From Syntrophales bacterium (GTDB lineage: Bacteria; Desulfobacterota; Syntrophia; Syntrophales; PHBD01), in contig OY764159.1 in assembly GCA_963668175.1 (NCBI GenBank), positions 3,328,001 to 3,392,000 on the forward strand: a stretch of 64,000 nucleotides of DNA. The letters are read 5' to 3'. Below the pieces are notes generated by a model that was given only the letters and a program-made list of their open reading frames with translations, was not told the origin of the DNA and ran no database searches. A program made the position numbers and the translations under genes. Positions 1 to 64,000 of this stretch are shown here, in pieces (position 1 is the stretch's first letter; each line of letters opens with the position of its first letter).

Positions 1-413
1 CCCGCCGCAAGCCGGACCTTTTGTCCTTCGATCAGGACGGTCGTCTTCGAATACGTGTCCTTGCGAATGATCTTGCCCGCCTTCAGATGCATCACGTCCA
101 CGCCGCGCCGCCGTTCGGGCTTGCCCCGGTGGCCTTGTTCGCCCGACGGCCAGTCGAGGGTCCATTGAAACAGGACCTTCCGGGCATCTTCATCGACGAA
201 GAGGTCTTCCGTCGTAAACCGGAAGCCGCCGTGATTCTCGAACCAGGGCACCCAGGCCTGCCGCAGGGCTTCCTTTCCCTTCACGGCGCCGCCGGTCCAG
301 TTTTCAAAGACGGCGTCATCGTGAAAGAGTTCCATTACGGCGTCGAGATCGTGCGCGTTCCACGCCTCGTTCCAGCGGGCCATCACCTCTCTGATTTCTT
401 TTGCTGTCGACAT
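1..413 (-). CDS. NTF2/SnoaL-like family protein (3' end runs off the window)
   Basis: Hand translation from ATG at 413, absent from the ORF track: MSTAKEIREVMARWNEAWNAHDLDAVMELFHDDAVFENWTGG...RRRGVDVMHLKAGKIIRKDTYSKT. This is a typical SnoaL pattern, and a purine-rich RBS-like stretch (AAGGAAATGGAG) lies upstream. Confidence 0.85.
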   Translation of the reverse strand, partial: MSTAKEIREVMARWNEAWNAHDLDAVMELFHDDAVFENWTGGAVKGKEALRQAWVPWFENHGGFRFTTEDLFVDEDARKVLFQWTLDWPSGEQGHRGKPERRRGVDVMHLKAGKIIRKDTYSKTTVLIEGQKVRLAA

Positions 414-476
414 CGCTCCATTTCCTTTCGTATTCGCCCGGCGATACGGCCGGCATTTCCAGTCGGCGTTCCGGGC

Positions 477-1931
477 CTAAGGTTTTGCGTTTTCACCCGC
501 CGCTGCGAGATATTCCTGTATGGCATCGATCCTCGCGGCCAGTGCAGCATCAAGTGCAGAGCGCTCCCGGACCATGGCGGCGAAGGAAGCGGGCACCGTC
601 CCCGAAAGAAGCTCGTCGATACAACCAAGCTCGCGGTAGGCCCTCTGCTCGGCAAAATATCTGTCGCCGCCGTGCAGGAGTTCCGCCATCGCCCGGGCGA
701 CGTTGCAGAGGCGAAGGACGCAGTCCATTTCGATGCCATGATAGGACCGGAAAAAGTAAATGCCATCTTCTTCGCGGAACATGCCGTCCCGTTTCAGTTC
801 CTCCTGGATCGGGGTCCCCGGGTAGGGGATCAGGGCCTCGGCATAGACGATCTCGGCCCCCATTTCGAAGACACGCCGGGCCAGGCCGATAGTCTCCTTC
901 ATCGTCGCAATCGAATCCCTGGGGCCGAAGAGGATGAAATTGACCACGGGGGTCAGGTTCTGCTCAATGCAATAGGCCACGCCGGCTGCGATATCTTCCG
1001 GCGTTGCGTCCTTGCGGTAGTAGTCGAGGATTTCGGCCGAACCCGATTCGGCGCCGATATAGAGGGACCGGAAGCCTGCGTCGCTCATGACCGACGCCAT
1101 GATCGGATTCCGGCAGATGTCGTCGATGCGGCCTTCCGCGTAGAAATCGACTTTGCCCGCAAGCCCCAGGCGTTCGATGCCGCCGCAGATCTCCTTCACG
1201 CGTTTCATACTCGTGGTGAAATTGTCGTCCGTGAACATGATCCGCCGCGCGCCGCTTCCGGCAAGTACTTCGATGTCCCGCGCAATAGCTCCGGCGCTCC
1301 TCGCACGGACCGTCCGGCCGTATTGGGATTGGATCGAACAGAAGGTGCAGCGGTGATAACAGCCCCGGCTTCCCGAGATGCTCCGCGTCCGGTAGCGGAC
1401 GGGGTCGACGAGGCCGTAGGCAGCACCGGGCAATTCGTCCAGGTTGCCGATCAAGGCCCGGTCCTCGTTCCGGACGACGGCCCCGTTTGCCCGGTATGTC
1501 ACCCCCGCAACGGCCGAAAACGACTGCCCGGAATCGACAGCGCAGACCAGCTCACCGAAGGTCTCCTCCCCTTCGCCCCGGACGCAGACATCCACCTCCG
1601 GATGCACGGCGAGGATATCTTCCGACCGCACGGTGGCGTGGACGCCGCCCATGACGGTAACGACGGCCGGGTCGAACGCCTTGGCGGCGGCGCAGACCTT
1701 ACGCGCCGACGGAAAACTGTGGGACATGGCCGTAACGCCCACGATCCGCGGTTTCACCTTCCGGATCGCGGCGGCCAGTTCCGCCTGCCCTTCTTCGTCG
1801 GAGAGGCAGTCGAGATCGAGGATGTGGATGCCGAGGCCACCTTCGAGGAGCGGAGCAGCCAGGCATTCCAGGCTCAGGGGCGGAATCTCCGCCCGGCCGT
1901 TATAGCGGGGATTGACGAGGAGCAGATTCAT
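477..1931 (-). CDS. Cobalamin-binding radical SAM protein
   Basis: N-terminal B12-binding domain (LLLVNP, GGVHAT, GEGE) and SRGCYHRCTFC CxxxCxxC motif. Confidence 0.9.
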   Translation of the reverse strand: MNLLLVNPRYNGRAEIPPLSLECLAAPLLEGGLGIHILDLDCLSDEEGQAELAAAIRKVKPRIVGVTAMSHSFPSARKVCAAAKAFDPAVVTVMGGVHATVRSEDILAVHPEVDVCVRGEGEETFGELVCAVDSGQSFSAVAGVTYRANGAVVRNEDRALIGNLDELPGAAYGLVDPVRYRTRSISGSRGCYHRCTFCSIQSQYGRTVRARSAGAIARDIEVLAGSGARRIMFTDDNFTTSMKRVKEICGGIERLGLAGKVDFYAEGRIDDICRNPIMASVMSDAGFRSLYIGAESGSAEILDYYRKDATPEDIAAGVAYCIEQNLTPVVNFILFGPRDSIATMKETIGLARRVFEMGAEIVYAEALIPYPGTPIQEELKRDGMFREEDGIYFFRSYHGIEMDCVLRLCNVARAMAELLHGGDRYFAEQRAYRELGCIDELLSGTVPASFAAMVRERSALDAALAARIDAIQEYLAAAGENAKP

Positions 1932-2149
1932 GGCGTTCCCAAGTGTCGGTCATCGTCCGTGTCGATCGCGGTCATCGCATCCGCTGGTGCTCACACAGGA
2001 TATCCGGGACGATCTATACACCATTCCGGAACGGATTGCCCCAAGAAATTGCCCCCAGCCGACTGAAACAGCCTGCCTGGAACAGAGCCCCCCTTCCTCG
2101 GCATCCCGTGTGCCGGGTTCAGCCGTTAAACATTTTCGCCGTCGCACCG

Positions 2150-2839
2150 TCAACAGCCGAGCAAGGCGGGCAATTCCGTCAGGGATGCTATTTCCGCATC
2201 CGGCTGCGCGGGCAGGCGTTCCCGGCGCTGCCCGAACCGGTTGATCCAGACGACGCGCAGGCCGGCGTTCGCGGCTCCCACGGCGTCCCAGGCATTGGCG
2301 GAGAGAAAGACGATCTCCCTACCCTGAAGTCCGAGGTCATCCTCGGCCAGACGGTAGACGCGGGGATCGGGCTTGTAGACGCCGACCTGTTCGACCGATA
2401 TCGCCGCCTCGATCAGATCGGACAGTTTGCTGCTCTTCACCGCCGCTTCGAGCATGGCGGGCGATCCGTTCGACAGGATGACGAGCCGGAGGCCCCCGGT
2501 TTTTAAAATACGAAGCGTCTCCGCAACGTCGGGGTAAGGGGCCAGGCTGAGATAGGCGCCGATGAGACTGTCGCGCAACTTCCGGTCGGCAATGCCGAAG
2601 GCGTCCAGGGCGTAATCGAGGGCGTCGCCGGTGACGTGCCAGAAATCCTCATGACGTCTCATGAGGCTTCGCAGCCAGGTGTATTCGAGCTGCTTCGTCC
2701 TCCATAAGGCCGAGACCTGATCGGATTTGCCGCCGATCGCCTCCCGGAATTTTCCCACGGCGGAATTGAAATCGAAGAGCGTCCCGTAGGCATCGAAGAC
2801 ACAGGCCTTGACGCCCTCAAATACCGGTTGCCGAACCAT
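2150..2839 (-). CDS. Haloacid dehalogenase, type II
   Basis: FDAYGTLFD, LSNGS, YKPDPRVY and SANAWD motifs. Confidence 0.9.
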   Translation of the reverse strand: MVRQPVFEGVKACVFDAYGTLFDFNSAVGKFREAIGGKSDQVSALWRTKQLEYTWLRSLMRRHEDFWHVTGDALDYALDAFGIADRKLRDSLIGAYLSLAPYPDVAETLRILKTGGLRLVILSNGSPAMLEAAVKSSKLSDLIEAAISVEQVGVYKPDPRVYRLAEDDLGLQGREIVFLSANAWDAVGAANAGLRVVWINRFGQRRERLPAQPDAEIASLTELPALLGC

Positions 2840-2880
2840 AACAACCTCCCTTCTTTTTCAGACTTCAAGCGAATCCGTTA

Positions 2881-3450
2881 TCAGTCGGACAACCATTGCA
2901 CCCGGCCCTCCTGACGGGGAGGGGCTTTGGGCGCCTCATCCGGATAGCCGATGGGGATCAGGGTGACGAGTTTGCGGTCGGTCATCCCCATGAGTTCATT
3001 GATTTCCTTTTCCATATAGAAAACGGCGGCGTCGGCCCAGACGGCACCCAGACCCGCATCGTGTGCGGCGAGAAGGAGATTCTGGACGGCCAGGGAAACG
3101 CTGTGCGGGTCCGCTTCGCCGGAAGGGAAATAGCCGCCGTAGGCCAGGACGATGATGGGAGCGTTGCCGTAAGTTTCAAAAAACCGTTTGGAATTTTCCA
3201 GGACTTTGGGCTTGTCGGGAAAATTTTTCTCCAGAATGGGCCTGAAATATTCAAATGCCCCGGCCGTAATTTTCAAAAGGGCCGCCTTCTTTGCACCCTC
3301 CACGACGATGAACCGCCAGTCCTGCTTGTTCATGGCCGACGGCGCCCACAGGGCCAGATCCAGGATCTTTTCAACGACATCCCGGGGAATGGGATCGGAT
3401 TTGAAACGCCTGACGCTCCGCCTTCCTCTGATCGCTTCTGCAAGTTCCAT
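2881..3450 (-). CDS. Nitroreductase family protein
   Basis: RRSVRRF, APSAMNKQDWRF, QNLLLAA and IGYP motifs. Confidence 0.9.
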   Translation of the reverse strand: MELAEAIRGRRSVRRFKSDPIPRDVVEKILDLALWAPSAMNKQDWRFIVVEGAKKAALLKITAGAFEYFRPILEKNFPDKPKVLENSKRFFETYGNAPIIVLAYGGYFPSGEADPHSVSLAVQNLLLAAHDAGLGAVWADAAVFYMEKEINELMGMTDRKLVTLIPIGYPDEAPKAPPRQEGRVQWLSD

Positions 3451-3538
3451 AGACGACCTCCTTTTCGGATTGTATGTAAGGCGATTGTTTTCGCCTTCTT
3501 CACCACTTCTCGGATGTTTTCGCCTGTTATTACCGAAG

Positions 3539-4123
3539 CTATTCCGCCGTATTCGCGCGGAGGCGGTGGGCCCGGACCTTCTCCCTGTTGCCGCAGATGG
3601 ACATGGCGCACCACCGGCGGCGGTTGGCCGGAGAGTGATCGAGAAAGAGCATCCGGCAGCCGTCGTTCTCGCACATTTTCAGCCGCTCCCGCCCCGCTTC
3701 GCCTAAAACGGCGACAGCGTCGCGGGCAACTGCCGCCAGCATTGCCCTTGCCGGATCGGCGCTTTCCCACCGGACCTGGAAAGACGCGACGTCGAACTGC
3801 GGTACGGCGAGGCCGCATGCGGCGGCCGCGTTGATGCGGTCAATGTCGTCTTTGTCCGGCGATTTCTCCATTATAAAGGCGCGAAGGGTTCTGTAGATCG
3901 CTTCCCGCAGGAGTAGCGCTTCGTCGTGTTCCTGATGGGTCGTAATGACGGCCGGCATCCCGCAGCCGGCAAGCCGGAACCAGTCGTCAAGGGCTGAGGG
4001 CGTCGCAAGGAGATCCCGCGGTTTGGCGCCGCGATGGCGGACCGTCGCCACGAAATTGAGGGCCAGGCTGCCCGCATCGAATCGGAATCGGCTGTATTTA
4101 GGGTGGGGAGATTTAAACGCCAT
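3539..4123 (-). CDS. ABATE/CGNR zinc-finger domain protein
   Basis: LALNFVAT at the N-terminus; CENDGCRMLFLDHS...RRWCAMSICGNREKVR at the C-terminus. Confidence 0.9.
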   Translation of the reverse strand: MAFKSPHPKYSRFRFDAGSLALNFVATVRHRGAKPRDLLATPSALDDWFRLAGCGMPAVITTHQEHDEALLLREAIYRTLRAFIMEKSPDKDDIDRINAAAACGLAVPQFDVASFQVRWESADPARAMLAAVARDAVAVLGEAGRERLKMCENDGCRMLFLDHSPANRRRWCAMSICGNREKVRAHRLRANTAE

Positions 4124-4131
4124 TGGAACGG

Positions 4132-4164
4132 CCCTTTGTAACCAGTTTATATGGTTACAAAGGG
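4132..4164. promoter_or_regulatory. Perfect 13-bp inverted repeat, putative operator of the CGNR gene
   Basis: CCCTTTGTAACCA-N7-TGGTTACAAAGGG lies between a minus-strand TTGACA (4168-4173) and the ATG at 4123. Confidence 0.65.
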
Positions 4165-4195
4165 GTTTGTCAAGGATAATCTTTTCAGGATTCCC

Positions 4196-4792
4196 TCATT
4201 TCAGCAGGCGCCTCATGGCATAGTTGTAAGACGCGATCTGCCAGGCCATCAGGATCAGGATGATCGAAGAGCTGGATATGGGAAGCCCCTTGTAGTTGAA
4301 GATATACTGCCTGGCTCCGGTATCCGGCCGCTCCGCCGTGCCGTTTTTGAGAACATCAAACCCCACGCCCAGCGTGACCATCCCGGTTTTGCCCGCAACG
4401 GCCTTCTCCGGCGGCAGGCGGTAAACGGAAACCTGGATGCTGTTCAGGCAAAAGAGGAGCACAAGAAGCGCCAGCGTCGTGAGCAAGGTCGCCCGGGCCG
4501 CCTTTCCGGTCAGGTGGGCTTCCCTCTCGTCCCGTTCCCGGATCACGGTGATTTTCGCTATGACCTGCTCCCGGAACGGCCCGGAAGCGAGCAGTCTGAC
4601 GCTCAGATAAACGGCAAGCGCGAGCCATAACGCCACGGCGAACCCGAAGAAACCGCTGCTTAAGAACCCGGCATGCGGAACATCGCGGTCCACGGCGCCC
4701 GCGGCATAGAAATTGGCATAAACAGCCAGGACAACAAAAACAGGTAAGCCGTATAAGAACACCTTCAGCAAGATAGAATCGAACTTCTTCAT
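4196..4792 (-). CDS. Membrane protein of unknown function (XRE-associated, DERE motif)
   Basis: Four hydrophobic segments and an RERDERE motif; its start overlaps the XRE gene stop. Confidence 0.7.
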   Translation of the reverse strand: MKKFDSILLKVFLYGLPVFVVLAVYANFYAAGAVDRDVPHAGFLSSGFFGFAVALWLALAVYLSVRLLASGPFREQVIAKITVIRERDEREAHLTGKAARATLLTTLALLVLLFCLNSIQVSVYRLPPEKAVAGKTGMVTLGVGFDVLKNGTAERPDTGARQYIFNYKGLPISSSSIILILMAWQIASYNYAMRRLLK

Positions 4793-5019
4793 GGCCTCTC
4801 CTCCTCGATGGAAAAAATCGTCTGGATGTCCCTCCCGAAATACCGTGCGATGCGGAAAGCCAGCTCCAAAGAGGGGTTGTAGCCGCCCCCCTCGATGGCT
4901 ACGATCGTGGCCCTGGTCACACCCACCTCTTTCGCCAACTGCTCCTGGGTTAACCGCCTCTCCGCCCGCAGGACATGAAGGCGGTTGACGATTTTAAGCT
5001 GGGGCACGGTTTTCGGCAT
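4789..5019 (-). CDS. XRE-family helix-turn-helix regulator
   Basis: NRLHVLRAERRLTQEQLAKEVGVTRATIVAIEGGGYNPSLELAFRIA. Confidence 0.9.
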   Translation of the reverse strand: MPKTVPQLKIVNRLHVLRAERRLTQEQLAKEVGVTRATIVAIEGGGYNPSLELAFRIARYFGRDIQTIFSIEEERP

Positions 5020-5054
5020 GGTTCACATCCTCAATTCAATGGATGGCGGTCTTG

Positions 5055-5073
5055 TATAGTATATTTTACTATA
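5055..5073. promoter_or_regulatory. Palindromic operator in the XRE promoter
   Basis: TATAGTA-TATTT-TACTATA abuts a minus-strand TTGACA (5074-5079). Confidence 0.6.
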
Positions 5074-5294
5074 TGTCAAGTTTATTTTTCATTGCAGCCG
5101 ATGCTCGTGAATAAGAAAAAGCCCCTCCTGAGAATTATTCCTTTATAATTCAGATGGTTCGTTTCAATAAGTGTATCGATCTCCTCGATTCCTCCGGCAT
5201 TCTCCGTTCGGTGATCGCAACGCGCCGTTACAAAAATGAAAATAGTCCTTGACAATTTGAACACCAAACGCTATTGACTACTCAGGTAGACACT

Positions 5295-6104
5295 ATGCGA
5301 ACCGTTATCGCCAGACTGACAGAAATCGGTTTTTCCGAATACGAGGCCAAGGCCTACGTGTCGCTGCTAAGCCGACAGCCGGCCACGGCTTATGAGATCG
5401 CCAAGGCGTCGGGCGTGCCGACGTCCAAGGTCTACGAGGTCCTCGGCAAGCTTATCGACAAGGGAACCGTCACCATCATCGACGAAGGCAGGACCAGGCG
5501 TTACGTCCCCCTGGAGCCGGGCGAGTTCCTCGAAAGGCACCGGAGTGCGACGGAGGCCCTTGTCGCGTCGCTGAAAACCGATCTTTCGTCGTTGAGCGGC
5601 GGAGAGGACGTCTCCTACATATGGAATATCACCGAGTACGACTACCTGCTCGACAAAGGTCGCCGCATGATCAAGAGTGCCGCCGTGACGCTGATGGCCT
5701 CCCTGTGGCGCGAAGAGTTCGCCGCCTGGGAAGACGATCTCCTTGAGGCCGAAAGGCGCGGCGTCAAGGTGGCGGTCGTTCACTTCGGCGAATCGGCCGC
5801 GGCTTCCCTTTCTCACATCTACCCGCACCCCATCGAAGACACGATCTACGAAGAAAAGGGGGGACGGGGCGTGGTCCTGATCGCCGACGATACGGAGGCC
5901 CTCAACGGCACTGTACTTTCCGGAGCCCTGGTCGAAGGTGCATGGAGCACCAATCGGGGCTTCGTAACCCTGGCCGAAGACTATGTTAAGCACGACATCT
6001 ACATTATGAAAATCGTCCGGCGTTTCGACCGGATGCTGACCGAAAGGTTCGGGGCCGGTTATGCGATGCTGCGCGATGTTTTTACAGACGAGGAAAAATC
6101 ATGA
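5295..6104 (+). CDS. TrmB-family transcriptional regulator
   Basis: GFSEYEAKAYVSLL...TAYEIAKASGVPTSKVYEVL winged HTH; overlaps the ilvE start (ATGA). Confidence 0.88.
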   Translation: MRTVIARLTEIGFSEYEAKAYVSLLSRQPATAYEIAKASGVPTSKVYEVLGKLIDKGTVTIIDEGRTRRYVPLEPGEFLERHRSATEALVASLKTDLSSLSGGEDVSYIWNITEYDYLLDKGRRMIKSAAVTLMASLWREEFAAWEDDLLEAERRGVKVAVVHFGESAAASLSHIYPHPIEDTIYEEKGGRGVVLIADDTEALNGTVLSGALVEGAWSTNRGFVTLAEDYVKHDIYIMKIVRRFDRMLTERFGAGYAMLRDVFTDEEKS

Positions 6105-6997
6105 AAATATATATTGACGGCAAATACTATGGGAAGGAAGAGGCGACCGTCTCGGTTTTCGACCACGGCCTCCTTTACGGCGACGGCGTTTTCGAAGGGA
6201 TCAGGGTCTACGGCGGTAAGGTTTTTAAACTATCCGAGCACGTTGCCCGGCTTTACCGGAGCGCTCAGGCGCTGTTCCTCCAGATACCCATCAACCGGGA
6301 ACAGATGGCCCGTGCCATCGTCGACACAGTCGAGATCAACAAGAAGAGAGACGGCTACATCCGCGTGGTCGTGACACGGGGCGACGGCGCGCTCGGCATC
6401 GACCCGACGTCATGCCCTCGGGCGAAGGTGATCGTCATCGTCGGCGACATCCAACTCTACCCGCCGGCCTACTACGGGGACGGCATCGCCGTCATCACGG
6501 CGGCCTCGCGCCGCATGCCGTCGGACTGCCTCGACCCCCGGGTGAAATCGCTCAATTACCTGAACAACATCATGGCCAAGATGGAGGCGCGCCAGGCGGG
6601 GTGCCTTGAGGCCGTCATGCTGAACAAAGAGGGGTTCGTCGCGGAATGCACGGGCGACAACATCTTTATCGCCAACAGAGGGGAACTCCTCACGCCTGCA
6701 CCCTACCACGGGGCGCTGGACGGCATCACGATGGCAACGGTCCTTGAACTCGCCGCCGAACTCGATGTTCCGTGCCGGCAGACATCGCTTACACGCTACG
6801 ACCTCTATACGGCCGACGAATGCTTTCTCACGGGTTCCGGCGCGGAGATCATACCGGTGACGAGGATCGACGGCAGGATAATCGGCGACGGCAAACCCGG
6901 AACGACGACGAGGAAACTCATCAACGCCTTCCGGGACCTGATCGAAGGCAGGATCACGAGCACTGAAAACCGGCAAAAAGCCGTTTCCGCCGCCTAA
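6101..6997 (+). CDS. ilvE: Branched-chain amino acid aminotransferase
   Basis: FDHGLLYGDGVFEGIRVY, KSLNYLNNI (PLP lysine), ECTGDNIF and LDGIT motifs. Confidence 0.93.
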   Translation: MKIYIDGKYYGKEEATVSVFDHGLLYGDGVFEGIRVYGGKVFKLSEHVARLYRSAQALFLQIPINREQMARAIVDTVEINKKRDGYIRVVVTRGDGALGIDPTSCPRAKVIVIVGDIQLYPPAYYGDGIAVITAASRRMPSDCLDPRVKSLNYLNNIMAKMEARQAGCLEAVMLNKEGFVAECTGDNIFIANRGELLTPAPYHGALDGITMATVLELAAELDVPCRQTSLTRYDLYTADECFLTGSGAEIIPVTRIDGRIIGDGKPGTTTRKLINAFRDLIEGRITSTENRQKAVSAA

Positions 6998-7001
6998 ACA
7001 A

Positions 7002-7042
7002 TACGGCGGGAAGGAGTGGCAACCACACTCTTTCCCGCCGTA
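7002..7042 (+). terminator. 17-bp hairpin after ilvE
   Basis: TACGGCGGGAAGGAGTG pairs with CACTCTTTCCCGCCGTA; the U-tract is weak. Confidence 0.6.
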
Positions 7043-7391
7043 AACGATTCTATTTTTTCATGCTTGCCCTTAATATAAGCTCTCCGCCTCCCCGGCAACA
7101 TCCGCCCTCCCCTCCCTTTGTGCACCACGTAAGTCGGTCATAAAAGAATGGCGATGCAATATACTGCTATTTTGAAAAATTTCGTCTGGATTACAGACCC
7201 TATACTTCTCCATGTAATCGCCTGTATCTCTTTGTTTCATTTGGATTTAATATGGATGTACCAGAGGTACAGGAAGCGACAGCGCTCCATGCCGATCATT
7301 TAACGACACCAACATTATATTAGTATCATATTGAAATATATTAAAAAAACATCTTGACAATCTTGTGCATGCTGTTATGATTTACTCGAGT

Positions 7392-7546
7392 AAGGCGGTC
7401 TCCGCAGCCTGAACCAACGCCTAGTAACAGCATCGGGCACGCAGACCGATGCCTGCAGCAGTCCGCCAGTCCTGTTCAGCGGGACGTCCTCCGTTTCATG
7501 CGCGTTTTCCTCGGTCAGGCGTTCCTTTCCGGCAGACAGCCGCCTT
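7392..7546 (+). ncRNA. Candidate structured RNA or 5' leader (unassigned)
   Basis: Follows TTGACA(7354)-16-TATGAT(7376). Nested helices pair the 5' end with the 3' end, and two internal hairpins are present. Confidence 0.4.
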
Positions 7547-7673
7547 GATCTTCATCGCCGTCAACATCGTCTACGGGGATATGGTCTAACGCACGGAAAA
7601 GCCCCGCCAGTCGCCGATAACCGGCTGTCTTCAGCCGCGTCGCCAAGGGGCAACGACAGACACAGGCTTCAAC

Positions 7674-8573
7674 ATGCTGAGAATCTATCATATAAGCGAT
7701 CTTCACTTCAGCAAGAAAGAGAGCGACAATGACGGCGCCAGAATTCTGCTGCACAGGATCGCCCGGGTGTTCAATGCCCAATCCGGCTGCGGCGATTACC
7801 TTCTTGTCACCGGCGACATCACGGACACGGGCTCCCGGGTGGAATACTTCCTGGCCCTCGAGGCCCTCATGCCTTTCCGCGGCCGGATATTCGTCGTTCC
7901 CGGCGATCACGATTACGGCGGGCTTCTGGGCTCGAACTTCGACGAAATCAAAGCGAAACGTTTCGATACGCCTTTTGCCGAAGCTCTCGGCGTGGACCAC
8001 GCCTTCTTCGACAAATTCAACGTGATCGAAAACGGCTATGCGCCGTATACACGGGAACTGGATGACGGCAGCGGCACGAAAGTCCTGCTCATCGGCCTCA
8101 ACTCGTGCAGAAACGAGGGCATCCTTGATTTTGCCCAGGGAGGGATAGGCCGGCAGCAGCTTTTCAACCTGGACCGCATCCTTAGCGACCATACGCTGCG
8201 AGACGTACCGAAAATTCTTTTTCTCCATCACATTCCCATCAAGCACGCACGATTTCCCAATGTCATGACGCTGACGGACTGGGAGGCATTGATGCGCACG
8301 ATCGACGACCGCGTCGAAGTGATCGCCTTCGGCCATCAGGGCTACGAAGAAGACAACGGCGCATGGCTGAAGGCAAGCCGCAATATGTATGCTGCGGAAA
8401 GGGCGTCAGCCAAAGGAAAGCGTTTCCTGCTCGATGCCAACAGTTCGGTCTACGAACAATCCTGCTATCTTGTCACCTTCGATCGCGATACTGTAAGCGC
8501 TGAAATCATGGTCATGGGACCGCCCCTGGCAGAAAGCGATGAGCCTTTATTCGTGAGGGAGAGTGCCTTCTAG
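7674..8573 (+). CDS. Calcineurin-like metallophosphoesterase (paralogue 1)
   Basis: SDLH, TGDITD, PGDHD, LHH and FGHQG motifs. Confidence 0.88.
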   Translation: MLRIYHISDLHFSKKESDNDGARILLHRIARVFNAQSGCGDYLLVTGDITDTGSRVEYFLALEALMPFRGRIFVVPGDHDYGGLLGSNFDEIKAKRFDTPFAEALGVDHAFFDKFNVIENGYAPYTRELDDGSGTKVLLIGLNSCRNEGILDFAQGGIGRQQLFNLDRILSDHTLRDVPKILFLHHIPIKHARFPNVMTLTDWEALMRTIDDRVEVIAFGHQGYEEDNGAWLKASRNMYAAERASAKGKRFLLDANSSVYEQSCYLVTFDRDTVSAEIMVMGPPLAESDEPLFVRESAF

Positions 8574-8821
8574 GATGACCGCTTCATGGCATGCGATGCA
8601 AACGGGAATATTCTATGCCGGAAAGGATGTGATAAACTGTAGCCAAAGGATTGTCTGACTTTGATAGCGGTGAGAAAAGTGCCGTTGTCTGCAGTTGAGT
8701 AGAGATTTCCTCTTTCGTCATCCTGAATGCCTCCATTAGCCTCTGTGTGTCCGTAAACGGCATGAACAGTCCAACAGTGAATCGTTGTTAACGCATTGAC
8801 TCTATCATTGGGGAGGCGACT

Positions 8822-9706
8822 ATGCTTACGATATACCATGTTAGCGATCTTCACTACGGCACAAAAAGTCCGCACAATAACAAGGCGGATTACTTGTTGA
8901 CGCAGCTTAAAGCTGATTGGGATAAGAATACGGCAGCGAATAAATATCTTCTCGTGACAGGCGACATCGTCGATGACGGCACAGAAATCAACTACGCTAC
9001 GGCAATGGACGCCTTGCTACCTTTTAAAGACAAGATCATCGTGATACCCGGAAATCACGATTACGGCTATATAGAAAGCGTCATTTATTCCGCTCGCGCC
9101 GCCCGCTATTTCGATCATCCCTTTTCGACGAACCTCGGAATGCTTAATCCATCTGCAAATTTCTTCGGCAAAATACCTTATCAGGTCACGTTGGACGATC
9201 ATAATGGAAATAAGATGAAGCTTATCGGACTCAACTCCTGCAAACAGACATCCGCCTGGAATGATTTCGCCCGGGGCGAAATAGGAACGGCGCAATTGGG
9301 ACGACTGAAAGAGATACTGGACAGCGATAATACAACGCCTAAACTCATCGCATTGCATCATATCCCCAATAAGGAAGCCGTTCCGGAGATGGTCATGACG
9401 CTGGAGGATCGTGAACAGTTAATAGATGCCGTCGGAAAACGTAGCTATGCGTTTGCCTTCGGTCATCAAGGTTGGTTCGAAGCAGACAATAAGCTGCAAA
9501 GATGCACACAAGCGAGAAAGATGTCGATCAATGCCTTCGCCGAACGCAAAGACGGCCCTTTCTTTCTTGATGCGAACAATTCGGTCGACGAATCGGCTTG
9601 TTATAAGATAACGGTGCTCGGCGGCACACCAAACACAGAGTTAATCAGGTTCGCCCCGCAACCGTCAGATGAGGGACAGCATGGCGATCCGGTTGAACAA
9701 CCCTGA
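8822..9706 (+). CDS. Calcineurin-like metallophosphoesterase (paralogue 2)
   Basis: SDLH, TGDIVD, PGNHD, LHH and FGHQG motifs; GGGAGG RBS. Confidence 0.9.
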   Translation: MLTIYHVSDLHYGTKSPHNNKADYLLTQLKADWDKNTAANKYLLVTGDIVDDGTEINYATAMDALLPFKDKIIVIPGNHDYGYIESVIYSARAARYFDHPFSTNLGMLNPSANFFGKIPYQVTLDDHNGNKMKLIGLNSCKQTSAWNDFARGEIGTAQLGRLKEILDSDNTTPKLIALHHIPNKEAVPEMVMTLEDREQLIDAVGKRSYAFAFGHQGWFEADNKLQRCTQARKMSINAFAERKDGPFFLDANNSVDESACYKITVLGGTPNTELIRFAPQPSDEGQHGDPVEQP

Positions 9707-9917
9707 TCGTATCCATGTGGTGGGAATGCCGGGATCGGATTCCGTACAATTAACGACATACGGGGATTGTAGACTTTCGCACCCTGCAGACACAAGCATA
9801 CCGTCGATCTTGACAGGAACTGTTCGAGAGGCCGTTTTTTGGTTCACAACGTGAAAGGAGGTGACCGACAAGATATTAGAACGAAATAACCTCATAATAG
9901 GATTAGGAGGTGTTCTG

Positions 9918-10781
9918 ATGGCTTTCACAGACAATTGTGATATTTTTGCATCTTTCCATGAAGACGGCTTTAACCGGATTATCAGGCATGTGCAAAGTCA
10001 AAGGCCGTCATTGTTTAATTACGCAACTGCATATATTGCAGCCAATCCGGAGCTTTTATGCGAAGCGGTTCCATCTCATCCCATCATCTTGGCTCGCAAT
10101 AATCCGCTTGTAACCATTGTTGATCCTCTGCCTGTCCCTGGAACCAATTACGCTGTCAATTTCGCAATACAACTGACCGGGTTGTGTATCGACTTTCACC
10201 CGGCCGATACGTTCAGTCTGCCGCCGGAATTGAGTCCGCCGCTTCAAGAACAGCGATGGGCGATCAAGTTGGATATTTGCGGCGGCTTTGGCTGTCCACC
10301 CAAGGAAATCGTGGATCATCTCATCCCTAAACCGAAAGAAACTCCGCAATCGACGGAATCCAAGAAGGGTGATTCCGGTCGGTCGCAAGATAAGGAACCC
10401 CTTGTTCCCATACAAATCCGCAAATTGATATGTTTCTCTCTGGAAGCCTATGCCACGGGCGGCATACGTGTCGCCACATACGACGGCAAACCGTATCTCG
10501 AAACTTATCTGGAGGGCTTCGAGATTGTGGACATCAAACCCGAAGGGCTCGAAAACAGCCTGGAGTGCTACATCGATCTGTTGCTGAAGCTTGTCGTTTT
10601 ACCCGGTTTAAGGATTCTGCTCTCTTACGCACCGCTCAATCTTACACAAGGGGCAACGGATCTTTTCCCTAAGCCTACCAATGTCGTCCTTGGCCCGATG
10701 CCTGTCTCGGCAGCACTGCCGAATAATCCGGCCATTGAAAGAGACCAGCTTAAAGTCTTCATCAAGGCGGAGGTGATCTGA
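9918..10781 (+). CDS. Hypothetical protein, first of a three-gene operon
   Basis: AGGAGG RBS before MAFTDN; 287 aa; tightly coupled to the next gene. Confidence 0.75.
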   Translation: MAFTDNCDIFASFHEDGFNRIIRHVQSQRPSLFNYATAYIAANPELLCEAVPSHPIILARNNPLVTIVDPLPVPGTNYAVNFAIQLTGLCIDFHPADTFSLPPELSPPLQEQRWAIKLDICGGFGCPPKEIVDHLIPKPKETPQSTESKKGDSGRSQDKEPLVPIQIRKLICFSLEAYATGGIRVATYDGKPYLETYLEGFEIVDIKPEGLENSLECYIDLLLKLVVLPGLRILLSYAPLNLTQGATDLFPKPTNVVLGPMPVSAALPNNPAIERDQLKVFIKAEVI

Positions 10782-10782
10782 T

Positions 10783-11727
10783 ATGGCACATATAACCATT
10801 GCAGCATCCGAAAAAACCTTCAAAGCGCTTTTTGAAGGTATCCGCAACAATTTCAAATTCATAAAATCCGACAGCAAGGATTTTGGCCCTTTTACAGCTG
10901 CATACGCCCTGGAGGCACACTTGGAAGGTGGAACGATTGACCTTCGAGCCGACAACACCATCCGGATCAAGGAACTCGACATCAAATGGGACAAAGTCGA
11001 TCTGTGCATCGGCATCGACATCCCGGAAGTCAGTGTCGGAGGTTTTTGCATCATCCCCAGTCCGTTCGGAGGTTGTTGGGTACGCGCACCCAAAATCAGC
11101 GTATTCAGCGCTGACCCCGACATCACCGTCACACTGCCGCTCGGGGGACTCATCACGACAGAATTATCGGTTATAGGCTCGTTGCTGATCAAATATGCAT
11201 CGAATCCGAACCGTCCCATCGGCATGAACGAATGGGATGCGCAGGATGCAAGTCCTTCCCTTGCCAACCATTGGCAAGTATTTCTTGACCCGCAGACGGT
11301 GGATGTCGATTTGTTCGACATAGCCGACATGGCAGGCGATCTCCTGGAGAACGCCCTAAATACGGCGATCGACCGTTTGCTCGGCTTTCTCCCTGGTTGG
11401 GCAAAAGATCTGATCAAGGCCATCCTCGGTCCGATCATCGACGTGGTTAGGGCCATCCTGGATCTCCCGGACGATATTCAGGAGTGGATTAGCGATCTTC
11501 TGAATGTAAGTTTCGGTATGCTTGATATCGTTCTGCAGCTTGTAGCCGACTACTTCGCCAACCAATACCCTCTCCACCAAATCGAAGATCCGTATCCCAT
11601 GCTCAAAGCAACAGCCAATCCTAACCCGGGTTTTCCGTCATCCATCATACCGGTAAAGATCCCGATTCGCGATTTAAGAGTATTCAACAATGATCGGGAA
11701 ATGATCCTGGAAGGAAATGTGGGGTAA
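10783..11727 (+). CDS. Hypothetical protein, second of the operon
   Basis: GGAGG RBS; 1-nt gap from the previous stop; 314 aa with an amphipathic helical C-terminal half. Confidence 0.75.
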   Translation: MAHITIAASEKTFKALFEGIRNNFKFIKSDSKDFGPFTAAYALEAHLEGGTIDLRADNTIRIKELDIKWDKVDLCIGIDIPEVSVGGFCIIPSPFGGCWVRAPKISVFSADPDITVTLPLGGLITTELSVIGSLLIKYASNPNRPIGMNEWDAQDASPSLANHWQVFLDPQTVDVDLFDIADMAGDLLENALNTAIDRLLGFLPGWAKDLIKAILGPIIDVVRAILDLPDDIQEWISDLLNVSFGMLDIVLQLVADYFANQYPLHQIEDPYPMLKATANPNPGFPSSIIPVKIPIRDLRVFNNDREMILEGNVG

Positions 11728-11731
11728 TAAT

Positions 11732-12433
11732 ATGAAAGCTAAATTGAACATACCATTATTCGAGACGATGACATTTGACAGCGGTTCCCTGGGAGTTCTG
11801 GCCATGGTGCTCCACCAGTTCAGTTCGCCGGGATATTATCGGACATCCATTATGAAACAGGACTGTACAGTGGGAGAGGTTGATTTTGAGGTCAATGAAA
11901 AGTCGGAAGTTATGCAACTGGATATCGATCTGGCACAGGTCAACTGGAAGACGAAGTTGAAATCGGCAGGCTTGGGCTTTAAAAGCGGAATACAGAATGC
12001 GGGTATCGTCTCTCCCAAAGGTTATGTATTGTTCCACGTGTCCTCGGGAAGCGGATACTCGGCCATGACATCGGAAAGGGAAGGCCGTGCGGCTTTTAAC
12101 AGCGCCACCCTCCAGGACGGCGATTTGTTTGCCGTTTCCCTCCTTGAACCGGCAGGTTATACGATGAAAAATGTTCTTGGATCGGCAACGGGAGGGATCG
12201 TAGTAACCCTGACATCCAAGGCGGCGAAATCCATCAAGACTCTTGAAACATGTCATATCGATGTGAACCAAAAGAAATTCAATCCGGAACGCGTTGAATT
12301 GACGGCTTCCCAAGGTCTCGTTTTCCACGTCAAGGACAGCGCAAGGATATTGATCGAGATGAAACGTGCAAAAGTACAGAAACATGCAAAACCGGCAATC
12401 CGGTGGCAGAAATTAAAGACGGCCAAGAGGTAG
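11732..12433 (+). CDS. Hypothetical protein with cupredoxin-like beta motifs
   Basis: FDSGSL...FSSPGYY, FNSATLQDGDLF...EPAGY and FNPERVEL resemble plastocyanin-family strands. No Cu-ligand loop is visible. Confidence 0.65.
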   Translation: MKAKLNIPLFETMTFDSGSLGVLAMVLHQFSSPGYYRTSIMKQDCTVGEVDFEVNEKSEVMQLDIDLAQVNWKTKLKSAGLGFKSGIQNAGIVSPKGYVLFHVSSGSGYSAMTSEREGRAAFNSATLQDGDLFAVSLLEPAGYTMKNVLGSATGGIVVTLTSKAAKSIKTLETCHIDVNQKKFNPERVELTASQGLVFHVKDSARILIEMKRAKVQKHAKPAIRWQKLKTAKR

Positions 12434-12583
12434 GAAAAGCAGGCGGTATCCAAGAGTTGTGTGATTTTCAGTCCTTTATGACAAGCGATTCGGGAAAGAC
12501 TGGCGGAGCGCTCTCAACCATACTACGACATTTTCAAGTTCAGGGATTTACCATTTTCCCACACTCAATCACCTTGTCTGCAT

Positions 12584-12623
12584 GGGACAGGTATCAGAAA
12601 ACAGTTCGACTGATATCTGTCCC
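12584..12623 (+). terminator. 14-bp hairpin downstream of the three-gene operon
   Basis: GGGACAGGTATCAG pairs with CTGATATCTGTCCC and is followed by a pyrimidine run. Confidence 0.45.
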
Positions 12624-12892
12624 TTCCATTCTTTATTAAACAACACATAATGTTACTTATTATTTTCTGCTCTAATGAAGGACTCACGATGCCAGCCAAA
12701 TATATCGGTATCGACGGCAGGATTGAATATATTTCTTGCATGCCTTGAAGAAAGGTATCATATTCTTAACGAATTCCGGAATTGTAGGGACTGAAGCGTT
12801 GCAAAGACGCCGCCGGGCCGACATCCCTTGTCCTCGAATAATATGATACGCACAGATACTTATTCTTAATGCATCTGCACAGGAGATTCAGG

Positions 12893-13276
12893 TTGCCTTT
12901 TTCAACGACGTCCACACCTGACCGGATCGACGAAATTGCTCCGGACGGCGCTGAAATACGCCTTTTGTCCCGGATGGAAGGCGGCGGAGTATGTCATTGT
13001 TCCCTCGCTGCCGGTCTCACTTCCCGGGCCGTCCGGCACAAAACCGTCGAAGAAATATGGTACTTCCTGACCGGGGAGGGGGAAGTCTGGCGGAAGTCGG
13101 ACGCGCAGGAGTCGGTCGTCGCCGTGAAACCGGGCCTCTGTCTGACCATACCGCCGGGAACCCATTTCCAGTTCCGCAATACCGGTCAAGTTCCCCTGAC
13201 CTTCCTGTGCGTCACTATGCCTCCCTGGCCCGGCGACGAGGAAGCGGATCGGGTGGATGACTATTGGACCTTGTGA
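12893..13276 (+). CDS. Cupin domain protein
   Basis: HKTVEEIWYFLTGEG and IPPGTHFQFRNTG motifs; TTG start after AGGAGA (alternative ATG at 12869). Confidence 0.85.
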   Translation: MPFSTTSTPDRIDEIAPDGAEIRLLSRMEGGGVCHCSLAAGLTSRAVRHKTVEEIWYFLTGEGEVWRKSDAQESVVAVKPGLCLTIPPGTHFQFRNTGQVPLTFLCVTMPPWPGDEEADRVDDYWTL

Positions 13277-13687
13277 AATCATCGATCCGCCGTCTTCACG
13301 TTGCCGCCGGAAAGACCTCACGGTCCGCCGGATATAACCGATAGTTCGGCATCCCCGTCTCGCCGGGGCCGGGGGCCGAAGCGATCCAGTCTTTTATGCC
13401 ATGTTCCAAACCGCCTACCGGCATATCGCGGTCCCCGATAAGCCGACACTCCCGAACCGCTTACGGTTAGTTGCCATTGACACGGCGAAAGAGACCGTTT
13501 AAAATGACACACAGTGAGGTTCCCTATCCGGGACCTTTGACTCAAAACCTATCCCGTGGAGGAGATCGGAAGCCCTGCCCCGGCGATGACATCCCTCCTT
13601 TTTTTGTTGAGGCTTCCATCGTAACGCCTTGGTTGCCGGAATACGCACCTCTTCCGGACAGGTCCAACCACGATAACGAGGTATCCC

Positions 13688-16009
13688 ATGAGCCAGGATC
13701 AATACCCGTATTTTTCCCCCGATCAGATTGTTCCCGAGACACCCGGCCCCGGCGCCGCACCGAAACCGTGGGGCAAAACCAGCATGGTGGGAAGCCGCCG
13801 GCCCCGCGTGGAAGGCTATGAACTGGTCAGCGGCAGGGCGGTTTATCCCTCCGATATGTCGCTGCCGGGGATGCTCACGGCCGCCGTGCTCCGCTCCCCC
13901 CATCCCAACGCCGTCGTCAAGAGCATCGACACGCGTGCAGCCGAAGGCATGCCCGGCGTCCGGGCGGTGCTGACGGGCAAAAGCCCCGAAGCGAACATCG
14001 TCTGGACGTGGTCCGACGACATCAAGACCAGGCTCTTCGACGACCGGTGCCGCTTCGAGGGGGAGGCCGTCGCCGCCGTTGCCGCCGAGAACGCCTACCA
14101 GGCGGGCGACGCCCTCGCCGCCATCAAGGTCGAATACGAGGTCCTGCCGCCCCTGGTGGACGAACATAAGGCCCTGGAGACCGGCGCGCCCCGCATCCAC
14201 GACAAGGGGAACCGCGTCAAGCCTGTGGAAATATACAAGCGGGGGGATGTGGCGAAAGGCTTTGCCGAGGCGGATGTCGTCCTGGAAGAGACCTACCGGA
14301 CGGAATGCGAGATACACACGCCCCTGGAACGGCACGGCTGCGTCGCCAAATGGGACCGCGACCGGTTGACCGTCTGGCCGTCCACGCAGGGCGTCTTCCG
14401 CATCCAGGCCCAGCTGGCCGCCATCCTGTCCATTCCCCTCTCCAAGGTGCGCGTCTCCGGAAGATACATGGGCGGGGGATTCGGCAGCAAACTGACCATG
14501 GACAAGGAAAACGTCATTGCCGCGCTCCTGGCGAAGAAGACGGGCCGGCCGGTGAAGCTCTTCATGAGCCGGGAGGAAACCTTCATCGCGGCGGGAAGCC
14601 GCCCGGCGGCGAACATGCGCCTGAAAGCGGGCGTCAGGAAGGACGGCACCCTGACGGCGCTCGATTTCACCTGCACGGCCACCTGCGGGGCTTACCCCGC
14701 CCAGGCCACGGGCGGCGTCGACTGGCAGATCAAGGACCTCTATCTCTGCCCCAACGTCCGGACCGAACTTACCGACATCTATACGAACGCCTGTCCGTCC
14801 CGTCCGTTCCGCGCTCCCGGTCATCCGCAGGGTGCATGGGCGCTGGAACAGATGCTCGACGCCCTGGCCGCCGCCGTCGGCATGGACCCGGTGGCCCTCC
14901 GCCTGAAGAATATCGCCGCGGTCAGCCAGGCGAGGCCGGGCAATCCCCCTTATACCTCGACGGGATTCAGGCAGTGCCTCACCGAAGGCGCCAGGGCCTT
15001 CGGCTGGGAGAAGGCAGCGGGCGCCGCCGGTAAACACGGAAACTGGCGGAAAGGCGTCGGCATGGCCGGGGGCATGTGGGTGGTCGGGGGCGGCGGACCG
15101 CCGTCGACGATCATTCTCAAACTGTTCGCCGACGGAAGCGTCAACCTGAACATGGGGGCAAGCGACATCGGCACGGGAACGCGGACGGTCATGTCCCTCG
15201 TCGTTGCCGAAGAGCTGGGCGTGAGACCCGAGGTCATCGACATCGAACATGCCGACACGGCCACCACGCAATTCGCCACCCCGAGCGGCGGGAGCAAGAC
15301 GGTCCCCACCGAATCGCCCGCCGTGCGCGCCGCCGCCATCAACGTCAAACAGCAGCTTCTGGCCATGGCCGCCGAGGACATGAAGGAAGCCGCCTCCGAT
15401 CTGGACATCAAAGGGGGCCGGATCGTATCGCGCCGCGACCCGGCGAAGAAAATCAAGCTCACGGACGTTACGGGGCTGAAACGGCAGGGGGTCGTCGTCG
15501 GCATCGGCTATCGCGGCCCGAACCCCGCCGATCGCGCGGTCAATCCCTTCTCCGCCCAGTTCTGTGAGGTCGAGGCGAACATCAGGACCGGCGAGGTCCG
15601 GGTCCTCCGTTTCCTCAGCGCCCACGACAGCGGCCGGATCATGAGCAGCCTCACCTTCGACAGCCAGGTAATCGGCGGTATCACCATGGGCATCGGGCTC
15701 GCCATGACGGAATCCCGCATCCTCGACCGCCGCCAGACGGGCAAGATCGTCTCGGGCAATTGGCACGACTACAAGATTCCGACGGCCATGGACGTCCCGG
15801 CGGACATCGCCGTCGTCCCGGTCGATCTCCCGGACAACGAGGCCAACATTGCCGGCGCCAAGGGCGTCGGGGAGCCTGCGACCATTCCCACGGCGGCCGC
15901 CGTGGCCAATGCCGTATACAACGCCACCGGGATAAGGCTCACCTCGACGCCGATCAGTCCGGCTTTGCTGCGTCAGGCGCTGGCAGCGGGCAAGAAGGAA
16001 CAGAAATAA
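13688..16009 (+). CDS. Xanthine dehydrogenase-family molybdopterin-binding subunit
   Basis: LRSPHPNA, GGGFGSK, FRAPG, GGSKT and AKGVGEP (catalytic Glu) motifs. Confidence 0.93.
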   Translation: MSQDQYPYFSPDQIVPETPGPGAAPKPWGKTSMVGSRRPRVEGYELVSGRAVYPSDMSLPGMLTAAVLRSPHPNAVVKSIDTRAAEGMPGVRAVLTGKSPEANIVWTWSDDIKTRLFDDRCRFEGEAVAAVAAENAYQAGDALAAIKVEYEVLPPLVDEHKALETGAPRIHDKGNRVKPVEIYKRGDVAKGFAEADVVLEETYRTECEIHTPLERHGCVAKWDRDRLTVWPSTQGVFRIQAQLAAILSIPLSKVRVSGRYMGGGFGSKLTMDKENVIAALLAKKTGRPVKLFMSREETFIAAGSRPAANMRLKAGVRKDGTLTALDFTCTATCGAYPAQATGGVDWQIKDLYLCPNVRTELTDIYTNACPSRPFRAPGHPQGAWALEQMLDALAAAVGMDPVALRLKNIAAVSQARPGNPPYTSTGFRQCLTEGARAFGWEKAAGAAGKHGNWRKGVGMAGGMWVVGGGGPPSTIILKLFADGSVNLNMGASDIGTGTRTVMSLVVAEELGVRPEVIDIEHADTATTQFATPSGGSKTVPTESPAVRAAAINVKQQLLAMAAEDMKEAASDLDIKGGRIVSRRDPAKKIKLTDVTGLKRQGVVVGIGYRGPNPADRAVNPFSAQFCEVEANIRTGEVRVLRFLSAHDSGRIMSSLTFDSQVIGGITMGIGLAMTESRILDRRQTGKIVSGNWHDYKIPTAMDVPADIAVVPVDLPDNEANIAGAKGVGEPATIPTAAAVANAVYNATGIRLTSTPISPALLRQALAAGKKEQK

Positions 16010-16032
16010 CGGAACCTGCGGGAGCGATATTT

Positions 16033-16686
16033 ATGCAAGAAGAACGTAAAGAAAAGAACCCCCAAGAGCAGAAAGGCGTATCGCGCCGCGGCTTCATGCA
16101 GATCGTGGGCGCCGGGGCCCTGGCCACGACGCTGGGCGGCGTCGGCCGCGCCGACTCCGCCGGGACCGCCGACGCGGTTGCGAAGGGAGAGGAAGTCATG
16201 GTGAACCTGAAGATCAATGGAAAGCCTTACCGCGTCGCGGTCGAAGCCCGCTGGACTCTCCTCGACGTCCTGCGGGAGAAACTGGGGATGACCGGCACCA
16301 AACTGGGCTGCGGACGCGGCGAATGCGGGGCATGCACCGTTCTCATCGACGATAAACCGCGTTATGCGTGCCTGACCCTGGCCCTGGAAGCGGAAGGAAA
16401 GGCGATCACCACGCTGGAGGGGCTCATGAACGGAGACGAATTGGGACCCGTTCAGCAGGCCTTTTGGGACCAGGACGCCATGCAGTGCAGCTATTGCACG
16501 CCGGGCCAGATCATGGCGGCGGAAGGACTGCTCCGGGCCAATCCCGAACCGACGCTTCCGGATATCCGGCTGGGTATGAGCGGCAACCTTTGCCGCTGCG
16601 GCTCGTACGCCCATATCTTCAAAGCGGTCGATCAGGCGGCCAAGCGCCGGCGGGCGGCCTCCAAGACCGCCGCCAAGGAGGGATGA
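16033..16686 (+). CDS. 2x[2Fe-2S] subunit with Tat signal (PaoA-like)
   Basis: SRRGFMQ twin-arginine signal; GTKLGCGRGECGACTV, QCSYCTPG and GNLCRCG motifs. Confidence 0.92.
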   Translation: MQEERKEKNPQEQKGVSRRGFMQIVGAGALATTLGGVGRADSAGTADAVAKGEEVMVNLKINGKPYRVAVEARWTLLDVLREKLGMTGTKLGCGRGECGACTVLIDDKPRYACLTLALEAEGKAITTLEGLMNGDELGPVQQAFWDQDAMQCSYCTPGQIMAAEGLLRANPEPTLPDIRLGMSGNLCRCGSYAHIFKAVDQAAKRRRAASKTAAKEG

Positions 16687-16688
16687 CC

Positions 16689-17669
16689 ATGTCCATGCCG
16701 AATTTCACCTATGTGCGTCCCAAGTCGCTCAGGGAGGTCCATGCCCACCTCGCCTCCGGCAACGCCCGCCTCCACGCCGGCGGGACCGACCTTCTGGGAT
16801 GTTTGCGCGACGGCGTCTTCAAGGCGGATAAGGTCGTGAGCATCAGTCGTCTCGAACCGCTCAGGAAGATCGAGCGTCTGAAGGACGGATCGTTGCGCAT
16901 CGGAGCCCTCGCCACCATTGCCGCCCTGGCGGCCGACGGCTGGATCGGGGAATCCTACCCTGCCCTCGCCCGGGCCGCTCTGGAGGTTGCCAGCCCCCAG
17001 CTCCGCAACCAGGGAACGATCGGGGGCAATCTCTGCCAGAAGCCGCGCTGCTGGTACTACCGGGGGGATTTTCACTGCAGCCGCAAAGGCGGCGATCGCT
17101 GCTATGCGGCTATAGGCGAGAACCAGTATCACGGTATCTTCGGGGGCCGGGGGTGCTTCATCGTCCATCCGTCGGATACGGCGCCGGCCCTGATGGCCTA
17201 TGGGGCTTCGGTCGAGATCGCCGGAGCCGGCAGGAAGAGGCGCGTCCCCCTCGATAAATTCTTCGTCCTGCCCGCCCAATCCGTGACCAGGGAGACGATC
17301 CTCGAAGCGGGCGAGGTCCTGACGGCCGTTCTTCTGCCTCCCCCGGTGCCGGGAACCAGGAGTTCCTACCGCAAGGTCCGCACGCGCGGCTCCTGGGATT
17401 TCGCCCTGGCCGGGGTAGCCCTCAATCTGCGTTTCGACGGCAACAGGGTGGCCGGGGCCCGGATTGTCCTGAGCGGCGCCGCGCCGATTCCCTGGCGAAG
17501 CATGGAAGCCGAAAAGGCCGTCACGGGTCAGGTCCTTGACGGCGAAACCGCCGCCCGGGCAGCGGAAGCCGCCATGCAAGACGCGCGGCCCCTCCGCGAC
17601 AACAGCTACAAGATCGGCCTCTTCAAGGGTTTGATGGCCGAGGAGCTTCTGGCCCACGGCGAGGCCTGA
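16689..17669 (+). CDS. FAD-binding subunit with [4Fe-4S] insertion (PaoB-like)
   Basis: AGGTDL, ASPQLRNQGTIGGN and the Cys-rich insertion RCWYYR...HC...RC...GC. Confidence 0.92.
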   Translation: MSMPNFTYVRPKSLREVHAHLASGNARLHAGGTDLLGCLRDGVFKADKVVSISRLEPLRKIERLKDGSLRIGALATIAALAADGWIGESYPALARAALEVASPQLRNQGTIGGNLCQKPRCWYYRGDFHCSRKGGDRCYAAIGENQYHGIFGGRGCFIVHPSDTAPALMAYGASVEIAGAGRKRRVPLDKFFVLPAQSVTRETILEAGEVLTAVLLPPPVPGTRSSYRKVRTRGSWDFALAGVALNLRFDGNRVAGARIVLSGAAPIPWRSMEAEKAVTGQVLDGETAARAAEAAMQDARPLRDNSYKIGLFKGLMAEELLAHGEA

Positions 17670-17810
17670 CGCCTCCGGGACGCCGGCGGCAGCCCGGAAA
17701 TATACCCCGCCAGCAATAATCTCCGGCGGCGGCTGGAACCGTTGCAACGTCGCGAATGCCCGGCCTGCGATCCATCCGTTTTTTCCGCAGATTCATGCCC
17801 GTTTTTTCTC

Positions 17811-17839
17811 TTGACATCGGTTTGATATCAAACTAATAT
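17811..17839 (+). promoter_or_regulatory. Sigma70 promoter with MarR operator
   Basis: TTGACA-17-TAATAT with the palindrome GTTTGATATCAAAC (17820-17833) in the spacer. Confidence 0.75.
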
Positions 17840-17845
17840 AGCCCC

Positions 17846-18268
17846 ATGAAGAGAGACCACATCATTTTTCTCATCGGCCGGATTCACTACAAGGCCCAGC
17901 GGCTTCTCGAACGGGAAATGAAGGCCCGCGGCATCGAGGGGCTCGCCCCTTCCCATGGGGAAATTCTGGGATCGCTGATCTTCAAGGGCCCCCTCTCCAT
18001 GACGGAGATCGCCCGGATCATCGACAGGGACAAATCGACGATCACCGCCCTCGTCGGCAAACTGATCCGCCTGGGCTACGTGGAAAAACGGACACACGAA
18101 GGCGACCGCCGGATGGCCCTCGTCGCCGTGACGAAGAAGGGGGCGGCGCTGAAGCCGGCCTTCGTCGCCATCGCCATGAAGCTGCGCACCCTCTCTTACA
18201 GGGACACGACGGACGACGAGAGGGACGAGTTGTACCGTCTGCTTTCGAAGATCAACGGCAACCTCTGA
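17846..18268 (+). CDS. MarR-family regulator
   Basis: LSMTEIARIIDRDKSTITALVGKL...GDRR...TKKG. Confidence 0.9.
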   Translation: MKRDHIIFLIGRIHYKAQRLLEREMKARGIEGLAPSHGEILGSLIFKGPLSMTEIARIIDRDKSTITALVGKLIRLGYVEKRTHEGDRRMALVAVTKKGAALKPAFVAIAMKLRTLSYRDTTDDERDELYRLLSKINGNL

Positions 18269-18283
18269 TTTTTTTGGCCTTAT

Positions 18284-18299
18284 AGTTTGATATCAAACT
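18284..18299. promoter_or_regulatory. Second copy of the MarR operator
   Basis: Perfect palindrome AGTTTGATATCAAACT upstream of the enoyl-CoA hydratase gene. Confidence 0.75.
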
Positions 18300-18326
18300 T
18301 TTTATGCCTTGAAAGGAGAAGCGCAA

Positions 18327-19112
18327 ATGACCTACGACCATGTAATTCTGGAAAAAGAGGACCGGGTGGCCTTCGTCAGGATGAACCGTCCTGAAGCTTT
18401 CAACGCGGCCCATATCGGCCTTTTCGAGGACATCGTCCGCGCCCTGGAGGCATGCACGGTGGACGACGGGGTCAAGGCCGTCGTCCTCACGGGAGAAGGA
18501 AAGGCGTTTTGCGCCGGCGGCGACGTGGCGATGTTTCACAGTTTCGACGATCCCGGCGAGGGCATCCGGCAGTTGACGAAGCGCCTGCATTTTGTGATCT
18601 CGGGAATCCGCCGCATACCCAAACCGGTCATCGCCATGATCAACGGGACGGCGGCCGGCGCTGGCATAAGCCTGGCGGCCGCCTGTGACCTCCGGATATG
18701 CGCGAAATCCGCCAAATTCAGGCAGGCCTATACGTCGATCGGCCTCACGCCGGACGGGGCATGGAACCTGATCGTTCCGCTCCTGATCGGACTGGGCAAG
18801 GCGGCGGAACTCGCCTACCTCGACCCCGTCTTCGGCGCCGAAGAGGCATTGGCCATGGGATTCGTCAATCGGGTGGCCGAGGACGGCGAACTGGAAGAAA
18901 CAACCCGGCGGATCGCATCGAAGATGGCGGGTAGCGCAACCCGTTCTTTTGCCATCTTGAAAGAAAATTTCAATGAAGCCCTTCTCGGTTTGTTAGAGCG
19001 TCAGCTCGAAAGGGAGCGGGGAGGCATCATCCAGGCGGGAAAGACAGCGGACGCCAGGGAAGGCATCGCCGCTTTCATCGAAAAGAGACCGGCCATGTTC
19101 ACCGGCCGGTAA
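18327..19112 (+). CDS. Enoyl-CoA hydratase/isomerase family protein
   Basis: MNRPEAFNA, AFCAGGD, AAGAG and GLTPDG motifs; AAGGAG RBS. Confidence 0.9.
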   Translation: MTYDHVILEKEDRVAFVRMNRPEAFNAAHIGLFEDIVRALEACTVDDGVKAVVLTGEGKAFCAGGDVAMFHSFDDPGEGIRQLTKRLHFVISGIRRIPKPVIAMINGTAAGAGISLAAACDLRICAKSAKFRQAYTSIGLTPDGAWNLIVPLLIGLGKAAELAYLDPVFGAEEALAMGFVNRVAEDGELEETTRRIASKMAGSATRSFAILKENFNEALLGLLERQLERERGGIIQAGKTADAREGIAAFIEKRPAMFTGR

Positions 19113-19257
19113 AGGCATAGAAGCCTTTATGAAGGAATGCCTGCGAAGACGTCAGGACTTCTCCGACGGCGAAACAGGCCGTATATTCCAAGATCCTTTC
19201 ACCGTCCAATAACGTGAGAATCAGGCGCAGCCATACGTCTCGAACCGGGAATGCCGG

Positions 19258-19665
19258 TTACATAACGCCTTTCCGGTTCATGAACGGACCGTATTTCTTG
19301 TCTTCGAGCATGATATGCTTCGTCAGCCAATCGGACAGGAAATCGGTCACGGCCGTGCCGAGAACGGTGCTTCCGTCGTCATGCTGTTTCTTCAATTTCG
19401 CCACCTTGTCGATAAACTTCTTATGCTCGTTCTTCTGTCCGGCTTCATCGGGATATTCGTACAGGGCGAACAGCTTCTCTTCCTCGGCAAAATGCATTCC
19501 CGCGTAACGAAGGAGAACATCCAGCGTCCCGCCGACGGTTTCCCTCGTTTTTCGCCTGACGATCGCGTCGTTTAAATCATTGATCAAATCTATGAACTTT
19601 CTATGCTGCCTGTCCATTTCCGCCACGTGAACGCTTAAATCCTTATTCCAGGCGATCAGGGCCAT
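19258..19665 (-). CDS. Bacteriohemerythrin
   Basis: W...MDRQH, HFAEEE, EH and WLTKHIMLEDKKY motifs; one usual His appears as Gln (QKNEH). Confidence 0.88.
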   Translation of the reverse strand: MALIAWNKDLSVHVAEMDRQHRKFIDLINDLNDAIVRRKTRETVGGTLDVLLRYAGMHFAEEEKLFALYEYPDEAGQKNEHKKFIDKVAKLKKQHDDGSTVLGTAVTDFLSDWLTKHIMLEDKKYGPFMNRKGVM

Positions 19666-19758
19666 TTTTCCGCATCCTTTCCTTCATGGAAATACTCAGC
19701 CTCTTTCCAGGCATTACGAATGTTTGCCGGCTTTTACGAAACCCCGTCATACCCGGAG

Positions 19759-20763
19759 TCAGCGGAACAGCATGACGAACTTCTCGAAGAGCTGCGGATG
19801 GAAATGGTTGATCATATCCTCCTTCATGATCCGCAGGGCCTCGAACGGCTTCAGACTGGGCTTATAGGAACGTTCGGCCGTGAGGGCGTCGTATACGTCG
19901 GCGATGCTCGAAATGCGGCCGTAGATATGAATCTGGTCCCCCTGGAGGCGGCGCGGGTACCCGTTGCCGTCCTCCCGCTCGTGATGTTGCATGGCAATGA
20001 TGCGGCATTCCTCCGTCAACTGTCCGGCTTCGGAGAGAATCTTGTAGCTCTGATAAGGATGGCTTCTCATCTTCTTCATCTCATCTTCCGTGAGTATCCC
20101 GGGTTTGTTGATGATGGCCGGATCGACCCGGACCTTGCCCAGGTCGTGAAGGAAATAACCGGCGCCCAATTCGTGCATGTCGTGGCCGTCGCTTTCGGCG
20201 AAGAGCAGGTTCGAGAGCATGACGCCGAGGACGCCGACATTGACGGAGTGGGTATACGTATAAAAATCGTGGGTGGTAATCGTCAGCATATGCCTGGCCG
20301 TGGCATCGTCGGAAATGATGACGTCGACCACACGGCTGATTTCCTCCTTGACGGCGCGAATGTTCTCCACCTTGGGATCTTCAAATAGGCGCTTCATCAT
20401 TTTAAGGGAAGCGAGGTAGACGACTTCGGCCTTCCGCTGTTTCGGCATGCGGCTGTCCGCCAGGGCGTTTTTCAGTTCTTCCGGAATCAGCTTCTCCGGC
20501 TCCCACGTGGCGGGTATCCGGTGTTTCGGGGCTGGGGCTTCCGCCCTGTGACTCATCACATCGATATTGGGAAAGGACAATCCCTTCGCCGTATCGATGT
20601 CCAACTCTCTCAGTCCCGTCTCGGCGATCCGGTCGATATCGGCCTGGGTTTTCACGATAAAGCGGCCCTTGAAGAAGGGGTGCTTGAACCATGAAGACGG
20701 CAGGATGACATACATACCGATCTTCAGGTCGGCGATCTCGATCGTCTTGATCATGGGCTTCAC
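19759..20763 (-). CDS. HD-GYP domain phosphodiesterase
   Basis: YTYTHSVNV, LHDLGK, HHEREDGNGYP and IADVYDALT motifs. Confidence 0.92.
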   Translation of the reverse strand: MKPMIKTIEIADLKIGMYVILPSSWFKHPFFKGRFIVKTQADIDRIAETGLRELDIDTAKGLSFPNIDVMSHRAEAPAPKHRIPATWEPEKLIPEELKNALADSRMPKQRKAEVVYLASLKMMKRLFEDPKVENIRAVKEEISRVVDVIISDDATARHMLTITTHDFYTYTHSVNVGVLGVMLSNLLFAESDGHDMHELGAGYFLHDLGKVRVDPAIINKPGILTEDEMKKMRSHPYQSYKILSEAGQLTEECRIIAMQHHEREDGNGYPRRLQGDQIHIYGRISSIADVYDALTAERSYKPSLKPFEALRIMKEDMINHFHPQLFEKFVMLFR

Positions 20764-20898
20764 CTGGACCGATGGGGCCGTAAAGTCTGATTATAAAATT
20801 TGCAAGAAACAGGCCAGGCTGTATTGACCGCCGCAACGACGATCCTTGCCGTATGCCGCGAGCCGAAGCCGAATCGGGGTGTACAGGCGGATGACGAA

Positions 20899-21495
20899 TC
20901 AGGGGTTTTCGGCCTGGCCGACATCGAGCCACTCGGCCAGCATGGCGGCGTGATCCGGATCCATGTGAAGTGTGGAATAGAGGTAAATCCCCGAGATGGA
21001 TGTTGATGTTCTCGTAATATCGCTGAATTCCCGCATTGCGGCCATTTTGGCAAGACAATCGAGGACCATCTGGAGGCCGAGATCAAAAGGCGGACGTGTG
21101 AAGAGATCAAGCGCGACAGGCCTGCCGTAAATGCCCGTCGCCCGGCGGACCGTGCCGGCAATGAGCTTCAGGACGTCCTCCCGTTTGTCGAGCAGAATCC
21201 GGGCATAGGCGCCGGTCATGCTATGCAGGGAGTAAAAGCAGGGCGGTCCCGTCCCCGTCAGCATCTGCAAATCGTCGTATTCCCGGATCATGGTCTCAAG
21301 TATCGCGGCGGTTTCGCTTTCGTCCGTTTCCTCCGGATACGGAAAACCGGCCTTCCTCTCGCGCAGCAAGGCGATCAATTCGGGTGCGGATATCAGCTCA
21401 AAGGCGGCGCTTTTTTCGCGAATCGCCGATGCGACGGCCTCTGCGGCGGTCGCCTGGGGCTCCCGATCATTCGTGCCGCTTGCGCGCCGTTTCAT
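20899..21495 (-). CDS. ydhW: YdhW-family accessory protein
   Basis: Start MKRRASG overlaps the oxidoreductase stop. The C-terminus YLYSTLHM...EWLDVGQAENP matches the YdhW family. Confidence 0.75.
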   Translation of the reverse strand: MKRRASGTNDREPQATAAEAVASAIREKSAAFELISAPELIALLRERKAGFPYPEETDESETAAILETMIREYDDLQMLTGTGPPCFYSLHSMTGAYARILLDKREDVLKLIAGTVRRATGIYGRPVALDLFTRPPFDLGLQMVLDCLAKMAAMREFSDITRTSTSISGIYLYSTLHMDPDHAAMLAEWLDVGQAENP

Positions 21496-23600
21496 GCCGG
21501 CACCAGATTCTGCTTGGCGAGCGCGGCCGCGACCTCTCCCATGCCGAATTTCCGGTAAGTCTTCGCCGTCGGCGCGCCCGTCGCCCGGTCCCAGCCCAGT
21601 TCGTCGTAGAACATGTCCACGGCGGTCCGGACGTCCTTCCTGTCCATGCGGGTCGTACCCTTCGTGAACGGCGGCTTGCCCGATTTGTCCTTGTAGGCCC
21701 ATTCGGGGATCGTGTCGTGGCGTGTGCGCATTTCCTTCGTCCCCATGCCCCGGATCGTCAGCGCCCGGTGAAGCTGGAAGATGCGTTCCGCGACGGCGTC
21801 GAGTTCCTGCCGGTCCTTGTCGTCGCCCGTCGCCAGTTTGTAGAGCATCGATTCGATGGAGTTATCGCCTCGATAGCCGCGCGCCTTGAGGGGCGATGCC
21901 ACCCACGGCCCCATCCAGTTGCATAGGGAGATCGAATCGTGCAGTTCCTTGCGAAGAAGAGCCCACTTGGCCATTTTCGCCTTTGAAACATGCATCGGCC
22001 TGTAATCGCCCAAGTCGTCCACGGCTTCGGGCGCACCCCAGAGTTCGGCGGCCAGCGTCTTCTGCACCGGCAGCGGCAACCCGCAGCGAATGAAATTGGA
22101 ATGGGAATGGCACTGGGCGTCGCGGTTGTAGGGAAGATTGATGAGGAGTCCGCACTGGCCCACTTCTTCCGAGGCGTGATGTTTGGGATGGCCCATCTTC
22201 CAGTAGGCGAGATCCTTGTCATTGCCCCATCCGGCTTCCGACAGGGACCAGCGCTCCAAAAGCCCGCCCGTCCCCAAGCCCAGGACCGTGGCGAGTTCTC
22301 CGTCTTTCGCGGCAATACGCGGCAGGAGTTCGAAGAGGAACTCGGGATCGCCTTTTTCGTATTTGGACCAGGAGTAGCTTTGATATTCCTTGGCACCCAG
22401 CTTCTTCCGGAGGGTGCCGTCGTAGTAAAGCTTGATCAGGTCGCGCTGCATCTGCCCGTAATTGCACCAGATGCCGAGGTCGTCGGCCAGATGCATGCCG
22501 ACCATGCAGGCCTCCAGGCTGATCTGCCCCTTCGGCCCGCCGGGCAAATCCTTGAAGAAGGCGCGGCCGAAGTTGAGGCCGGCGCAGGTGTTCTGCCCTT
22601 CCGCGGGAATGCCGTATTTGGACGAGACGGCGGGGACTTTGAGTATCGTGTGGCAGCGGATTGGGCAGCTCGTGCAGCCGTTCCCCCGGACCGTATACTG
22701 CCAGGCGACATCGCCGAGGAAAAAGGCGGCATTGTTCGACCGGTAGGCGATCCGGTTCGTATCGCGGGGATCGCAGGTACCCGTTTCGACTGGTCTCGGT
22801 GCGGCACCCCAGCGGTTTCCCCGGGAGGCGTTCCATCGTGTTTTCGGGTCGTAAAACTCCGCCCAGGGCTGGGGCGAGTTGGGAACGACGTGCTGGTTGT
22901 TTCCGCCCAAAAGAGAAAGATGGTACTTGATCAGTTGCTCCCACGCCTCCGGCTTGGCGGCGATACGGACGCTGCCCGTGCCCCGGATGCCGATGGCCTT
23001 GATGTTCTTCGACCCCATAACCGAGCCGATGCCGCCGGCCGAATGGGAGACAGCATTCATCACGACGGACATGGGCACCAGGTTTTCTCCCGCCTGACCG
23101 ATGGCGGCGACGACCGACTCCGGACCCATGATTTCCGATATGGCCAATGTCGCGGAGCGGATACCCTGCCCCCACAGCCTGCGGGCGTCGCGGATCTCGA
23201 CCTTGTCGTCGTCGATCATCAGCCACACGGGGCGGTCCGCCTTCCCGTGAATAACAACGGCGTCGTAGCCCGCGTACTTGAGCTTGGCGGCAAACTGCCC
23301 GCCCATGTGCCCGGACGCCACGAGGGGCAGGGGCCAGCACGTTGGCCAGAGGGTCGTGACAGCCGTCCGGCCGTTGCAGGGCGCGCCGGTTCCGGCCAGC
23401 GGCCCCACGGCAAAGACGATCCGGTTTTCCGGGTCGAAGGGTTTCGTCCCAGCCGGGACCTCGTCCCACATCACTTTGTAGCCGATACCCGTACCGCCCA
23501 GATAATCCTTGTACCGCTCGATCGTATCTTCAGTCCAGATCCTGCCGGTCGAAAGATCGACACGCAGAACCTTGCCGGACCAGCCGCCGTACTGTTTCAT
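21492..23600 (-). CDS. ydhV: Aldehyde:ferredoxin oxidoreductase family protein, YdhV type
   Basis: GWSGKVLRVDLST, CTSCPIRC, DDLG and LHDSISLCNW motifs; YdhV-like C-terminus. Confidence 0.9.
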   Translation of the reverse strand: MKQYGGWSGKVLRVDLSTGRIWTEDTIERYKDYLGGTGIGYKVMWDEVPAGTKPFDPENRIVFAVGPLAGTGAPCNGRTAVTTLWPTCWPLPLVASGHMGGQFAAKLKYAGYDAVVIHGKADRPVWLMIDDDKVEIRDARRLWGQGIRSATLAISEIMGPESVVAAIGQAGENLVPMSVVMNAVSHSAGGIGSVMGSKNIKAIGIRGTGSVRIAAKPEAWEQLIKYHLSLLGGNNQHVVPNSPQPWAEFYDPKTRWNASRGNRWGAAPRPVETGTCDPRDTNRIAYRSNNAAFFLGDVAWQYTVRGNGCTSCPIRCHTILKVPAVSSKYGIPAEGQNTCAGLNFGRAFFKDLPGGPKGQISLEACMVGMHLADDLGIWCNYGQMQRDLIKLYYDGTLRKKLGAKEYQSYSWSKYEKGDPEFLFELLPRIAAKDGELATVLGLGTGGLLERWSLSEAGWGNDKDLAYWKMGHPKHHASEEVGQCGLLINLPYNRDAQCHSHSNFIRCGLPLPVQKTLAAELWGAPEAVDDLGDYRPMHVSKAKMAKWALLRKELHDSISLCNWMGPWVASPLKARGYRGDNSIESMLYKLATGDDKDRQELDAVAERIFQLHRALTIRGMGTKEMRTRHDTIPEWAYKDKSGKPPFTKGTTRMDRKDVRTAVDMFYDELGWDRATGAPTAKTYRKFGMGEVAAALAKQNLVPA

Positions 23601-23611
23601 TTTTCACCTTC

Positions 23612-24313
23612 TCACGGCTCCGCCTCTTCGCCGGGGACCGGACCCGTCTGAATCACTTTGATTGCAGCCTTTTCATTATCACGGCCGCCCGCTCGTTCGC
23701 CAGCCGCCTCCTCCTCAAAGCCGGTAATCATCGCCTTCGTGTGGGCAAAGAACGTCTCTCCCAGGGTCGCCATATAGAGATGGACGATCAAATAGAGAAC
23801 AAGGAGATAGGCGACGGCCACATGGACGGCGTCCAATAGGCCGACAGCATCCCACGCCAGGAGCGGGCGCCGGACCAGCGGCAGGTCGACGAAGAGAAGC
23901 CCCGTTACGGCCTGTATCGGCATGAGGACGAGCATGACGGTCCCGTAGGCAATCTTCTGCAGCGGATTGTATTTGTTAAGGGGCGTGGCGCGGAAGGGAT
24001 TCCTCTCGCCCTTGAAGATGGAAACAAGGTAGAAACGCACCTGGGCGGGAACGGCCTTGAGGTCTTTCCCCGTCAGACCGTAATGGCGTTTAAACCTGCT
24101 GCCCAGTAAATTATAAAGAAACCAGCAGAGCGTCGTGGCGACAGCTCCGTAGCCGATAATCCTGTGCCATGCCAGGACCGGATCGTGGGGATGAAGGTCC
24201 GCGATGCCTCGCGCGCGGAGGTACCAGCCGGTCGCGATCAGGACAATGACGAACAGGGCGCTCGTCCAGTGCCATATCCGGAGGGGCAGGGTGTGAAGGT
24301 AGACGCGCTTCAT
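23612..24313 (-). CDS. Ni/Fe-hydrogenase-type cytochrome b subunit (YdhU/PhsC-like)
   Basis: RIWHW, WHRIIG, KYNPLQK, VHV and HLYM motifs; four TM helices. Confidence 0.88.
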   Translation of the reverse strand: MKRVYLHTLPLRIWHWTSALFVIVLIATGWYLRARGIADLHPHDPVLAWHRIIGYGAVATTLCWFLYNLLGSRFKRHYGLTGKDLKAVPAQVRFYLVSIFKGERNPFRATPLNKYNPLQKIAYGTVMLVLMPIQAVTGLLFVDLPLVRRPLLAWDAVGLLDAVHVAVAYLLVLYLIVHLYMATLGETFFAHTKAMITGFEEEAAGERAGGRDNEKAAIKVIQTGPVPGEEAEP

Positions 24314-25224
24314 GGTTTCTTCACCCTCCTCATGACGGCATGGACGAAGACCGACCCGATAGCGAGGGGAACGATGACCGCCCCGGCCCAATCGATCCAT
24401 CCGGCCCCGGCCGAACCCGCCGCCGGACGCCCTCCCCTCAGAAAACGCCAGACGGCGGACCCCGTTTCACGGATATTCCGCGCCTGGCCGGGCAGGTGGC
24501 ACTCCCGGCAGCTTGCGGCGCGTTGCGGCGGTATCGCCGCCGTCTGCGTATTGCGCCAGGGAGTCGTCCCCGTCAGATCGCGCCACGGCATATACTGGAG
24601 GGAGCCGGCCGGGCAGGCCTCCACGCATTTCGGCTTCCCCTCGCAGAGGTGGCACTTGGTCGCCTTCCGGCTGTCCGGGTCGTAGGAGATCATCTCCCAG
24701 GGACACGCCTTGAGGCATACCCGGCAGCCCGTGCATTTCTCCGGGTCGACCACTCTTGCGTTGGTCTTGGGGGATACGACGATCGCGTTTTCGGGACAGA
24801 TATCGGCGCAGGGCACCGGATGGGGGCACTGCTTGCAGAGGTCCTGCACGATGAGGCCGTCTCCCATATTGCCGTGGCCTTCGCGCCAGGCGGCGACGCC
24901 CCATACGCCGAAGTTGAGGTTCCGGTCCACCCTGATCCGCGATAGCGACGGCGCCGCCCTGCCGTCGTTGAATTCCGTGCAGGCCAGTTCGCAGCGCCCG
25001 CAGCCGACGCAGAGGACCGGATCGGCGATAATGAGGCCCTGGGCCTTCTCCATGATGATGACGGGCTTATCGGCCCCCCGGGCCAGGATGGGGTTCAGGA
25101 CGGACAGACCGATCACGGACGCCCCGCCCCAGACGAGGGTCTGCCGGCGGGTGCAGAGGGGATTCAGGCCGGGTTCGCTTTCCGTCGAGATGAAGGTTTC
25201 CTCGTGCATATGACGCGTTGTCAT
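24310..25224 (-). CDS. YdhY-like 4Fe-4S protein with C-terminal CxxCH and membrane anchor
   Basis: CVGCGRCELAC, CKQC...CADICP, CTGCRVCLKACP and KCHLC...CVEACP motifs; extra CRECH and a TM helix. Confidence 0.85.
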   Translation of the reverse strand: MTTRHMHEETFISTESEPGLNPLCTRRQTLVWGGASVIGLSVLNPILARGADKPVIIMEKAQGLIIADPVLCVGCGRCELACTEFNDGRAAPSLSRIRVDRNLNFGVWGVAAWREGHGNMGDGLIVQDLCKQCPHPVPCADICPENAIVVSPKTNARVVDPEKCTGCRVCLKACPWEMISYDPDSRKATKCHLCEGKPKCVEACPAGSLQYMPWRDLTGTTPWRNTQTAAIPPQRAASCRECHLPGQARNIRETGSAVWRFLRGGRPAAGSAGAGWIDWAGAVIVPLAIGSVFVHAVMRRVKKP

Positions 25225-25478
25225 GATCTCAAACCAACCCGATCGTTACCTTACGGTTCGGGTTCCGGACGCCTGACCGGTCGGATTCGGACGGACGGGA
25301 GGGAGTCATGATCGTTTTACGGGTCGCGACGATCCGACCGGACTTATGTTCATAGTAACATAAAACGGAAAGCCAGACAAAAGAATTGATTGGTAGGGTC
25401 AAGCATGTATAACCCTGCGGCGCGCCGCGAATCCGCCCGGACGGGACAATTCGTTCCAAGGCCTTCTGCCTCTTCGTA

Positions 25479-26687
25479 TTATTCGTTCCGGAGGGCGTCG
25501 ATGGGGTCCAGGCGGGCGGCCTTTCGGGCGGGGAAATAGCCGAAGACCACGCCGACGGCTGCCGAGAAGAGGAAGGCCAGAATGACGATCCCTGCGTTGA
25601 AGATGAAAGGGACTCGGAGGACATAGGCCAAAAAGACGGACGAGGACAGGGCGATGACGATACCGATCAGGCCGCCCAGAGAGGACAAGACGACGGCCTC
25701 CACCAGGAACTGCGTCAGGACCTCCCGCTCCAGCGCACCGATCGCGAGCCTGATGCCGATTTCCCGCGTCCGCTCCGTGACCGACACGAGCATGATGTTC
25801 ATGATGCCGATCCCGCCCACGAGAAGACTGACGGCGGCCACGGCGCTGAGGAGCGCCGTAAGCGTTTTCGTTGTCCCTGTCAGCATCCTGGTGATCTCTT
25901 TCAGGTCCATGACATTGAAGTTGTCGTCCTTGCCGGCGGATATCTTGCGGCGCTCCCGCAGCAGCCTTTCGATGTTCTGCTGGACTTTCTCGGTGGACGC
26001 GCCCTCCCGGACCACGACCTGGATGAGTCCGATTTCCTGGTTCCCGGCGATGCGGCGCTGGAATGTCCTGATCGGCAGGATAACGATGTCGTCCTGATCC
26101 TGTCCCATGGTGCTCTGCCCCTTGGGCGCGAGAACGCCGATCACCTCGCAGGACAGTTTCTGGAGACGGATCTTCTCGCCCAGGGGGTCCTGGCCGCCGA
26201 AGAGTTTCTGGCGCGCAGTCTCCCCCATGATGCAGATGGCGGCCCCGGCGCGAAGTTCGCTCTCCGTGAAGAGGCGGCCCGATTGGATCGACCGGCTCCC
26301 GATCTTGAGGTAATCGTTGGTGGTGGCCGTCACGTTCGTCGACCAGTTGTAATTGCCGTAGATGGCCATGACGGATTGGGAAGACACCGGCACGACGGCG
26401 GAGACGGATTCGACTTCGCGGCCAATGGCCTCCGCGTCCGCATCTTTAAACGGCGTCGGCGTCGTCGACTGGCCGGGCCCCATCCTTTTTCCGGGACTGA
26501 CCATGAGCAGGTTGCTGCCCATGCTCGCAATCTGCTGCGTGACCTGCGCCGTCGCACCGCCGCCGATGGTGACCATGATGATGACGGCGGCCACGCCGAT
26601 GACGATGCCCAGGATCGTCAGGAACGACCGGAGGACATTGCGCCTGATCTCGCGCAGGGACAGGAGAACGGCATTCCAGAGCATCAA
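25479..26687 (-). CDS. MacB-type ABC transporter permease
   Basis: RSFLTILGIVIGVAAV, GGIGIMNIMLVSVTERTREIG and PARKAARLDPIDALR motifs. Confidence 0.92.
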   Translation of the reverse strand: MMLWNAVLLSLREIRRNVLRSFLTILGIVIGVAAVIIMVTIGGGATAQVTQQIASMGSNLLMVSPGKRMGPGQSTTPTPFKDADAEAIGREVESVSAVVPVSSQSVMAIYGNYNWSTNVTATTNDYLKIGSRSIQSGRLFTESELRAGAAICIMGETARQKLFGGQDPLGEKIRLQKLSCEVIGVLAPKGQSTMGQDQDDIVILPIRTFQRRIAGNQEIGLIQVVVREGASTEKVQQNIERLLRERRKISAGKDDNFNVMDLKEITRMLTGTTKTLTALLSAVAAVSLLVGGIGIMNIMLVSVTERTREIGIRLAIGALEREVLTQFLVEAVVLSSLGGLIGIVIALSSSVFLAYVLRVPFIFNAGIVILAFLFSAAVGVVFGYFPARKAARLDPIDALRNE

Positions 26688-27400
26688 TCGGCCCTCCCGT
26701 TCAATTCATCCCTGGCGACGAGCCCGTCGAGAAAACGGATGGTCCGCGACGCATAGGAAGCCATATCCGGTTCGTGCGTCACCATGACGATCGTGATCCC
26801 GCTTTCCCGGTTGAGGGATATGAGAAGCTCCATGATCTCGCGGCTCATGGCCGTATCGAGGTTGCCGGTGGGCTCGTCGGCAAGCAGGACCGCCGGCTCC
26901 GTGACGATGGCGCGGGCGATGGCGACGCGCTGCTGCTGGCCGCCCGACAGTTCGCCCGGCGTGTGGGCCTCCCAGCCGGTGAGTCCCACAACGGCCAGCG
27001 CCTTGAGGGCGCGGGAATGTCTCTCGGCGGCGTGGACGCCGCGGTAGATCAAAGGCAGTTCCGTATTTTCCAATGCCGACGTCCGGTTCAGGAGATTGTA
27101 CCCCTGGAAGACGAAACCCAGGTAGTGGCGGCGGAGCAGGGCCCGCTGATTTCTCTCGAGGCGTCCGACCTCGACGCCTTGGAACTTGTAAGCCCCGGCG
27201 GTCGGCGTATCGAGGCAGCCCAGGATATTCATGCACGTCGATTTCCCCGACCCGGAGGGCCCCATGACCGCCACGAATTCGCCGGTGCGGATCGCCAGGT
27301 CGATGCCGCGGAGCGCCGCCATGGCCGCCTGCCCCCGGCCGTAGACCTTCGTCACGCCTGTAAGCGAGATAACGGGCGGATCGGAGCTTGCGCTCATCAC
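26684..27400 (-). CDS. ABC transporter ATP-binding protein (MacB/LolD type)
   Basis: GPSGSGKST, LSGGQQQR and LADEPTGNLD motifs. Confidence 0.93.
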   Translation of the reverse strand: MMSASSDPPVISLTGVTKVYGRGQAAMAALRGIDLAIRTGEFVAVMGPSGSGKSTCMNILGCLDTPTAGAYKFQGVEVGRLERNQRALLRRHYLGFVFQGYNLLNRTSALENTELPLIYRGVHAAERHSRALKALAVVGLTGWEAHTPGELSGGQQQRVAIARAIVTEPAVLLADEPTGNLDTAMSREIMELLISLNRESGITIVMVTHEPDMASYASRTIRFLDGLVARDELNGRAD

Positions 27401-28725
27401 TTCTTCCTCTCCATGATGTCCACGACCAGTTCCATCTCCGGTTTAACGCCGCCGCCGGTGATTTCCGTAAGAACGCCGTTCGTGAGCCCCACCGTTACGG
27501 CAATCGATTGAAGCTGCCCGTCTTTCAACGTCCAGACATGCTGTTCTTTTTTACCGTCCGCCCTGGCGTCGTTCGTCTTTTTCCCGGATGCGGGCGGGCG
27601 CGGCAGAAGGGACGCCACGAGGCCGCCCGATGCCTTCTTTTCCTCCGCAGCCACGGGCGGGGCAAACCGCAGGGCCGTATTGGGAACGAGGAGGGCGTTG
27701 TCCACCTTCCTGGCCGTAATATCCGCCGTGGCCGTCATCCCGGGCCGCAGGGCCATGTCCCCGTTGTTCACCCTGAGCAACGTCTCGTAGGTGACAACGC
27801 CCGATGTCGTCGTGGAACCGTAACGGGCCTGGGTTATCCGGGCGTGGAAAGTGCGGTTGGGATAGGCCGCGACGGTGAAGACCGCTTCCTGGCCGACCTC
27901 GATCTTGCCGATGTCGGCTTCGTCCACATTGACGTGCAGTTCCATCTGCGAAAGGTCGGCCGCCAGGGTAAAGAGAGTCGGCGCCTGGTAGGCGGCGGCC
28001 ACGGTCTGGCCGGGCTCGATGCTGCGGGTCAGAACAACGCCGTTGATGGGCGAACGAATCACTGCCTTCGATAAATCCAGCTCGTATGTATCCAATGTCG
28101 CCTGGCTTTGCGTCACGGCGGCCTTTGCACTGGCCTCGTCGGCGATTGCCCGGTCAAGGGCCGCCTCCGCGGCGTCCATTTCCGTCTGTGACGGTACCTT
28201 ATTCCCGCTCAGGGCACGGACTTTTCGATATTGTTCAAGTTTGAGACGATACTCCCTGGCAGTCGCCTGACATTGAACGACCTTGGCCTTGGCCGCCGCC
28301 AGAGATGCACGGTATTGTTTGACCTGGGCTTCCAGTTTCGATGTATCGAGGCGCGCCAGGATCTGACCGACTTTCACCCTGTCGTTATAGGTCGCCGCGA
28401 CCGTTTTGACGATGCCGGACAATTCGCTTCCCACGGTTACGTTGTCATTCGTCGGCTGCAGCGTTCCCGTGGCGGTGACGATGACCGTCAGGCTTCCGAT
28501 CTGGGCCTTCTGGGTCTTGTACTGTATCTTATCGTCCGAACCGGCTGTTTTCCAGACGACGGCGGCAACGATCGCCGCCGCAAGCAGGCAACCGGCGGCG
28601 ACAAGCCACACCCGTCGTTTCCGGAAGCCCCCCGGCGACGCATCGAGCTTGAGGTTATGAAGGATATCGCCTTCCGGTTTCTTATCCTGTTCCATCTCGT
28701 TCCTTTCTTTTTCCATCCCGGTCAC
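27397..28725 (-). CDS. Efflux periplasmic adaptor (MacA-like)
   Basis: N-terminal TM helix; ATGTLQP, IRSPINGVV and LRPGMTA motifs. Start is uncertain by a few codons. Confidence 0.9.
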   Translation of the reverse strand: MTGMEKERNEMEQDKKPEGDILHNLKLDASPGGFRKRRVWLVAAGCLLAAAIVAAVVWKTAGSDDKIQYKTQKAQIGSLTVIVTATGTLQPTNDNVTVGSELSGIVKTVAATYNDRVKVGQILARLDTSKLEAQVKQYRASLAAAKAKVVQCQATAREYRLKLEQYRKVRALSGNKVPSQTEMDAAEAALDRAIADEASAKAAVTQSQATLDTYELDLSKAVIRSPINGVVLTRSIEPGQTVAAAYQAPTLFTLAADLSQMELHVNVDEADIGKIEVGQEAVFTVAAYPNRTFHARITQARYGSTTTSGVVTYETLLRVNNGDMALRPGMTATADITARKVDNALLVPNTALRFAPPVAAEEKKASGGLVASLLPRPPASGKKTNDARADGKKEQHVWTLKDGQLQSIAVTVGLTNGVLTEITGGGVKPEMELVVDIMERKK

Positions 28726-28741
28726 TCCCGGCGCATGAAGT

Positions 28742-30193
28742 CTATCTCTTTTCGCCGTCGCTGCCGGCAGTCCATCCCCCGCCCAGCGCCTTGTACAGGC
28801 GGACGAGGTTGGCCGTTATGGTCCCATCGCTTTGGGTCAGCTGATCCTGAAACGACAGTACCGACCGCTCCGCCTCCAGAACATTGCTGAAATCCGCCAG
28901 GCCCGCCTCGTACTTCTGCCGGGCAAAGGTCGACGCTTCGCGGGCGGCCAGCGTGGCGGCGGCAAGCGCCTTCCGCCGCTTCTGTTCTTCGGCCAAGGCC
29001 GTAAGCGCATTTTCGGCCTCTTCCAGGGCGCCGAGCACAGCGGACTGCCAGGCCAGAAAGTATTGTTCCTGCAGGGCCGTCTGGATGTCGATGTTACGGC
29101 GGACGGCGCCGGCATCGAAGATACGCCAGGATACGCTGGGGCCGAAACTGTACCAGCCGCTGCCGGCAGTAAAGAAGTCGCCGGCATTCGTCGATTGCAG
29201 GCCGATGGAGCCGCTCAACTTGAATTTGGGATAGAGGTCCGCGGCCGCCACGCCTATTTTGGCCGTCTGTGCGGCAAGATTGCGCTCCGCCTTACGGATA
29301 TCCGGACGGCGCCGGACACAATCGGCGGGAACGCCGGCCGCCACTTTCTCAGGAATGACCGGAACGGGTGTGGCCTTGGCCAGTTCGTTCTGTATCCTCC
29401 CCGGCTGCTCGCCCAGAAGCACCGCGAGCCGGTTAAAAGACGACTCCAAAGAAGAGCGTAACGCCGGGATTTGGGCGCGTGTATTTTCCATGTTATAGCG
29501 GGCCTGCTGAACCGCCAAGTCGTCGCTCAGGCCCGCTTCGTTGCGCCAGACCGTCAGCTGCCAGGTTTCCTGCTGCGACACCAGGTTGGCCTCGGCTACG
29601 GCTATCCGGGCCTGGTACGTGCGGACGTCGATATAGTTCAGCGCCGTTTCGGCAAGGAGGGAAACCAGCACGTCGCGCCAGTCCTCGCGGCTGTAATCGA
29701 GGGCGGCATCCGCCGCCTCCACGGATCGGCGCACGCCGCCGAAGATATCCAGCTCCCAGGCCGCATCGAATCCGGCGGCAAACAGCGTATCGTTGCTGCG
29801 CGCCCCCGCTGTTTCGGTACTCCGGCTGCGGGTGATGCCGCCTGTCGCGTCAAGCGTCGGAAAGGCATCGGTCTGGGCCAGGCCCCGTCTTGCGCGCGCC
29901 TCGCGGATTCTCGCCCGGGCCTTCTTCAGATCGAGATTGCCCTCCGCCGCCCTCTTCATCAATCCCGAAAGCACGGGATCGTTCAGCGAGGCCCACCAGG
30001 ACGCAAGCTCCTGCTGGTCCGCCGCCCCCATGACCAGGCCGTTCCCGGCGGAAGCATGCCAGGCCGGGGCCACGGACGCGTCGGGTCTGACGTAATCCGG
30101 TCCTGCTTTGAAACAGGCGGAGACGCAAATCGCCGCGAGGAGCACGATCAGACATCTTCTCATGGCGGCTGGAATGGATAATGGATGCTTCAT
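28742..30193 (-). CDS. Outer membrane efflux lipoprotein (NodT/OprM family)
   Basis: Lipobox VSAC; GPDYVRP, WELDIFG, RRPDIR and LYKALGGGW motifs. Confidence 0.92.
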   Translation of the reverse strand: MKHPLSIPAAMRRCLIVLLAAICVSACFKAGPDYVRPDASVAPAWHASAGNGLVMGAADQQELASWWASLNDPVLSGLMKRAAEGNLDLKKARARIREARARRGLAQTDAFPTLDATGGITRSRSTETAGARSNDTLFAAGFDAAWELDIFGGVRRSVEAADAALDYSREDWRDVLVSLLAETALNYIDVRTYQARIAVAEANLVSQQETWQLTVWRNEAGLSDDLAVQQARYNMENTRAQIPALRSSLESSFNRLAVLLGEQPGRIQNELAKATPVPVIPEKVAAGVPADCVRRRPDIRKAERNLAAQTAKIGVAAADLYPKFKLSGSIGLQSTNAGDFFTAGSGWYSFGPSVSWRIFDAGAVRRNIDIQTALQEQYFLAWQSAVLGALEEAENALTALAEEQKRRKALAAATLAAREASTFARQKYEAGLADFSNVLEAERSVLSFQDQLTQSDGTITANLVRLYKALGGGWTAGSDGEKR

Positions 30194-30599
30194 TTATCTT
30201 CTCAAGGGCCGATCCGGCCCGGGAACGCTCCCGAACGTAATATGAGGCATATATATGCAAGCCCGGAGACGAAATCACGTTATGAATTGTAAAGAAAGAA
30301 TATCGTTCGCAATTACAATTAATTACATTATTTATAGGGGTTGTCGGCAAAATAGGGCGCTTTCCCGCGTATCAAACCGAAATATTCATGTATTGCCGGA
30401 TAAAGCGATTCACATCATCCTATGTTCAGTTGTTCATCCATCGACAGTGAAAACTGGACATAGAAGTCATCATCGTATATATGCGAATATAAAACGAATA
30501 GGTTGAATAAATCATTGTTCCGCAATGACTGAAGCGCAAAGCATGATCTCTCATCGGGAACCGGACGCCATATGGTCAATTCGCGAGTCAGTCCGGCTG

Positions 30600-31688
30600 A
30601 TGCCTAGACTGGCCTGGCTGGACAATGCGAAGGCCCTGGGAATCATCCTGGTATTTTAAGGACATATTGCCGAGCAGGTCTTCTCGATCACCCAGACTCA
30701 GGCCGCCTACATCCAATATAAGCTGATCTATTCCTTCCACATGCCGCTCTTTTTTGTGTTGTCCGGCTATCTCGCTTCCCGGAGAAATCGGGAAGATATT
30801 CCCTCTTTTTTTAAAAAGCTCATGATTTCCCGCATCGTTCCTTTTCTATTCTTTAATCTGCTGATCCTGCCGTTTTACTTCATCGATGCGGCGTTCACGA
30901 ACAGTCATGCCGATGTTCCGCAACTTTTGTCGAGATCTTTGTATTTGCTCGCCGGCAGGCCGGCCTTCAACTTCATCACCTGGTTTTTGATCTGTCTGGC
31001 ATCGGTAGAAGTCATCCACTATCTCGTATTTCCGCTTGTCCGTAACGATAAGCGGAAAATGATACTGGCGATCATCTTGTGTTATTTGGCTGGGTGGTAT
31101 GCCGCGAGCCCGGGCAATATCCTTAACACATTGCTGTTCAAGGACTACTGGTACGTCCGCGAAGCCGTGCTGGCTTGCAGCTTCTATCTCTTCGGAAGTA
31201 TGCTGCCCGCAATGCCTATGCTCCGGGATACCCTACCGGCAAAATCGGCATTTCCAATGGGAATTCTTTCCACCGGATTGCTCGTCGTCGCTTTCAATCT
31301 CAATGAAGGCCCCTTCCGGATCTGCCCGGTTGTCGCTGTGGCGTTTGCGGGCTACGGGAATATTCTCCTGTTTCCATTGACGGCCATAGCCGGAACCGTG
31401 AGCATCGCGATCGTTTCACGATGGCTGGGAACGATAGGTATTTTTCAGTATCTGGGGCGGAATACCCTCGTCCTGATGGGATTGAACGGCATCTTGGCCC
31501 AATTTCCTAATGTCGTGTTCTTAACCAGATTTCAGGGTTTCCTTTCCGGTTCGCCGTTGACGACGGTCTTTTTGTGCTTTGTCTTAACGGTTTTATCCAT
31601 CATACTCTGCATCCCGTGCGTTTACCTGCTTAATAGATACCTGCCGCGAGCGGTCGGTTCCCCCCGGCCACGGCCTCGCACGTTTTAG
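30600..31688 (+). pseudogene. Acyltransferase-3 family gene with a premature stop
   Basis: MPRLAWLDNAKALGIILVF*GHIAEQ...IYSFHMPLFF; an in-frame TAA at 30657-30659 interrupts the conserved N-terminal motif. Confidence 0.8.
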
Positions 31689-31824
31689 ACGGTCGGAGTT
31701 TCGTCATTTCATCTTCAAATCATAACAGAAACGGAAAGCGCACTGACGGAAATTAACTCGATCGCATCTTTACTTATTATCGCATCAACTTTATGATGTG
31801 AGCTGATCTGATGAGGAAAACCGT

Positions 31825-32283
31825 ATGAACATGGAATTTTTGGCCGGGGCGGTTGCCGTCGTCGCGGCGGTTCTCACGATCGTCGCATGGCGGTCCAAAG
31901 GGCGTTACGGAAAGCTAAGGCCAAGCAAAGACGCCGCGGCGGCCTACGAATCCTTCTCTGTCGATCCCGGCAGGCATTATTATATCAGCGGCTCCGACGT
32001 GTGCCCCAATGCCGTGATCGGTATGGTCAAGTCCTGGACGCTGAAGACGGATTTATGGCGGAGACGGGAACTCGACGCCGCGGGAATGAAAGGCCTTGTT
32101 CAAAACATGCAGCGCAAAGCCGCGGAAAGCGGCAGGGCGCTCCACGGCTTCGACATCCTTGACAATCACGGCGAGATCATAGGCAACGGCTATTCCGGAC
32201 TTGACGTCAGAGTCACGGTCAGGATAGACGGGGACAGGACCGCCGTCATCTCCACGCCTCCCATGGACGCCGACCTGCCCTAG
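31825..32283 (+). CDS. Hypothetical membrane-anchored protein
   Basis: GAGGA RBS; N-terminal hydrophobic helix; 152 aa. Confidence 0.65.
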   Translation: MNMEFLAGAVAVVAAVLTIVAWRSKGRYGKLRPSKDAAAAYESFSVDPGRHYYISGSDVCPNAVIGMVKSWTLKTDLWRRRELDAAGMKGLVQNMQRKAAESGRALHGFDILDNHGEIIGNGYSGLDVRVTVRIDGDRTAVISTPPMDADLP

Positions 32284-32477
32284 TCTCGCCGGATCGAACC
32301 CGCCGTTTGCCCCCGGAAGGGGGACCGAGGGAATGCTTATTGAGAGACGTCCCGGCCCCGCGTATCCCCGCGGCCGGAATATCCGCCTCGACGATAACCG
32401 CCTCATTACGATCATTCTGCCGGCTTCTGCCGGCAGCCGCAGACGCCTGCCGTCGATGTCGACACAAGCGGATACGT

Positions 32478-33023
32478 TCAATCCACGAGCATGAGACAGT
32501 AGAGATTCTGCGTCTCCGATTTTTCCTTGAGCGTCACGAGGGGAAAGCCGTTGTTGCGGGCTGTCTGGAATACGTCGATCCCGCACGATTCCATGGAAGG
32601 CCTCGTCTTGGCGGGGAGGCGGCAGGGCACCCCCGTCTCCTTGCCGCATTCCTTGCACAGCACACAGGGACCGGCCAGAAGTACGAAGGCTTTGTAGTAT
32701 CCATCCTTGAAAAGCTCCCCCTCCAGTTCGACGAGTTTATCCAGATAGGCGACCATGTTCTTGGCCCTTTCCTTCGCGGCGGGGGCGGCGACATGGAAGA
32801 GAATGGCGCGCTGATACGAATCGAGAGTTGCCCGTGTTTCGGCCGGGGTCGGCGTGTGGGGAGGACAACTGTACCGGTTGTGATACGGACATCCGTATAG
32901 GCATTTGAACCGAACCCACGGGGCCGTGACGACGGTCTGCGGAGACGTGATTTTTGCATGCGTGGCACCTGCCTGAACTGCTTTTTCGCAATACTTGTCA
33001 AGATCGCTTGTCTGCATGGGCAT
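32478..33023 (-). CDS. DUF2284 metal-binding protein
   Basis: KCLYGC, SCPP, AGPCVLCKEC and RPSMESCGIDV motifs. Confidence 0.88.
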   Translation of the reverse strand: MPMQTSDLDKYCEKAVQAGATHAKITSPQTVVTAPWVRFKCLYGCPYHNRYSCPPHTPTPAETRATLDSYQRAILFHVAAPAAKERAKNMVAYLDKLVELEGELFKDGYYKAFVLLAGPCVLCKECGKETGVPCRLPAKTRPSMESCGIDVFQTARNNGFPLVTLKEKSETQNLYCLMLVD

Positions 33024-33158
33024 CTCCTTTCTTTTCGTGTGTCCGAAATTCCTACATGAACGGCGGGAAGAAGTCTATAACTTATTGAGAAAATTCCCTG
33101 GAAGGCGGTCCGGCGGACGCAGCCGCTTCCGATCGCATCCGTTCGTAAAAAAAAAGAC

Positions 33159-33180
33159 TTGACATTAGACGACCGGTCTA
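33159..33180 (+). promoter_or_regulatory. -35 box and NemR-like operator
   Basis: TTGACA followed by TAGAC-GACCG-GTCTA; a 12/15 copy lies at 33819-33833. Confidence 0.7.
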
Positions 33181-33204
33181 ATATATATCGGGCCACGGGA
33201 GTTA

Positions 33205-33798
33205 ATGTCCTTCATGGCATGCAAAGACACGCGCAATATGCTTTTACGGGCTGCGAGGCGAATCATCCTGACCAGGGGATTTGCCGCCACCGGTTTGAGC
33301 GAAATCCTGGCCGCCGCCGGCGTGCCGAAAGGCTCTTTCTATCACTATTTCAAATCCAAGGAGGATTTCGGGGCTGAACTTCTGAAAAGTTACCTTGAGG
33401 AGCAAGAGGCCTTTATAAGGCAGTGCTTAACCATGACGTCCATGGACCCTCTGGAACGGATTGTTATGTATATGGAAAAGAGTCGGGCTTTGCTGGAACG
33501 CAATCAATGCCGGCAGAGCTGCCTGATCGTCAAACTCGGCGCGGAAGTATCGGATCTCAGCGAAACCATGCGCAACGTGCAGAGAGACGGCGTCAGGAGA
33601 TGGCTGGATGTCTACGCGGAATGTGTGCGCGAGGGACAGCAGGCCGGTTCTATCAACAGGAATCTCGATGCCTCCCAGGCCGCCGCTCTCATCCACGACC
33701 TGTGGCAGGGGGCATCCGTGAGAATGCAGATCGATCAGGATACGGCGCCGCTGGAAAACGCCGCGCTGATCATCAGGAGACTGCTGACCCCTCACTAA
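33205..33798 (+). CDS. TetR-family regulator (NemR-like)
   Basis: GFAATGLSEILAAAGVPKGSFYHYFKSKEDFG and CLIVKLGAEVSDLSETMR motifs. Confidence 0.9.
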   Translation: MSFMACKDTRNMLLRAARRIILTRGFAATGLSEILAAAGVPKGSFYHYFKSKEDFGAELLKSYLEEQEAFIRQCLTMTSMDPLERIVMYMEKSRALLERNQCRQSCLIVKLGAEVSDLSETMRNVQRDGVRRWLDVYAECVREGQQAGSINRNLDASQAAALIHDLWQGASVRMQIDQDTAPLENAALIIRRLLTPH

Positions 33799-33854
33799 TT
33801 TTTTTTTGCGGCATTTTGGATACGACCAGTCTAATCATGATAGGAGGTGGAGGC

Positions 33855-34415
33855 ATGATGGCTATAGGTATCATCGGAAGTCCCAGAAAGACGGGAAGCA
33901 CGGCGTTGCTCGTCGGCGAAGCGCTGCTAGGCCTCAGGGACGGCGGAGCCGAAACCAAGGAATACTTCCTGAACGAGATGAATATCAAAGGCTGCCAGGG
34001 ATGCCTGGCCTGCAAGAAGCCGGAGGCCGTCTGCGCCGTCAAGGACGACATGGCCATCCTCTACGATGAAATCAGGAACGCGGGCGCCGTCGTGATCGGT
34101 TCACCGGTCTATATGTGCCAGATGACCGGCCAGACCAAGCTGTTTCTGGACAGGCTCTTCGCCTTCATGAACCTCGATTTCACCCACCGCTTGGGCGACG
34201 GCAGGAAGACCATTATGGTCTATACCCAGGGACAGGCGGCGCCGGAACTGTTCAAGGGTTCTTTCAATACCAACAAAGCCGTCCTGTCGCTCCTCGGTTT
34301 TAACATTCAGGATACGATCGTTGCAGGCGGCCTGCATCATCGGGAGGATATCTTAAAACAAAAGGACGTCATGGAGAAGGCGTACAACGCCGGCAAAGCC
34401 CTGGCATCCGCCTGA
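33855..34415 (+). CDS. Iron-sulfur flavoprotein / flavodoxin family
   Basis: GSPRKTGST, GCQGCLAC...C and GSPVY motifs; GGAGG RBS. Confidence 0.9.
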   Translation: MMAIGIIGSPRKTGSTALLVGEALLGLRDGGAETKEYFLNEMNIKGCQGCLACKKPEAVCAVKDDMAILYDEIRNAGAVVIGSPVYMCQMTGQTKLFLDRLFAFMNLDFTHRLGDGRKTIMVYTQGQAAPELFKGSFNTNKAVLSLLGFNIQDTIVAGGLHHREDILKQKDVMEKAYNAGKALASA

Positions 34416-34701
34416 CACGGACCATTCATCCCCGACGAGGGATGTTCGATATATACGGGGCACCCATTTGCCCACCTCCTGTCCCTCTCCTCACATTACC
34501 CCTTCCTGGAAAGAGAGGGTAAGGGTGTCCTGTTCTAACCTGCCTCAGTCCGGGCGGCAACCCCCAAGGTTCCGCCCGTGACCGGCACGGTCTTCAACAG
34601 CCATCGAAGCAAGACAGGAGCCTCCATCCGTCCGGAGGACGCATGAGCGCCGCGCGGTGCGGGCTCCTTTCCCCCCGCTGAAACGCCCAAACCCTTTCGG
34701 G

Positions 34702-34920
34702 TTATCGATCATGCCTGCCGATGAAGGCCTTTACCTGCCGCCTGGCGTCTGCGGCGGCCTCGGGGCCGTAAAAGGCGAGGTCTGTCTTATCGAAAGCCGC
34801 GACATCCTCGTGGATTTTCAGGAGGAATCCGGGAGGCTCTTGGTCCGCTTTGCAGAACCCTGTCCGTCTTTTCCCGTGTGAATCTGCATTTCCCTGAACC
34901 AGCCACATGGCGTCACCTTC
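34702..34920 (-). pseudogene. Decayed C-terminal fragment of a dienelactone hydrolase paralogue
   Basis: Ends YGPEAAADARRQVKAFIGRHDR*, nearly the same as YDSEAAADARRQVRAFIGGYVR* of 35486-36268. The 5' limit is approximate. Confidence 0.55.
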
Positions 34921-35016
34921 ACGGCCGGTGCCTGCATTCCTTTGACAGGCGTGCCGTGTCTTCTTATAGTGAGAAGAACGGACTAACCTGCCAAACGAAA
35001 AAGGAGGTGCTTTGTC

Positions 35017-35418
35017 ATGAAACACAAATCCGTCATCATCGTCGTTGTCGTTTTTCTGATCTGCCTTCTGTCCGCAGGGCCCGCCCTGCCTCAGGCAAAA
35101 ACGGACGGCACGATCCTGCTTACGATCTTTCTGCGGCACGATCAGGCCAAAAATCTCGACGAAATCAACAATCAGCTCTTGAAGAACGGTTACTACGAAA
35201 AGTTTCCGCCGGCAGGCATGGAAGTCGTTTCCTGGTATGTCGTCATGGGCATCGGCCAGGTTGTCACCCTGAGATTGCCTGCGGAAAGATTGCGCGAGGT
35301 GAACGTTGTCCTCGAAAACACGGCCTGGGGTCCGTATCGCACGGAATTCTACCCGACGTACGATTACAAGGAGCGGGCAGAAGAACAACGTAAGATCATG
35401 CTGCAAAAGAAGCGCTGA
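35017..35418 (+). CDS. Hypothetical exported protein
   Basis: AAGGAGG RBS; signal peptide; 133 aa. Confidence 0.75.
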   Translation: MKHKSVIIVVVVFLICLLSAGPALPQAKTDGTILLTIFLRHDQAKNLDEINNQLLKNGYYEKFPPAGMEVVSWYVVMGIGQVVTLRLPAERLREVNVVLENTAWGPYRTEFYPTYDYKERAEEQRKIMLQKKR

Positions 35419-35485
35419 TATCCGTCTCCTCTCCTCTTCCTTATTCACGCTGCCTGTAACAGGCTGTTGTAAACGACCGTTCGGG

Positions 35486-36268
35486 TTATCGGACGTATCC
35501 GCCGATGAAGGCCCGGACCTGTCGGCGGGCATCCGCAGCGGCTTCGGAATCGTACAGGATGCGGTGTATCCTGCCGAAGCCGAGCACCTGGCCGTTCGAG
35601 CCGTCGTGATCGAAACCGTGATAAGCGCCGGGATAGACCCGGAGGGAGACTTCCAGTCTGCTGCTTCCCGGCGGAGGTGTCCGTTCCACGCAGCGCTGGG
35701 CCGGCGTCCAGTCGTCCCTTTCGCCGATCAGGATGAGCAGCGGGGCGTTCAGGGCTTCCATGTTCAGGTCGCAGTAGGGGTAAAAGGCGACCGCGGCCCG
35801 GAAAGGGGTCTCGTTCCTGGCGGCGAGGGCATTAAGGACCACGCCGCCGCCGTGCGACCATCCCATGACGAGAATCCTGCCGCCGTCGATGTCGGGCCTT
35901 CGGGAGAGATAGGCCCGGGCGTCGTAAGCATCGCGGATGCGCTTGCGCGCCATGTCCCGGCTGAGATCGCGGTCGGAACAGACGCGTGAGATTCCGCGGG
36001 GGCGGAAACTGTCCACCCGGAGGGACGCGTAGCCCCAGCTTTTAAGGAGTTCGGCCCAGGCCGCGTCGCGCTTCGTGGCGCCGCTGCACCCGTGGAGAAG
36101 GACGGCGGCCGGGAAAGGCCCGAGGCCCGCAGGCTTAATCAGGACGCCTTTCAGGGTAACATCTTCCAGAGAGCTTTTAAACGAAACGTCTTCGGCCGCA
36201 CCAACGCCCGGGCATGCTGTAAAAACGGCTAAAATCGCAAGAAACCCGCAGACTTTTTTCATCGCCAT
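35486..36268 (-). CDS. Dienelactone hydrolase family protein (exported)
   Basis: Signal peptide; LHGCSG, GWSHGG, GERDDW and YPGAYHGFD motifs. Confidence 0.88.
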   Translation of the reverse strand: MAMKKVCGFLAILAVFTACPGVGAAEDVSFKSSLEDVTLKGVLIKPAGLGPFPAAVLLHGCSGATKRDAAWAELLKSWGYASLRVDSFRPRGISRVCSDRDLSRDMARKRIRDAYDARAYLSRRPDIDGGRILVMGWSHGGGVVLNALAARNETPFRAAVAFYPYCDLNMEALNAPLLILIGERDDWTPAQRCVERTPPPGSSRLEVSLRVYPGAYHGFDHDGSNGQVLGFGRIHRILYDSEAAADARRQVRAFIGGYVR

Positions 36269-36363
36269 TGCTCGACAGGGAAGAGAACGGGAAACGCCAT
36301 TTACAACCCGAAAACCCGCGGGACTGCTGGCCGGATCATCTTTCAGGTCATAAGGCCGCGGTT

Positions 36364-37803
36364 TCATTCGTCCGCCGTATCGGCGGGCAGGTTGCCGCTC
36401 CGGACTGCCCGTTTCGCCCGGCCGTGGCCCAGTTGGGCGGCCTTCGCCAAATCGCCGGCGGCGTCGTCGCTTCGCCCGGACTTCTTGAGACATACGGCCC
36501 GCTGAAAATAGGCGTCGCCATAATCCTTGTTCAGTTCCAGGGCCTTGGTGAAGTCGCGGATGGCGCGGCCGCAGTCGTTCTTCAGCGCATACACGAGGCC
36601 GCGGCGGTACCAGCCCAGCGGCTGTAGCGGATTGAGTTCCAGGGACTTGCTGAAATCGGCGATGGCATCATCCAACCGGTTCTGTCTGCGGTAGGTCCAG
36701 GCGCGGACGTGATACGCATGGGGGTTGTTCGGCTCGAGGGCGATGGCCTTTTCGAAATCCCGGTAGGCGTCGTCGAATCTGCCGAGGTTGCGGAGGGCCG
36801 TTCCCCGGTTGGCATAGGCATCGCTCATCGTAGGGTTGAGCTTGATGGCCGTGTTGGCGTCGTCCAGGGCCTGCTGTCTCCGGTTGAGTTGGATGTGGAT
36901 AAACGACCGGATGTTGTACGACCGGGCGAAGTCGCTCTTGATGTCGATGGACTGGTTGATATCGGTGAGGGCCTTGTCGTATTCCTTGAGAGTCGCATAG
37001 GTTAATGCGCGGTTGGCCAGGGCGCCCGGATGTTCGGGCTTCAGGGCCAGGGCCCGGTTGATGTCCTTGAGCGCCTGCGTGTAATCGCCGAGGCGGAAGC
37101 GGCAGAAGCCGCGCGTGTTGTACGCGTTGGCAAACTGGGGATCGGCCTCCAGCGCTTTATCGAAAACGGCGATGGCCTCCCTGTATTTCCGGGCCTGCAT
37201 CAGGCCGTAACCCTCGTTGAAGAGATCGACGCCCCCCAGCTTCTGCACGGCGGCCCGGTACTCCTTCTGGTCCCTGGCTTTCCCCTCCCCTTTCGCCGTC
37301 TTCAGCTCCTTCCGGAGCTTTTCGAGCTCTTTGAGAAGGCCGTCCGTCTGTTTTTTCGATTCTTCCAGTTCGGTCAGGTTCTGCCTTTCCCGCCGCAATT
37401 CGTCGATGGCCTTCGCCACCTGTTCGGGGTCGGCCTCCATTTTAGCGACGATATAGTAGGTCTTGCCGTCCCACTTCTCCGAGACGATCACCGTCTTCAC
37501 GATGCCGGCCGTCATCGCCATGACCTGGTCGCGGGTCACCTGGTAGTCCTTTACTTCCGTCCGGCTTTCCAGGTAGACGCCGAGTTCTTCCAGAAGGAGC
37601 CGTTTGACCTGCTCGAGGGCGATGGTCCGGCAGGAAACCTTGCTGTCCATCTCCGAGGCCTGGTAGGCATAGTCACGGTTGTAGGTGACCAGGGTCGCCG
37701 CCGCTGGAACCGGGAACGCAAGCACGACGAGAAGGGCATAACAAGCCGCGGCCTTCAGGCTCGTCGTCATAACGACGGATCGTTTTTTCATCATGACCTC
37801 CAT
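36364..37803 (-). CDS. Tetratricopeptide-repeat protein (exported)
   Basis: Signal peptide, coiled coil and about eight TPR repeats (AYxNRG...A..D...AI.L.P). Confidence 0.88.
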   Translation of the reverse strand: MEVMMKKRSVVMTTSLKAAACYALLVVLAFPVPAAATLVTYNRDYAYQASEMDSKVSCRTIALEQVKRLLLEELGVYLESRTEVKDYQVTRDQVMAMTAGIVKTVIVSEKWDGKTYYIVAKMEADPEQVAKAIDELRRERQNLTELEESKKQTDGLLKELEKLRKELKTAKGEGKARDQKEYRAAVQKLGGVDLFNEGYGLMQARKYREAIAVFDKALEADPQFANAYNTRGFCRFRLGDYTQALKDINRALALKPEHPGALANRALTYATLKEYDKALTDINQSIDIKSDFARSYNIRSFIHIQLNRRQQALDDANTAIKLNPTMSDAYANRGTALRNLGRFDDAYRDFEKAIALEPNNPHAYHVRAWTYRRQNRLDDAIADFSKSLELNPLQPLGWYRRGLVYALKNDCGRAIRDFTKALELNKDYGDAYFQRAVCLKKSGRSDDAAGDLAKAAQLGHGRAKRAVRSGNLPADTADE

Positions 37804-37844
37804 TTCACGGCAAACAAATATACGCGCGGAGCAAGCGGTCGCAG

Positions 37845-38471
37845 TTACGACCCAGATTGCACGGCGGAACCGACAAAGTCTTTGAGAGCTGTCAATAACG
37901 CGACCAGGATGTCCTGAATGCCGTCCTCGCGGTCTTTATCCAGGACCGCCGGACGCGAAACCCTTATCTTGCAGATATACCCCTGCATGCCCGTCAGATA
38001 AACGGCCGAAGCCACCTGTTGCGTGATGCCCGAAAGTTCGTCCGTAAATTCGTACGTCAGCTGCGCCGACAACATCCGCAGGGATTGGCCGTTGATCAGG
38101 CCGAAAGTCGCATCCGCGTCGGAAACGACTTTGACATTGCGGTAATAACCCATTTTTTCCGCTTGCCGTATGTCGGCGACGGCGGCCTCCTTCGCCTCCC
38201 TGACGACGGCCGATCCGGTCCCGTCCTCGATATCCCCCCGGCCAAGGTCGTAAAGATAGACCGTAATGGCGATGCCGGCCTCATCGTTGTACCCGATCGA
38301 GGCCCCCAGCCTTTTATCCTGATAAAGGAACGGCTCTTCCGCGTTGAATGCCTTGTATTGCGCCGGCAGCGACCGAAGAACAGCTTCCGGTCTATCCTTG
38401 GCGAATGTGTTGGCGGCGGCGACAGCCAGGAGAACCGCTGCAAGGAGCATTTTCTTCATGGCAGGCATCAT
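37845..38471 (-). CDS. Hypothetical exported protein
   Basis: Signal peptide MKKMLLAAVLLAVAAANTFA; 208 aa. Confidence 0.7.
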   Translation of the reverse strand: MMPAMKKMLLAAVLLAVAAANTFAKDRPEAVLRSLPAQYKAFNAEEPFLYQDKRLGASIGYNDEAGIAITVYLYDLGRGDIEDGTGSAVVREAKEAAVADIRQAEKMGYYRNVKVVSDADATFGLINGQSLRMLSAQLTYEFTDELSGITQQVASAVYLTGMQGYICKIRVSRPAVLDKDREDGIQDILVALLTALKDFVGSAVQSGS

Positions 38472-38764
38472 CCCGACCCCCTATGACGACATGGCCTTCC
38501 GGAACCGCCTCCGCAGATGCGCGGCGCGGTCCGCGGTTTTTCAGGTCCGGCGGCAAAACCGGCGGCTATGAAACCTTGTACGCACTCTTATAATCCTAAA
38601 GTGATTATATAATAGCCGTACTTAAGATTCAACGGCAATCATGGGGCATGGAAGGCAACCCCGTGATTCCGCCCGGGACCTGCGGCCCGGTTGCACCGAG
38701 CGGACCGAACACAGGCAGAGTCGAAACGCCGGAGGGTTAAGCCTCCGGACCGGAAGACCATCTC

Positions 38765-39121
38765 TTAGGCCTTTTTCCCGAACGCTTCGATGTATTCTTT
38801 CAGGGCCTCTGCATTGTTGATCCGCTCTTCTTTCGAGCTGTAGACGAAGGTGACCGTTCCCTTTTTCACGTAGTCCAGCAATCGGCTCATTCCATCCGGA
38901 TTTGCTTTCAGTTCCTTGCCGTAACGTTCGCGAAACGCCGTCCATTTATCGGGATCGTGACCGTACCAGCGCCGCAGTTCGTTAGACGGCGAGATGTCTT
39001 TCGCCCAATAGGCGATTTCCGCCTTCTCCTTCGTGAGCCCCCGCGGCCAGAGACGATCCACCAGGACCCTGATACCGTCCGCTGCTTCCGGTTTTTCATA
39101 GACCCGTTTCACCTTGATCAT
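38765..39121 (-). CDS. DUF488/YeaO family protein
   Basis: KRVYE...DGIRVLVDRLWPRG and SPSNELRRWYGHDP motifs. Confidence 0.9.
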   Translation of the reverse strand: MIKVKRVYEKPEAADGIRVLVDRLWPRGLTKEKAEIAYWAKDISPSNELRRWYGHDPDKWTAFRERYGKELKANPDGMSRLLDYVKKGTVTFVYSSKEERINNAEALKEYIEAFGKKA

Positions 39122-39467
39122 CGTAAACCCCTTTGTTGAATGGCGGTTCGATCATCCTTCCGGCGGGACATCTGCGATGCGGTCCCCTCCCGGAGGAAGG
39201 CCCATGCTGCCTGCCGGCGTATTCCAGGATCGCCGGCCCATCCTACTTATTTAGTTATTGCTGATATTTTGCAGACAAGCGGCACCTTTCTTACCAAAAA
39301 TCCAACGGCTGCATAGGCCTATTGAGCACCCATGAAGAACTCGTTTCACGACATATAAGTCCGCTGCGGTCACTTGTTTTTCTTGACAGAGTCCGAACGA
39401 CTTCCTATATTTTAACCTATTCTGCATGACTGGTTCCATCTGTCAAGGGTGAAAGGGGGGCATCCGT

Positions 39468-39866
39468 ATGAAGCCGAAGATCAGCATGATTACGCTGGGC
39501 GTATCCGATCTTGATCGTTCGACCGCATTTTACCGCGATGGGCTTTCGCTGCCGGTACACGGGGATTTTTCCGGCATTACCTTCTTCAAGCTGGACGGCA
39601 GTTGGCTGGCCCTCTTTCCCAGAAACGAACTGGCCAAGGATGCGGGCATAGATTCGGCCGGACAGGGATTCGGCGGTATCACCCTGGCCCATAACGTCGC
39701 CTCCCGCAAAGAAGTGGATGCCGTCCTCGCGGAAGCGCAAAAGGCGGGCGCCAAGATTGTAAAACCCGCCCGCGGCGCCGACTGGGGAGGATATTCCGGA
39801 TATTTTGCCGACCCGGACGGTTATCTCTGGGAAGTCGCCTGGAACCCCCATTTCGATTTGACCTGA
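39468..39866 (+). CDS. VOC/glyoxalase family protein
   Basis: ITLGVSDL, ITLAHNV and WGGYSGYFADPDGYLWEVAWNP motifs. Confidence 0.9.
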   Translation: MKPKISMITLGVSDLDRSTAFYRDGLSLPVHGDFSGITFFKLDGSWLALFPRNELAKDAGIDSAGQGFGGITLAHNVASRKEVDAVLAEAQKAGAKIVKPARGADWGGYSGYFADPDGYLWEVAWNPHFDLT

Positions 39867-40078
39867 ACGACGACAACGCGACAGAGTTCTCCTTATGACC
39901 GAGCTTTACGGCCTGCATCCGGAAATATCAGACTTTAAGCATTTTCGAACCGGTAAATCATCCTAACCCTGATTGTCATTAAGGCCCATCCTATAGTACT
40001 CCATTGACGACAACCTCGATATATTGTATAACTAAGCAGTCATATTGTTATTAATCTTATCTTGAGGAGGTATGACTT

Positions 40079-41143
40079 ATGAAAAAAACCGCTTTTTTCA
40101 TGGTAGCCGCTCTAATGATCTTTTCCACGCCGGTCTTCGCAGGCACCCGTGACGGGGGTATTTCGATTTCTCCCTACGTGGGCGGATTTCTCTTCCAGGG
40201 CGACCAGAATCTGAACCATAATTTTGTTTACGGCTTGAGATTGGGCTACGATATCACTAAGCACTGGGGCATCGAAGCCATGGGCGGTTATGTCCACACC
40301 CGCTATAACCCCATTGGACGGGACGATGCGGCGGACATTTACAATTACAGGATCGAAGGTATTTACAACTTCATGCCGGACAGCCGCTTCGTGCCGTTCA
40401 TCGCCATAGGCGGCGGCGGTCAGTCGATCACCTACGACAACAATCTGCCGAACAAGACCCGCCCCGTCGCCGATTACGGCGTCGGCTTCAAACTCTTCTT
40501 TACGGATTGGCTGGCTTTCCGGGTCGACGTGCGCCATGTCCTGGCCTTCGGAAGCGTCTACAACAACCTGGAGTACACCGGCGGCCTGACCTTCTACTTC
40601 GGCGGCCGGACACCTGCGCCTACGCCGCTGCCCGAGAAGGCGGAACCGGCACCGCCTCCGCCTCCTCCGCCGCCTCCCCCGGTTAAGGAACCCGAACCTG
40701 CACCGGCGCCGCCGCCTCCGCCGCCACCCCCGCCGGTGGAAGAAATGAAGAAGGCCCCGGAAGCGGCGTCCGAGATGGAACAGAAAATCATGGAAAAGGG
40801 CCGGGCGACGCTGAACGTGGAGTTCGACACAGGCAAGAGCGTCGTGAAGCAGAAATATTACAAGGAAATCGAGAGCGTGGCCGATGTCCTCAAGAACCAT
40901 CCGGAAATCAAGATTGTCATTGAAGGCCATACGGACAACGTAGGCGGAAAGAAATACAACCTGCGCCTGTCCCAGAAGCGAGCCGACGCCATCAAGCAGG
41001 TCATGATCAAAAAATTCGGAATCGAGGCCTCCCGGCTGACGGCCAAAGGCTACGGATTCTCCCGGCCGATTGCCAGCAACGCCACCAAGGAAGGCAAGCA
41101 GAAGAACCGCCGCGTGGAAGCAGCGGTTGAATATACCAAGTAA
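40079..41143 (+). CDS. OmpA-family outer membrane protein with duplicated poly-Pro linker
   Basis: Signal peptide, beta-barrel, two EPAP(P)n blocks, and EGHTD, LSQKRA and NRRVE motifs. Confidence 0.92.
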   Translation: MKKTAFFMVAALMIFSTPVFAGTRDGGISISPYVGGFLFQGDQNLNHNFVYGLRLGYDITKHWGIEAMGGYVHTRYNPIGRDDAADIYNYRIEGIYNFMPDSRFVPFIAIGGGGQSITYDNNLPNKTRPVADYGVGFKLFFTDWLAFRVDVRHVLAFGSVYNNLEYTGGLTFYFGGRTPAPTPLPEKAEPAPPPPPPPPPPVKEPEPAPAPPPPPPPPPVEEMKKAPEAASEMEQKIMEKGRATLNVEFDTGKSVVKQKYYKEIESVADVLKNHPEIKIVIEGHTDNVGGKKYNLRLSQKRADAIKQVMIKKFGIEASRLTAKGYGFSRPIASNATKEGKQKNRRVEAAVEYTK

Positions 41144-41163
41144 ACTGCATCCGATCAAACGCG

Positions 41164-41203
41164 AAGGGGTCATGGGGGAATCTATTCCCATGACCCTTTC
41201 TTT
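41164..41203 (+). terminator. Intrinsic terminator after the OmpA gene
   Basis: GGGTCATGGG pairs with CCCATGACCC and is followed by TTTCTTT. Confidence 0.75.
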
Positions 41204-41251
41204 AACATGGCCAAAGGCCTCGCCAATCCACTGCGAGAAGGAGATAAAACC

Positions 41252-41599
41252 ATGTCCCCGGAGAAATCAGAGCCTGAAACCGGCTTGCCGCATGCCAGGG
41301 TCTTTTCCCTGCGGGATGCCGTGGCCTATCAGAGCGGAGCCGTCGTCAGCAGGGAGATCGTCGCAAAACAGGCGGGAACGGTGACCGTTTTCGCCTTCGA
41401 TGCGGGCCAGGGCCTGAGCGAACACACGGCGCCTTTCGACGCCCTGGTACAGGTCCTGGAAGGCGAAGTGGAAATCAGTATCTCGGGTACCCCTCATCGG
41501 CTGAAGGAAGGCGACATGATCGTCATGCCCGCGGGGAAACCCCACGGACTTAAAGCCATCGGGAAATTCAAGATGCTCCTGGTCATGATCAGGTCATGA
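41252..41599 (+). CDS. Cupin domain protein
   Basis: FAFDAGQGLSEHTAPFDA and MPAGKPH motifs; AAGGAG RBS. Confidence 0.88.
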   Translation: MSPEKSEPETGLPHARVFSLRDAVAYQSGAVVSREIVAKQAGTVTVFAFDAGQGLSEHTAPFDALVQVLEGEVEISISGTPHRLKEGDMIVMPAGKPHGLKAIGKFKMLLVMIRS

Positions 41600-41632
41600 G
41601 ATCGGAGATGGATGCGGCAGGACAGGACGCGA

Positions 41633-42274
41633 TTACTGCCTCATCGCCGTTTCCTGAATATTTTCTCCCGGTTTCGTCTTGATGCTCTCATTGCTGGTCA
41701 GCAGGGGGCGCTTTCCGGTAACATCGGCGTAAAAGGCCTGGATGTCCTTCATGTCGTCTTCGATGCAACCGGTCGGATGGAACATGGGGCCGATGCCGCC
41801 GGCCTTCCGCCGGTAATCGACGTACCCGAGTGCGATGGGCACGCCGGCCCCGTGAGCGATGTAATAAAATCCCGTTTTCCAGTAGCGGACTTTCTTCCTG
41901 GTCCCTTCCGGGGGGACGATGAGGATCATCCGTTCGCTTTCCCCGAATATCCGGACGGCCTGCGCGACCATGTTGTTGGACCGGGAGCGGTCGATGGGAA
42001 TGCCGCCGAGCCACCGGCACAGCCTTCGGAAGGGGGGCCGGAAAATGGCCTTCTTGCCCAGCCAGAAGACCTTGATCCGGAAGGCAAAGGCCAGAAGAAG
42101 CGTATAGAAGAGGTCCCAGTTGGAGGTATGGGGGGCGGCGATCATCACATATTTCGGTTCGTCGGGCGCCCGTCCTTCCTTCCGCCATCCGGACAATTTC
42201 AGATAAAACCTGGACAGGTGGTGGAGGGCAGTACTGACGGTTCGTGCATCGAAGATGGTGCGCTGCATAGTCAA
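41633..42274 (-). CDS. Lysophospholipid acyltransferase family protein
   Basis: PHTSNWD, IDRS and PEGTR motifs. Confidence 0.9.
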   Translation of the reverse strand: MTMQRTIFDARTVSTALHHLSRFYLKLSGWRKEGRAPDEPKYVMIAAPHTSNWDLFYTLLLAFAFRIKVFWLGKKAIFRPPFRRLCRWLGGIPIDRSRSNNMVAQAVRIFGESERMILIVPPEGTRKKVRYWKTGFYYIAHGAGVPIALGYVDYRRKAGGIGPMFHPTGCIEDDMKDIQAFYADVTGKRPLLTSNESIKTKPGENIQETAMRQ

Positions 42275-42472
42275 TTCCTTCAGGACGTTATGATGTTATG
42301 GCGTTGCCGCCCTTCTGTTTCCTGGTAAAAATCCGGCCGGTGGGCTTGACCGGTGCAAGGGAATAGATGTGTTTGCGCGCATCCCTTACCTTAAAACCGG
42401 AAAAAATGCTTGCATTATTTTCAGTTATAAGATAGGACGCACCACTACTTCATCTTTCAGGAGAATTGAATC

Positions 42473-42670
42473 ATGTCCAGAGTATGCGAGGTTTGCGGCA
42501 AGAAACGCGTGATCGGAAACAACGTCAGTCACGCCAATAATAAGAGCAAGAGGACCTGGCTTCCCAATCTTCAGAAAGTTCGCTGCGAAGACAGCAAAAC
42601 GGGCTCCGTGAAACGGCTTAAAGTTTGCACCCGCTGCCTGCGCTCCGGTTTCGTCAAGAAGGCCGCCTGA
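42473..42670 (+). CDS. rpmB: 50S ribosomal protein L28
   Basis: [10 protein letters not shown]...[20 protein letters not shown]...VCTRCLRSG. Confidence 0.97.
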
Positions 42671-43460
42671 TGTCTCTCAGGGCCGGCTCAAAACCGGCCT
42701 CAAGGACCGCGGGAATGACCATCGACAGGAACTCTCTGTAATCCCTCGTTATCGCCATTCCTTCTTCCATGATATCGCACAGCCCCTGCCGGATGTTACG
42801 GTCGTGAATGTCAAGGTCGAATTTGTCCATGATCAGGGCGGTTCGACCTTCCACGCTCATGAAGGCCTTCATCCTTTCCTCCGTATATACCGCATGTCCC
42901 TGCCTGATGGCTGCGGCCACGCGTTCCTTTTCGATTCCGCAGAGCCAGCCCAGCGTGGCGCTGAATTCGTCGATCCTCTCCGTGACAACGAGGTTGAGCG
43001 ATTCGATCAGTAAATCGATGAGCTCCTGCGGCCCCTCCGCCAGGCAAAGCACCAGGTCGAAAGCCGCCTCGACGATGATATGGGAACGATAGGCGGCGTC
43101 GCTCAGGGAAAGTTCCCGGCCGTTCTGCCGGTAGAGCGCCATGAGGAGAGGAACGAGAACCGCTCCCCTGGCATAGGCGTATCCCCCGGCATCCGGGTCG
43201 AAGTCGACGACGGGCGCAGGGACGATCCGGCCGTGATGGGCAAAGTCGTCCACCATCAGGTGGAAGACCGTGAACGCCCCCTTCTTATACGGTTCCGGCA
43301 GAGGCAGGACGCGGGGGATGCGGTGGGTGATATTGGAAGTAATGCCCGTGTGGATGGAAAGCATGTCCGGGGCGACATTGTAACAGAAGACGTCCATGTC
43401 GCGGCGCTCGACATCGCCGGTCAATTGGCTCAAAATCCATGTGTGGGTAAGCATCAGCAC
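42654..43460 (-). CDS. Hypothetical protein, possibly Zn-dependent phospholipase C-like
   Basis: N-terminal [15 protein letters not shown] and HIIVE spacing of potential metal ligands. Confidence 0.6.
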
Positions 43461-43699
43461 GGGCGGGGTCTCACGGCCGGCAAGGGCTCAACTTCGGCAA
43501 AGGGTACATCCTCGTGCAGGGCGTCGAGGATTTTCTTCGCATCATCGAGAAAATCGGGCATGACGGCGACTTCCACCCTCGCTTCCGCCGGGTCCAGGGT
43601 CGTAACCGAGAAAAGCCCTTCGTACCCCTCCAGGAGATACTGCATGAGCACGATATCATGTGCATTGAGCCGGAATTGTCTTACGGTGATGCCTGTCAT
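43454..43699 (-). CDS. DUF4911-like small protein
   Basis: DIVLMQYLLEGYEGLFSVTTLDP pattern. Confidence 0.75.
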   Translation of the reverse strand: MTGITVRQFRLNAHDIVLMQYLLEGYEGLFSVTTLDPAEARVEVAVMPDFLDDAKKILDALHEDVPFAEVEPLPAVRPRPC

Positions 43700-43864
43700 C
43701 CGGAAAGCCCTTTCCTCGGCCGGCAGTAAATTGGCGATTTTTTGTTGCTATCACGCCCGCCGGGGAAATTCAAGAAGCAATTCTTAGCTTGACATCAAGT
43801 ACTATGTTGGTATTATGCAATGTGTTCAAACCCAACACCCTCTCGGAAATTCAGCGGCGGTTAA

Positions 43865-45613
43865 ATGACGAAAAGGAACAATACAATTTTACCGACGACA
43901 CAGTGGCGCTTATCGAGCGTCAGCAAGGACATCCAGGATAAATTGTCCCTGGATCTCGGCGTCCATCCCATCGTCTCCCAGATCCTGGCCAGCCGCGACA
44001 TCCTCACGTCCGAAGAGGGGGCCCGGTACCTTGCACCGTCGCTCAAGGATCTCCACAGCCCCTTTCTCATGAAGGACATGAAAAAAGGCGTCCATCGCCT
44101 GGCAAGAGCGATCCACAACCGCGAAAAGATCATGATTTACGGGGATTACGATGCCGACGGGATCACCTCCGTCGTCGTCCTGCTCAAATTTCTCCGGGAT
44201 GCCGCGGCCACGGTCGATTACTATATTCCCGACCGGCTTGCCGAAGGTTACAGCCTGAACAAAGGCGCAATCGAACGCATGAAGGCGGACGGCGTATCCT
44301 TGCTGATCACGGTCGATTGCGGCATTTCCGACCACGAGCAGATCGCCCATGCCCAGTCCCTGGGCATCGATACGATCATCCTGGACCACCACGAAGTGTC
44401 CGGTCCCGTTCCCGAGGCCGTGGCGGCCATCAATCCCCATCAGGCCGATTGCCAGTTCCCTTTCAAGCACCTGGCCGCCGTCGGGATCGTTTTCAATTTC
44501 CTCATTGCCCTCCGGGGAGTCCTGCGGCAGGACGGATTCTGGAACGGTAAGGCCTATCCGAATCTGAAGCAGTACCTGGACCTGGTCGCGTTGGGCACCA
44601 TCGGCGACATCGTTCCCCTGGTCGACGAAAACCGGATATTCGCCAAGATCGGCCTGGGGCTCATCACCGAGGAATGGCGCGTCGGCCTCAAGGCCTTGAA
44701 GGAAGTATGCGGCATCGACAACCAGTCGGTGGATTCCGCCAAGGCATCGTTCAACCTGATCCCGAGGATCAACGCCCCGGGACGGATCGCCTCGCCCCAG
44801 GACGCCGTCCAGCTCCTGATGACGAACGACATGGAAGAGGCCCGGCAGATCGCCCGCAAGCTCGATTCCCACAACCGGAAGCGCCAGGACATAGAAAAGG
44901 CCATCCTGAAGGAAATCATCGACGACATCGAAGGTTCCTCAAGCCATGAAAAGGGGCGCGTCTTCGTTTACGCCTCCTCGAAATGGCACCCCGGCGTCAT
45001 CGGCATCGTCGCCTCCCGCCTCGTGGACCGTTACTACCGGCCGGCGATCCTGATCAGCCTCAAGGACGGCGTCGGCAAGGGTTCGGGCCGCAGCATCGCC
45101 GATTTCGACATCTATCAGGGCTTGAAAAAATGCGACTCGCTTCTCTTATCGTATGGGGGGCATCGCTTTGCGGCGGGCATTTCCATTCGCGAGGAGGACA
45201 TCGCCAGCTTCGCGAGCCAATTGGAGGAGATCGTCAGCACGGACACCAAGGAATCCGATTTCGTAAGCCAGACGCTGATCGACGCCCAGTGCAACCTGAC
45301 GGACATCAACCACCGCCTCCTTACGGAAATAGACCGGCTGGCCCCGTTCGGCACGTGCAACCCGGAACCGGTCTTATGCGTGCGGAACGTCAGCATCGCC
45401 TCGCCGGCCGTCGTGGGGAACAATCACCTGCGCATGAGGATCAACAGCGACGGCGTCTCGTGCAATTCCATCTGGTTCAGCAAGGGTCAATACATGCAGG
45501 CCATCGCCGGTTCCGCCGTCGACATCGTCTTTACGCCCCAGATCAACAACTGGAACGGCTCCTCGGACATCCAGCTGAAGATGAAGGATATCGCCCTGCC
45601 CTCCGGATCGTAG
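43865..45613 (+). CDS. recJ: Single-stranded-DNA exonuclease RecJ
   Basis: GDYDADG, TVDCG, LDHH, PRINA, GSGRS and GGH motifs. Confidence 0.96.
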   Translation: MTKRNNTILPTTQWRLSSVSKDIQDKLSLDLGVHPIVSQILASRDILTSEEGARYLAPSLKDLHSPFLMKDMKKGVHRLARAIHNREKIMIYGDYDADGITSVVVLLKFLRDAAATVDYYIPDRLAEGYSLNKGAIERMKADGVSLLITVDCGISDHEQIAHAQSLGIDTIILDHHEVSGPVPEAVAAINPHQADCQFPFKHLAAVGIVFNFLIALRGVLRQDGFWNGKAYPNLKQYLDLVALGTIGDIVPLVDENRIFAKIGLGLITEEWRVGLKALKEVCGIDNQSVDSAKASFNLIPRINAPGRIASPQDAVQLLMTNDMEEARQIARKLDSHNRKRQDIEKAILKEIIDDIEGSSSHEKGRVFVYASSKWHPGVIGIVASRLVDRYYRPAILISLKDGVGKGSGRSIADFDIYQGLKKCDSLLLSYGGHRFAAGISIREEDIASFASQLEEIVSTDTKESDFVSQTLIDAQCNLTDINHRLLTEIDRLAPFGTCNPEPVLCVRNVSIASPAVVGNNHLRMRINSDGVSCNSIWFSKGQYMQAIAGSAVDIVFTPQINNWNGSSDIQLKMKDIALPSGS

Positions 45614-45646
45614 ACGTCCTTCCGCTCCGCAAAATCCGCCCGGGTC

Positions 45647-45988
45647 TCAGCCTTTCGCCTTTTTTATCGCTGCGTCTTCGTCCGGACAGACCGGAAACAT
45701 CGATTCGAAACCCGAAATTTTAAAAACGTTCAGGACCGTCTCTCCGAGGGCTGCAAAGATGAGGCCGCCGCCCTGCGCCTTGAGAAACTTCGCAATGGAC
45801 AGGATGGCCCGAAGTCCCGCGCTGCTGATATATTCGACGTCGGCGAAATTCAAAATCAGGTGCCGGCAGCCCGTCTTCCCGGCCAGGTCCTTGACGGCCG
45901 CCTCGAACGCCCCGGCCGTGACCGCGTCGATCCTCCCCCTGGGAGCCGCAACCGCAAACTGTTCTTCGTGTCTCGTTTGCATATCCAT
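45647..45988 (-). CDS. STAS-domain anti-sigma factor antagonist
   Basis: GRIDA, VEYISSAGLR and VFKISGF motifs. Confidence 0.88.
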   Translation of the reverse strand: MDMQTRHEEQFAVAAPRGRIDAVTAGAFEAAVKDLAGKTGCRHLILNFADVEYISSAGLRAILSIAKFLKAQGGGLIFAALGETVLNVFKISGFESMFPVCPDEDAAIKKAKG

Positions 45989-46034
45989 AAGAACCGCCTT
46001 TTTTACGAAACGTGCCTGACGTCGCCCCGTGTTC

Positions 46035-47174
46035 CTAGACAACCGTCAGCATGACATAGGCCATGGAGAACCGGCCGCTTTCGGGAATGAAGCAGAGGAC
46101 CTTCTGGCCTTCCCGGAGTTTCCCCGAATGGAACAGCTCCTCCATCATGACGTAGATGGATGCGGAGCCCGTATTGCCCTTCGTGCTTAAATTGGAAAAC
46201 CATTTCTCGTAGGGAATGGCAAACCCGATCCCCTCCAGGGCGCGATAGAGCTTTTCCCGGAAATAGTCGGACGAGTAGTGGGGAAGGAACCAGTCGATGT
46301 CGTCCGCCCTGAGGTCCCGCTTGGCGATGGTCGCTGCCAGGGCCTTGTCCACCGCCGCCTTGACGACCTCTTCATTTAAAATAACCGTATCCTGCTTGAT
46401 GGCGAAATAGTTCTTCTCCAGCGCTTCCTGGATCGTATCGAGCTGGCGCCAGCCCGTGACGGACCCGTCCTTGTTCTTCACCGCCCCTGCAAACATGCAG
46501 GTGTCGTAGTTCCCGGCGTAGGAGACGTGGTCGATCCAGTCCACCAAAAGGGAAGGCCTGTCCGCGTTGGGTTTCCCGGACATATAGACGGCCCCGGCGG
46601 CATCGGAAAGCATCCACCGGAGAAAGTCCGACTCGAAGGCTAGAAGCGGGCTCTTTTCGACGTCCGGGTCCGGCAGGTGCTCGAAGAAATTCGACCGGAT
46701 CACCGACGAAGCCAGCTCCGAGCCCGTGGAGACGGCATTCGCGGATATTCCCAGGGCGACGTTCATGTAGGCGAATTTGAAGGCGGTGATGCCGGCGAGG
46801 CAGATACCGGCCGTGGAAACGACCTCGCAGGGGGGCGATCCCAGTTCCCCGTGGACCATAAGCCCGTGGCCCGGCGCCATGACGTCGGCCATGGTCGTCC
46901 CGCAGCAGAGGCATTCGATATCGGCGACGGAAAATCCCTTGTAGGGCGAAAGCCTGCGGACGGCCTCCGCCGTCAGTTGGGCGTTCGTATGGGTCAATTT
47001 CCCCGTCGCCGGGTCGATCGCATAATACCGCGTGGCTATCTTGTTGTTGTCCAGGATGCGGTTCTTGATCCTCGACGGCAGGTTTCTGATCCGGCCGACG
47101 ATATCCTCGATCCGGTCGTTGCCGACCGGCTCGTTGGGGAGAAAGGCGGCGATATCGTTGATATAGACGTTCAT
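46035..47174 (-). CDS. Beta-ketoacyl-ACP synthase III, DarB/StlD-like
   Basis: FLPNEPV, RYYAID, AGICLAG (Cys), FLRWMLSDAAGA, PHYSS, GNTGSAS and PESGRF motifs. Confidence 0.85.
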   Translation of the reverse strand: MNVYINDIAAFLPNEPVGNDRIEDIVGRIRNLPSRIKNRILDNNKIATRYYAIDPATGKLTHTNAQLTAEAVRRLSPYKGFSVADIECLCCGTTMADVMAPGHGLMVHGELGSPPCEVVSTAGICLAGITAFKFAYMNVALGISANAVSTGSELASSVIRSNFFEHLPDPDVEKSPLLAFESDFLRWMLSDAAGAVYMSGKPNADRPSLLVDWIDHVSYAGNYDTCMFAGAVKNKDGSVTGWRQLDTIQEALEKNYFAIKQDTVILNEEVVKAAVDKALAATIAKRDLRADDIDWFLPHYSSDYFREKLYRALEGIGFAIPYEKWFSNLSTKGNTGSASIYVMMEELFHSGKLREGQKVLCFIPESGRFSMAYVMLTVV

Positions 47175-48484
47175 CAGGCCTCCTTGGTCTGTTGTCCCTT
47201 GCCGTGCAGCCGTTTGACCAGTTCGGAGAAGGTCCGGTAGAAGGACGCTTCGCTCATCCTGGTTCGTACGACGGCGTTGGTGAAGGTATAGTAATCGAGA
47301 TCGTGGACGACGATCCGGTCTTTCATATTTTCATAGAGGGGCGTTCCCGGAATGGGCGTCAGGACGGAAAGCATGGGGATATGGATCTTCCGTTCCGTGA
47401 CGAACCGCTCCAGCCTTTCGAAATCCGCATCCTCGTAATCGGGCGATACGATGAAATCCCCGACGATCATGAGCCCCAGTTCGTGCAGGCATTCGACGGC
47501 CTCGGGGATGACTTCGGGTTTGTATTTCTTGCGGTAGGCATCGAGCCTCCCGGCCTCCAGGTCCTCGAATCCGACGACGACGCCGAACAGGCCCGCCTCT
47601 TTCCAGCGCGCCAGCATGTCCCGGTTCTCCCGCACCGTATCGGCCCGCACATCGGCGACAAACCGCATCTTGACGCCCTGCGCCATGATCAGTTCGCAGA
47701 GTTTCTCCGATTGGGCGGGATCGCCGAAGGTATTGGCGTCGACCATCCGTATAAAGGGGATGTCGCCCAGAAGGCCGATATCCCGGACGACAGAAGCCGG
47801 GGAATGCGTCAGGTAACGGCCGCCCGTAACGGCGGGGATCGTGCAGAACGAACACCGGTGGGTGCAGCCGTAGGCCGTGATGACGAACCCCATCTTCATC
47901 TTTAGCCTCTCCACGGCGTACCGGTCACGCCAGGCCTCGACCAGGTCGTAGCGGGGCGGGCAGCCGTCCATCAGGTCGTCCGCCGAATAGGACCGGGGGA
48001 CGATCGAGAGCGCCCTTCCCGGGGCTGTCCTGGCGATGCCGGGGATGCCCTCCCCCGTTCCGCCCGCCGCGAGCTTTCCGATCAGTTCGGCGAAGCTCCG
48101 CTTGCCGATGCCGCAGACGACGAAGTCGATCTCCGGCCTGTTGAAAAAAGCCGGGTCGCAGGTCGCATGGCTGCCGCCGACGACGACGACGGTATTGCGG
48201 TATTCCTTGAGGCGGGCCGCCTGGCGGAGGACCGTCCGGGCCTCGCAGGTCACGGCCGTAAAACCGACGACATCGGGACGGAAGGAGGCGTACCGTTCCC
48301 AGAGGACCTCCTCGTCTTCGCATTTCAGGTCCAGGATCGCGACGTCATGGCCGTCCAGGGCGCCCGCCAGGACTTCCAGGGCAAAGGGCTCTCCCTTGAA
48401 TATCTGTTTGATGGAAACGATGCCGTACTCCTCTTCGGGAATGCTGCGGCCCGAGTTGGGAGGATTGACCAGCATGACTCTCAT
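47174..48484 (-). CDS. Cobalamin-binding radical SAM protein
   Basis: MRVMLVNPP, GGSHAT, GCTHRCSFC and TPIPGT motifs; stop overlaps the KAS III start. Confidence 0.9.
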   Translation of the reverse strand: MRVMLVNPPNSGRSIPEEEYGIVSIKQIFKGEPFALEVLAGALDGHDVAILDLKCEDEEVLWERYASFRPDVVGFTAVTCEARTVLRQAARLKEYRNTVVVVGGSHATCDPAFFNRPEIDFVVCGIGKRSFAELIGKLAAGGTGEGIPGIARTAPGRALSIVPRSYSADDLMDGCPPRYDLVEAWRDRYAVERLKMKMGFVITAYGCTHRCSFCTIPAVTGGRYLTHSPASVVRDIGLLGDIPFIRMVDANTFGDPAQSEKLCELIMAQGVKMRFVADVRADTVRENRDMLARWKEAGLFGVVVGFEDLEAGRLDAYRKKYKPEVIPEAVECLHELGLMIVGDFIVSPDYEDADFERLERFVTERKIHIPMLSVLTPIPGTPLYENMKDRIVVHDLDYYTFTNAVVRTRMSEASFYRTFSELVKRLHGKGQQTKEA

Positions 48485-48701
48485 GGCGGCCTTTCTGTTA
48501 ATCGCTGAAATTTTACAATAAAAGGGATTCCGGTTAGGGTTACTATCGGAAGTGGGGATTTGTGTCAATCATAAAGAACCGGCCGGTCCCGCCCGGAGGA
48601 CCGGCCTTATATAAACATATCATTAACATCCCATCGTCAGGCCGCATCGTTCGCCTGTATCGACGGAAAAGTCCGGCACATCGCGCCCGGCCGGACCCGT
48701 C

Positions 48702-49955
48702 TCACGTTTCCTGCCAGCGCAGGTCCGCCACCAGGGGTTCGTCGGCCGCCATCGTGCCCGGGGCCACGATCTCCAGGCAGTCGATCCCGACGGTGCATAT
48801 CTCCCGGAAGGTCTTCCGGAAGGCGTCCTCGAAACCCGTGCCGGGAGCGGCCGCCTCCACGCGGACGGTCAGGACGTCCTCGTAGCCGGAACGGCTGACC
48901 TGTGCCTGGATGCGGACGTCCGGATACTTCGCCCCGACGGCCTTCAACTGGCTCGGGGCCACGAAGAGGCCGCGGACCTTGACGGCATCCCCTACACGGC
49001 CGGCGATGCCGTCGAGGCGCAGGGATGTCCGCCCGCAGGCGCAGGGTGTTTCTATGAACCGGGAGAGATCCCCCGTCCCGAAGCGCATGAGGTAGAAGAT
49101 GTCGTTGAAGCGGGTCACGACGATTTCCCCCAGTTGGCCGTGCTCGACGCTCCGTCCCGTCGCCGGGTCGACCAGCTCGACGAGAACCTCCTCGCAGATG
49201 TGCCAGCCCTTCTTTTCCCGGCACTCGTAGGCGATGTCCCCCACTTCTGTGGCGCCGTACATCGAGTACGTGTCGATGCCGTAATGCTTCTCGAAGATTT
49301 CGCGCACGGCGGGCAAAAGAGGCTCCGCCCCGAAACAGGCCTTTCGCACCCGGAAATCCTTCCGGAAGTCGTATCCCAGCTCCTCGGCCTTCTTGACGAT
49401 GGCCATCAGGAAACTGGGCGTGCCGGTGTAGGCCGTCACTTTAAGATCGCGGATGAGCCGGACCTGCACTTCGCTTCCGGACGTGCCCGACGGAACGACC
49501 GTCGCGCCCGTCTTCCGCAGGCCGTTGTGGAAAGTCAGCCCGGCGGCGACCATATGATAGGAAAAGGCGTTGAGGGCGATATCGCCCGGGCCGATGCCCG
49601 CCGCGTGGTATGCCCTCGCCCACAGCGGATCGGTTTCGGACAGGTGGGGTTCGTAGACGGGGCCGGGAGAGATGAAGATCCGGTCCACCGGGACGGAAGG
49701 ATCTTCGAAGCCGCCGTAGGGGGGCTCTTCCGCTTCCATTTCGACCAGTCTCTCCCTCGTCACGACCGGGATCTGCTCCAGATCGTCAAGGCTGTGCACG
49801 GACGTGGACGCCACGCCCGCCTCGTTCAAAATGGCCCGTACCCGCTTCGACCGCTCGTACCCCCGGACGATCATGTCCCGGATCTTTTGGGTCTGGTATT
49901 TTACCCTCGCCTCGCGAGGCATGGCCTCCCTGTCGTCGTAATATGCTTGCTGCAT
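48702..49955 (-). CDS. Phenylacetate-CoA ligase (PaaK-like) family protein
   Basis: YTGTPSF, GAEP, MYGATE, GEIVVT, RFGTGD and GRVGDAVKVRG motifs; AAGGAG RBS. Confidence 0.85.
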   Translation of the reverse strand: MQQAYYDDREAMPREARVKYQTQKIRDMIVRGYERSKRVRAILNEAGVASTSVHSLDDLEQIPVVTRERLVEMEAEEPPYGGFEDPSVPVDRIFISPGPVYEPHLSETDPLWARAYHAAGIGPGDIALNAFSYHMVAAGLTFHNGLRKTGATVVPSGTSGSEVQVRLIRDLKVTAYTGTPSFLMAIVKKAEELGYDFRKDFRVRKACFGAEPLLPAVREIFEKHYGIDTYSMYGATEVGDIAYECREKKGWHICEEVLVELVDPATGRSVEHGQLGEIVVTRFNDIFYLMRFGTGDLSRFIETPCACGRTSLRLDGIAGRVGDAVKVRGLFVAPSQLKAVGAKYPDVRIQAQVSRSGYEDVLTVRVEAAAPGTGFEDAFRKTFREICTVGIDCLEIVAPGTMAADEPLVADLRWQET

Positions 49956-50041
49956 GGCACACTCCTTCGTTATGCAAATGCGTTTCCGGCCTGTTCCCTC
50001 CGGCGCCGCGGCGCCGGAACGGCCGCATGGTTCCGTCTTCT

Positions 50042-50842
50042 TCACAGCCACCGTTTCCGCCGCCGGTAGGATTTGACGTTCCGGTAAGAACGGGCATCCC
50101 CGGAGGCGGCCATACCCAGGTAGAACTCCCTGATGTCGGGATTGTCGGCCAGATCGGCGGAAGCCCCCTCCATGACGATCTTGCCGTTTTCCATGATATA
50201 ACCGAAGTGCGCAACCTGCAAGGCCATGTGGGCGTTCTGCTCCACGAGGACGATCGTCGTGCCCTGCTCTTCGTTGATGCGCTTGATGATCCTGAAGATT
50301 TCAGCCACGATCAGGGGGGCCAGCCCCAGGGACGGCTCGTCGAGCAGCAGAAGCTGGGGGTGGGCCATGAGGGCCCGGCCGATGACAAGCATCTGGAGTT
50401 CGCCGCCGCTGCAATATCCCGCCAGACTCTTCCGCCGTGTCAACAGCGCCGGGAAATAGTCGTAGACCAGGTCCAGGTCTTTTTTATAGGGTTTCCCCCA
50501 GCGGGTGGCGGTTCCCACCCGGAGGTTCTCCTCGATGGTCAGATACTTGAAGGGCTGCCGGCCTTCCAGGACCTGGATGATGCCCTGGCGGGTGATCTCT
50601 TCCGGGGCCCGGTTCTGGATCGAGGTCCCGCCGTAGACGATGGACCCGTCGGTAACCTCGCCGTTTTCGGGCTTGAGCAGGCCGGAGATGGCCTTGAGCG
50701 TCGTCGTCTTTCCGGCGCCGTTGCTGCCGAGGAGGCAGACGATCCGCTTCTCGGGAACGGCCAGGGAGACGCCTTTTAAGACCTGGATGACGTCCGAGTA
50801 GACCACGGAGATATTGTTGATCTGAAGCAGGGTATTGTCCAT
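50042..50842 (-). CDS. HAAT-family ABC ATP-binding protein (LivF-like)
   Basis: GSNGAGKTT, SGGELQM and LDEPSLGLAP motifs. Confidence 0.92.
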   Translation of the reverse strand: MDNTLLQINNISVVYSDVIQVLKGVSLAVPEKRIVCLLGSNGAGKTTTLKAISGLLKPENGEVTDGSIVYGGTSIQNRAPEEITRQGIIQVLEGRQPFKYLTIEENLRVGTATRWGKPYKKDLDLVYDYFPALLTRRKSLAGYCSGGELQMLVIGRALMAHPQLLLLDEPSLGLAPLIVAEIFRIIKRINEEQGTTIVLVEQNAHMALQVAHFGYIMENGKIVMEGASADLADNPDIREFYLGMAASGDARSYRNVKSYRRRKRWL

Positions 50843-50851
50843 GGCGGCACC

Positions 50852-51922
50852 TCAGTAAGAGAACGGCCAGAGCCGGAAACTGGAGCGGACGATCCGCCAT
50901 ACCTCGGCGAGTCCCCGCGGTTCAAGCAGGATAAAGAGGACGATGGCGAGCCCGAAGACGAACTCCCGCAGGGGCGCAAGGTTGACGCCCGTCCCCGAGA
51001 AGACGCCCATGTTCATCATGAGGTCCGTCGTGTAACGCAGGATCTCGTTCAGGCCCGTAATGAAGACCGCCCCGAAGATCGCCCCGGCCATGTTGCCCAT
51101 GCCGCCGATGATGACCATGGCGATATACTCGACGGAGAGCCCCAGGTTGAAGGGCTCCGTCGTGATGCTCACCATGTAGTACGCCCAGACGGCCCCGGCG
51201 ATTCCGGCGTAGAAGGAGCTTATCCCGAAGGAGAGGAGCTTGTAGCGGAAAATCGGGATGCCCATGCCCTCGGCGGCCCGGTCATTGTCCCGGATGGCCA
51301 CGAAGGCCCTGCCGTACTTCGTCCGCATGAGATTGACCGCCATAAGGAGCATCGCTGCGAGCAGCATGAAGATGACGTAAAAGAAACTGAGGTCTCCGGC
51401 GATCTCCATACCGAAAAACGTGCCCGGGGGCAGCGTGATGCCCATGGTGCCCTTGGTCACGGACTCCCAGTGGATGAGGACGTATTCGATGATGAACTGG
51501 CCGGCCAGCGTGGCGATGGTCAGATACAGCCCTTTCAGGCGCGAGGACGGCAGGCCGAAGATCATGCCCACGAAGGCGGTGATCAGACCGGCGGCCGGAA
51601 TGACCGTCCAGATGGGGAGGCCGAATTCCGTCGCCAGGACGCCGGCGGCATAGGCCCCGACGCCGAAGAAGGCCCCGTGCCCCAGGGAGATCTGGCCCGT
51701 GTAGCCGATGAGGATGTTGAGGCCGATGGCGGCAATCGCGGCGATCCCGATGGAGTTGATCACATAAAGGAGATAGGGCGTGCTGACGAACGGGACGACG
51801 GCGAAGAACAACAGCGCCCCGATCAGCACAGCGGCCCGCCCGTAATCGGTTTCGAAGATGCTCAGCTCTTCCCGGTAGTCTTCGCGGAAATTGCCGCAGG
51901 GATGGAATTGCAGTTTTTTCAT
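50852..51922 (-). CDS. HAAT-family ABC permease (LivM-like)
   Basis: GYTGQISLGHGAFF, YLTIATL and GRAFVAIRDN motifs. Confidence 0.92.
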   Translation of the reverse strand: MKKLQFHPCGNFREDYREELSIFETDYGRAAVLIGALLFFAVVPFVSTPYLLYVINSIGIAAIAAIGLNILIGYTGQISLGHGAFFGVGAYAAGVLATEFGLPIWTVIPAAGLITAFVGMIFGLPSSRLKGLYLTIATLAGQFIIEYVLIHWESVTKGTMGITLPPGTFFGMEIAGDLSFFYVIFMLLAAMLLMAVNLMRTKYGRAFVAIRDNDRAAEGMGIPIFRYKLLSFGISSFYAGIAGAVWAYYMVSITTEPFNLGLSVEYIAMVIIGGMGNMAGAIFGAVFITGLNEILRYTTDLMMNMGVFSGTGVNLAPLREFVFGLAIVLFILLEPRGLAEVWRIVRSSFRLWPFSY

Positions 51923-51923
51923 G

Positions 51924-52802
51924 CTACACCCTCTCGATCTCGACGAGGCCGAAGAGCCCGTAAGGCTTGACCATCAGGATGAAGACGAGGACGATGTAGG
52001 GCACCACGTCCTTGAGGGACGAGGAGAGATACCCGCCGGTGAAGGTCTCCAGAAGCCCGATGATGAGGCCGCCGATGATGGCGCCGCCGATGCTGTCCAG
52101 CCCGCCCAGGATCACGACGGGAAAGACCTTGAGGCCGACGGACGAAAGGTCGTGGACGTTGATGCCGTTGATGATCCCGAGGACGATGCCGCTCATGCCC
52201 GCCACGAGCGCGGCGATGGCCCACGACAGGGCGAAGACCCGCTGGACGTGGACGCCGAGCGAGAGTGCCGCCTTCTGGTTGTCCGCCACGGACCTCATGT
52301 AGATGCCCTGGGACGAGTATTTGAAGAAGAGGCCGAACAGGGCGAGAAACAGGGTGCCGATGAGGAGCGTCGCCGAATAGACGGGCGGGATGTTGACCGG
52401 ACCTACATCGATGCCGATGCCCGCCGGCAGAAAGTCGGGATACGTCTGCAGATTGCCGCCGAAGACGAGGAGCAGAAGCCCTCTGAACATGGCGGCCAGC
52501 CCCACCGTCAGCATGATGACGAAGATCAGCGGTTCGCCGATCAGGGGCCGGAGGAAGAGGCGTTCCACCACGAATCCCATGATGAAGCAGCCGATGAGGG
52601 TCAGCAGGAATGCGAGCCAGATCGGCGCCTGCGCCCAGGTCACGAGCGACAGGAAAAGAAAGGCGCCTATCGCCAGAAGCTCGCCGTGGGCGAAGTTAAG
52701 GACGCTGGAGGACTTGAAGATCATCACGAATCCCATCGCCGACAGGCCGTAGAGAAACCCCACGCAGAGTCCGTTCACCAAGAGTTGCAGAAAAAAATCC
52801 AT
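51924..52802 (-). CDS. HAAT-family ABC permease (LivH-like)
   Basis: LNFAHG, VILGGLDS and KPYGLFG motifs. Confidence 0.92.
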   Translation of the reverse strand: MDFFLQLLVNGLCVGFLYGLSAMGFVMIFKSSSVLNFAHGELLAIGAFLFLSLVTWAQAPIWLAFLLTLIGCFIMGFVVERLFLRPLIGEPLIFVIMLTVGLAAMFRGLLLLVFGGNLQTYPDFLPAGIGIDVGPVNIPPVYSATLLIGTLFLALFGLFFKYSSQGIYMRSVADNQKAALSLGVHVQRVFALSWAIAALVAGMSGIVLGIINGINVHDLSSVGLKVFPVVILGGLDSIGGAIIGGLIIGLLETFTGGYLSSSLKDVVPYIVLVFILMVKPYGLFGLVEIERV

Positions 52803-52817
52803 CCCGTTTCCTCCGTT

Positions 52818-54773
52818 TCAGTTTAATAATCTTTCCGCCGCCTGCGCCGTCACGGGGACGACCCGCACGGTCGTTTCGATCACGCCGGTCTGGCCGTCGC
52901 GGTAGCGGACGGTGCCCTTCACGTCCACTTCCTTGATATCCGAGTACATCGCTTCGATGAGCTTGATATAGAGGCCGTAAATGAAGCGCCGTCTCACCTT
53001 GCCCGTCCTCGTCAGTTCGTCGTCGTCGGCGTCGAGGAGCTTGTAGAGCAGGATGAACTTCCGGATCTTCATCGCCTCGGGCAACTGCCCGTTGATCTCT
53101 TTTATTTCGTTCAGGATCAGTTCCTCCACCGGCTTCTGCTGGGAGAGATCCATGTAAGTCGTGTAGGGGATCATCCGCTCTTCCGCCCAGTTGCCGACAT
53201 TCCCCATGTCGATATTGACCATCAGGGTTATGAAGGGCCGGCCTTCGCCGAAGACGACGGCCTCCTTGATATAGGGGCTGAACTTGAGGCGCGTCTCGAT
53301 AAAATCCGGCGAAAAGGCGTGGCCGCTCTTGTTCTTGATGATCTCCTCCTTGCGGCCGATGATCACCAGGTGGCCGTCGTCGTCGAAGTAGCCCGCGTCG
53401 CCCGTTTTGAGCCAGCCGCCTTCGAAAGCCCCGGCCGTGGCGTTGTAGTCCTGGTAGTAGCCCGAAAAGTTGGCATCGCTGTACACGAGGACCTCCTGAT
53501 CCTCGGAGATCTTCACCTGGATTCCCGGCAGGGGCTTCCCCACCGTTTCGGGCTTGATCTCGTCGTCGGGCTGGATCTGGAATATCCCGCCGGCTTCCGT
53601 GAGGCCGTAACACTGCTTGAGGTTGAGGCCCACGGCCCGGAAGAACCGGATGACGTCGGGGCTGATGGGATGGCCGCCGGTGAAGGCGCTGCGGAAACCG
53701 GCGCAGCCGATGCGGTCGAGAAGCGGCCGGTAGACAACGACAGATGCGCACTTATGGAGAAGGCTAAGCGGCAGGGCGACCGGTTTGCGGGCGGCGATGC
53801 ACTCCTCCACCTTGCGGCCCACCCGCTCCGCCATGCCGAAGAGCTTCCGCTTGACGAAGCCCGCGTCGGACATCTTCACCCGGATCTTCGAAGCCAGGTC
53901 CTCCCAGAAACGGGACGACGTGATGACGAGGGACGGGCCGATCTCGCGGAAATCCTCATCGATGGTTTCAATGGTCTCGGGGAAATTCATCGTCATCCCT
54001 CCGGCCAGGGCGACGCCCACGCCCCACATCTGGTCCACGATCCAGGCGGGAGGCGACATGGAGAGCCAGTTCTCGCCCGCTTCGATCCCCTGGGACCGGA
54101 CCCATTTGACGCCTATCTCCGACATGTTCCGGTGCGAGATCATGGCCAGCTTGGAGAGGCCCGTCGTTCCGGAGGTCTGGATCATGAGGGCCGTGTCGCC
54201 GCTCCGGCCCTTTTTGAGTTCCTGGAGAAATTTTTCGGGATTTTCCCGGTCGTACCGGTCGCCTATCTCCAGAAGCTCCTTGAACGAGACAACCCAGGAA
54301 TCGCCGTCGTAGCCCCTCATTCCCGTCGGGTCGATATAGATCAGATGACGGACGTGCTTGAGCTTGGCGCGGTTGTCCAGGAGCTTGTCGATCTGTTCCT
54401 GGTCCTGGACGACGACGAAGGTCGCCTGGATGCGGTTCAGGGAGGTCACCAGCTCCGCGGCGACGGAGGACGTGAAGAGATTGAGGGTCACGGCCCCGGC
54501 GGCCTGGGCGCCGATCTCCGTGAAGAGCCATTCGGGATGGTTGTTCGTGACGATGCCGATGTTCTCCCCCCGCGAGAGGCCCAGGGCGTTCAGCCCCATC
54601 GCCGCTTTACGGACGTAGGCCAGGTATTCCCGCCAGCCGATGCTGTGCCATATGCCGTAGGCCTTTTCCCGGATGGCCGCCTTATCGTCCCCGAAGCGCT
54701 CCGCCTGGGCCGCCACGATCTGAGGCAGGGTGAGTTTTGAGAGCGTCTGTAGAAATTCCGGTTGGTTGGTCAT
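52818..54773 (-). CDS. AMP-dependent acyl-CoA synthetase (long-chain type)
   Basis: TSGTTGLSK, YGLTE and GWLKTGDAG motifs. Confidence 0.92.
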   Translation of the reverse strand: MTNQPEFLQTLSKLTLPQIVAAQAERFGDDKAAIREKAYGIWHSIGWREYLAYVRKAAMGLNALGLSRGENIGIVTNNHPEWLFTEIGAQAAGAVTLNLFTSSVAAELVTSLNRIQATFVVVQDQEQIDKLLDNRAKLKHVRHLIYIDPTGMRGYDGDSWVVSFKELLEIGDRYDRENPEKFLQELKKGRSGDTALMIQTSGTTGLSKLAMISHRNMSEIGVKWVRSQGIEAGENWLSMSPPAWIVDQMWGVGVALAGGMTMNFPETIETIDEDFREIGPSLVITSSRFWEDLASKIRVKMSDAGFVKRKLFGMAERVGRKVEECIAARKPVALPLSLLHKCASVVVYRPLLDRIGCAGFRSAFTGGHPISPDVIRFFRAVGLNLKQCYGLTEAGGIFQIQPDDEIKPETVGKPLPGIQVKISEDQEVLVYSDANFSGYYQDYNATAGAFEGGWLKTGDAGYFDDDGHLVIIGRKEEIIKNKSGHAFSPDFIETRLKFSPYIKEAVVFGEGRPFITLMVNIDMGNVGNWAEERMIPYTTYMDLSQQKPVEELILNEIKEINGQLPEAMKIRKFILLYKLLDADDDELTRTGKVRRRFIYGLYIKLIEAMYSDIKEVDVKGTVRYRDGQTGVIETTVRVVPVTAQAAERLLN

Positions 54774-54788
54774 TACGCTATTCCTTCT

Positions 54789-55616
54789 TCAACTGTTTTC
54801 CTTGTCGCCGAGATAGGCCCTGACCACCTCGGGATCGTTCCGGACGTCTTCGGGCAGCCCCTCCGCCAGCTTTTCGCCGAAGTTGAGGACGACCACCCGC
54901 TTGGAGATGCTCATGACGATGGACATGTCGTGCTCGACGAGGATCATCGTCTGTCCCCAGGCCTCGTTCAGCTCGACCAGGAACCGCACCATGTCCTCCT
55001 TCTCTTCGAGATTCATTCCGGCAAAGGGCTCGTCCAGGACCAGCAGTTTCGGCTCCAGGGCGAGCGCCCGGCCCAGTTCGACCCGCTTCATGAGGCCGTA
55101 AGGCAGGGAGGCGACGGTCTTCTTGCGGATCGCCTGCATCTCCAGGAAGTCGATCAGCTCCTCCAGGATGCGGCGGTGGCGTATCTCCTCCCTGACGACC
55201 CTGGGGGCGAAGAGGCCGGCCAGGCCGAGGTTGTAGCGGCAGTGGATATGGCGCGCCAGGAGCATGTTGGAGAGCACCGTCATGCCGGGAAAGAGCTCGA
55301 TGTTCTGGAAGGTCCGTCCGATGCCCACGTGAACCAGGTCGTGGGTGGGCAGGTGCGTGATGTCTTTGCCGTTAAAGACGATCCGGCCTTCCTGCGGGCG
55401 GTAGAACCCGGTGATGCAGTTGAGGAGGCTGGTCTTGCCCGCCCCGTTGGGGCCGATGACGGCGACCAGTTCCCCCGTATGGACCTGCATGCCGATGTCG
55501 GTTAGCGCCTTGACGCCGCCGAAGCTCAAGGAAAGGCCGCTGATCGTAAGTTCCGCCTCCTTCTCCTCTTCCCTCCGGTTGGCGTATATGTCCGGCTGGC
55601 CTCGGTAAGCCTTCAT
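54789..55616 (-). CDS. HAAT-family ABC ATP-binding protein (LivG-like)
   Basis: FGGVKAL, GPNGAGKT, RTFQN and LDEPFAGMN motifs; start MKAYRG. Confidence 0.9.
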   Translation of the reverse strand: MKAYRGQPDIYANRREEEKEAELTISGLSLSFGGVKALTDIGMQVHTGELVAVIGPNGAGKTSLLNCITGFYRPQEGRIVFNGKDITHLPTHDLVHVGIGRTFQNIELFPGMTVLSNMLLARHIHCRYNLGLAGLFAPRVVREEIRHRRILEELIDFLEMQAIRKKTVASLPYGLMKRVELGRALALEPKLLVLDEPFAGMNLEEKEDMVRFLVELNEAWGQTMILVEHDMSIVMSISKRVVVLNFGEKLAEGLPEDVRNDPEVVRAYLGDKENS

Positions 55617-55624
55617 GAATGCTC

Positions 55625-56836
55625 CTATTTCGCGATCAGTTTGATCTTCTCTTTGCCGGGGGCGAAGAAGTTCGTCAGCGGCTTGTAGGTCCCGTCTTCG
55701 TTGACCCGGACGATCCTCGCCTTGAACGAGGCGCCGTGATCTTTCTTGGAGTACGTCACCGGCGGCACCAGGCCGTCGAAGTTCTCGTTGCGGAAGGATT
55801 CGAGGGCGTTGTTGATCGTCTCCCGGTCGATGCGCTTGTACTTCTCGTTGGCGCGGATGAAGGCCCGCTCCATGATCGCCCCCACGACCACGCCCTCCCA
55901 GTAGGCGGCGTCGAAGCCCTTCACGGTCTTGTAGCGCGTCCAGAGGTCCTGCATCAGCTTCATGCCCGCCGTGCCGTCCGCGGGAAGCCCGCCGGGGAAC
56001 TGCATGCTCAGGCGGTCCCGGATCAGTCCCTTGCCCAGCTTGTAGAAATCGGGGTCCGTGGAAGTCCAGGTGCCGAGAAAGGCCGGATTGTATTTGATGC
56101 GGTCGGCGCTCTTGAAGGCGGTCACGATGGTCGCCGGGAGCATCTGGATGAAGATGTACTCGGCGCCCGCCTTCTGGAGGCGGAGAAGCTCCGTCGTCAG
56201 GTCGACGGTCTTGGGCGGGAATTCCTCGACGGCCACGATGACGACGCCGGCCTTCTTGGCGTAGTCCTGGCTCGGCTGGTGGATCGAGCGGCCGTAGGCG
56301 TTGTTGTAGGTCAGGAGGCCGACCTTCGGGGCGTCCTTGCCCTTGTGGATCGTCTTGATGTAGTCGAGGACGGCGTAGCAGTCCATCTTGTAGCTGCCGA
56401 AGGGAAGATACATATAGTCCACGGGGGCTTCCATGATCTCCCAGCTTGTCGAGTAGTTGATGGTCGGTATCTTGTACTGCTGGATGATCGGCTTCGCGGC
56501 CAGGCCCTCGCCCGCGCCCCACGTGGCGATCATGTCCACCTTCTCCTGGACGGCGAACTTCCGGACGGCGGCGATGGCTTCCGGCACCTTGTAGGCCGTA
56601 TCGACCAGGATCATCTCGATCTTGTTGCCGGCGACCCCGCCCTTGACCTCATTGACATACCGGAAATAGTCCTGCTGCCCCTTGGCGTGGAACTGGCCCC
56701 AGCTCGAAGCCGGGCCGGTCATGTTGATCGCCGCCCCGACCTTGATCGTCTTCGCCTCCGCGCCCCCCGACGGCAGGACGGCCGCCATCAAAAGCGCCAT
56801 CCCGGCGAGCAACCCTTTTCGTATCGATTCGTGCAT
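55625..56836 (-). CDS. HAAT-family ABC substrate-binding protein
   Basis: Signal peptide; MTGP, VNEVKGGVAG and DTAYK motifs; AAGGAGG RBS. Confidence 0.9.
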   Translation of the reverse strand: MHESIRKGLLAGMALLMAAVLPSGGAEAKTIKVGAAINMTGPASSWGQFHAKGQQDYFRYVNEVKGGVAGNKIEMILVDTAYKVPEAIAAVRKFAVQEKVDMIATWGAGEGLAAKPIIQQYKIPTINYSTSWEIMEAPVDYMYLPFGSYKMDCYAVLDYIKTIHKGKDAPKVGLLTYNNAYGRSIHQPSQDYAKKAGVVIVAVEEFPPKTVDLTTELLRLQKAGAEYIFIQMLPATIVTAFKSADRIKYNPAFLGTWTSTDPDFYKLGKGLIRDRLSMQFPGGLPADGTAGMKLMQDLWTRYKTVKGFDAAYWEGVVVGAIMERAFIRANEKYKRIDRETINNALESFRNENFDGLVPPVTYSKKDHGASFKARIVRVNEDGTYKPLTNFFAPGKEKIKLIAK

Positions 56837-56885
56837 CTTCTTCCCTCCTTCTATTGCGGTTTCCAATCACGTCCCCGCGACCCAC

Positions 56886-56914
56886 AAAAAAGGCCGTGGG
56901 GTTTCCACGGCCTT
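56886..56914 (-). terminator. Attenuator terminator 2
   Basis: Minus strand reads AAGGCCGTGG-AAACC-CCACGGCC-TTTTTT. Confidence 0.8.
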
Positions 56915-56921
56915 CAAAAAC

Positions 56922-56957
56922 AAAAAAGCCGCGGGCAGAATCGGTCTGCCCACGGCT
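56922..56957 (-). terminator. Attenuator terminator 1
   Basis: Minus strand reads AGCCGTGGGCAGA-CCGAT-TCTGCCCGCGGC-TTTTTT, with one U:G pair. Confidence 0.85.
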
Positions 56958-56975
56958 CATTCGACTATTTTATGG

Positions 56976-57065
56976 TCATGAGCTCGGCAGGCAGACCTCC
57001 CTAAAAAAGCCAAAAAAGCTAAAAAACGCAAACAAGCTGGCTGCCAAGCTGATGTTATGAGACAT
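56976..57065 (-). CDS. Phe-rich attenuator leader peptide
   Basis: MSHNISLAASLFAFFSFFGFFREVCLPSS*; seven TTT codons within ten; immediately upstream of the terminators. Confidence 0.8.
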   Translation of the reverse strand: MSHNISLAASLFAFFSFFGFFREVCLPSS

Positions 57066-57099
57066 GTTTAAAGGTTAATCCTTCGTCGTTATTGGGCCG

Positions 57100-57128
57100 A
57101 TTAAAGAATAAACAGGCGCTTATGTCAA
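57100..57128 (-). promoter_or_regulatory. Sigma70 promoter of the leader and ABC operon
   Basis: Minus strand TTGACA-17-TTTAAT. Confidence 0.65.
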
Positions 57129-57189
57129 GAAAAAAATGCACGCCGATTTTTTTGATTGCCCTAAACGCCTATTAATACTATAGAAGGCT

Positions 57190-57978
57190 ATGAGCAAAAT
57201 GCAGGGCACACCGGAAAGAGAGACGCCGGACAGGCGGACGCGCCTCTACCTCCACATGAAGAAATGGCTGGAGAAGGCCGTCATGGATCACGGGATGATC
57301 GAGGAAGGGGACCGCGTCCTCGTGGGCGTGTCCGGCGGGAAGGACAGCTTTGTCCTCCTCGACCTCCTCGATTCGCCGATGGTCTTCGTCCCGAAATTCA
57401 CGATGATGGCCGTCAACATCGATCCCGGATTCGACGGCGATCTCAGGACGTACCGTATCCTGGAGGGCTATCTCCGGGAAAAGGGCTACCGGTACGTCAT
57501 AGAGAAATCGGACATCGGGCCGCTTTCGCACAGCGAATACAACCGCAAGAACCCCTGCTTCCTCTGCTCGCGCCTGCGGCGGAAGCGCATCTTCGAGATC
57601 GCAGGCGAACACAACTTCAACAAGATCGCCTTCGCCCATCACCGCGACGACATCATCGAGACCCTGCTCATCAACATGTTTTACGGCCGCGAGATCAGCA
57701 CGATGATGCCGAACCAGTCCATCTTCGGCGGGAAGATGAACATCATCAGGCCCCTTTCCTACATCCGGGAGGACCTGGTCAAGAAATACGCGGCGGAGCG
57801 CGCCTTCCCCGTGACCGAAAGCCGCTGCCCGACGGGCAAATCGTCCCGCCGGAACTACATCAAGGAATTGCTGAAAACGCTGGAAAAAGACAACCGGAAG
57901 ATCCGCGACAACATCTTTCTCGCCATGAGCCATGTCAAGACGGACTATCTCCCGGGACCGATACAGGACAAGGAATGA
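57190..57978 (+). CDS. ttcA: tRNA 2-thiocytidine biosynthesis protein
   Basis: SGGKDS PP-loop; [19 protein letters not shown] and IIRPL motifs. Confidence 0.85.
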
Positions 57979-58448
57979 CCAGAAAAGACGAACCGCACAA
58001 GACGATCTGCCAGAACAAGACGGCCCGGATCAATTATTTCATCGAGGACACCTACGAGGCGGGCATCGCGCTCGTCGGCACGGAGGTGAAGGCGCTCCGG
58101 GAGGGCCGGGCGAACCTCAAGGACAGTTACGCCCGCGTCAACGAAGGCGAGGTGTATCTCTACGACCTGAACATCAGCCCCTATACCTTCGGCAACCGCT
58201 ACAACCACCAGCCCCTCCGGGTCCGGAAGCTCCTCCTCCACAAGCAGGAAATCAGGAGGCTTTACGGCAAGTCGCGGGAGAAGGGGCTCGCGCTCATCCC
58301 CCTTGCGCTCTATTTCAAGAACGGCAAGGTCAAGGTGGAGCTCGGCCTGGGCCGCGGGAAGAAGCTCCACGACAAACGGCAGGACATGAAGCTCAAGGAA
58401 GACAGGCGCGACATGGAGAGGGGGCTTCGGGCCAAGAACCGGGATTGA
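57975..58448 (+). CDS. smpB: SsrA-binding protein
   Basis: [23 protein letters not shown] and GKKLHDKR motifs. Confidence 0.97.
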
Positions 58449-58479
58449 CAAAACGCGGCGGCGACTTATATTAAGGTTG

Positions 58480-59122
58480 AAAGGATCGCCACGATCCCGT
58501 TCATCCCCGGCGCGGAAAAAAGCCGGGGAGAGACTGCTTCGGGCCGGCGCACCTCCTGCCATCCCGGGCAGTCAGGCATTTTGATCCCGGGATTGGGAGC
58601 GATGGGAAGGTGGTTGACATCCGACCGTGGCGGTCCCTGAAAAAGATCGCTTTCGACGATCTTCGAGGGTTGGCGGACGCGGATATTGAAAAGGCCCCCT
58701 GCACCCTTCGTCGCGCGGCGCACCGTCACGATCGCCGCGCAAGGGCCGGGCCGGTCCGCCGGGCTCAACCCCGCCTAAGACGGGGCGAATTATTAAAGGT
58801 TATTGACGGTTTGCCGGGGCGTTCCCCTCCCGCCGTTGCGGACGGCCGGGGAAGGAACGGCAGCGACGATGGAAAATAATGGCTTGTTTCAACGGGCCGT
58901 TTCCCATTCGTCGTTTTTCCCGGCGTTTTTACAGCCGTTCTTGCCGGCGTTATTCCCGGCAAAACGGCGTTCACGGCTTATTGTACACCCTGAGGAATCA
59001 GGGGTTCTCTCAACCGCAACATCCTTTTCTGCCATGGGATGTCAATCTTCCGCTTGATCCGCGGGGCCTTCCCCCTTTGTGGTCCCGGCGTCGATGAAGG
59101 GTTGGAAGAGAGGTTGAGGGAA
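58480..59122 (+). ncRNA. Candidate large structured RNA between smpB and ssrA (unassigned)
   Basis: Follows TTGACA(58445)-16-TATATT. More than 15 nested helices with G:U pairs on the + strand; no credible ORF. Confidence 0.45.
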
Positions 59123-59179
59123 TGCACTACTTGTGTTATTATAAAGTCGGTTCTTTGCCATAGACCCATCAAAACGAAT

Positions 59180-59534
59180 GGGGGCGTCACGGTTTCGACG
59201 GGGATAGTTGAAGCTGTAGAAGCGTACCGAGGTTCCTACAGGCCTCGTTAAACAGGTAGGAAAATCATAATCGCAAACGATTACGAATACGCCTTAGCCG
59301 CTTAGTCGGCTAACGTCCTCCCGGCTTTGTCCGTTGGGCCGGATGAGGGCGTCATTTAGACGGAATAACCGATTCCCCTCGCCTGGCGGGGATGAGGCGA
59401 AAACCTTACAGGCTAGCGACGGTTGAATCCTGCCCCTGGGAGCCTTCCGGAGCGAAATTAAATCAGGGAATACGTACGTAGAAACTGCAGTGGAATGTTT
59501 TCGGACGCGGGTTCGACTCCCGCCGCCTCCACCA
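59180..59534 (+). ncRNA. ssrA: tmRNA
   Basis: 5' GGGGGCG...GGTTTCGAC and 3' GGTTCGACTCCCGCCGCCTCCACCA; tag ORF ANDYEYALAA* at 59273-59305. Confidence 0.97.
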
Positions 59535-59540
59535 TAATAC

Positions 59541-60692
59541 TTAATTATTATCAGCAATTACATTATTATTTTCTACCGCAACGCTACCGCAATTTTCCAT
59601 GCCCTGCTGGTGTGGCATCTGATAACCGGGTCGCCGCATACTCAACACCTGCCCTATCCTTTTTGACGTCCTCTTTGCGTATCGTTTGGTCATCTCTGAT
59701 GTTTTATGCCTTAAAACGGCTTGCACAAAGGACTCATCTTTTCCTTCATCGAGCAGTTGGCACCCCAACGAGTGTCGGACGGCATTGTATAGTTTAATTC
59801 TTATTCCTGCTTTTCCACAGGCCTCATGCCATACCTTATTAAGATTCTTGTTTGTATAGGGCTTTCCATCTTCTCGGACGAATAGAAACGGTCCTGTGTG
59901 TTTTGGCAGGTTATCAAGAATCTCCTTTGCATACGGTGTTAGTTCCAGCTCTCCCACTTCGCCCGTTTTTGTCTTTTCATTTAGATCATTGTCCGAAAAG
60001 GCACGTTTAATATAAACTTTCCCATTTTTCACAGCGTCTTTTTTGATTGCTCGGACTTCTCCAATCCTAGGTCCATATTCCATTGCAAATCGGAAGATAT
60101 AAACATCCCTTGTCGGGACATGGGATAGCACGAGCTCTTGCTGTTCCATGGTCAGGTATTCAATCTCCGATGGTTTCGGCATACTCATCTTCGGAAAAGG
60201 GGGAACTCGTTTGATCTCTTCATTTGAGAAAGCCCACCTTACCATTGTTTTTAAGGCACCGAGTTTATTGTACGCGCCTTTTTCTTCTAACTTATTTTTA
60301 AGAAATTGTTGATATAAAACCAGCTCGGCTTTCCGAAATTTTCTAATATCCTTATCGGCTCCGAAATAGGGGATTGCATAATTGACGATACAAGTTTTGT
60401 AATCACGTTTGCATTTCTTGCCAGCGTCGCATTGTACAAGCCAAGTCTTGTAATATTCGCCTAGACTTAGTGGATTGCTGGGACGGAATGTACGTGGGTC
60501 AAATGCTTCCGGATCTCTATCGATATCTTCCTGAATGGCGGCCAGGAGCTTCTTGCCGTTTTCGTAATGTTTGATCGGGTGCCATTGGCCCTGAATGAGT
60601 ACCGACCAAAACTTTTCGATGGTACCCTTCCAATACAACTGGACAAAAAAGCGATTACCGTGCTTTTGGACGGTCCCGCGAGTAAAACCCAT
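59541..60692 (-). CDS. Tyrosine recombinase/integrase
   Basis: GPRIGE, KTKT, LYNAVRHS and LRHK...TKRYA catalytic motifs. The start MGFTRG was chosen from a GGAGG RBS and promoter; the ORF extends to 60788. Confidence 0.93.
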   Translation of the reverse strand: MGFTRGTVQKHGNRFFVQLYWKGTIEKFWSVLIQGQWHPIKHYENGKKLLAAIQEDIDRDPEAFDPRTFRPSNPLSLGEYYKTWLVQCDAGKKCKRDYKTCIVNYAIPYFGADKDIRKFRKAELVLYQQFLKNKLEEKGAYNKLGALKTMVRWAFSNEEIKRVPPFPKMSMPKPSEIEYLTMEQQELVLSHVPTRDVYIFRFAMEYGPRIGEVRAIKKDAVKNGKVYIKRAFSDNDLNEKTKTGEVGELELTPYAKEILDNLPKHTGPFLFVREDGKPYTNKNLNKVWHEACGKAGIRIKLYNAVRHSLGCQLLDEGKDESFVQAVLRHKTSEMTKRYAKRTSKRIGQVLSMRRPGYQMPHQQGMENCGSVAVENNNVIADNN

Positions 60693-60711
60693 GACATGCC
60701 CTCCAGCTGGG

Positions 60712-60740
60712 TTTATACGGATATTATCCGAAACTGTCAA
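60712..60740 (-). promoter_or_regulatory. Integrase promoter with palindromic spacer
   Basis: TTGACA-17-TATAAA; CGGATA-N-TATCCG at 60718-60730. Confidence 0.7.
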
Positions 60741-60840
60741 GGCCTTGGGCTGCTCTCTGACTTCCCCTGTCGATTGAATCGGCTCCATTAATTTATCCCT
60801 CTACCCATATATCCACGGGGTGTCGCCCTCTGGAGGCAAA

Positions 60841-61040
60841 AAAAGTGAACTTTTTTTCATATAATTTTTTTTTAAGTGTGATTTTGGACAGAAAGACGAG
60901 TTAAAAATTTTTTAAGTGGCTTTTTGCAGGATAATTATTTTTTAAGTGCGCTTTTGGGCCAAAAGTCGATTTAAATATTTTTTATCTGACGTTTTTGCGT
61001 TTTTTGAAAAATTAAGTGGCGTTTTTGCGAATAATGAAAA
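60841..61040. repeat. AT-rich phased 30/40-bp repeats (TTTAAGTG...TTTTG)
   Basis: Units start at 60871, 60911, 60941, 60981 and 61011, with a degenerate unit at 60841. Confidence 0.75.
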
Positions 61041-61177
61041 TGGGCTCTTAAGGGCCGTTTTGTGACACGCATAATATAGTTTATTATACTTACTAGCTGT
61101 GTGACACCTCAGAACCCCCTTTCATCCCCTTCGATGATGCCCATCATCCCTGGGGATGACACCCGTCTTCGTCTCCC

Positions 61178-62510
61178 CTCAAGTTCGACCCATAGCCTCC
61201 GTTCCTACCGCCCCTCCGGGTCAGTTTTGCCGGTACGGTCGGCTGCCCTCTGCCTTGGCAGTCCGGTCAGCAGTCCGACCCCTGGTCTTTACCTCAGATC
61301 CGACACAAGCCCTACTCAGCTCCGACCCCACCACTCCCCTGCCCACCCCCAGGGTTTAAGGCTCGCCGCCTCTGGTTCGACCCGGGGTTTGGGGCGCTGA
61401 CAGGCAAGCGGGAGCGGCCTTTTGAAGCGCCTTAGGATGCTCCCCGCCCGGCGGGATAGCCGGGCTCGTCTTGGACAGCCTGCCGGATGGCTCCATAACC
61501 ACCGGAGGTCACAAACCGGAGGTGCCTGATTTCAGGTCCGATCTCAGGTCCGACTACAGGGCGAACAGGTCCTGAAGCCACCAAGGGTGGTCGAATGGAT
61601 CTTGAGCGCCGGATGGGCGACGACCGGAAAAGGCCTGCGAAGCCTAAGGGCAGCCCACAAGGCAACCTGAGGTGAAGCTGGCCCCGAGGGAGGAGCTAGC
61701 GAGACCGGAAGGCGCTTGAGGGGGCCCTGGCGGCTCAGCCGCAGGCTTAGCCAAAGGGACCCGGAAAGCGCCTGGATGTCGGAAGCGGACGGGGATAATG
61801 CTTCTCAGACCGACAGCATGGCGGATGCTCCATAACCGCCGCAGGCGCCTGTAAAACACAGAAACTCCAGTCCGACACCTGTGCCCCTGGCCAGGTCGTG
61901 ACCAGCACCTCGGCGAAGTTAGCCTCGGGAATCGTCATCAGAACCTCGCCGAAGTGAACCGGACGGCTTGGGTGACTGCCTGGTCTCAGACCGACCCGGC
62001 CTGCATGTCTGCCTGCACACTGGCAGCATGTCTGGCCAACTAGCTCAGCTCCGACAGCCACTCTCGCCGGACTGGGAGAGGTGTAACCTCGGATAGCCGG
62101 GCGAGGAACGGGAGAAGTACCGGACCTGAGAGGTAGGGGTGCCAGCGCAGCGAACCCAGGGGCGAAGGTCCAGGACTTCGGGCTGGGGGGGTTGGCCTGC
62201 AGAATCGAGGTGCAGCCGAGGTGAGGCAGGCCGTGTCGAAGGCCCCCTGGATTGAGATTCGACACTGTCTCAGGCAATCTCAGGGTGACACACACTCAGG
62301 TCGATTTCAGGTCCGACTCCAGGTTTCAGGCGGCGCTGGCGGGGACAGAAACCTGATGCCTGATCTCAGGTCCGATCTCAGGTCCGACCCACCAGCCCGG
62401 CGAAGTGCTCCGCCTCGATCGCGGATCAAGATCTACGATCGGGATCGGCGATTGACAGGAGCTCGGAGACCGGTCAGGCCTGCCGGAGGGATAACACCCT
62501 CAGGTCCGAC
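61178..62510 (+). repeat. Dispersed and tandem 12-bp motif (C/T)TCAGGTCCGA(C/T)
   Basis: Six exact copies, about ten variants and one inverted copy. Confidence 0.8.
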
Positions 62511-63614
62511 ACGAGCCGAGGGGTGGCCACCGACAAGTATTGCGAGTCCTGGCCGGGAAGGTAACATAACGATGTGTTATGTTTAGCTGAGAGAGGGCAT
62601 CTTGCCGTTACCGGATCTGCCAGCGGCAGCAAGACATGTTGGATAAGGCGCCTTATCTGACATGCCGAATGAAGCGACTTCCCGCATGGCGAGCAAATTG
62701 CCCAGGGGCACGCACATTTTCAGAGTCCAGGGTGCCCCCCGCCCCACTGCCCCAACAAACGACACCCCGAGGCGATCGCTGTACCCACCACCCACCAGCA
62801 TGGCGAAGGGATTCCGGCCCCTTACGTGGCAACAGGAAGCATGGGGGCTCGCTCTGCACGCCCCCCTCGCACCGGCTTGCCACGTTAGTCCGCCCGGCGC
62901 ACTTGCAGTCCCGATACACGAGGGCGGCAGGGTCTGCCAGCGTGGCGGAAGGCCGCCGGCCGCGGCCGGCGCCGGGAGTGCCCGGCGGCGTTGCCGTGAC
63001 CAGGCCGGACCAGGACCGATGCGGGAAACGCAGAGAAAAGCCGGGATGCAGTGGGTGTGATGTGTGTATGTGTATTAATAAGTATATAAATATATTAACT
63101 AATTCAACTAAGATATAAAGAGAGAAAAGATATATATAGACCCTGAAGACGGCCCTGAAAAGGGCGGGGTGGTCGAACGCACGGATTGGGAAAACGAGGA
63201 CAAGCGTGTGACACCGTGAGCACGACCTCATGCTGACGGAAATCGCCCACTTGTGGGGGCATGGCCGAACGCACGGAAGGGGAATTGAGACGCGGTCGTC
63301 ATCCGTACCGGGAGGAATTCAGATGTGACCCGGGGGGGATCTTTTGAGAAAATTCACCTCTCTCGAAACTCCTAGGCGGAAGATTTATGGATGAAACATG
63401 CAATCTTGGGAGGGATATTTTCCCGGTGAGAGAGGTAATCCAATTCTTCCTGTAATCAAGATCGTCCCTTTAGACATTGACGTTTAACAGTAAGGTTGGT
63501 TATCCATAATCTTCGATAAAGGTTTTGTTTAGATTTAATCATCTTGATCTCAGAATCAAAGTATGTTAACCGAAGTTGTAAATATGATCCTTACAAGCTC
63601 TTTCATAGTGAATA

Positions 63615-63755
63615 ATTTTGGTGACCCCGAGGAGGAGTAGAATAGGGAATCCCGTGTGAATCGGGAGCGGACCCGCCATTGCAAGCAGCGACGAAACCCT
63701 GCTAAGAGCTGGATGTCGGGGAACGGTTTCAAACCCCGAGTTTGAATAGTCTGCG
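63615..63755 (+). promoter_or_regulatory. Cobalamin riboswitch (3' half degenerate)
   Basis: GGTG...AATAGGGAATCCCGTGTGAATCGGGAGCGGACCCGCCATTG matches the 5' core of the B12 element. Confidence 0.7.
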
Positions 63756-63786
63756 ATGAGCATACAAAATCCCCGAGGAGACGATT

Positions 63787-64000
63787 ATGGCGAAATTATT
63801 CGTTTTTCACAGTGGGAATCCCTCTTGAATGTCCTGTAGAAAGGCTATCGGGGTAGCCGAGGCAATGAAGAAGAAGTTTTCTGAGAAACTGGAACTGCTG
63901 ATTTACACAATGGATTCAAAAGAAGCGGAACCTTATCATTTCAGAAGCGCGACCAATGTTCTGCTGGATAAAGAACTCATACCGATTGACATAGCAACGA
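63787..64000 (+). CDS. Thioredoxin-fold selenoprotein with UxxC motif (partial)
   Basis: GAGGAG RBS; MAKLFVFHSGNPS-U-MS-C-RKAIGVAEAMKKKF...; TGA at 63826-63828 followed by a SECIS-like hairpin; frame open to the window end. Confidence 0.8.

Follow-up and report, generated by a model that had tools for sequence, protein, structure and literature searches.

A polarised array of a 12-nt motif in a gene-free, GC-rich segment of an island at the tmRNA gene of a Syntrophales bacterium

A gene-free, GC-rich segment of about 1.9 kb carries an array of a 12-nt motif, CTCAGGTCCGAC with its variants, that is real, strongly non-random, polarised and specific to its locus. The segment was found at about 61097-63055 of the window (the whole 64,000-nt stretch of DNA that was analysed). 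The segment is non-coding, and the array is an orphan that was found in one genome only and matches no known family. Tentatively, with a probability of roughly one in three, the segment may be modelled as a long non-coding RNA that is structured and carries a multivalent motif. The features of the region are collected in Table 1.

Table 1. Features in and around the segment (positions in the window)
Feature	Positions	Strand	Basis or remark
tmRNA gene (ssrA), integration target	59180..59534	+	Rfam RF00023, 218 bits
Tyrosine integrase gene, 415 aa	59541..60788	-	Pfam PF00589, E 3.1e-16; reads towards tmRNA gene
AT-rich zone with ~5 phased repeats of TTTTTTAAGTGnnnTTTTTG, period ~30-40 bp	60840..61045	+	Between integrase start and segment
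Terminator-like hairpin and sigma-70-like promoter	61043..61090	+	Consensus match only; predicted start near 61097-61100
38-nt hairpin at predicted 5′ end	61122..61159	+	83% complementary
Motif array, 16 same-sense CTCAGGTCCGAC-type copies	61178..62510	+	6 exact and 10 variant copies
80-nt block	61474..61554	+	Halves recur apart, at 61812-61845 (86%) and 62343-62388 (87.5%), 500 nt apart
Single inverted motif copy	62119..62130	-	+ strand reads ACCGGACCTGAG
Four-helix structured module (P1-P5), 150 nt	62545..62695	+	Homologues and RNAalifold
82-nt GC-rich imperfect palindrome, long hairpin near segment 3′ end	62931..63011	+	68% self-complementary
AT-rich right flank	63056..63140	.	Partly an imperfect inverted copy of the left flank (GGGCCGTYTT ... 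TTATATACTTA)

The gene-free segment and its motif array

The GC content of the segment was 60-64%, compared with 42-46% in the flanks, and the neighbouring island genes were AT-richer. The array occupied the 5′ two-thirds of the segment. The spread of GC over the three codon positions was 0.01-0.13 across 61201-63000. It was larger in the integrase gene (0.16-0.23) and in the host genes nearby (0.28-0.63). The Pfam scan of the segment ORFs gave no family for any of the six, and for the largest ORF (182 aa) none of 164 candidates was a homologue at E ≤ 0.001. The lack of codon periodicity, of a Pfam family and of a homologue of the 182-aa ORF bore out the initial annotation, which had described the segment as gene-free. 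The same analyses ruled out the counter-explanation that it had raised, a decayed protein gene. Furthermore, an assembly artefact was rejected, as one Logan contig of run X1, which may be the source sample, spanned 59508-64000 with no differences and even depth. Run X5, from another study, gave short contigs from within the segment at 100% identity, and in run X6, which has the same species label, the tmRNA end was present and the island was absent. The AT-rich zone on the left also contained a 70-nt unit in two copies (76%). Just 3′ of the segment there was a cobalamin riboswitch, followed merely by a 70-aa ORF. GATC was not enriched in the segment (6.1 per kb vs 6.5 genome-wide), and five of its sites clustered at 62417-62443.

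Exact copies of YTCAGGTCCGAY were located at 61531, 61543, 62306, 62365, 62377 and 62499, all six on the + strand. The mean number in dinucleotide shuffles was 0.02, and none of the 100 shuffles reached six. In the whole genome (4,567,304 bases), YTCAGGTCCGAY occurred seven times, six of them in the segment, and a control with the reversed pattern gave 1 and 1. When up to one mismatch was allowed, CTCAGGTCCGAC had 28 sites genome-wide; eight of these were inside the 1.4-kb stretch of the array, on the + strand only. When up to two mismatches but no indels were allowed, 12 sites in the segment were on the + strand and one on the - strand (62119), compared with an expectation of about 0.06 per strand derived from the genome-wide rate. 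The variants with substitutions were at 61178, 61293, 61315, 61370, 61865 and 62044, and those with a one-base indel, read by eye from the sequence, were at 61268, 61804, 61985 and 62295. The result was in agreement with the initial annotation, which had claimed about 17 polarised copies: 16 sense copies and one inverted copy were found, with the exact copies where it had placed them. Its other counter-explanation, that the motif is equally frequent in the chromosome, was ruled out, since six of the seven exact genome copies lay in the segment.

The copies were spaced irregularly, at 11-261 bp, and included three tandem doublets with a period of 11-12 bp (61531/61543, 62295/62306 and 62365/62377). 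The strand bias was also seen in sub-words of the motif, namely CAGGTCCGA (6:0), TCCGAC (9:1) and CTCAG (14:2), for which 0.01-0.6 were expected per strand. In addition, further k-mers in the segment were strand-biased, such as GGCGAAG (4:0), ACCGGA (7:1) and CCCACCA (4:0). In the minimum-free-energy fold, the inverted copy at 62119 paired with the copy at 62044.

Part of the array was repeated on a larger scale. The 32-bp block noticed in the initial annotation did recur, at 97% identity, and the repeat reached 48 nt at 87.5% when extended (61507-61554 vs 62343-62388). Likewise, the GGATG(G)CTCCATAACC recurrence reported there was found as a 35-nt block at 86% (61474-61508 vs 61812-61845). 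Because the halves of 61474-61554 were repeated separately, internal duplication has taken place, and part of the motif copy number came from it. Most motif copies, by comparison, were alike in the 12-mer only. They were kept at 0-2 mismatches, and their flanks had no detectable similarity, which argues for constraint on the motif. This pattern points to a motif that was either kept by constraint or made by a sequence-specific process generating it. A decayed tandem repeat of about 60 bp was rejected, as TRF reported 12-nt doublets only. An array made of decayed copies of the P1-P5 module was rejected as well: nhmmer with the family profile found one copy in the genome, and the next match (E = 0.016) lay elsewhere.

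The block duplications are also what would be expected of a non-functional relic, that is, of decaying foreign DNA with duplicated blocks and lodged mobile repeats such as P1-P5, in which the motif copies are leftovers of block duplications. The 48-nt and 35-nt repeats and the presence of the array in a single genome are in favour of this reading, and the 70-aa ORF behind the riboswitch hints at local decay. The same 22-nt doublet was moreover found within a dispersed hairpin repeat of an Acidobacteriota genome bin. However, six exact and six near-exact copies persisted between dissimilar flanks, where neutral decay should erode both, and all 16 copies had one orientation. We regard a relic as somewhat unlikely; the folding results given below also bear on it.

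The integration site and readings of the array as DNA sites

The initial annotation had placed the segment in an island, and this was correct: the segment lies just within the region between two copies of a 23-bp sequence from the tmRNA 3′ end, beside the integrase gene. ARAGORN gave ANDYEYALAA as the tag peptide of the tmRNA. The attL core was the 3′ 23 bases of the tmRNA gene (59505-59527), and an exact repeat of it was found at genome positions 3471473-3471495, some 84 kb further downstream. Another 740 bp on, after a BrnT/BrnA pair, there was a further, older remnant of this 3′ end. The best relatives of the integrase had 42% identity among the phylum genomes and 53% in one metagenome contig. 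The left-hand 50 kb of the att-bounded region encoded metabolic and regulatory genes. The right-hand 30 kb was AT-rich and mobile-looking and encoded HU, an MmeI-type restriction-modification enzyme, the RES/Xre and AbiE toxin-antitoxin pairs, a resolvase, ThiF/JAB genes and a Rep_3 initiator. Several uncharacterised HTH proteins were also encoded in the att-bounded region. The synteny downstream of the tmRNA gene was not kept in four family relatives, which gave no empty site, and the extent of the island is therefore putative.

Integration at ssrA offers one explanation of the array, in which repeated integrations left the motif copies behind, as integrase core-type sites or as worn tmRNA 3′ ends. 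The motif CTCAGGTCCGAC agreed with the tmRNA att core CGCGGGTTCGAC at 9 of 12 positions (10 of 12 for the variant at 61370), which is weak evidence because the likeness was compared after being noticed. The 16 sense copies were oriented as the tmRNA gene, and the older 3′-end remnant after the BrnT/BrnA pair shows that tandem accretion occurred at this locus. However, the 14 bases 3′ of the motif matched the continuation of the tmRNA at 5.56 of 14 positions, compared with 5.38 for random segment positions (P = 0.33). Derivation from the att core, or att accretion at the tmRNA gene, was rejected by this flank test, as the likeness ended at the 12-mer. Moreover, six identical variant copies are unexpected under independent decay, and integrated elements would not fit into spacings of 11-261 bp. 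An att-like origin is highly improbable.

Another explanation is that the array is composed of double-stranded DNA sites to which a sequence-specific protein of the island or of the host binds. The sites could serve as auxiliary or copy-control iterons, a centromere-like site or a titration sink for an excised, Rep_3-replicating island. Direct repeats, tandem doublets with a period of 11-12 bp and one inverted copy would suit such sites, and iteron clusters of plasmids such as RK2 resemble the layout of the array. Furthermore, the motif was confined to one locus, the array adjoined the AT-rich phased-repeat zone and the integrase gene, and HTH proteins are encoded in the att-bounded region. 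Excision and circularisation of the island would bring the array to about 3-4 kb from the Rep_3 gene. The Rep_3 gene (L031:18717-19718), however, had its own iterons, 3.5 copies of the 22-bp ATGTCCnTTTTCGGAG, directly upstream. These ATGTCCnTTTTCGGAG iterons were unlike and unrelated to the 12-bp motif and were about 80 kb from it in the integrated state. Rep_3-type iterons, which are direct repeats of about 17-22 bp beside the rep gene and have in common the sequence that its Rep protein binds, were rejected. The array was also irregular, over 1.3 kb of GC-rich DNA, rather than a compact AT-flanked cluster, and the hairpin excess and the conserved structured module are left unexplained by DNA sites. 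We consider this explanation somewhat doubtful, to the same degree as a relic.

The 87 ORFs (83 + 4) across and just past the att-bounded region were scanned for Pfam families only, and no ParA, ParB, ParR, terminase, primase or relaxase family was found in them. A partition centromere (parS/parC) was rejected on the missing ParA, ParB and ParR families. A phage packaging site (pac/cos) was rejected because none of the ORFs scanned had a terminase, portal or capsid family; in addition, there was no match in 50,697 phage records or in viral contigs. The initial annotation had proposed a protein-binding array of the iteron, centromere or packaging type, and none of these named classes was supported. 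It had also suggested looking for Rep, primase, ParB and terminase genes, of which the Rep gene alone was found, as Rep_3; no primase, Par or terminase family was detected in the 87 ORFs. Its further idea of a satellite or cis-only element whose binder is not encoded nearby was not supported, as an intact-looking integrase gene adjoined the segment and the region of about 84 kb encoded Rep_3 with its own iterons.

Two other kinds of site were also rejected. The spacings were too irregular for a CRISPR array or mimic, and when the genome was scanned crudely with 16-mers, no CRISPR-like array emerged and the one match was a tandem repeat within coding sequence. TCCGAC, at the 3′ end of the motif, was compatible with the MmeI site TCCRAC, and the MmeI homologue of the island scored 1120 bits to 5HR4. 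At the MmeI positions 751/773, 774/810 and 806/808, the homologue had E/N, K/Q and K-x-D, respectively. According to the specificity code of PMC2731914, E/N at 751/773 corresponds to C at position 3, K/Q at 774/810 to C at position 4 and K-x-D at 806/808 to G at position 6. The site predicted by this code was NNCCAG, and a cluster of sites for the MmeI homologue was therefore rejected.

Folding, the P1-P5 module and the RNA reading

At the left end of the segment, a small terminator-like hairpin (61043-61056) was followed by a sigma-70-like promoter match (GTGACA, 17 nt, TATACT; 10/12). The promoter-like site (61062-90) pointed into the segment at the AT-to-GC transition and ended seven bases before the GC-rich block; the region contained three promoter-like sites, compared with 1.9 expected. 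The 3′ end of the segment showed no intrinsic terminator. The fold z-scores of the two 1-kb halves were -2.76 and -2.86 on the + strand, and none of 20 shuffles was as stable. On the - strand, the same halves gave -2.76 and -2.92. Since the z-scores were equal on both strands, the sense of a transcript is not given by folding. Windows of 600 nt in the segment had z-scores of -1.25, -2.58 and -2.30, compared with +0.84, -0.17, +0.99, +1.44 and +1.65 for five coding controls of similar GC. The motif sites had no common structural context in the predicted fold. Their mean unpaired probability was predicted as 0.39 at 16 sites, compared with 0.37 for random 12-mers of the segment (P = 0.30). The cmscan of 60700-63650 against Rfam 15 (4227 models) at E ≤ 5 gave no family match; the sole match was a chance miRNA, with 20.7 bits against a gathering score of 100. 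A group II intron was rejected, as there was no match in the window.

The P1-P5 module, downstream of the array, is the strongest single item for the RNA reading. Its helices are P1 (CGGGAAG/CTTCCCG), P2 (ACATAA/TTATGT), then P3/4, and P5 (CATGTTGGATAAGGC/GCCTTATCTGACATG), and the single-stranded stretches are AGCTGAGAGAGGG and GCCGA. Copies were sought by sequence pattern and nhmmer, and homologues were found in five other genomes, including G029 and G258 (two copies each), G586 and G569. For six P1-P5 sequences, RNAalifold gave 43 pairs, 12 of them with compensatory changes, and the copy in the segment retained all helices. The module folded at -50.4 kcal/mol on the motif strand, compared with -39.9 on the other, and a U-G pair was retained in four of the six sequences. 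The module was rare and patchy (four of the 339 order genomes by the strict pattern, the present genome counted). According to nhmmer, it occurred once in the present genome. It was absent from viral contigs and had no family match in Rfam. Elsewhere, P1-P5 came after terminator-like hairpins and lay downstream of genes for Rhs toxins or toxin-antitoxin systems. One copy was near an integrase-primase pair, and one of the G029 copies adjoined a sub-threshold match to group II intron D1-D4 on the opposite strand.

The module may be an independent small mobile insertion that is uninformative on the array. Its patchy distribution among the order genomes and its occurrence in two copies in some genomes resemble a mobile repeat, which is in favour of the relic described above. 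On the other hand, a relic does not readily account for a P1-P5 copy with every helix kept, or for fold stability well above that of the coding controls.

For the long structured RNA, the following model is proposed. A mobile island that has integrated at the tmRNA gene would carry the segment as structure-rich non-coding cargo. Transcription of the + strand would start at the promoter-like site and yield a long non-coding RNA, which would begin with the 5′ hairpin and carry 16 same-sense CUCAGGUCCGAC-type motifs. It would continue through the four-helix module and end near the GC hairpin at 62931-63011. The repeated motif could then act as a multivalent RNA recognition site, bound sequence-specifically by a protein or by a complementary nucleic acid. 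From the sequence features above we infer transcription, the transcript ends and any binding partner. A more specific version of the model is distinctly improbable: an unclassified island RNA of about 1.9 kb, in which about 16 recognition elements of 12 nt are fused to the four-helix module, may be a multivalent decoy or scaffold. It would target a factor, from the host or from a rival element, that binds nucleic acid sequence-specifically. The initial annotation had offered a large repetitive RNA as an option. The promoter-like site, the terminal hairpins, the fold stability and the embedded module speak for it, but the array is without a homologue. Circumstantially, the RNA reading is better backed than the known classes of DNA site.

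Relatives, known systems and biological meaning

Homologues of the segment were searched for in 41 relatives, 401 phylum genomes and 339 order genomes, and short matches only were found. The result was similar for 72,556 plasmid and 50,697 phage records, which gave short matches only. The surroundings of the integrase relatives contained no similar segment at 29 loci of 22 of the 401 genomes, a count that includes the present genome with its own second copy as one locus, or at the one metagenome locus (53%). No relatives of the integrase were found in viral contigs. The motif doublet was present at 16 loci of species-representative genome contigs in contexts unrelated to the segment, namely tandem 12-mers in actinobacteria and a hairpin repeat family in Acidobacteriota bins, and had no match in viral contigs. 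A 30-nt match between 61480-61509 and DUF3417 genes in a different genus was rejected as chance, as 8 of 11 residues agreed and the flanks differed. In the literature, a full-text search with CAGGTCCGA gave, among the matches listed and judged by their abstracts, primer-type ones in unrelated fields only.

Several known systems share some properties with the segment. Like the segment, the RNAs GOLLD, ROOL, HEARO/omega RNA and OLE are GC-rich, gene-free and hairpin-rich, are several hundred to about 2000 nt long, and lie in a mobile element beside an RNA-gene integration site. The segment differs from them in having no Rfam 15 match at E ≤ 5, and its array has neither homologues nor covariation support. 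To our knowledge, these RNAs have no counterpart of the internal array of 12-nt repeats. Sponge RNAs of the CsrB/RsmZ type resemble the array in carrying many same-sense short motifs on one non-coding stretch. However, CsrB and RsmZ present GGA in hairpin loops, whereas the array has a 12-nt motif whose predicted accessibility is not raised and whose sites share no context. Iteron clusters of the Rep_3/RK2 type also consist of direct repeats in one orientation, in irregular clusters and with one inverted copy, and a Rep_3 initiator is encoded in the att-bounded region. The array differs in its 12-bp unit and its extent over 1.3 kb of GC-rich DNA, and the 22-bp iterons of Rep_3 are elsewhere and different. 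Accretion of att repeats at tRNA and tmRNA genes likewise gives same-orientation repeats downstream of ssrA, with the 9/12 likeness to the core, but in the array this likeness is limited to the 12-mer and the spacings leave no room for integrated elements.

The array carries limited weight because it is an orphan in one genome. If it is functional, whether as an RNA or as an array of sites, the segment would be a protein-less cargo of an integrative element. It would also offer a route to studying the multivalent nucleic-acid motifs of islands, for instance in the titration of factors. If the decoy or scaffold reading is true, it would represent a new class of island-borne sponge or scaffold RNA. 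In addition, the P1-P5 module, with its compensatory base-pair changes, is a candidate for a new family of structured elements, spread patchily in one bacterial order and phylum beside Rhs toxin, toxin-antitoxin and integrase genes.

Four-helix structured element

A structured element of four helices (P1-P5), approximately 150-240 nt long, was conserved across loci with compensatory base-pair changes, and its copies are listed below together with the other annotated features. No family in Rfam 15 corresponded to it. The distribution was patchy, with two copies in some genomes. Copies usually followed terminator-like hairpins and had Rhs toxin or toxin-antitoxin cassettes upstream of them. In two other genomes (G029 and G258), the repeat containing the element extended about 200 nt further in the 3' direction.

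Coordinates of the annotated features (L-numbers denote loci)
Feature	Location	Strand	Remark
Four-helix element	window 62545-62695		
Four-helix element	L074:6099-6334	-	first of two copies
Four-helix element	L074:7648-7880	-	second of two copies
Four-helix element	L075:5354-5523	-	
Four-helix element	L076:3382-3556	+	
Four-helix element	L077:2466-2643	+	
Four-helix element	L080:1374-1565	+	
Cobalamin riboswitch	window 63602-63720		39.1 bits
Rep_3 initiator gene and iterons	L031:18545-19718		genome 3469545-3470721

Cobalamin riboswitch and repeats

The cobalamin riboswitch was followed 3' only by a 70-aa ORF (63829-64041) without a Pfam family; the next gene, on the opposite strand, encoded a chromate transporter. 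The riboswitch may be orphaned, or may control an unknown small B12-regulated protein.

About five copies of the AT-rich phased repeat TTTTTTAAGTGnnnTTTTTG (window 60840-61045) filled the interval from the start of the integrase gene to the GC-rich block. Their resemblance to the pattern of the Rep_3 iterons (GT..TTTT.GG) was loose; they may serve as operator or auxiliary origin sites. A dispersed hairpin repeat, TCAGGTCCGATTTCAGGTCCGATGCGGATCGGACCATCGGACTCC, with GTCAGG-type simple repeats on its flanks, occurred at L013 and at four loci of one Acidobacteriota bin (L015, L018, L021, and L022), and shared with the window the 22-nt doublet of tandem motif copies. In addition, the CRISPR scan of the genome returned a long coding tandem repeat (genome 4047200-4048420, 48-nt period, AEEEARLK-type).

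Accretion at ssrA and possible replication of the island

The tmRNA 3' end was present twice in succession (L032:473-495 and L032:1197-1235), one copy being the exact 23-mer and the other older and diverged. The two copies flank a BrnT/BrnA toxin-antitoxin pair, and the arrangement indicates accretion in tandem at ssrA. In the relative G005, a 1.6-kb insertion without an integrase (L098:465-2131), carrying a Fic/DOC gene, was bounded by the tmRNA gene on one side and by a repeated tmRNA 3' end on the other.

The island also encoded a close MmeI homologue (L030:13149-15884, genome 3444149-3446887; 1120 bits against PDB 5HR4). Its site was predicted from the specificity residues as NNCCAG, in agreement with a published engineered variant that reads TCCCAG.

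Upstream of the Rep_3 region, AT-rich intergenic DNA (L031:17480-17600) contained a cluster of two repeat types, (G)ATGAC(G/A)A and TGATAA, which may form another binding-site array of the island. The 22-bp iteron ATGTCCnTTTTCGGAG, in 3.5 copies, lay directly upstream of the Rep_3 initiator gene, and about 750 bp separated this region from the attR core, the distal att repeat. The excised island may be able to replicate as a plasmid.
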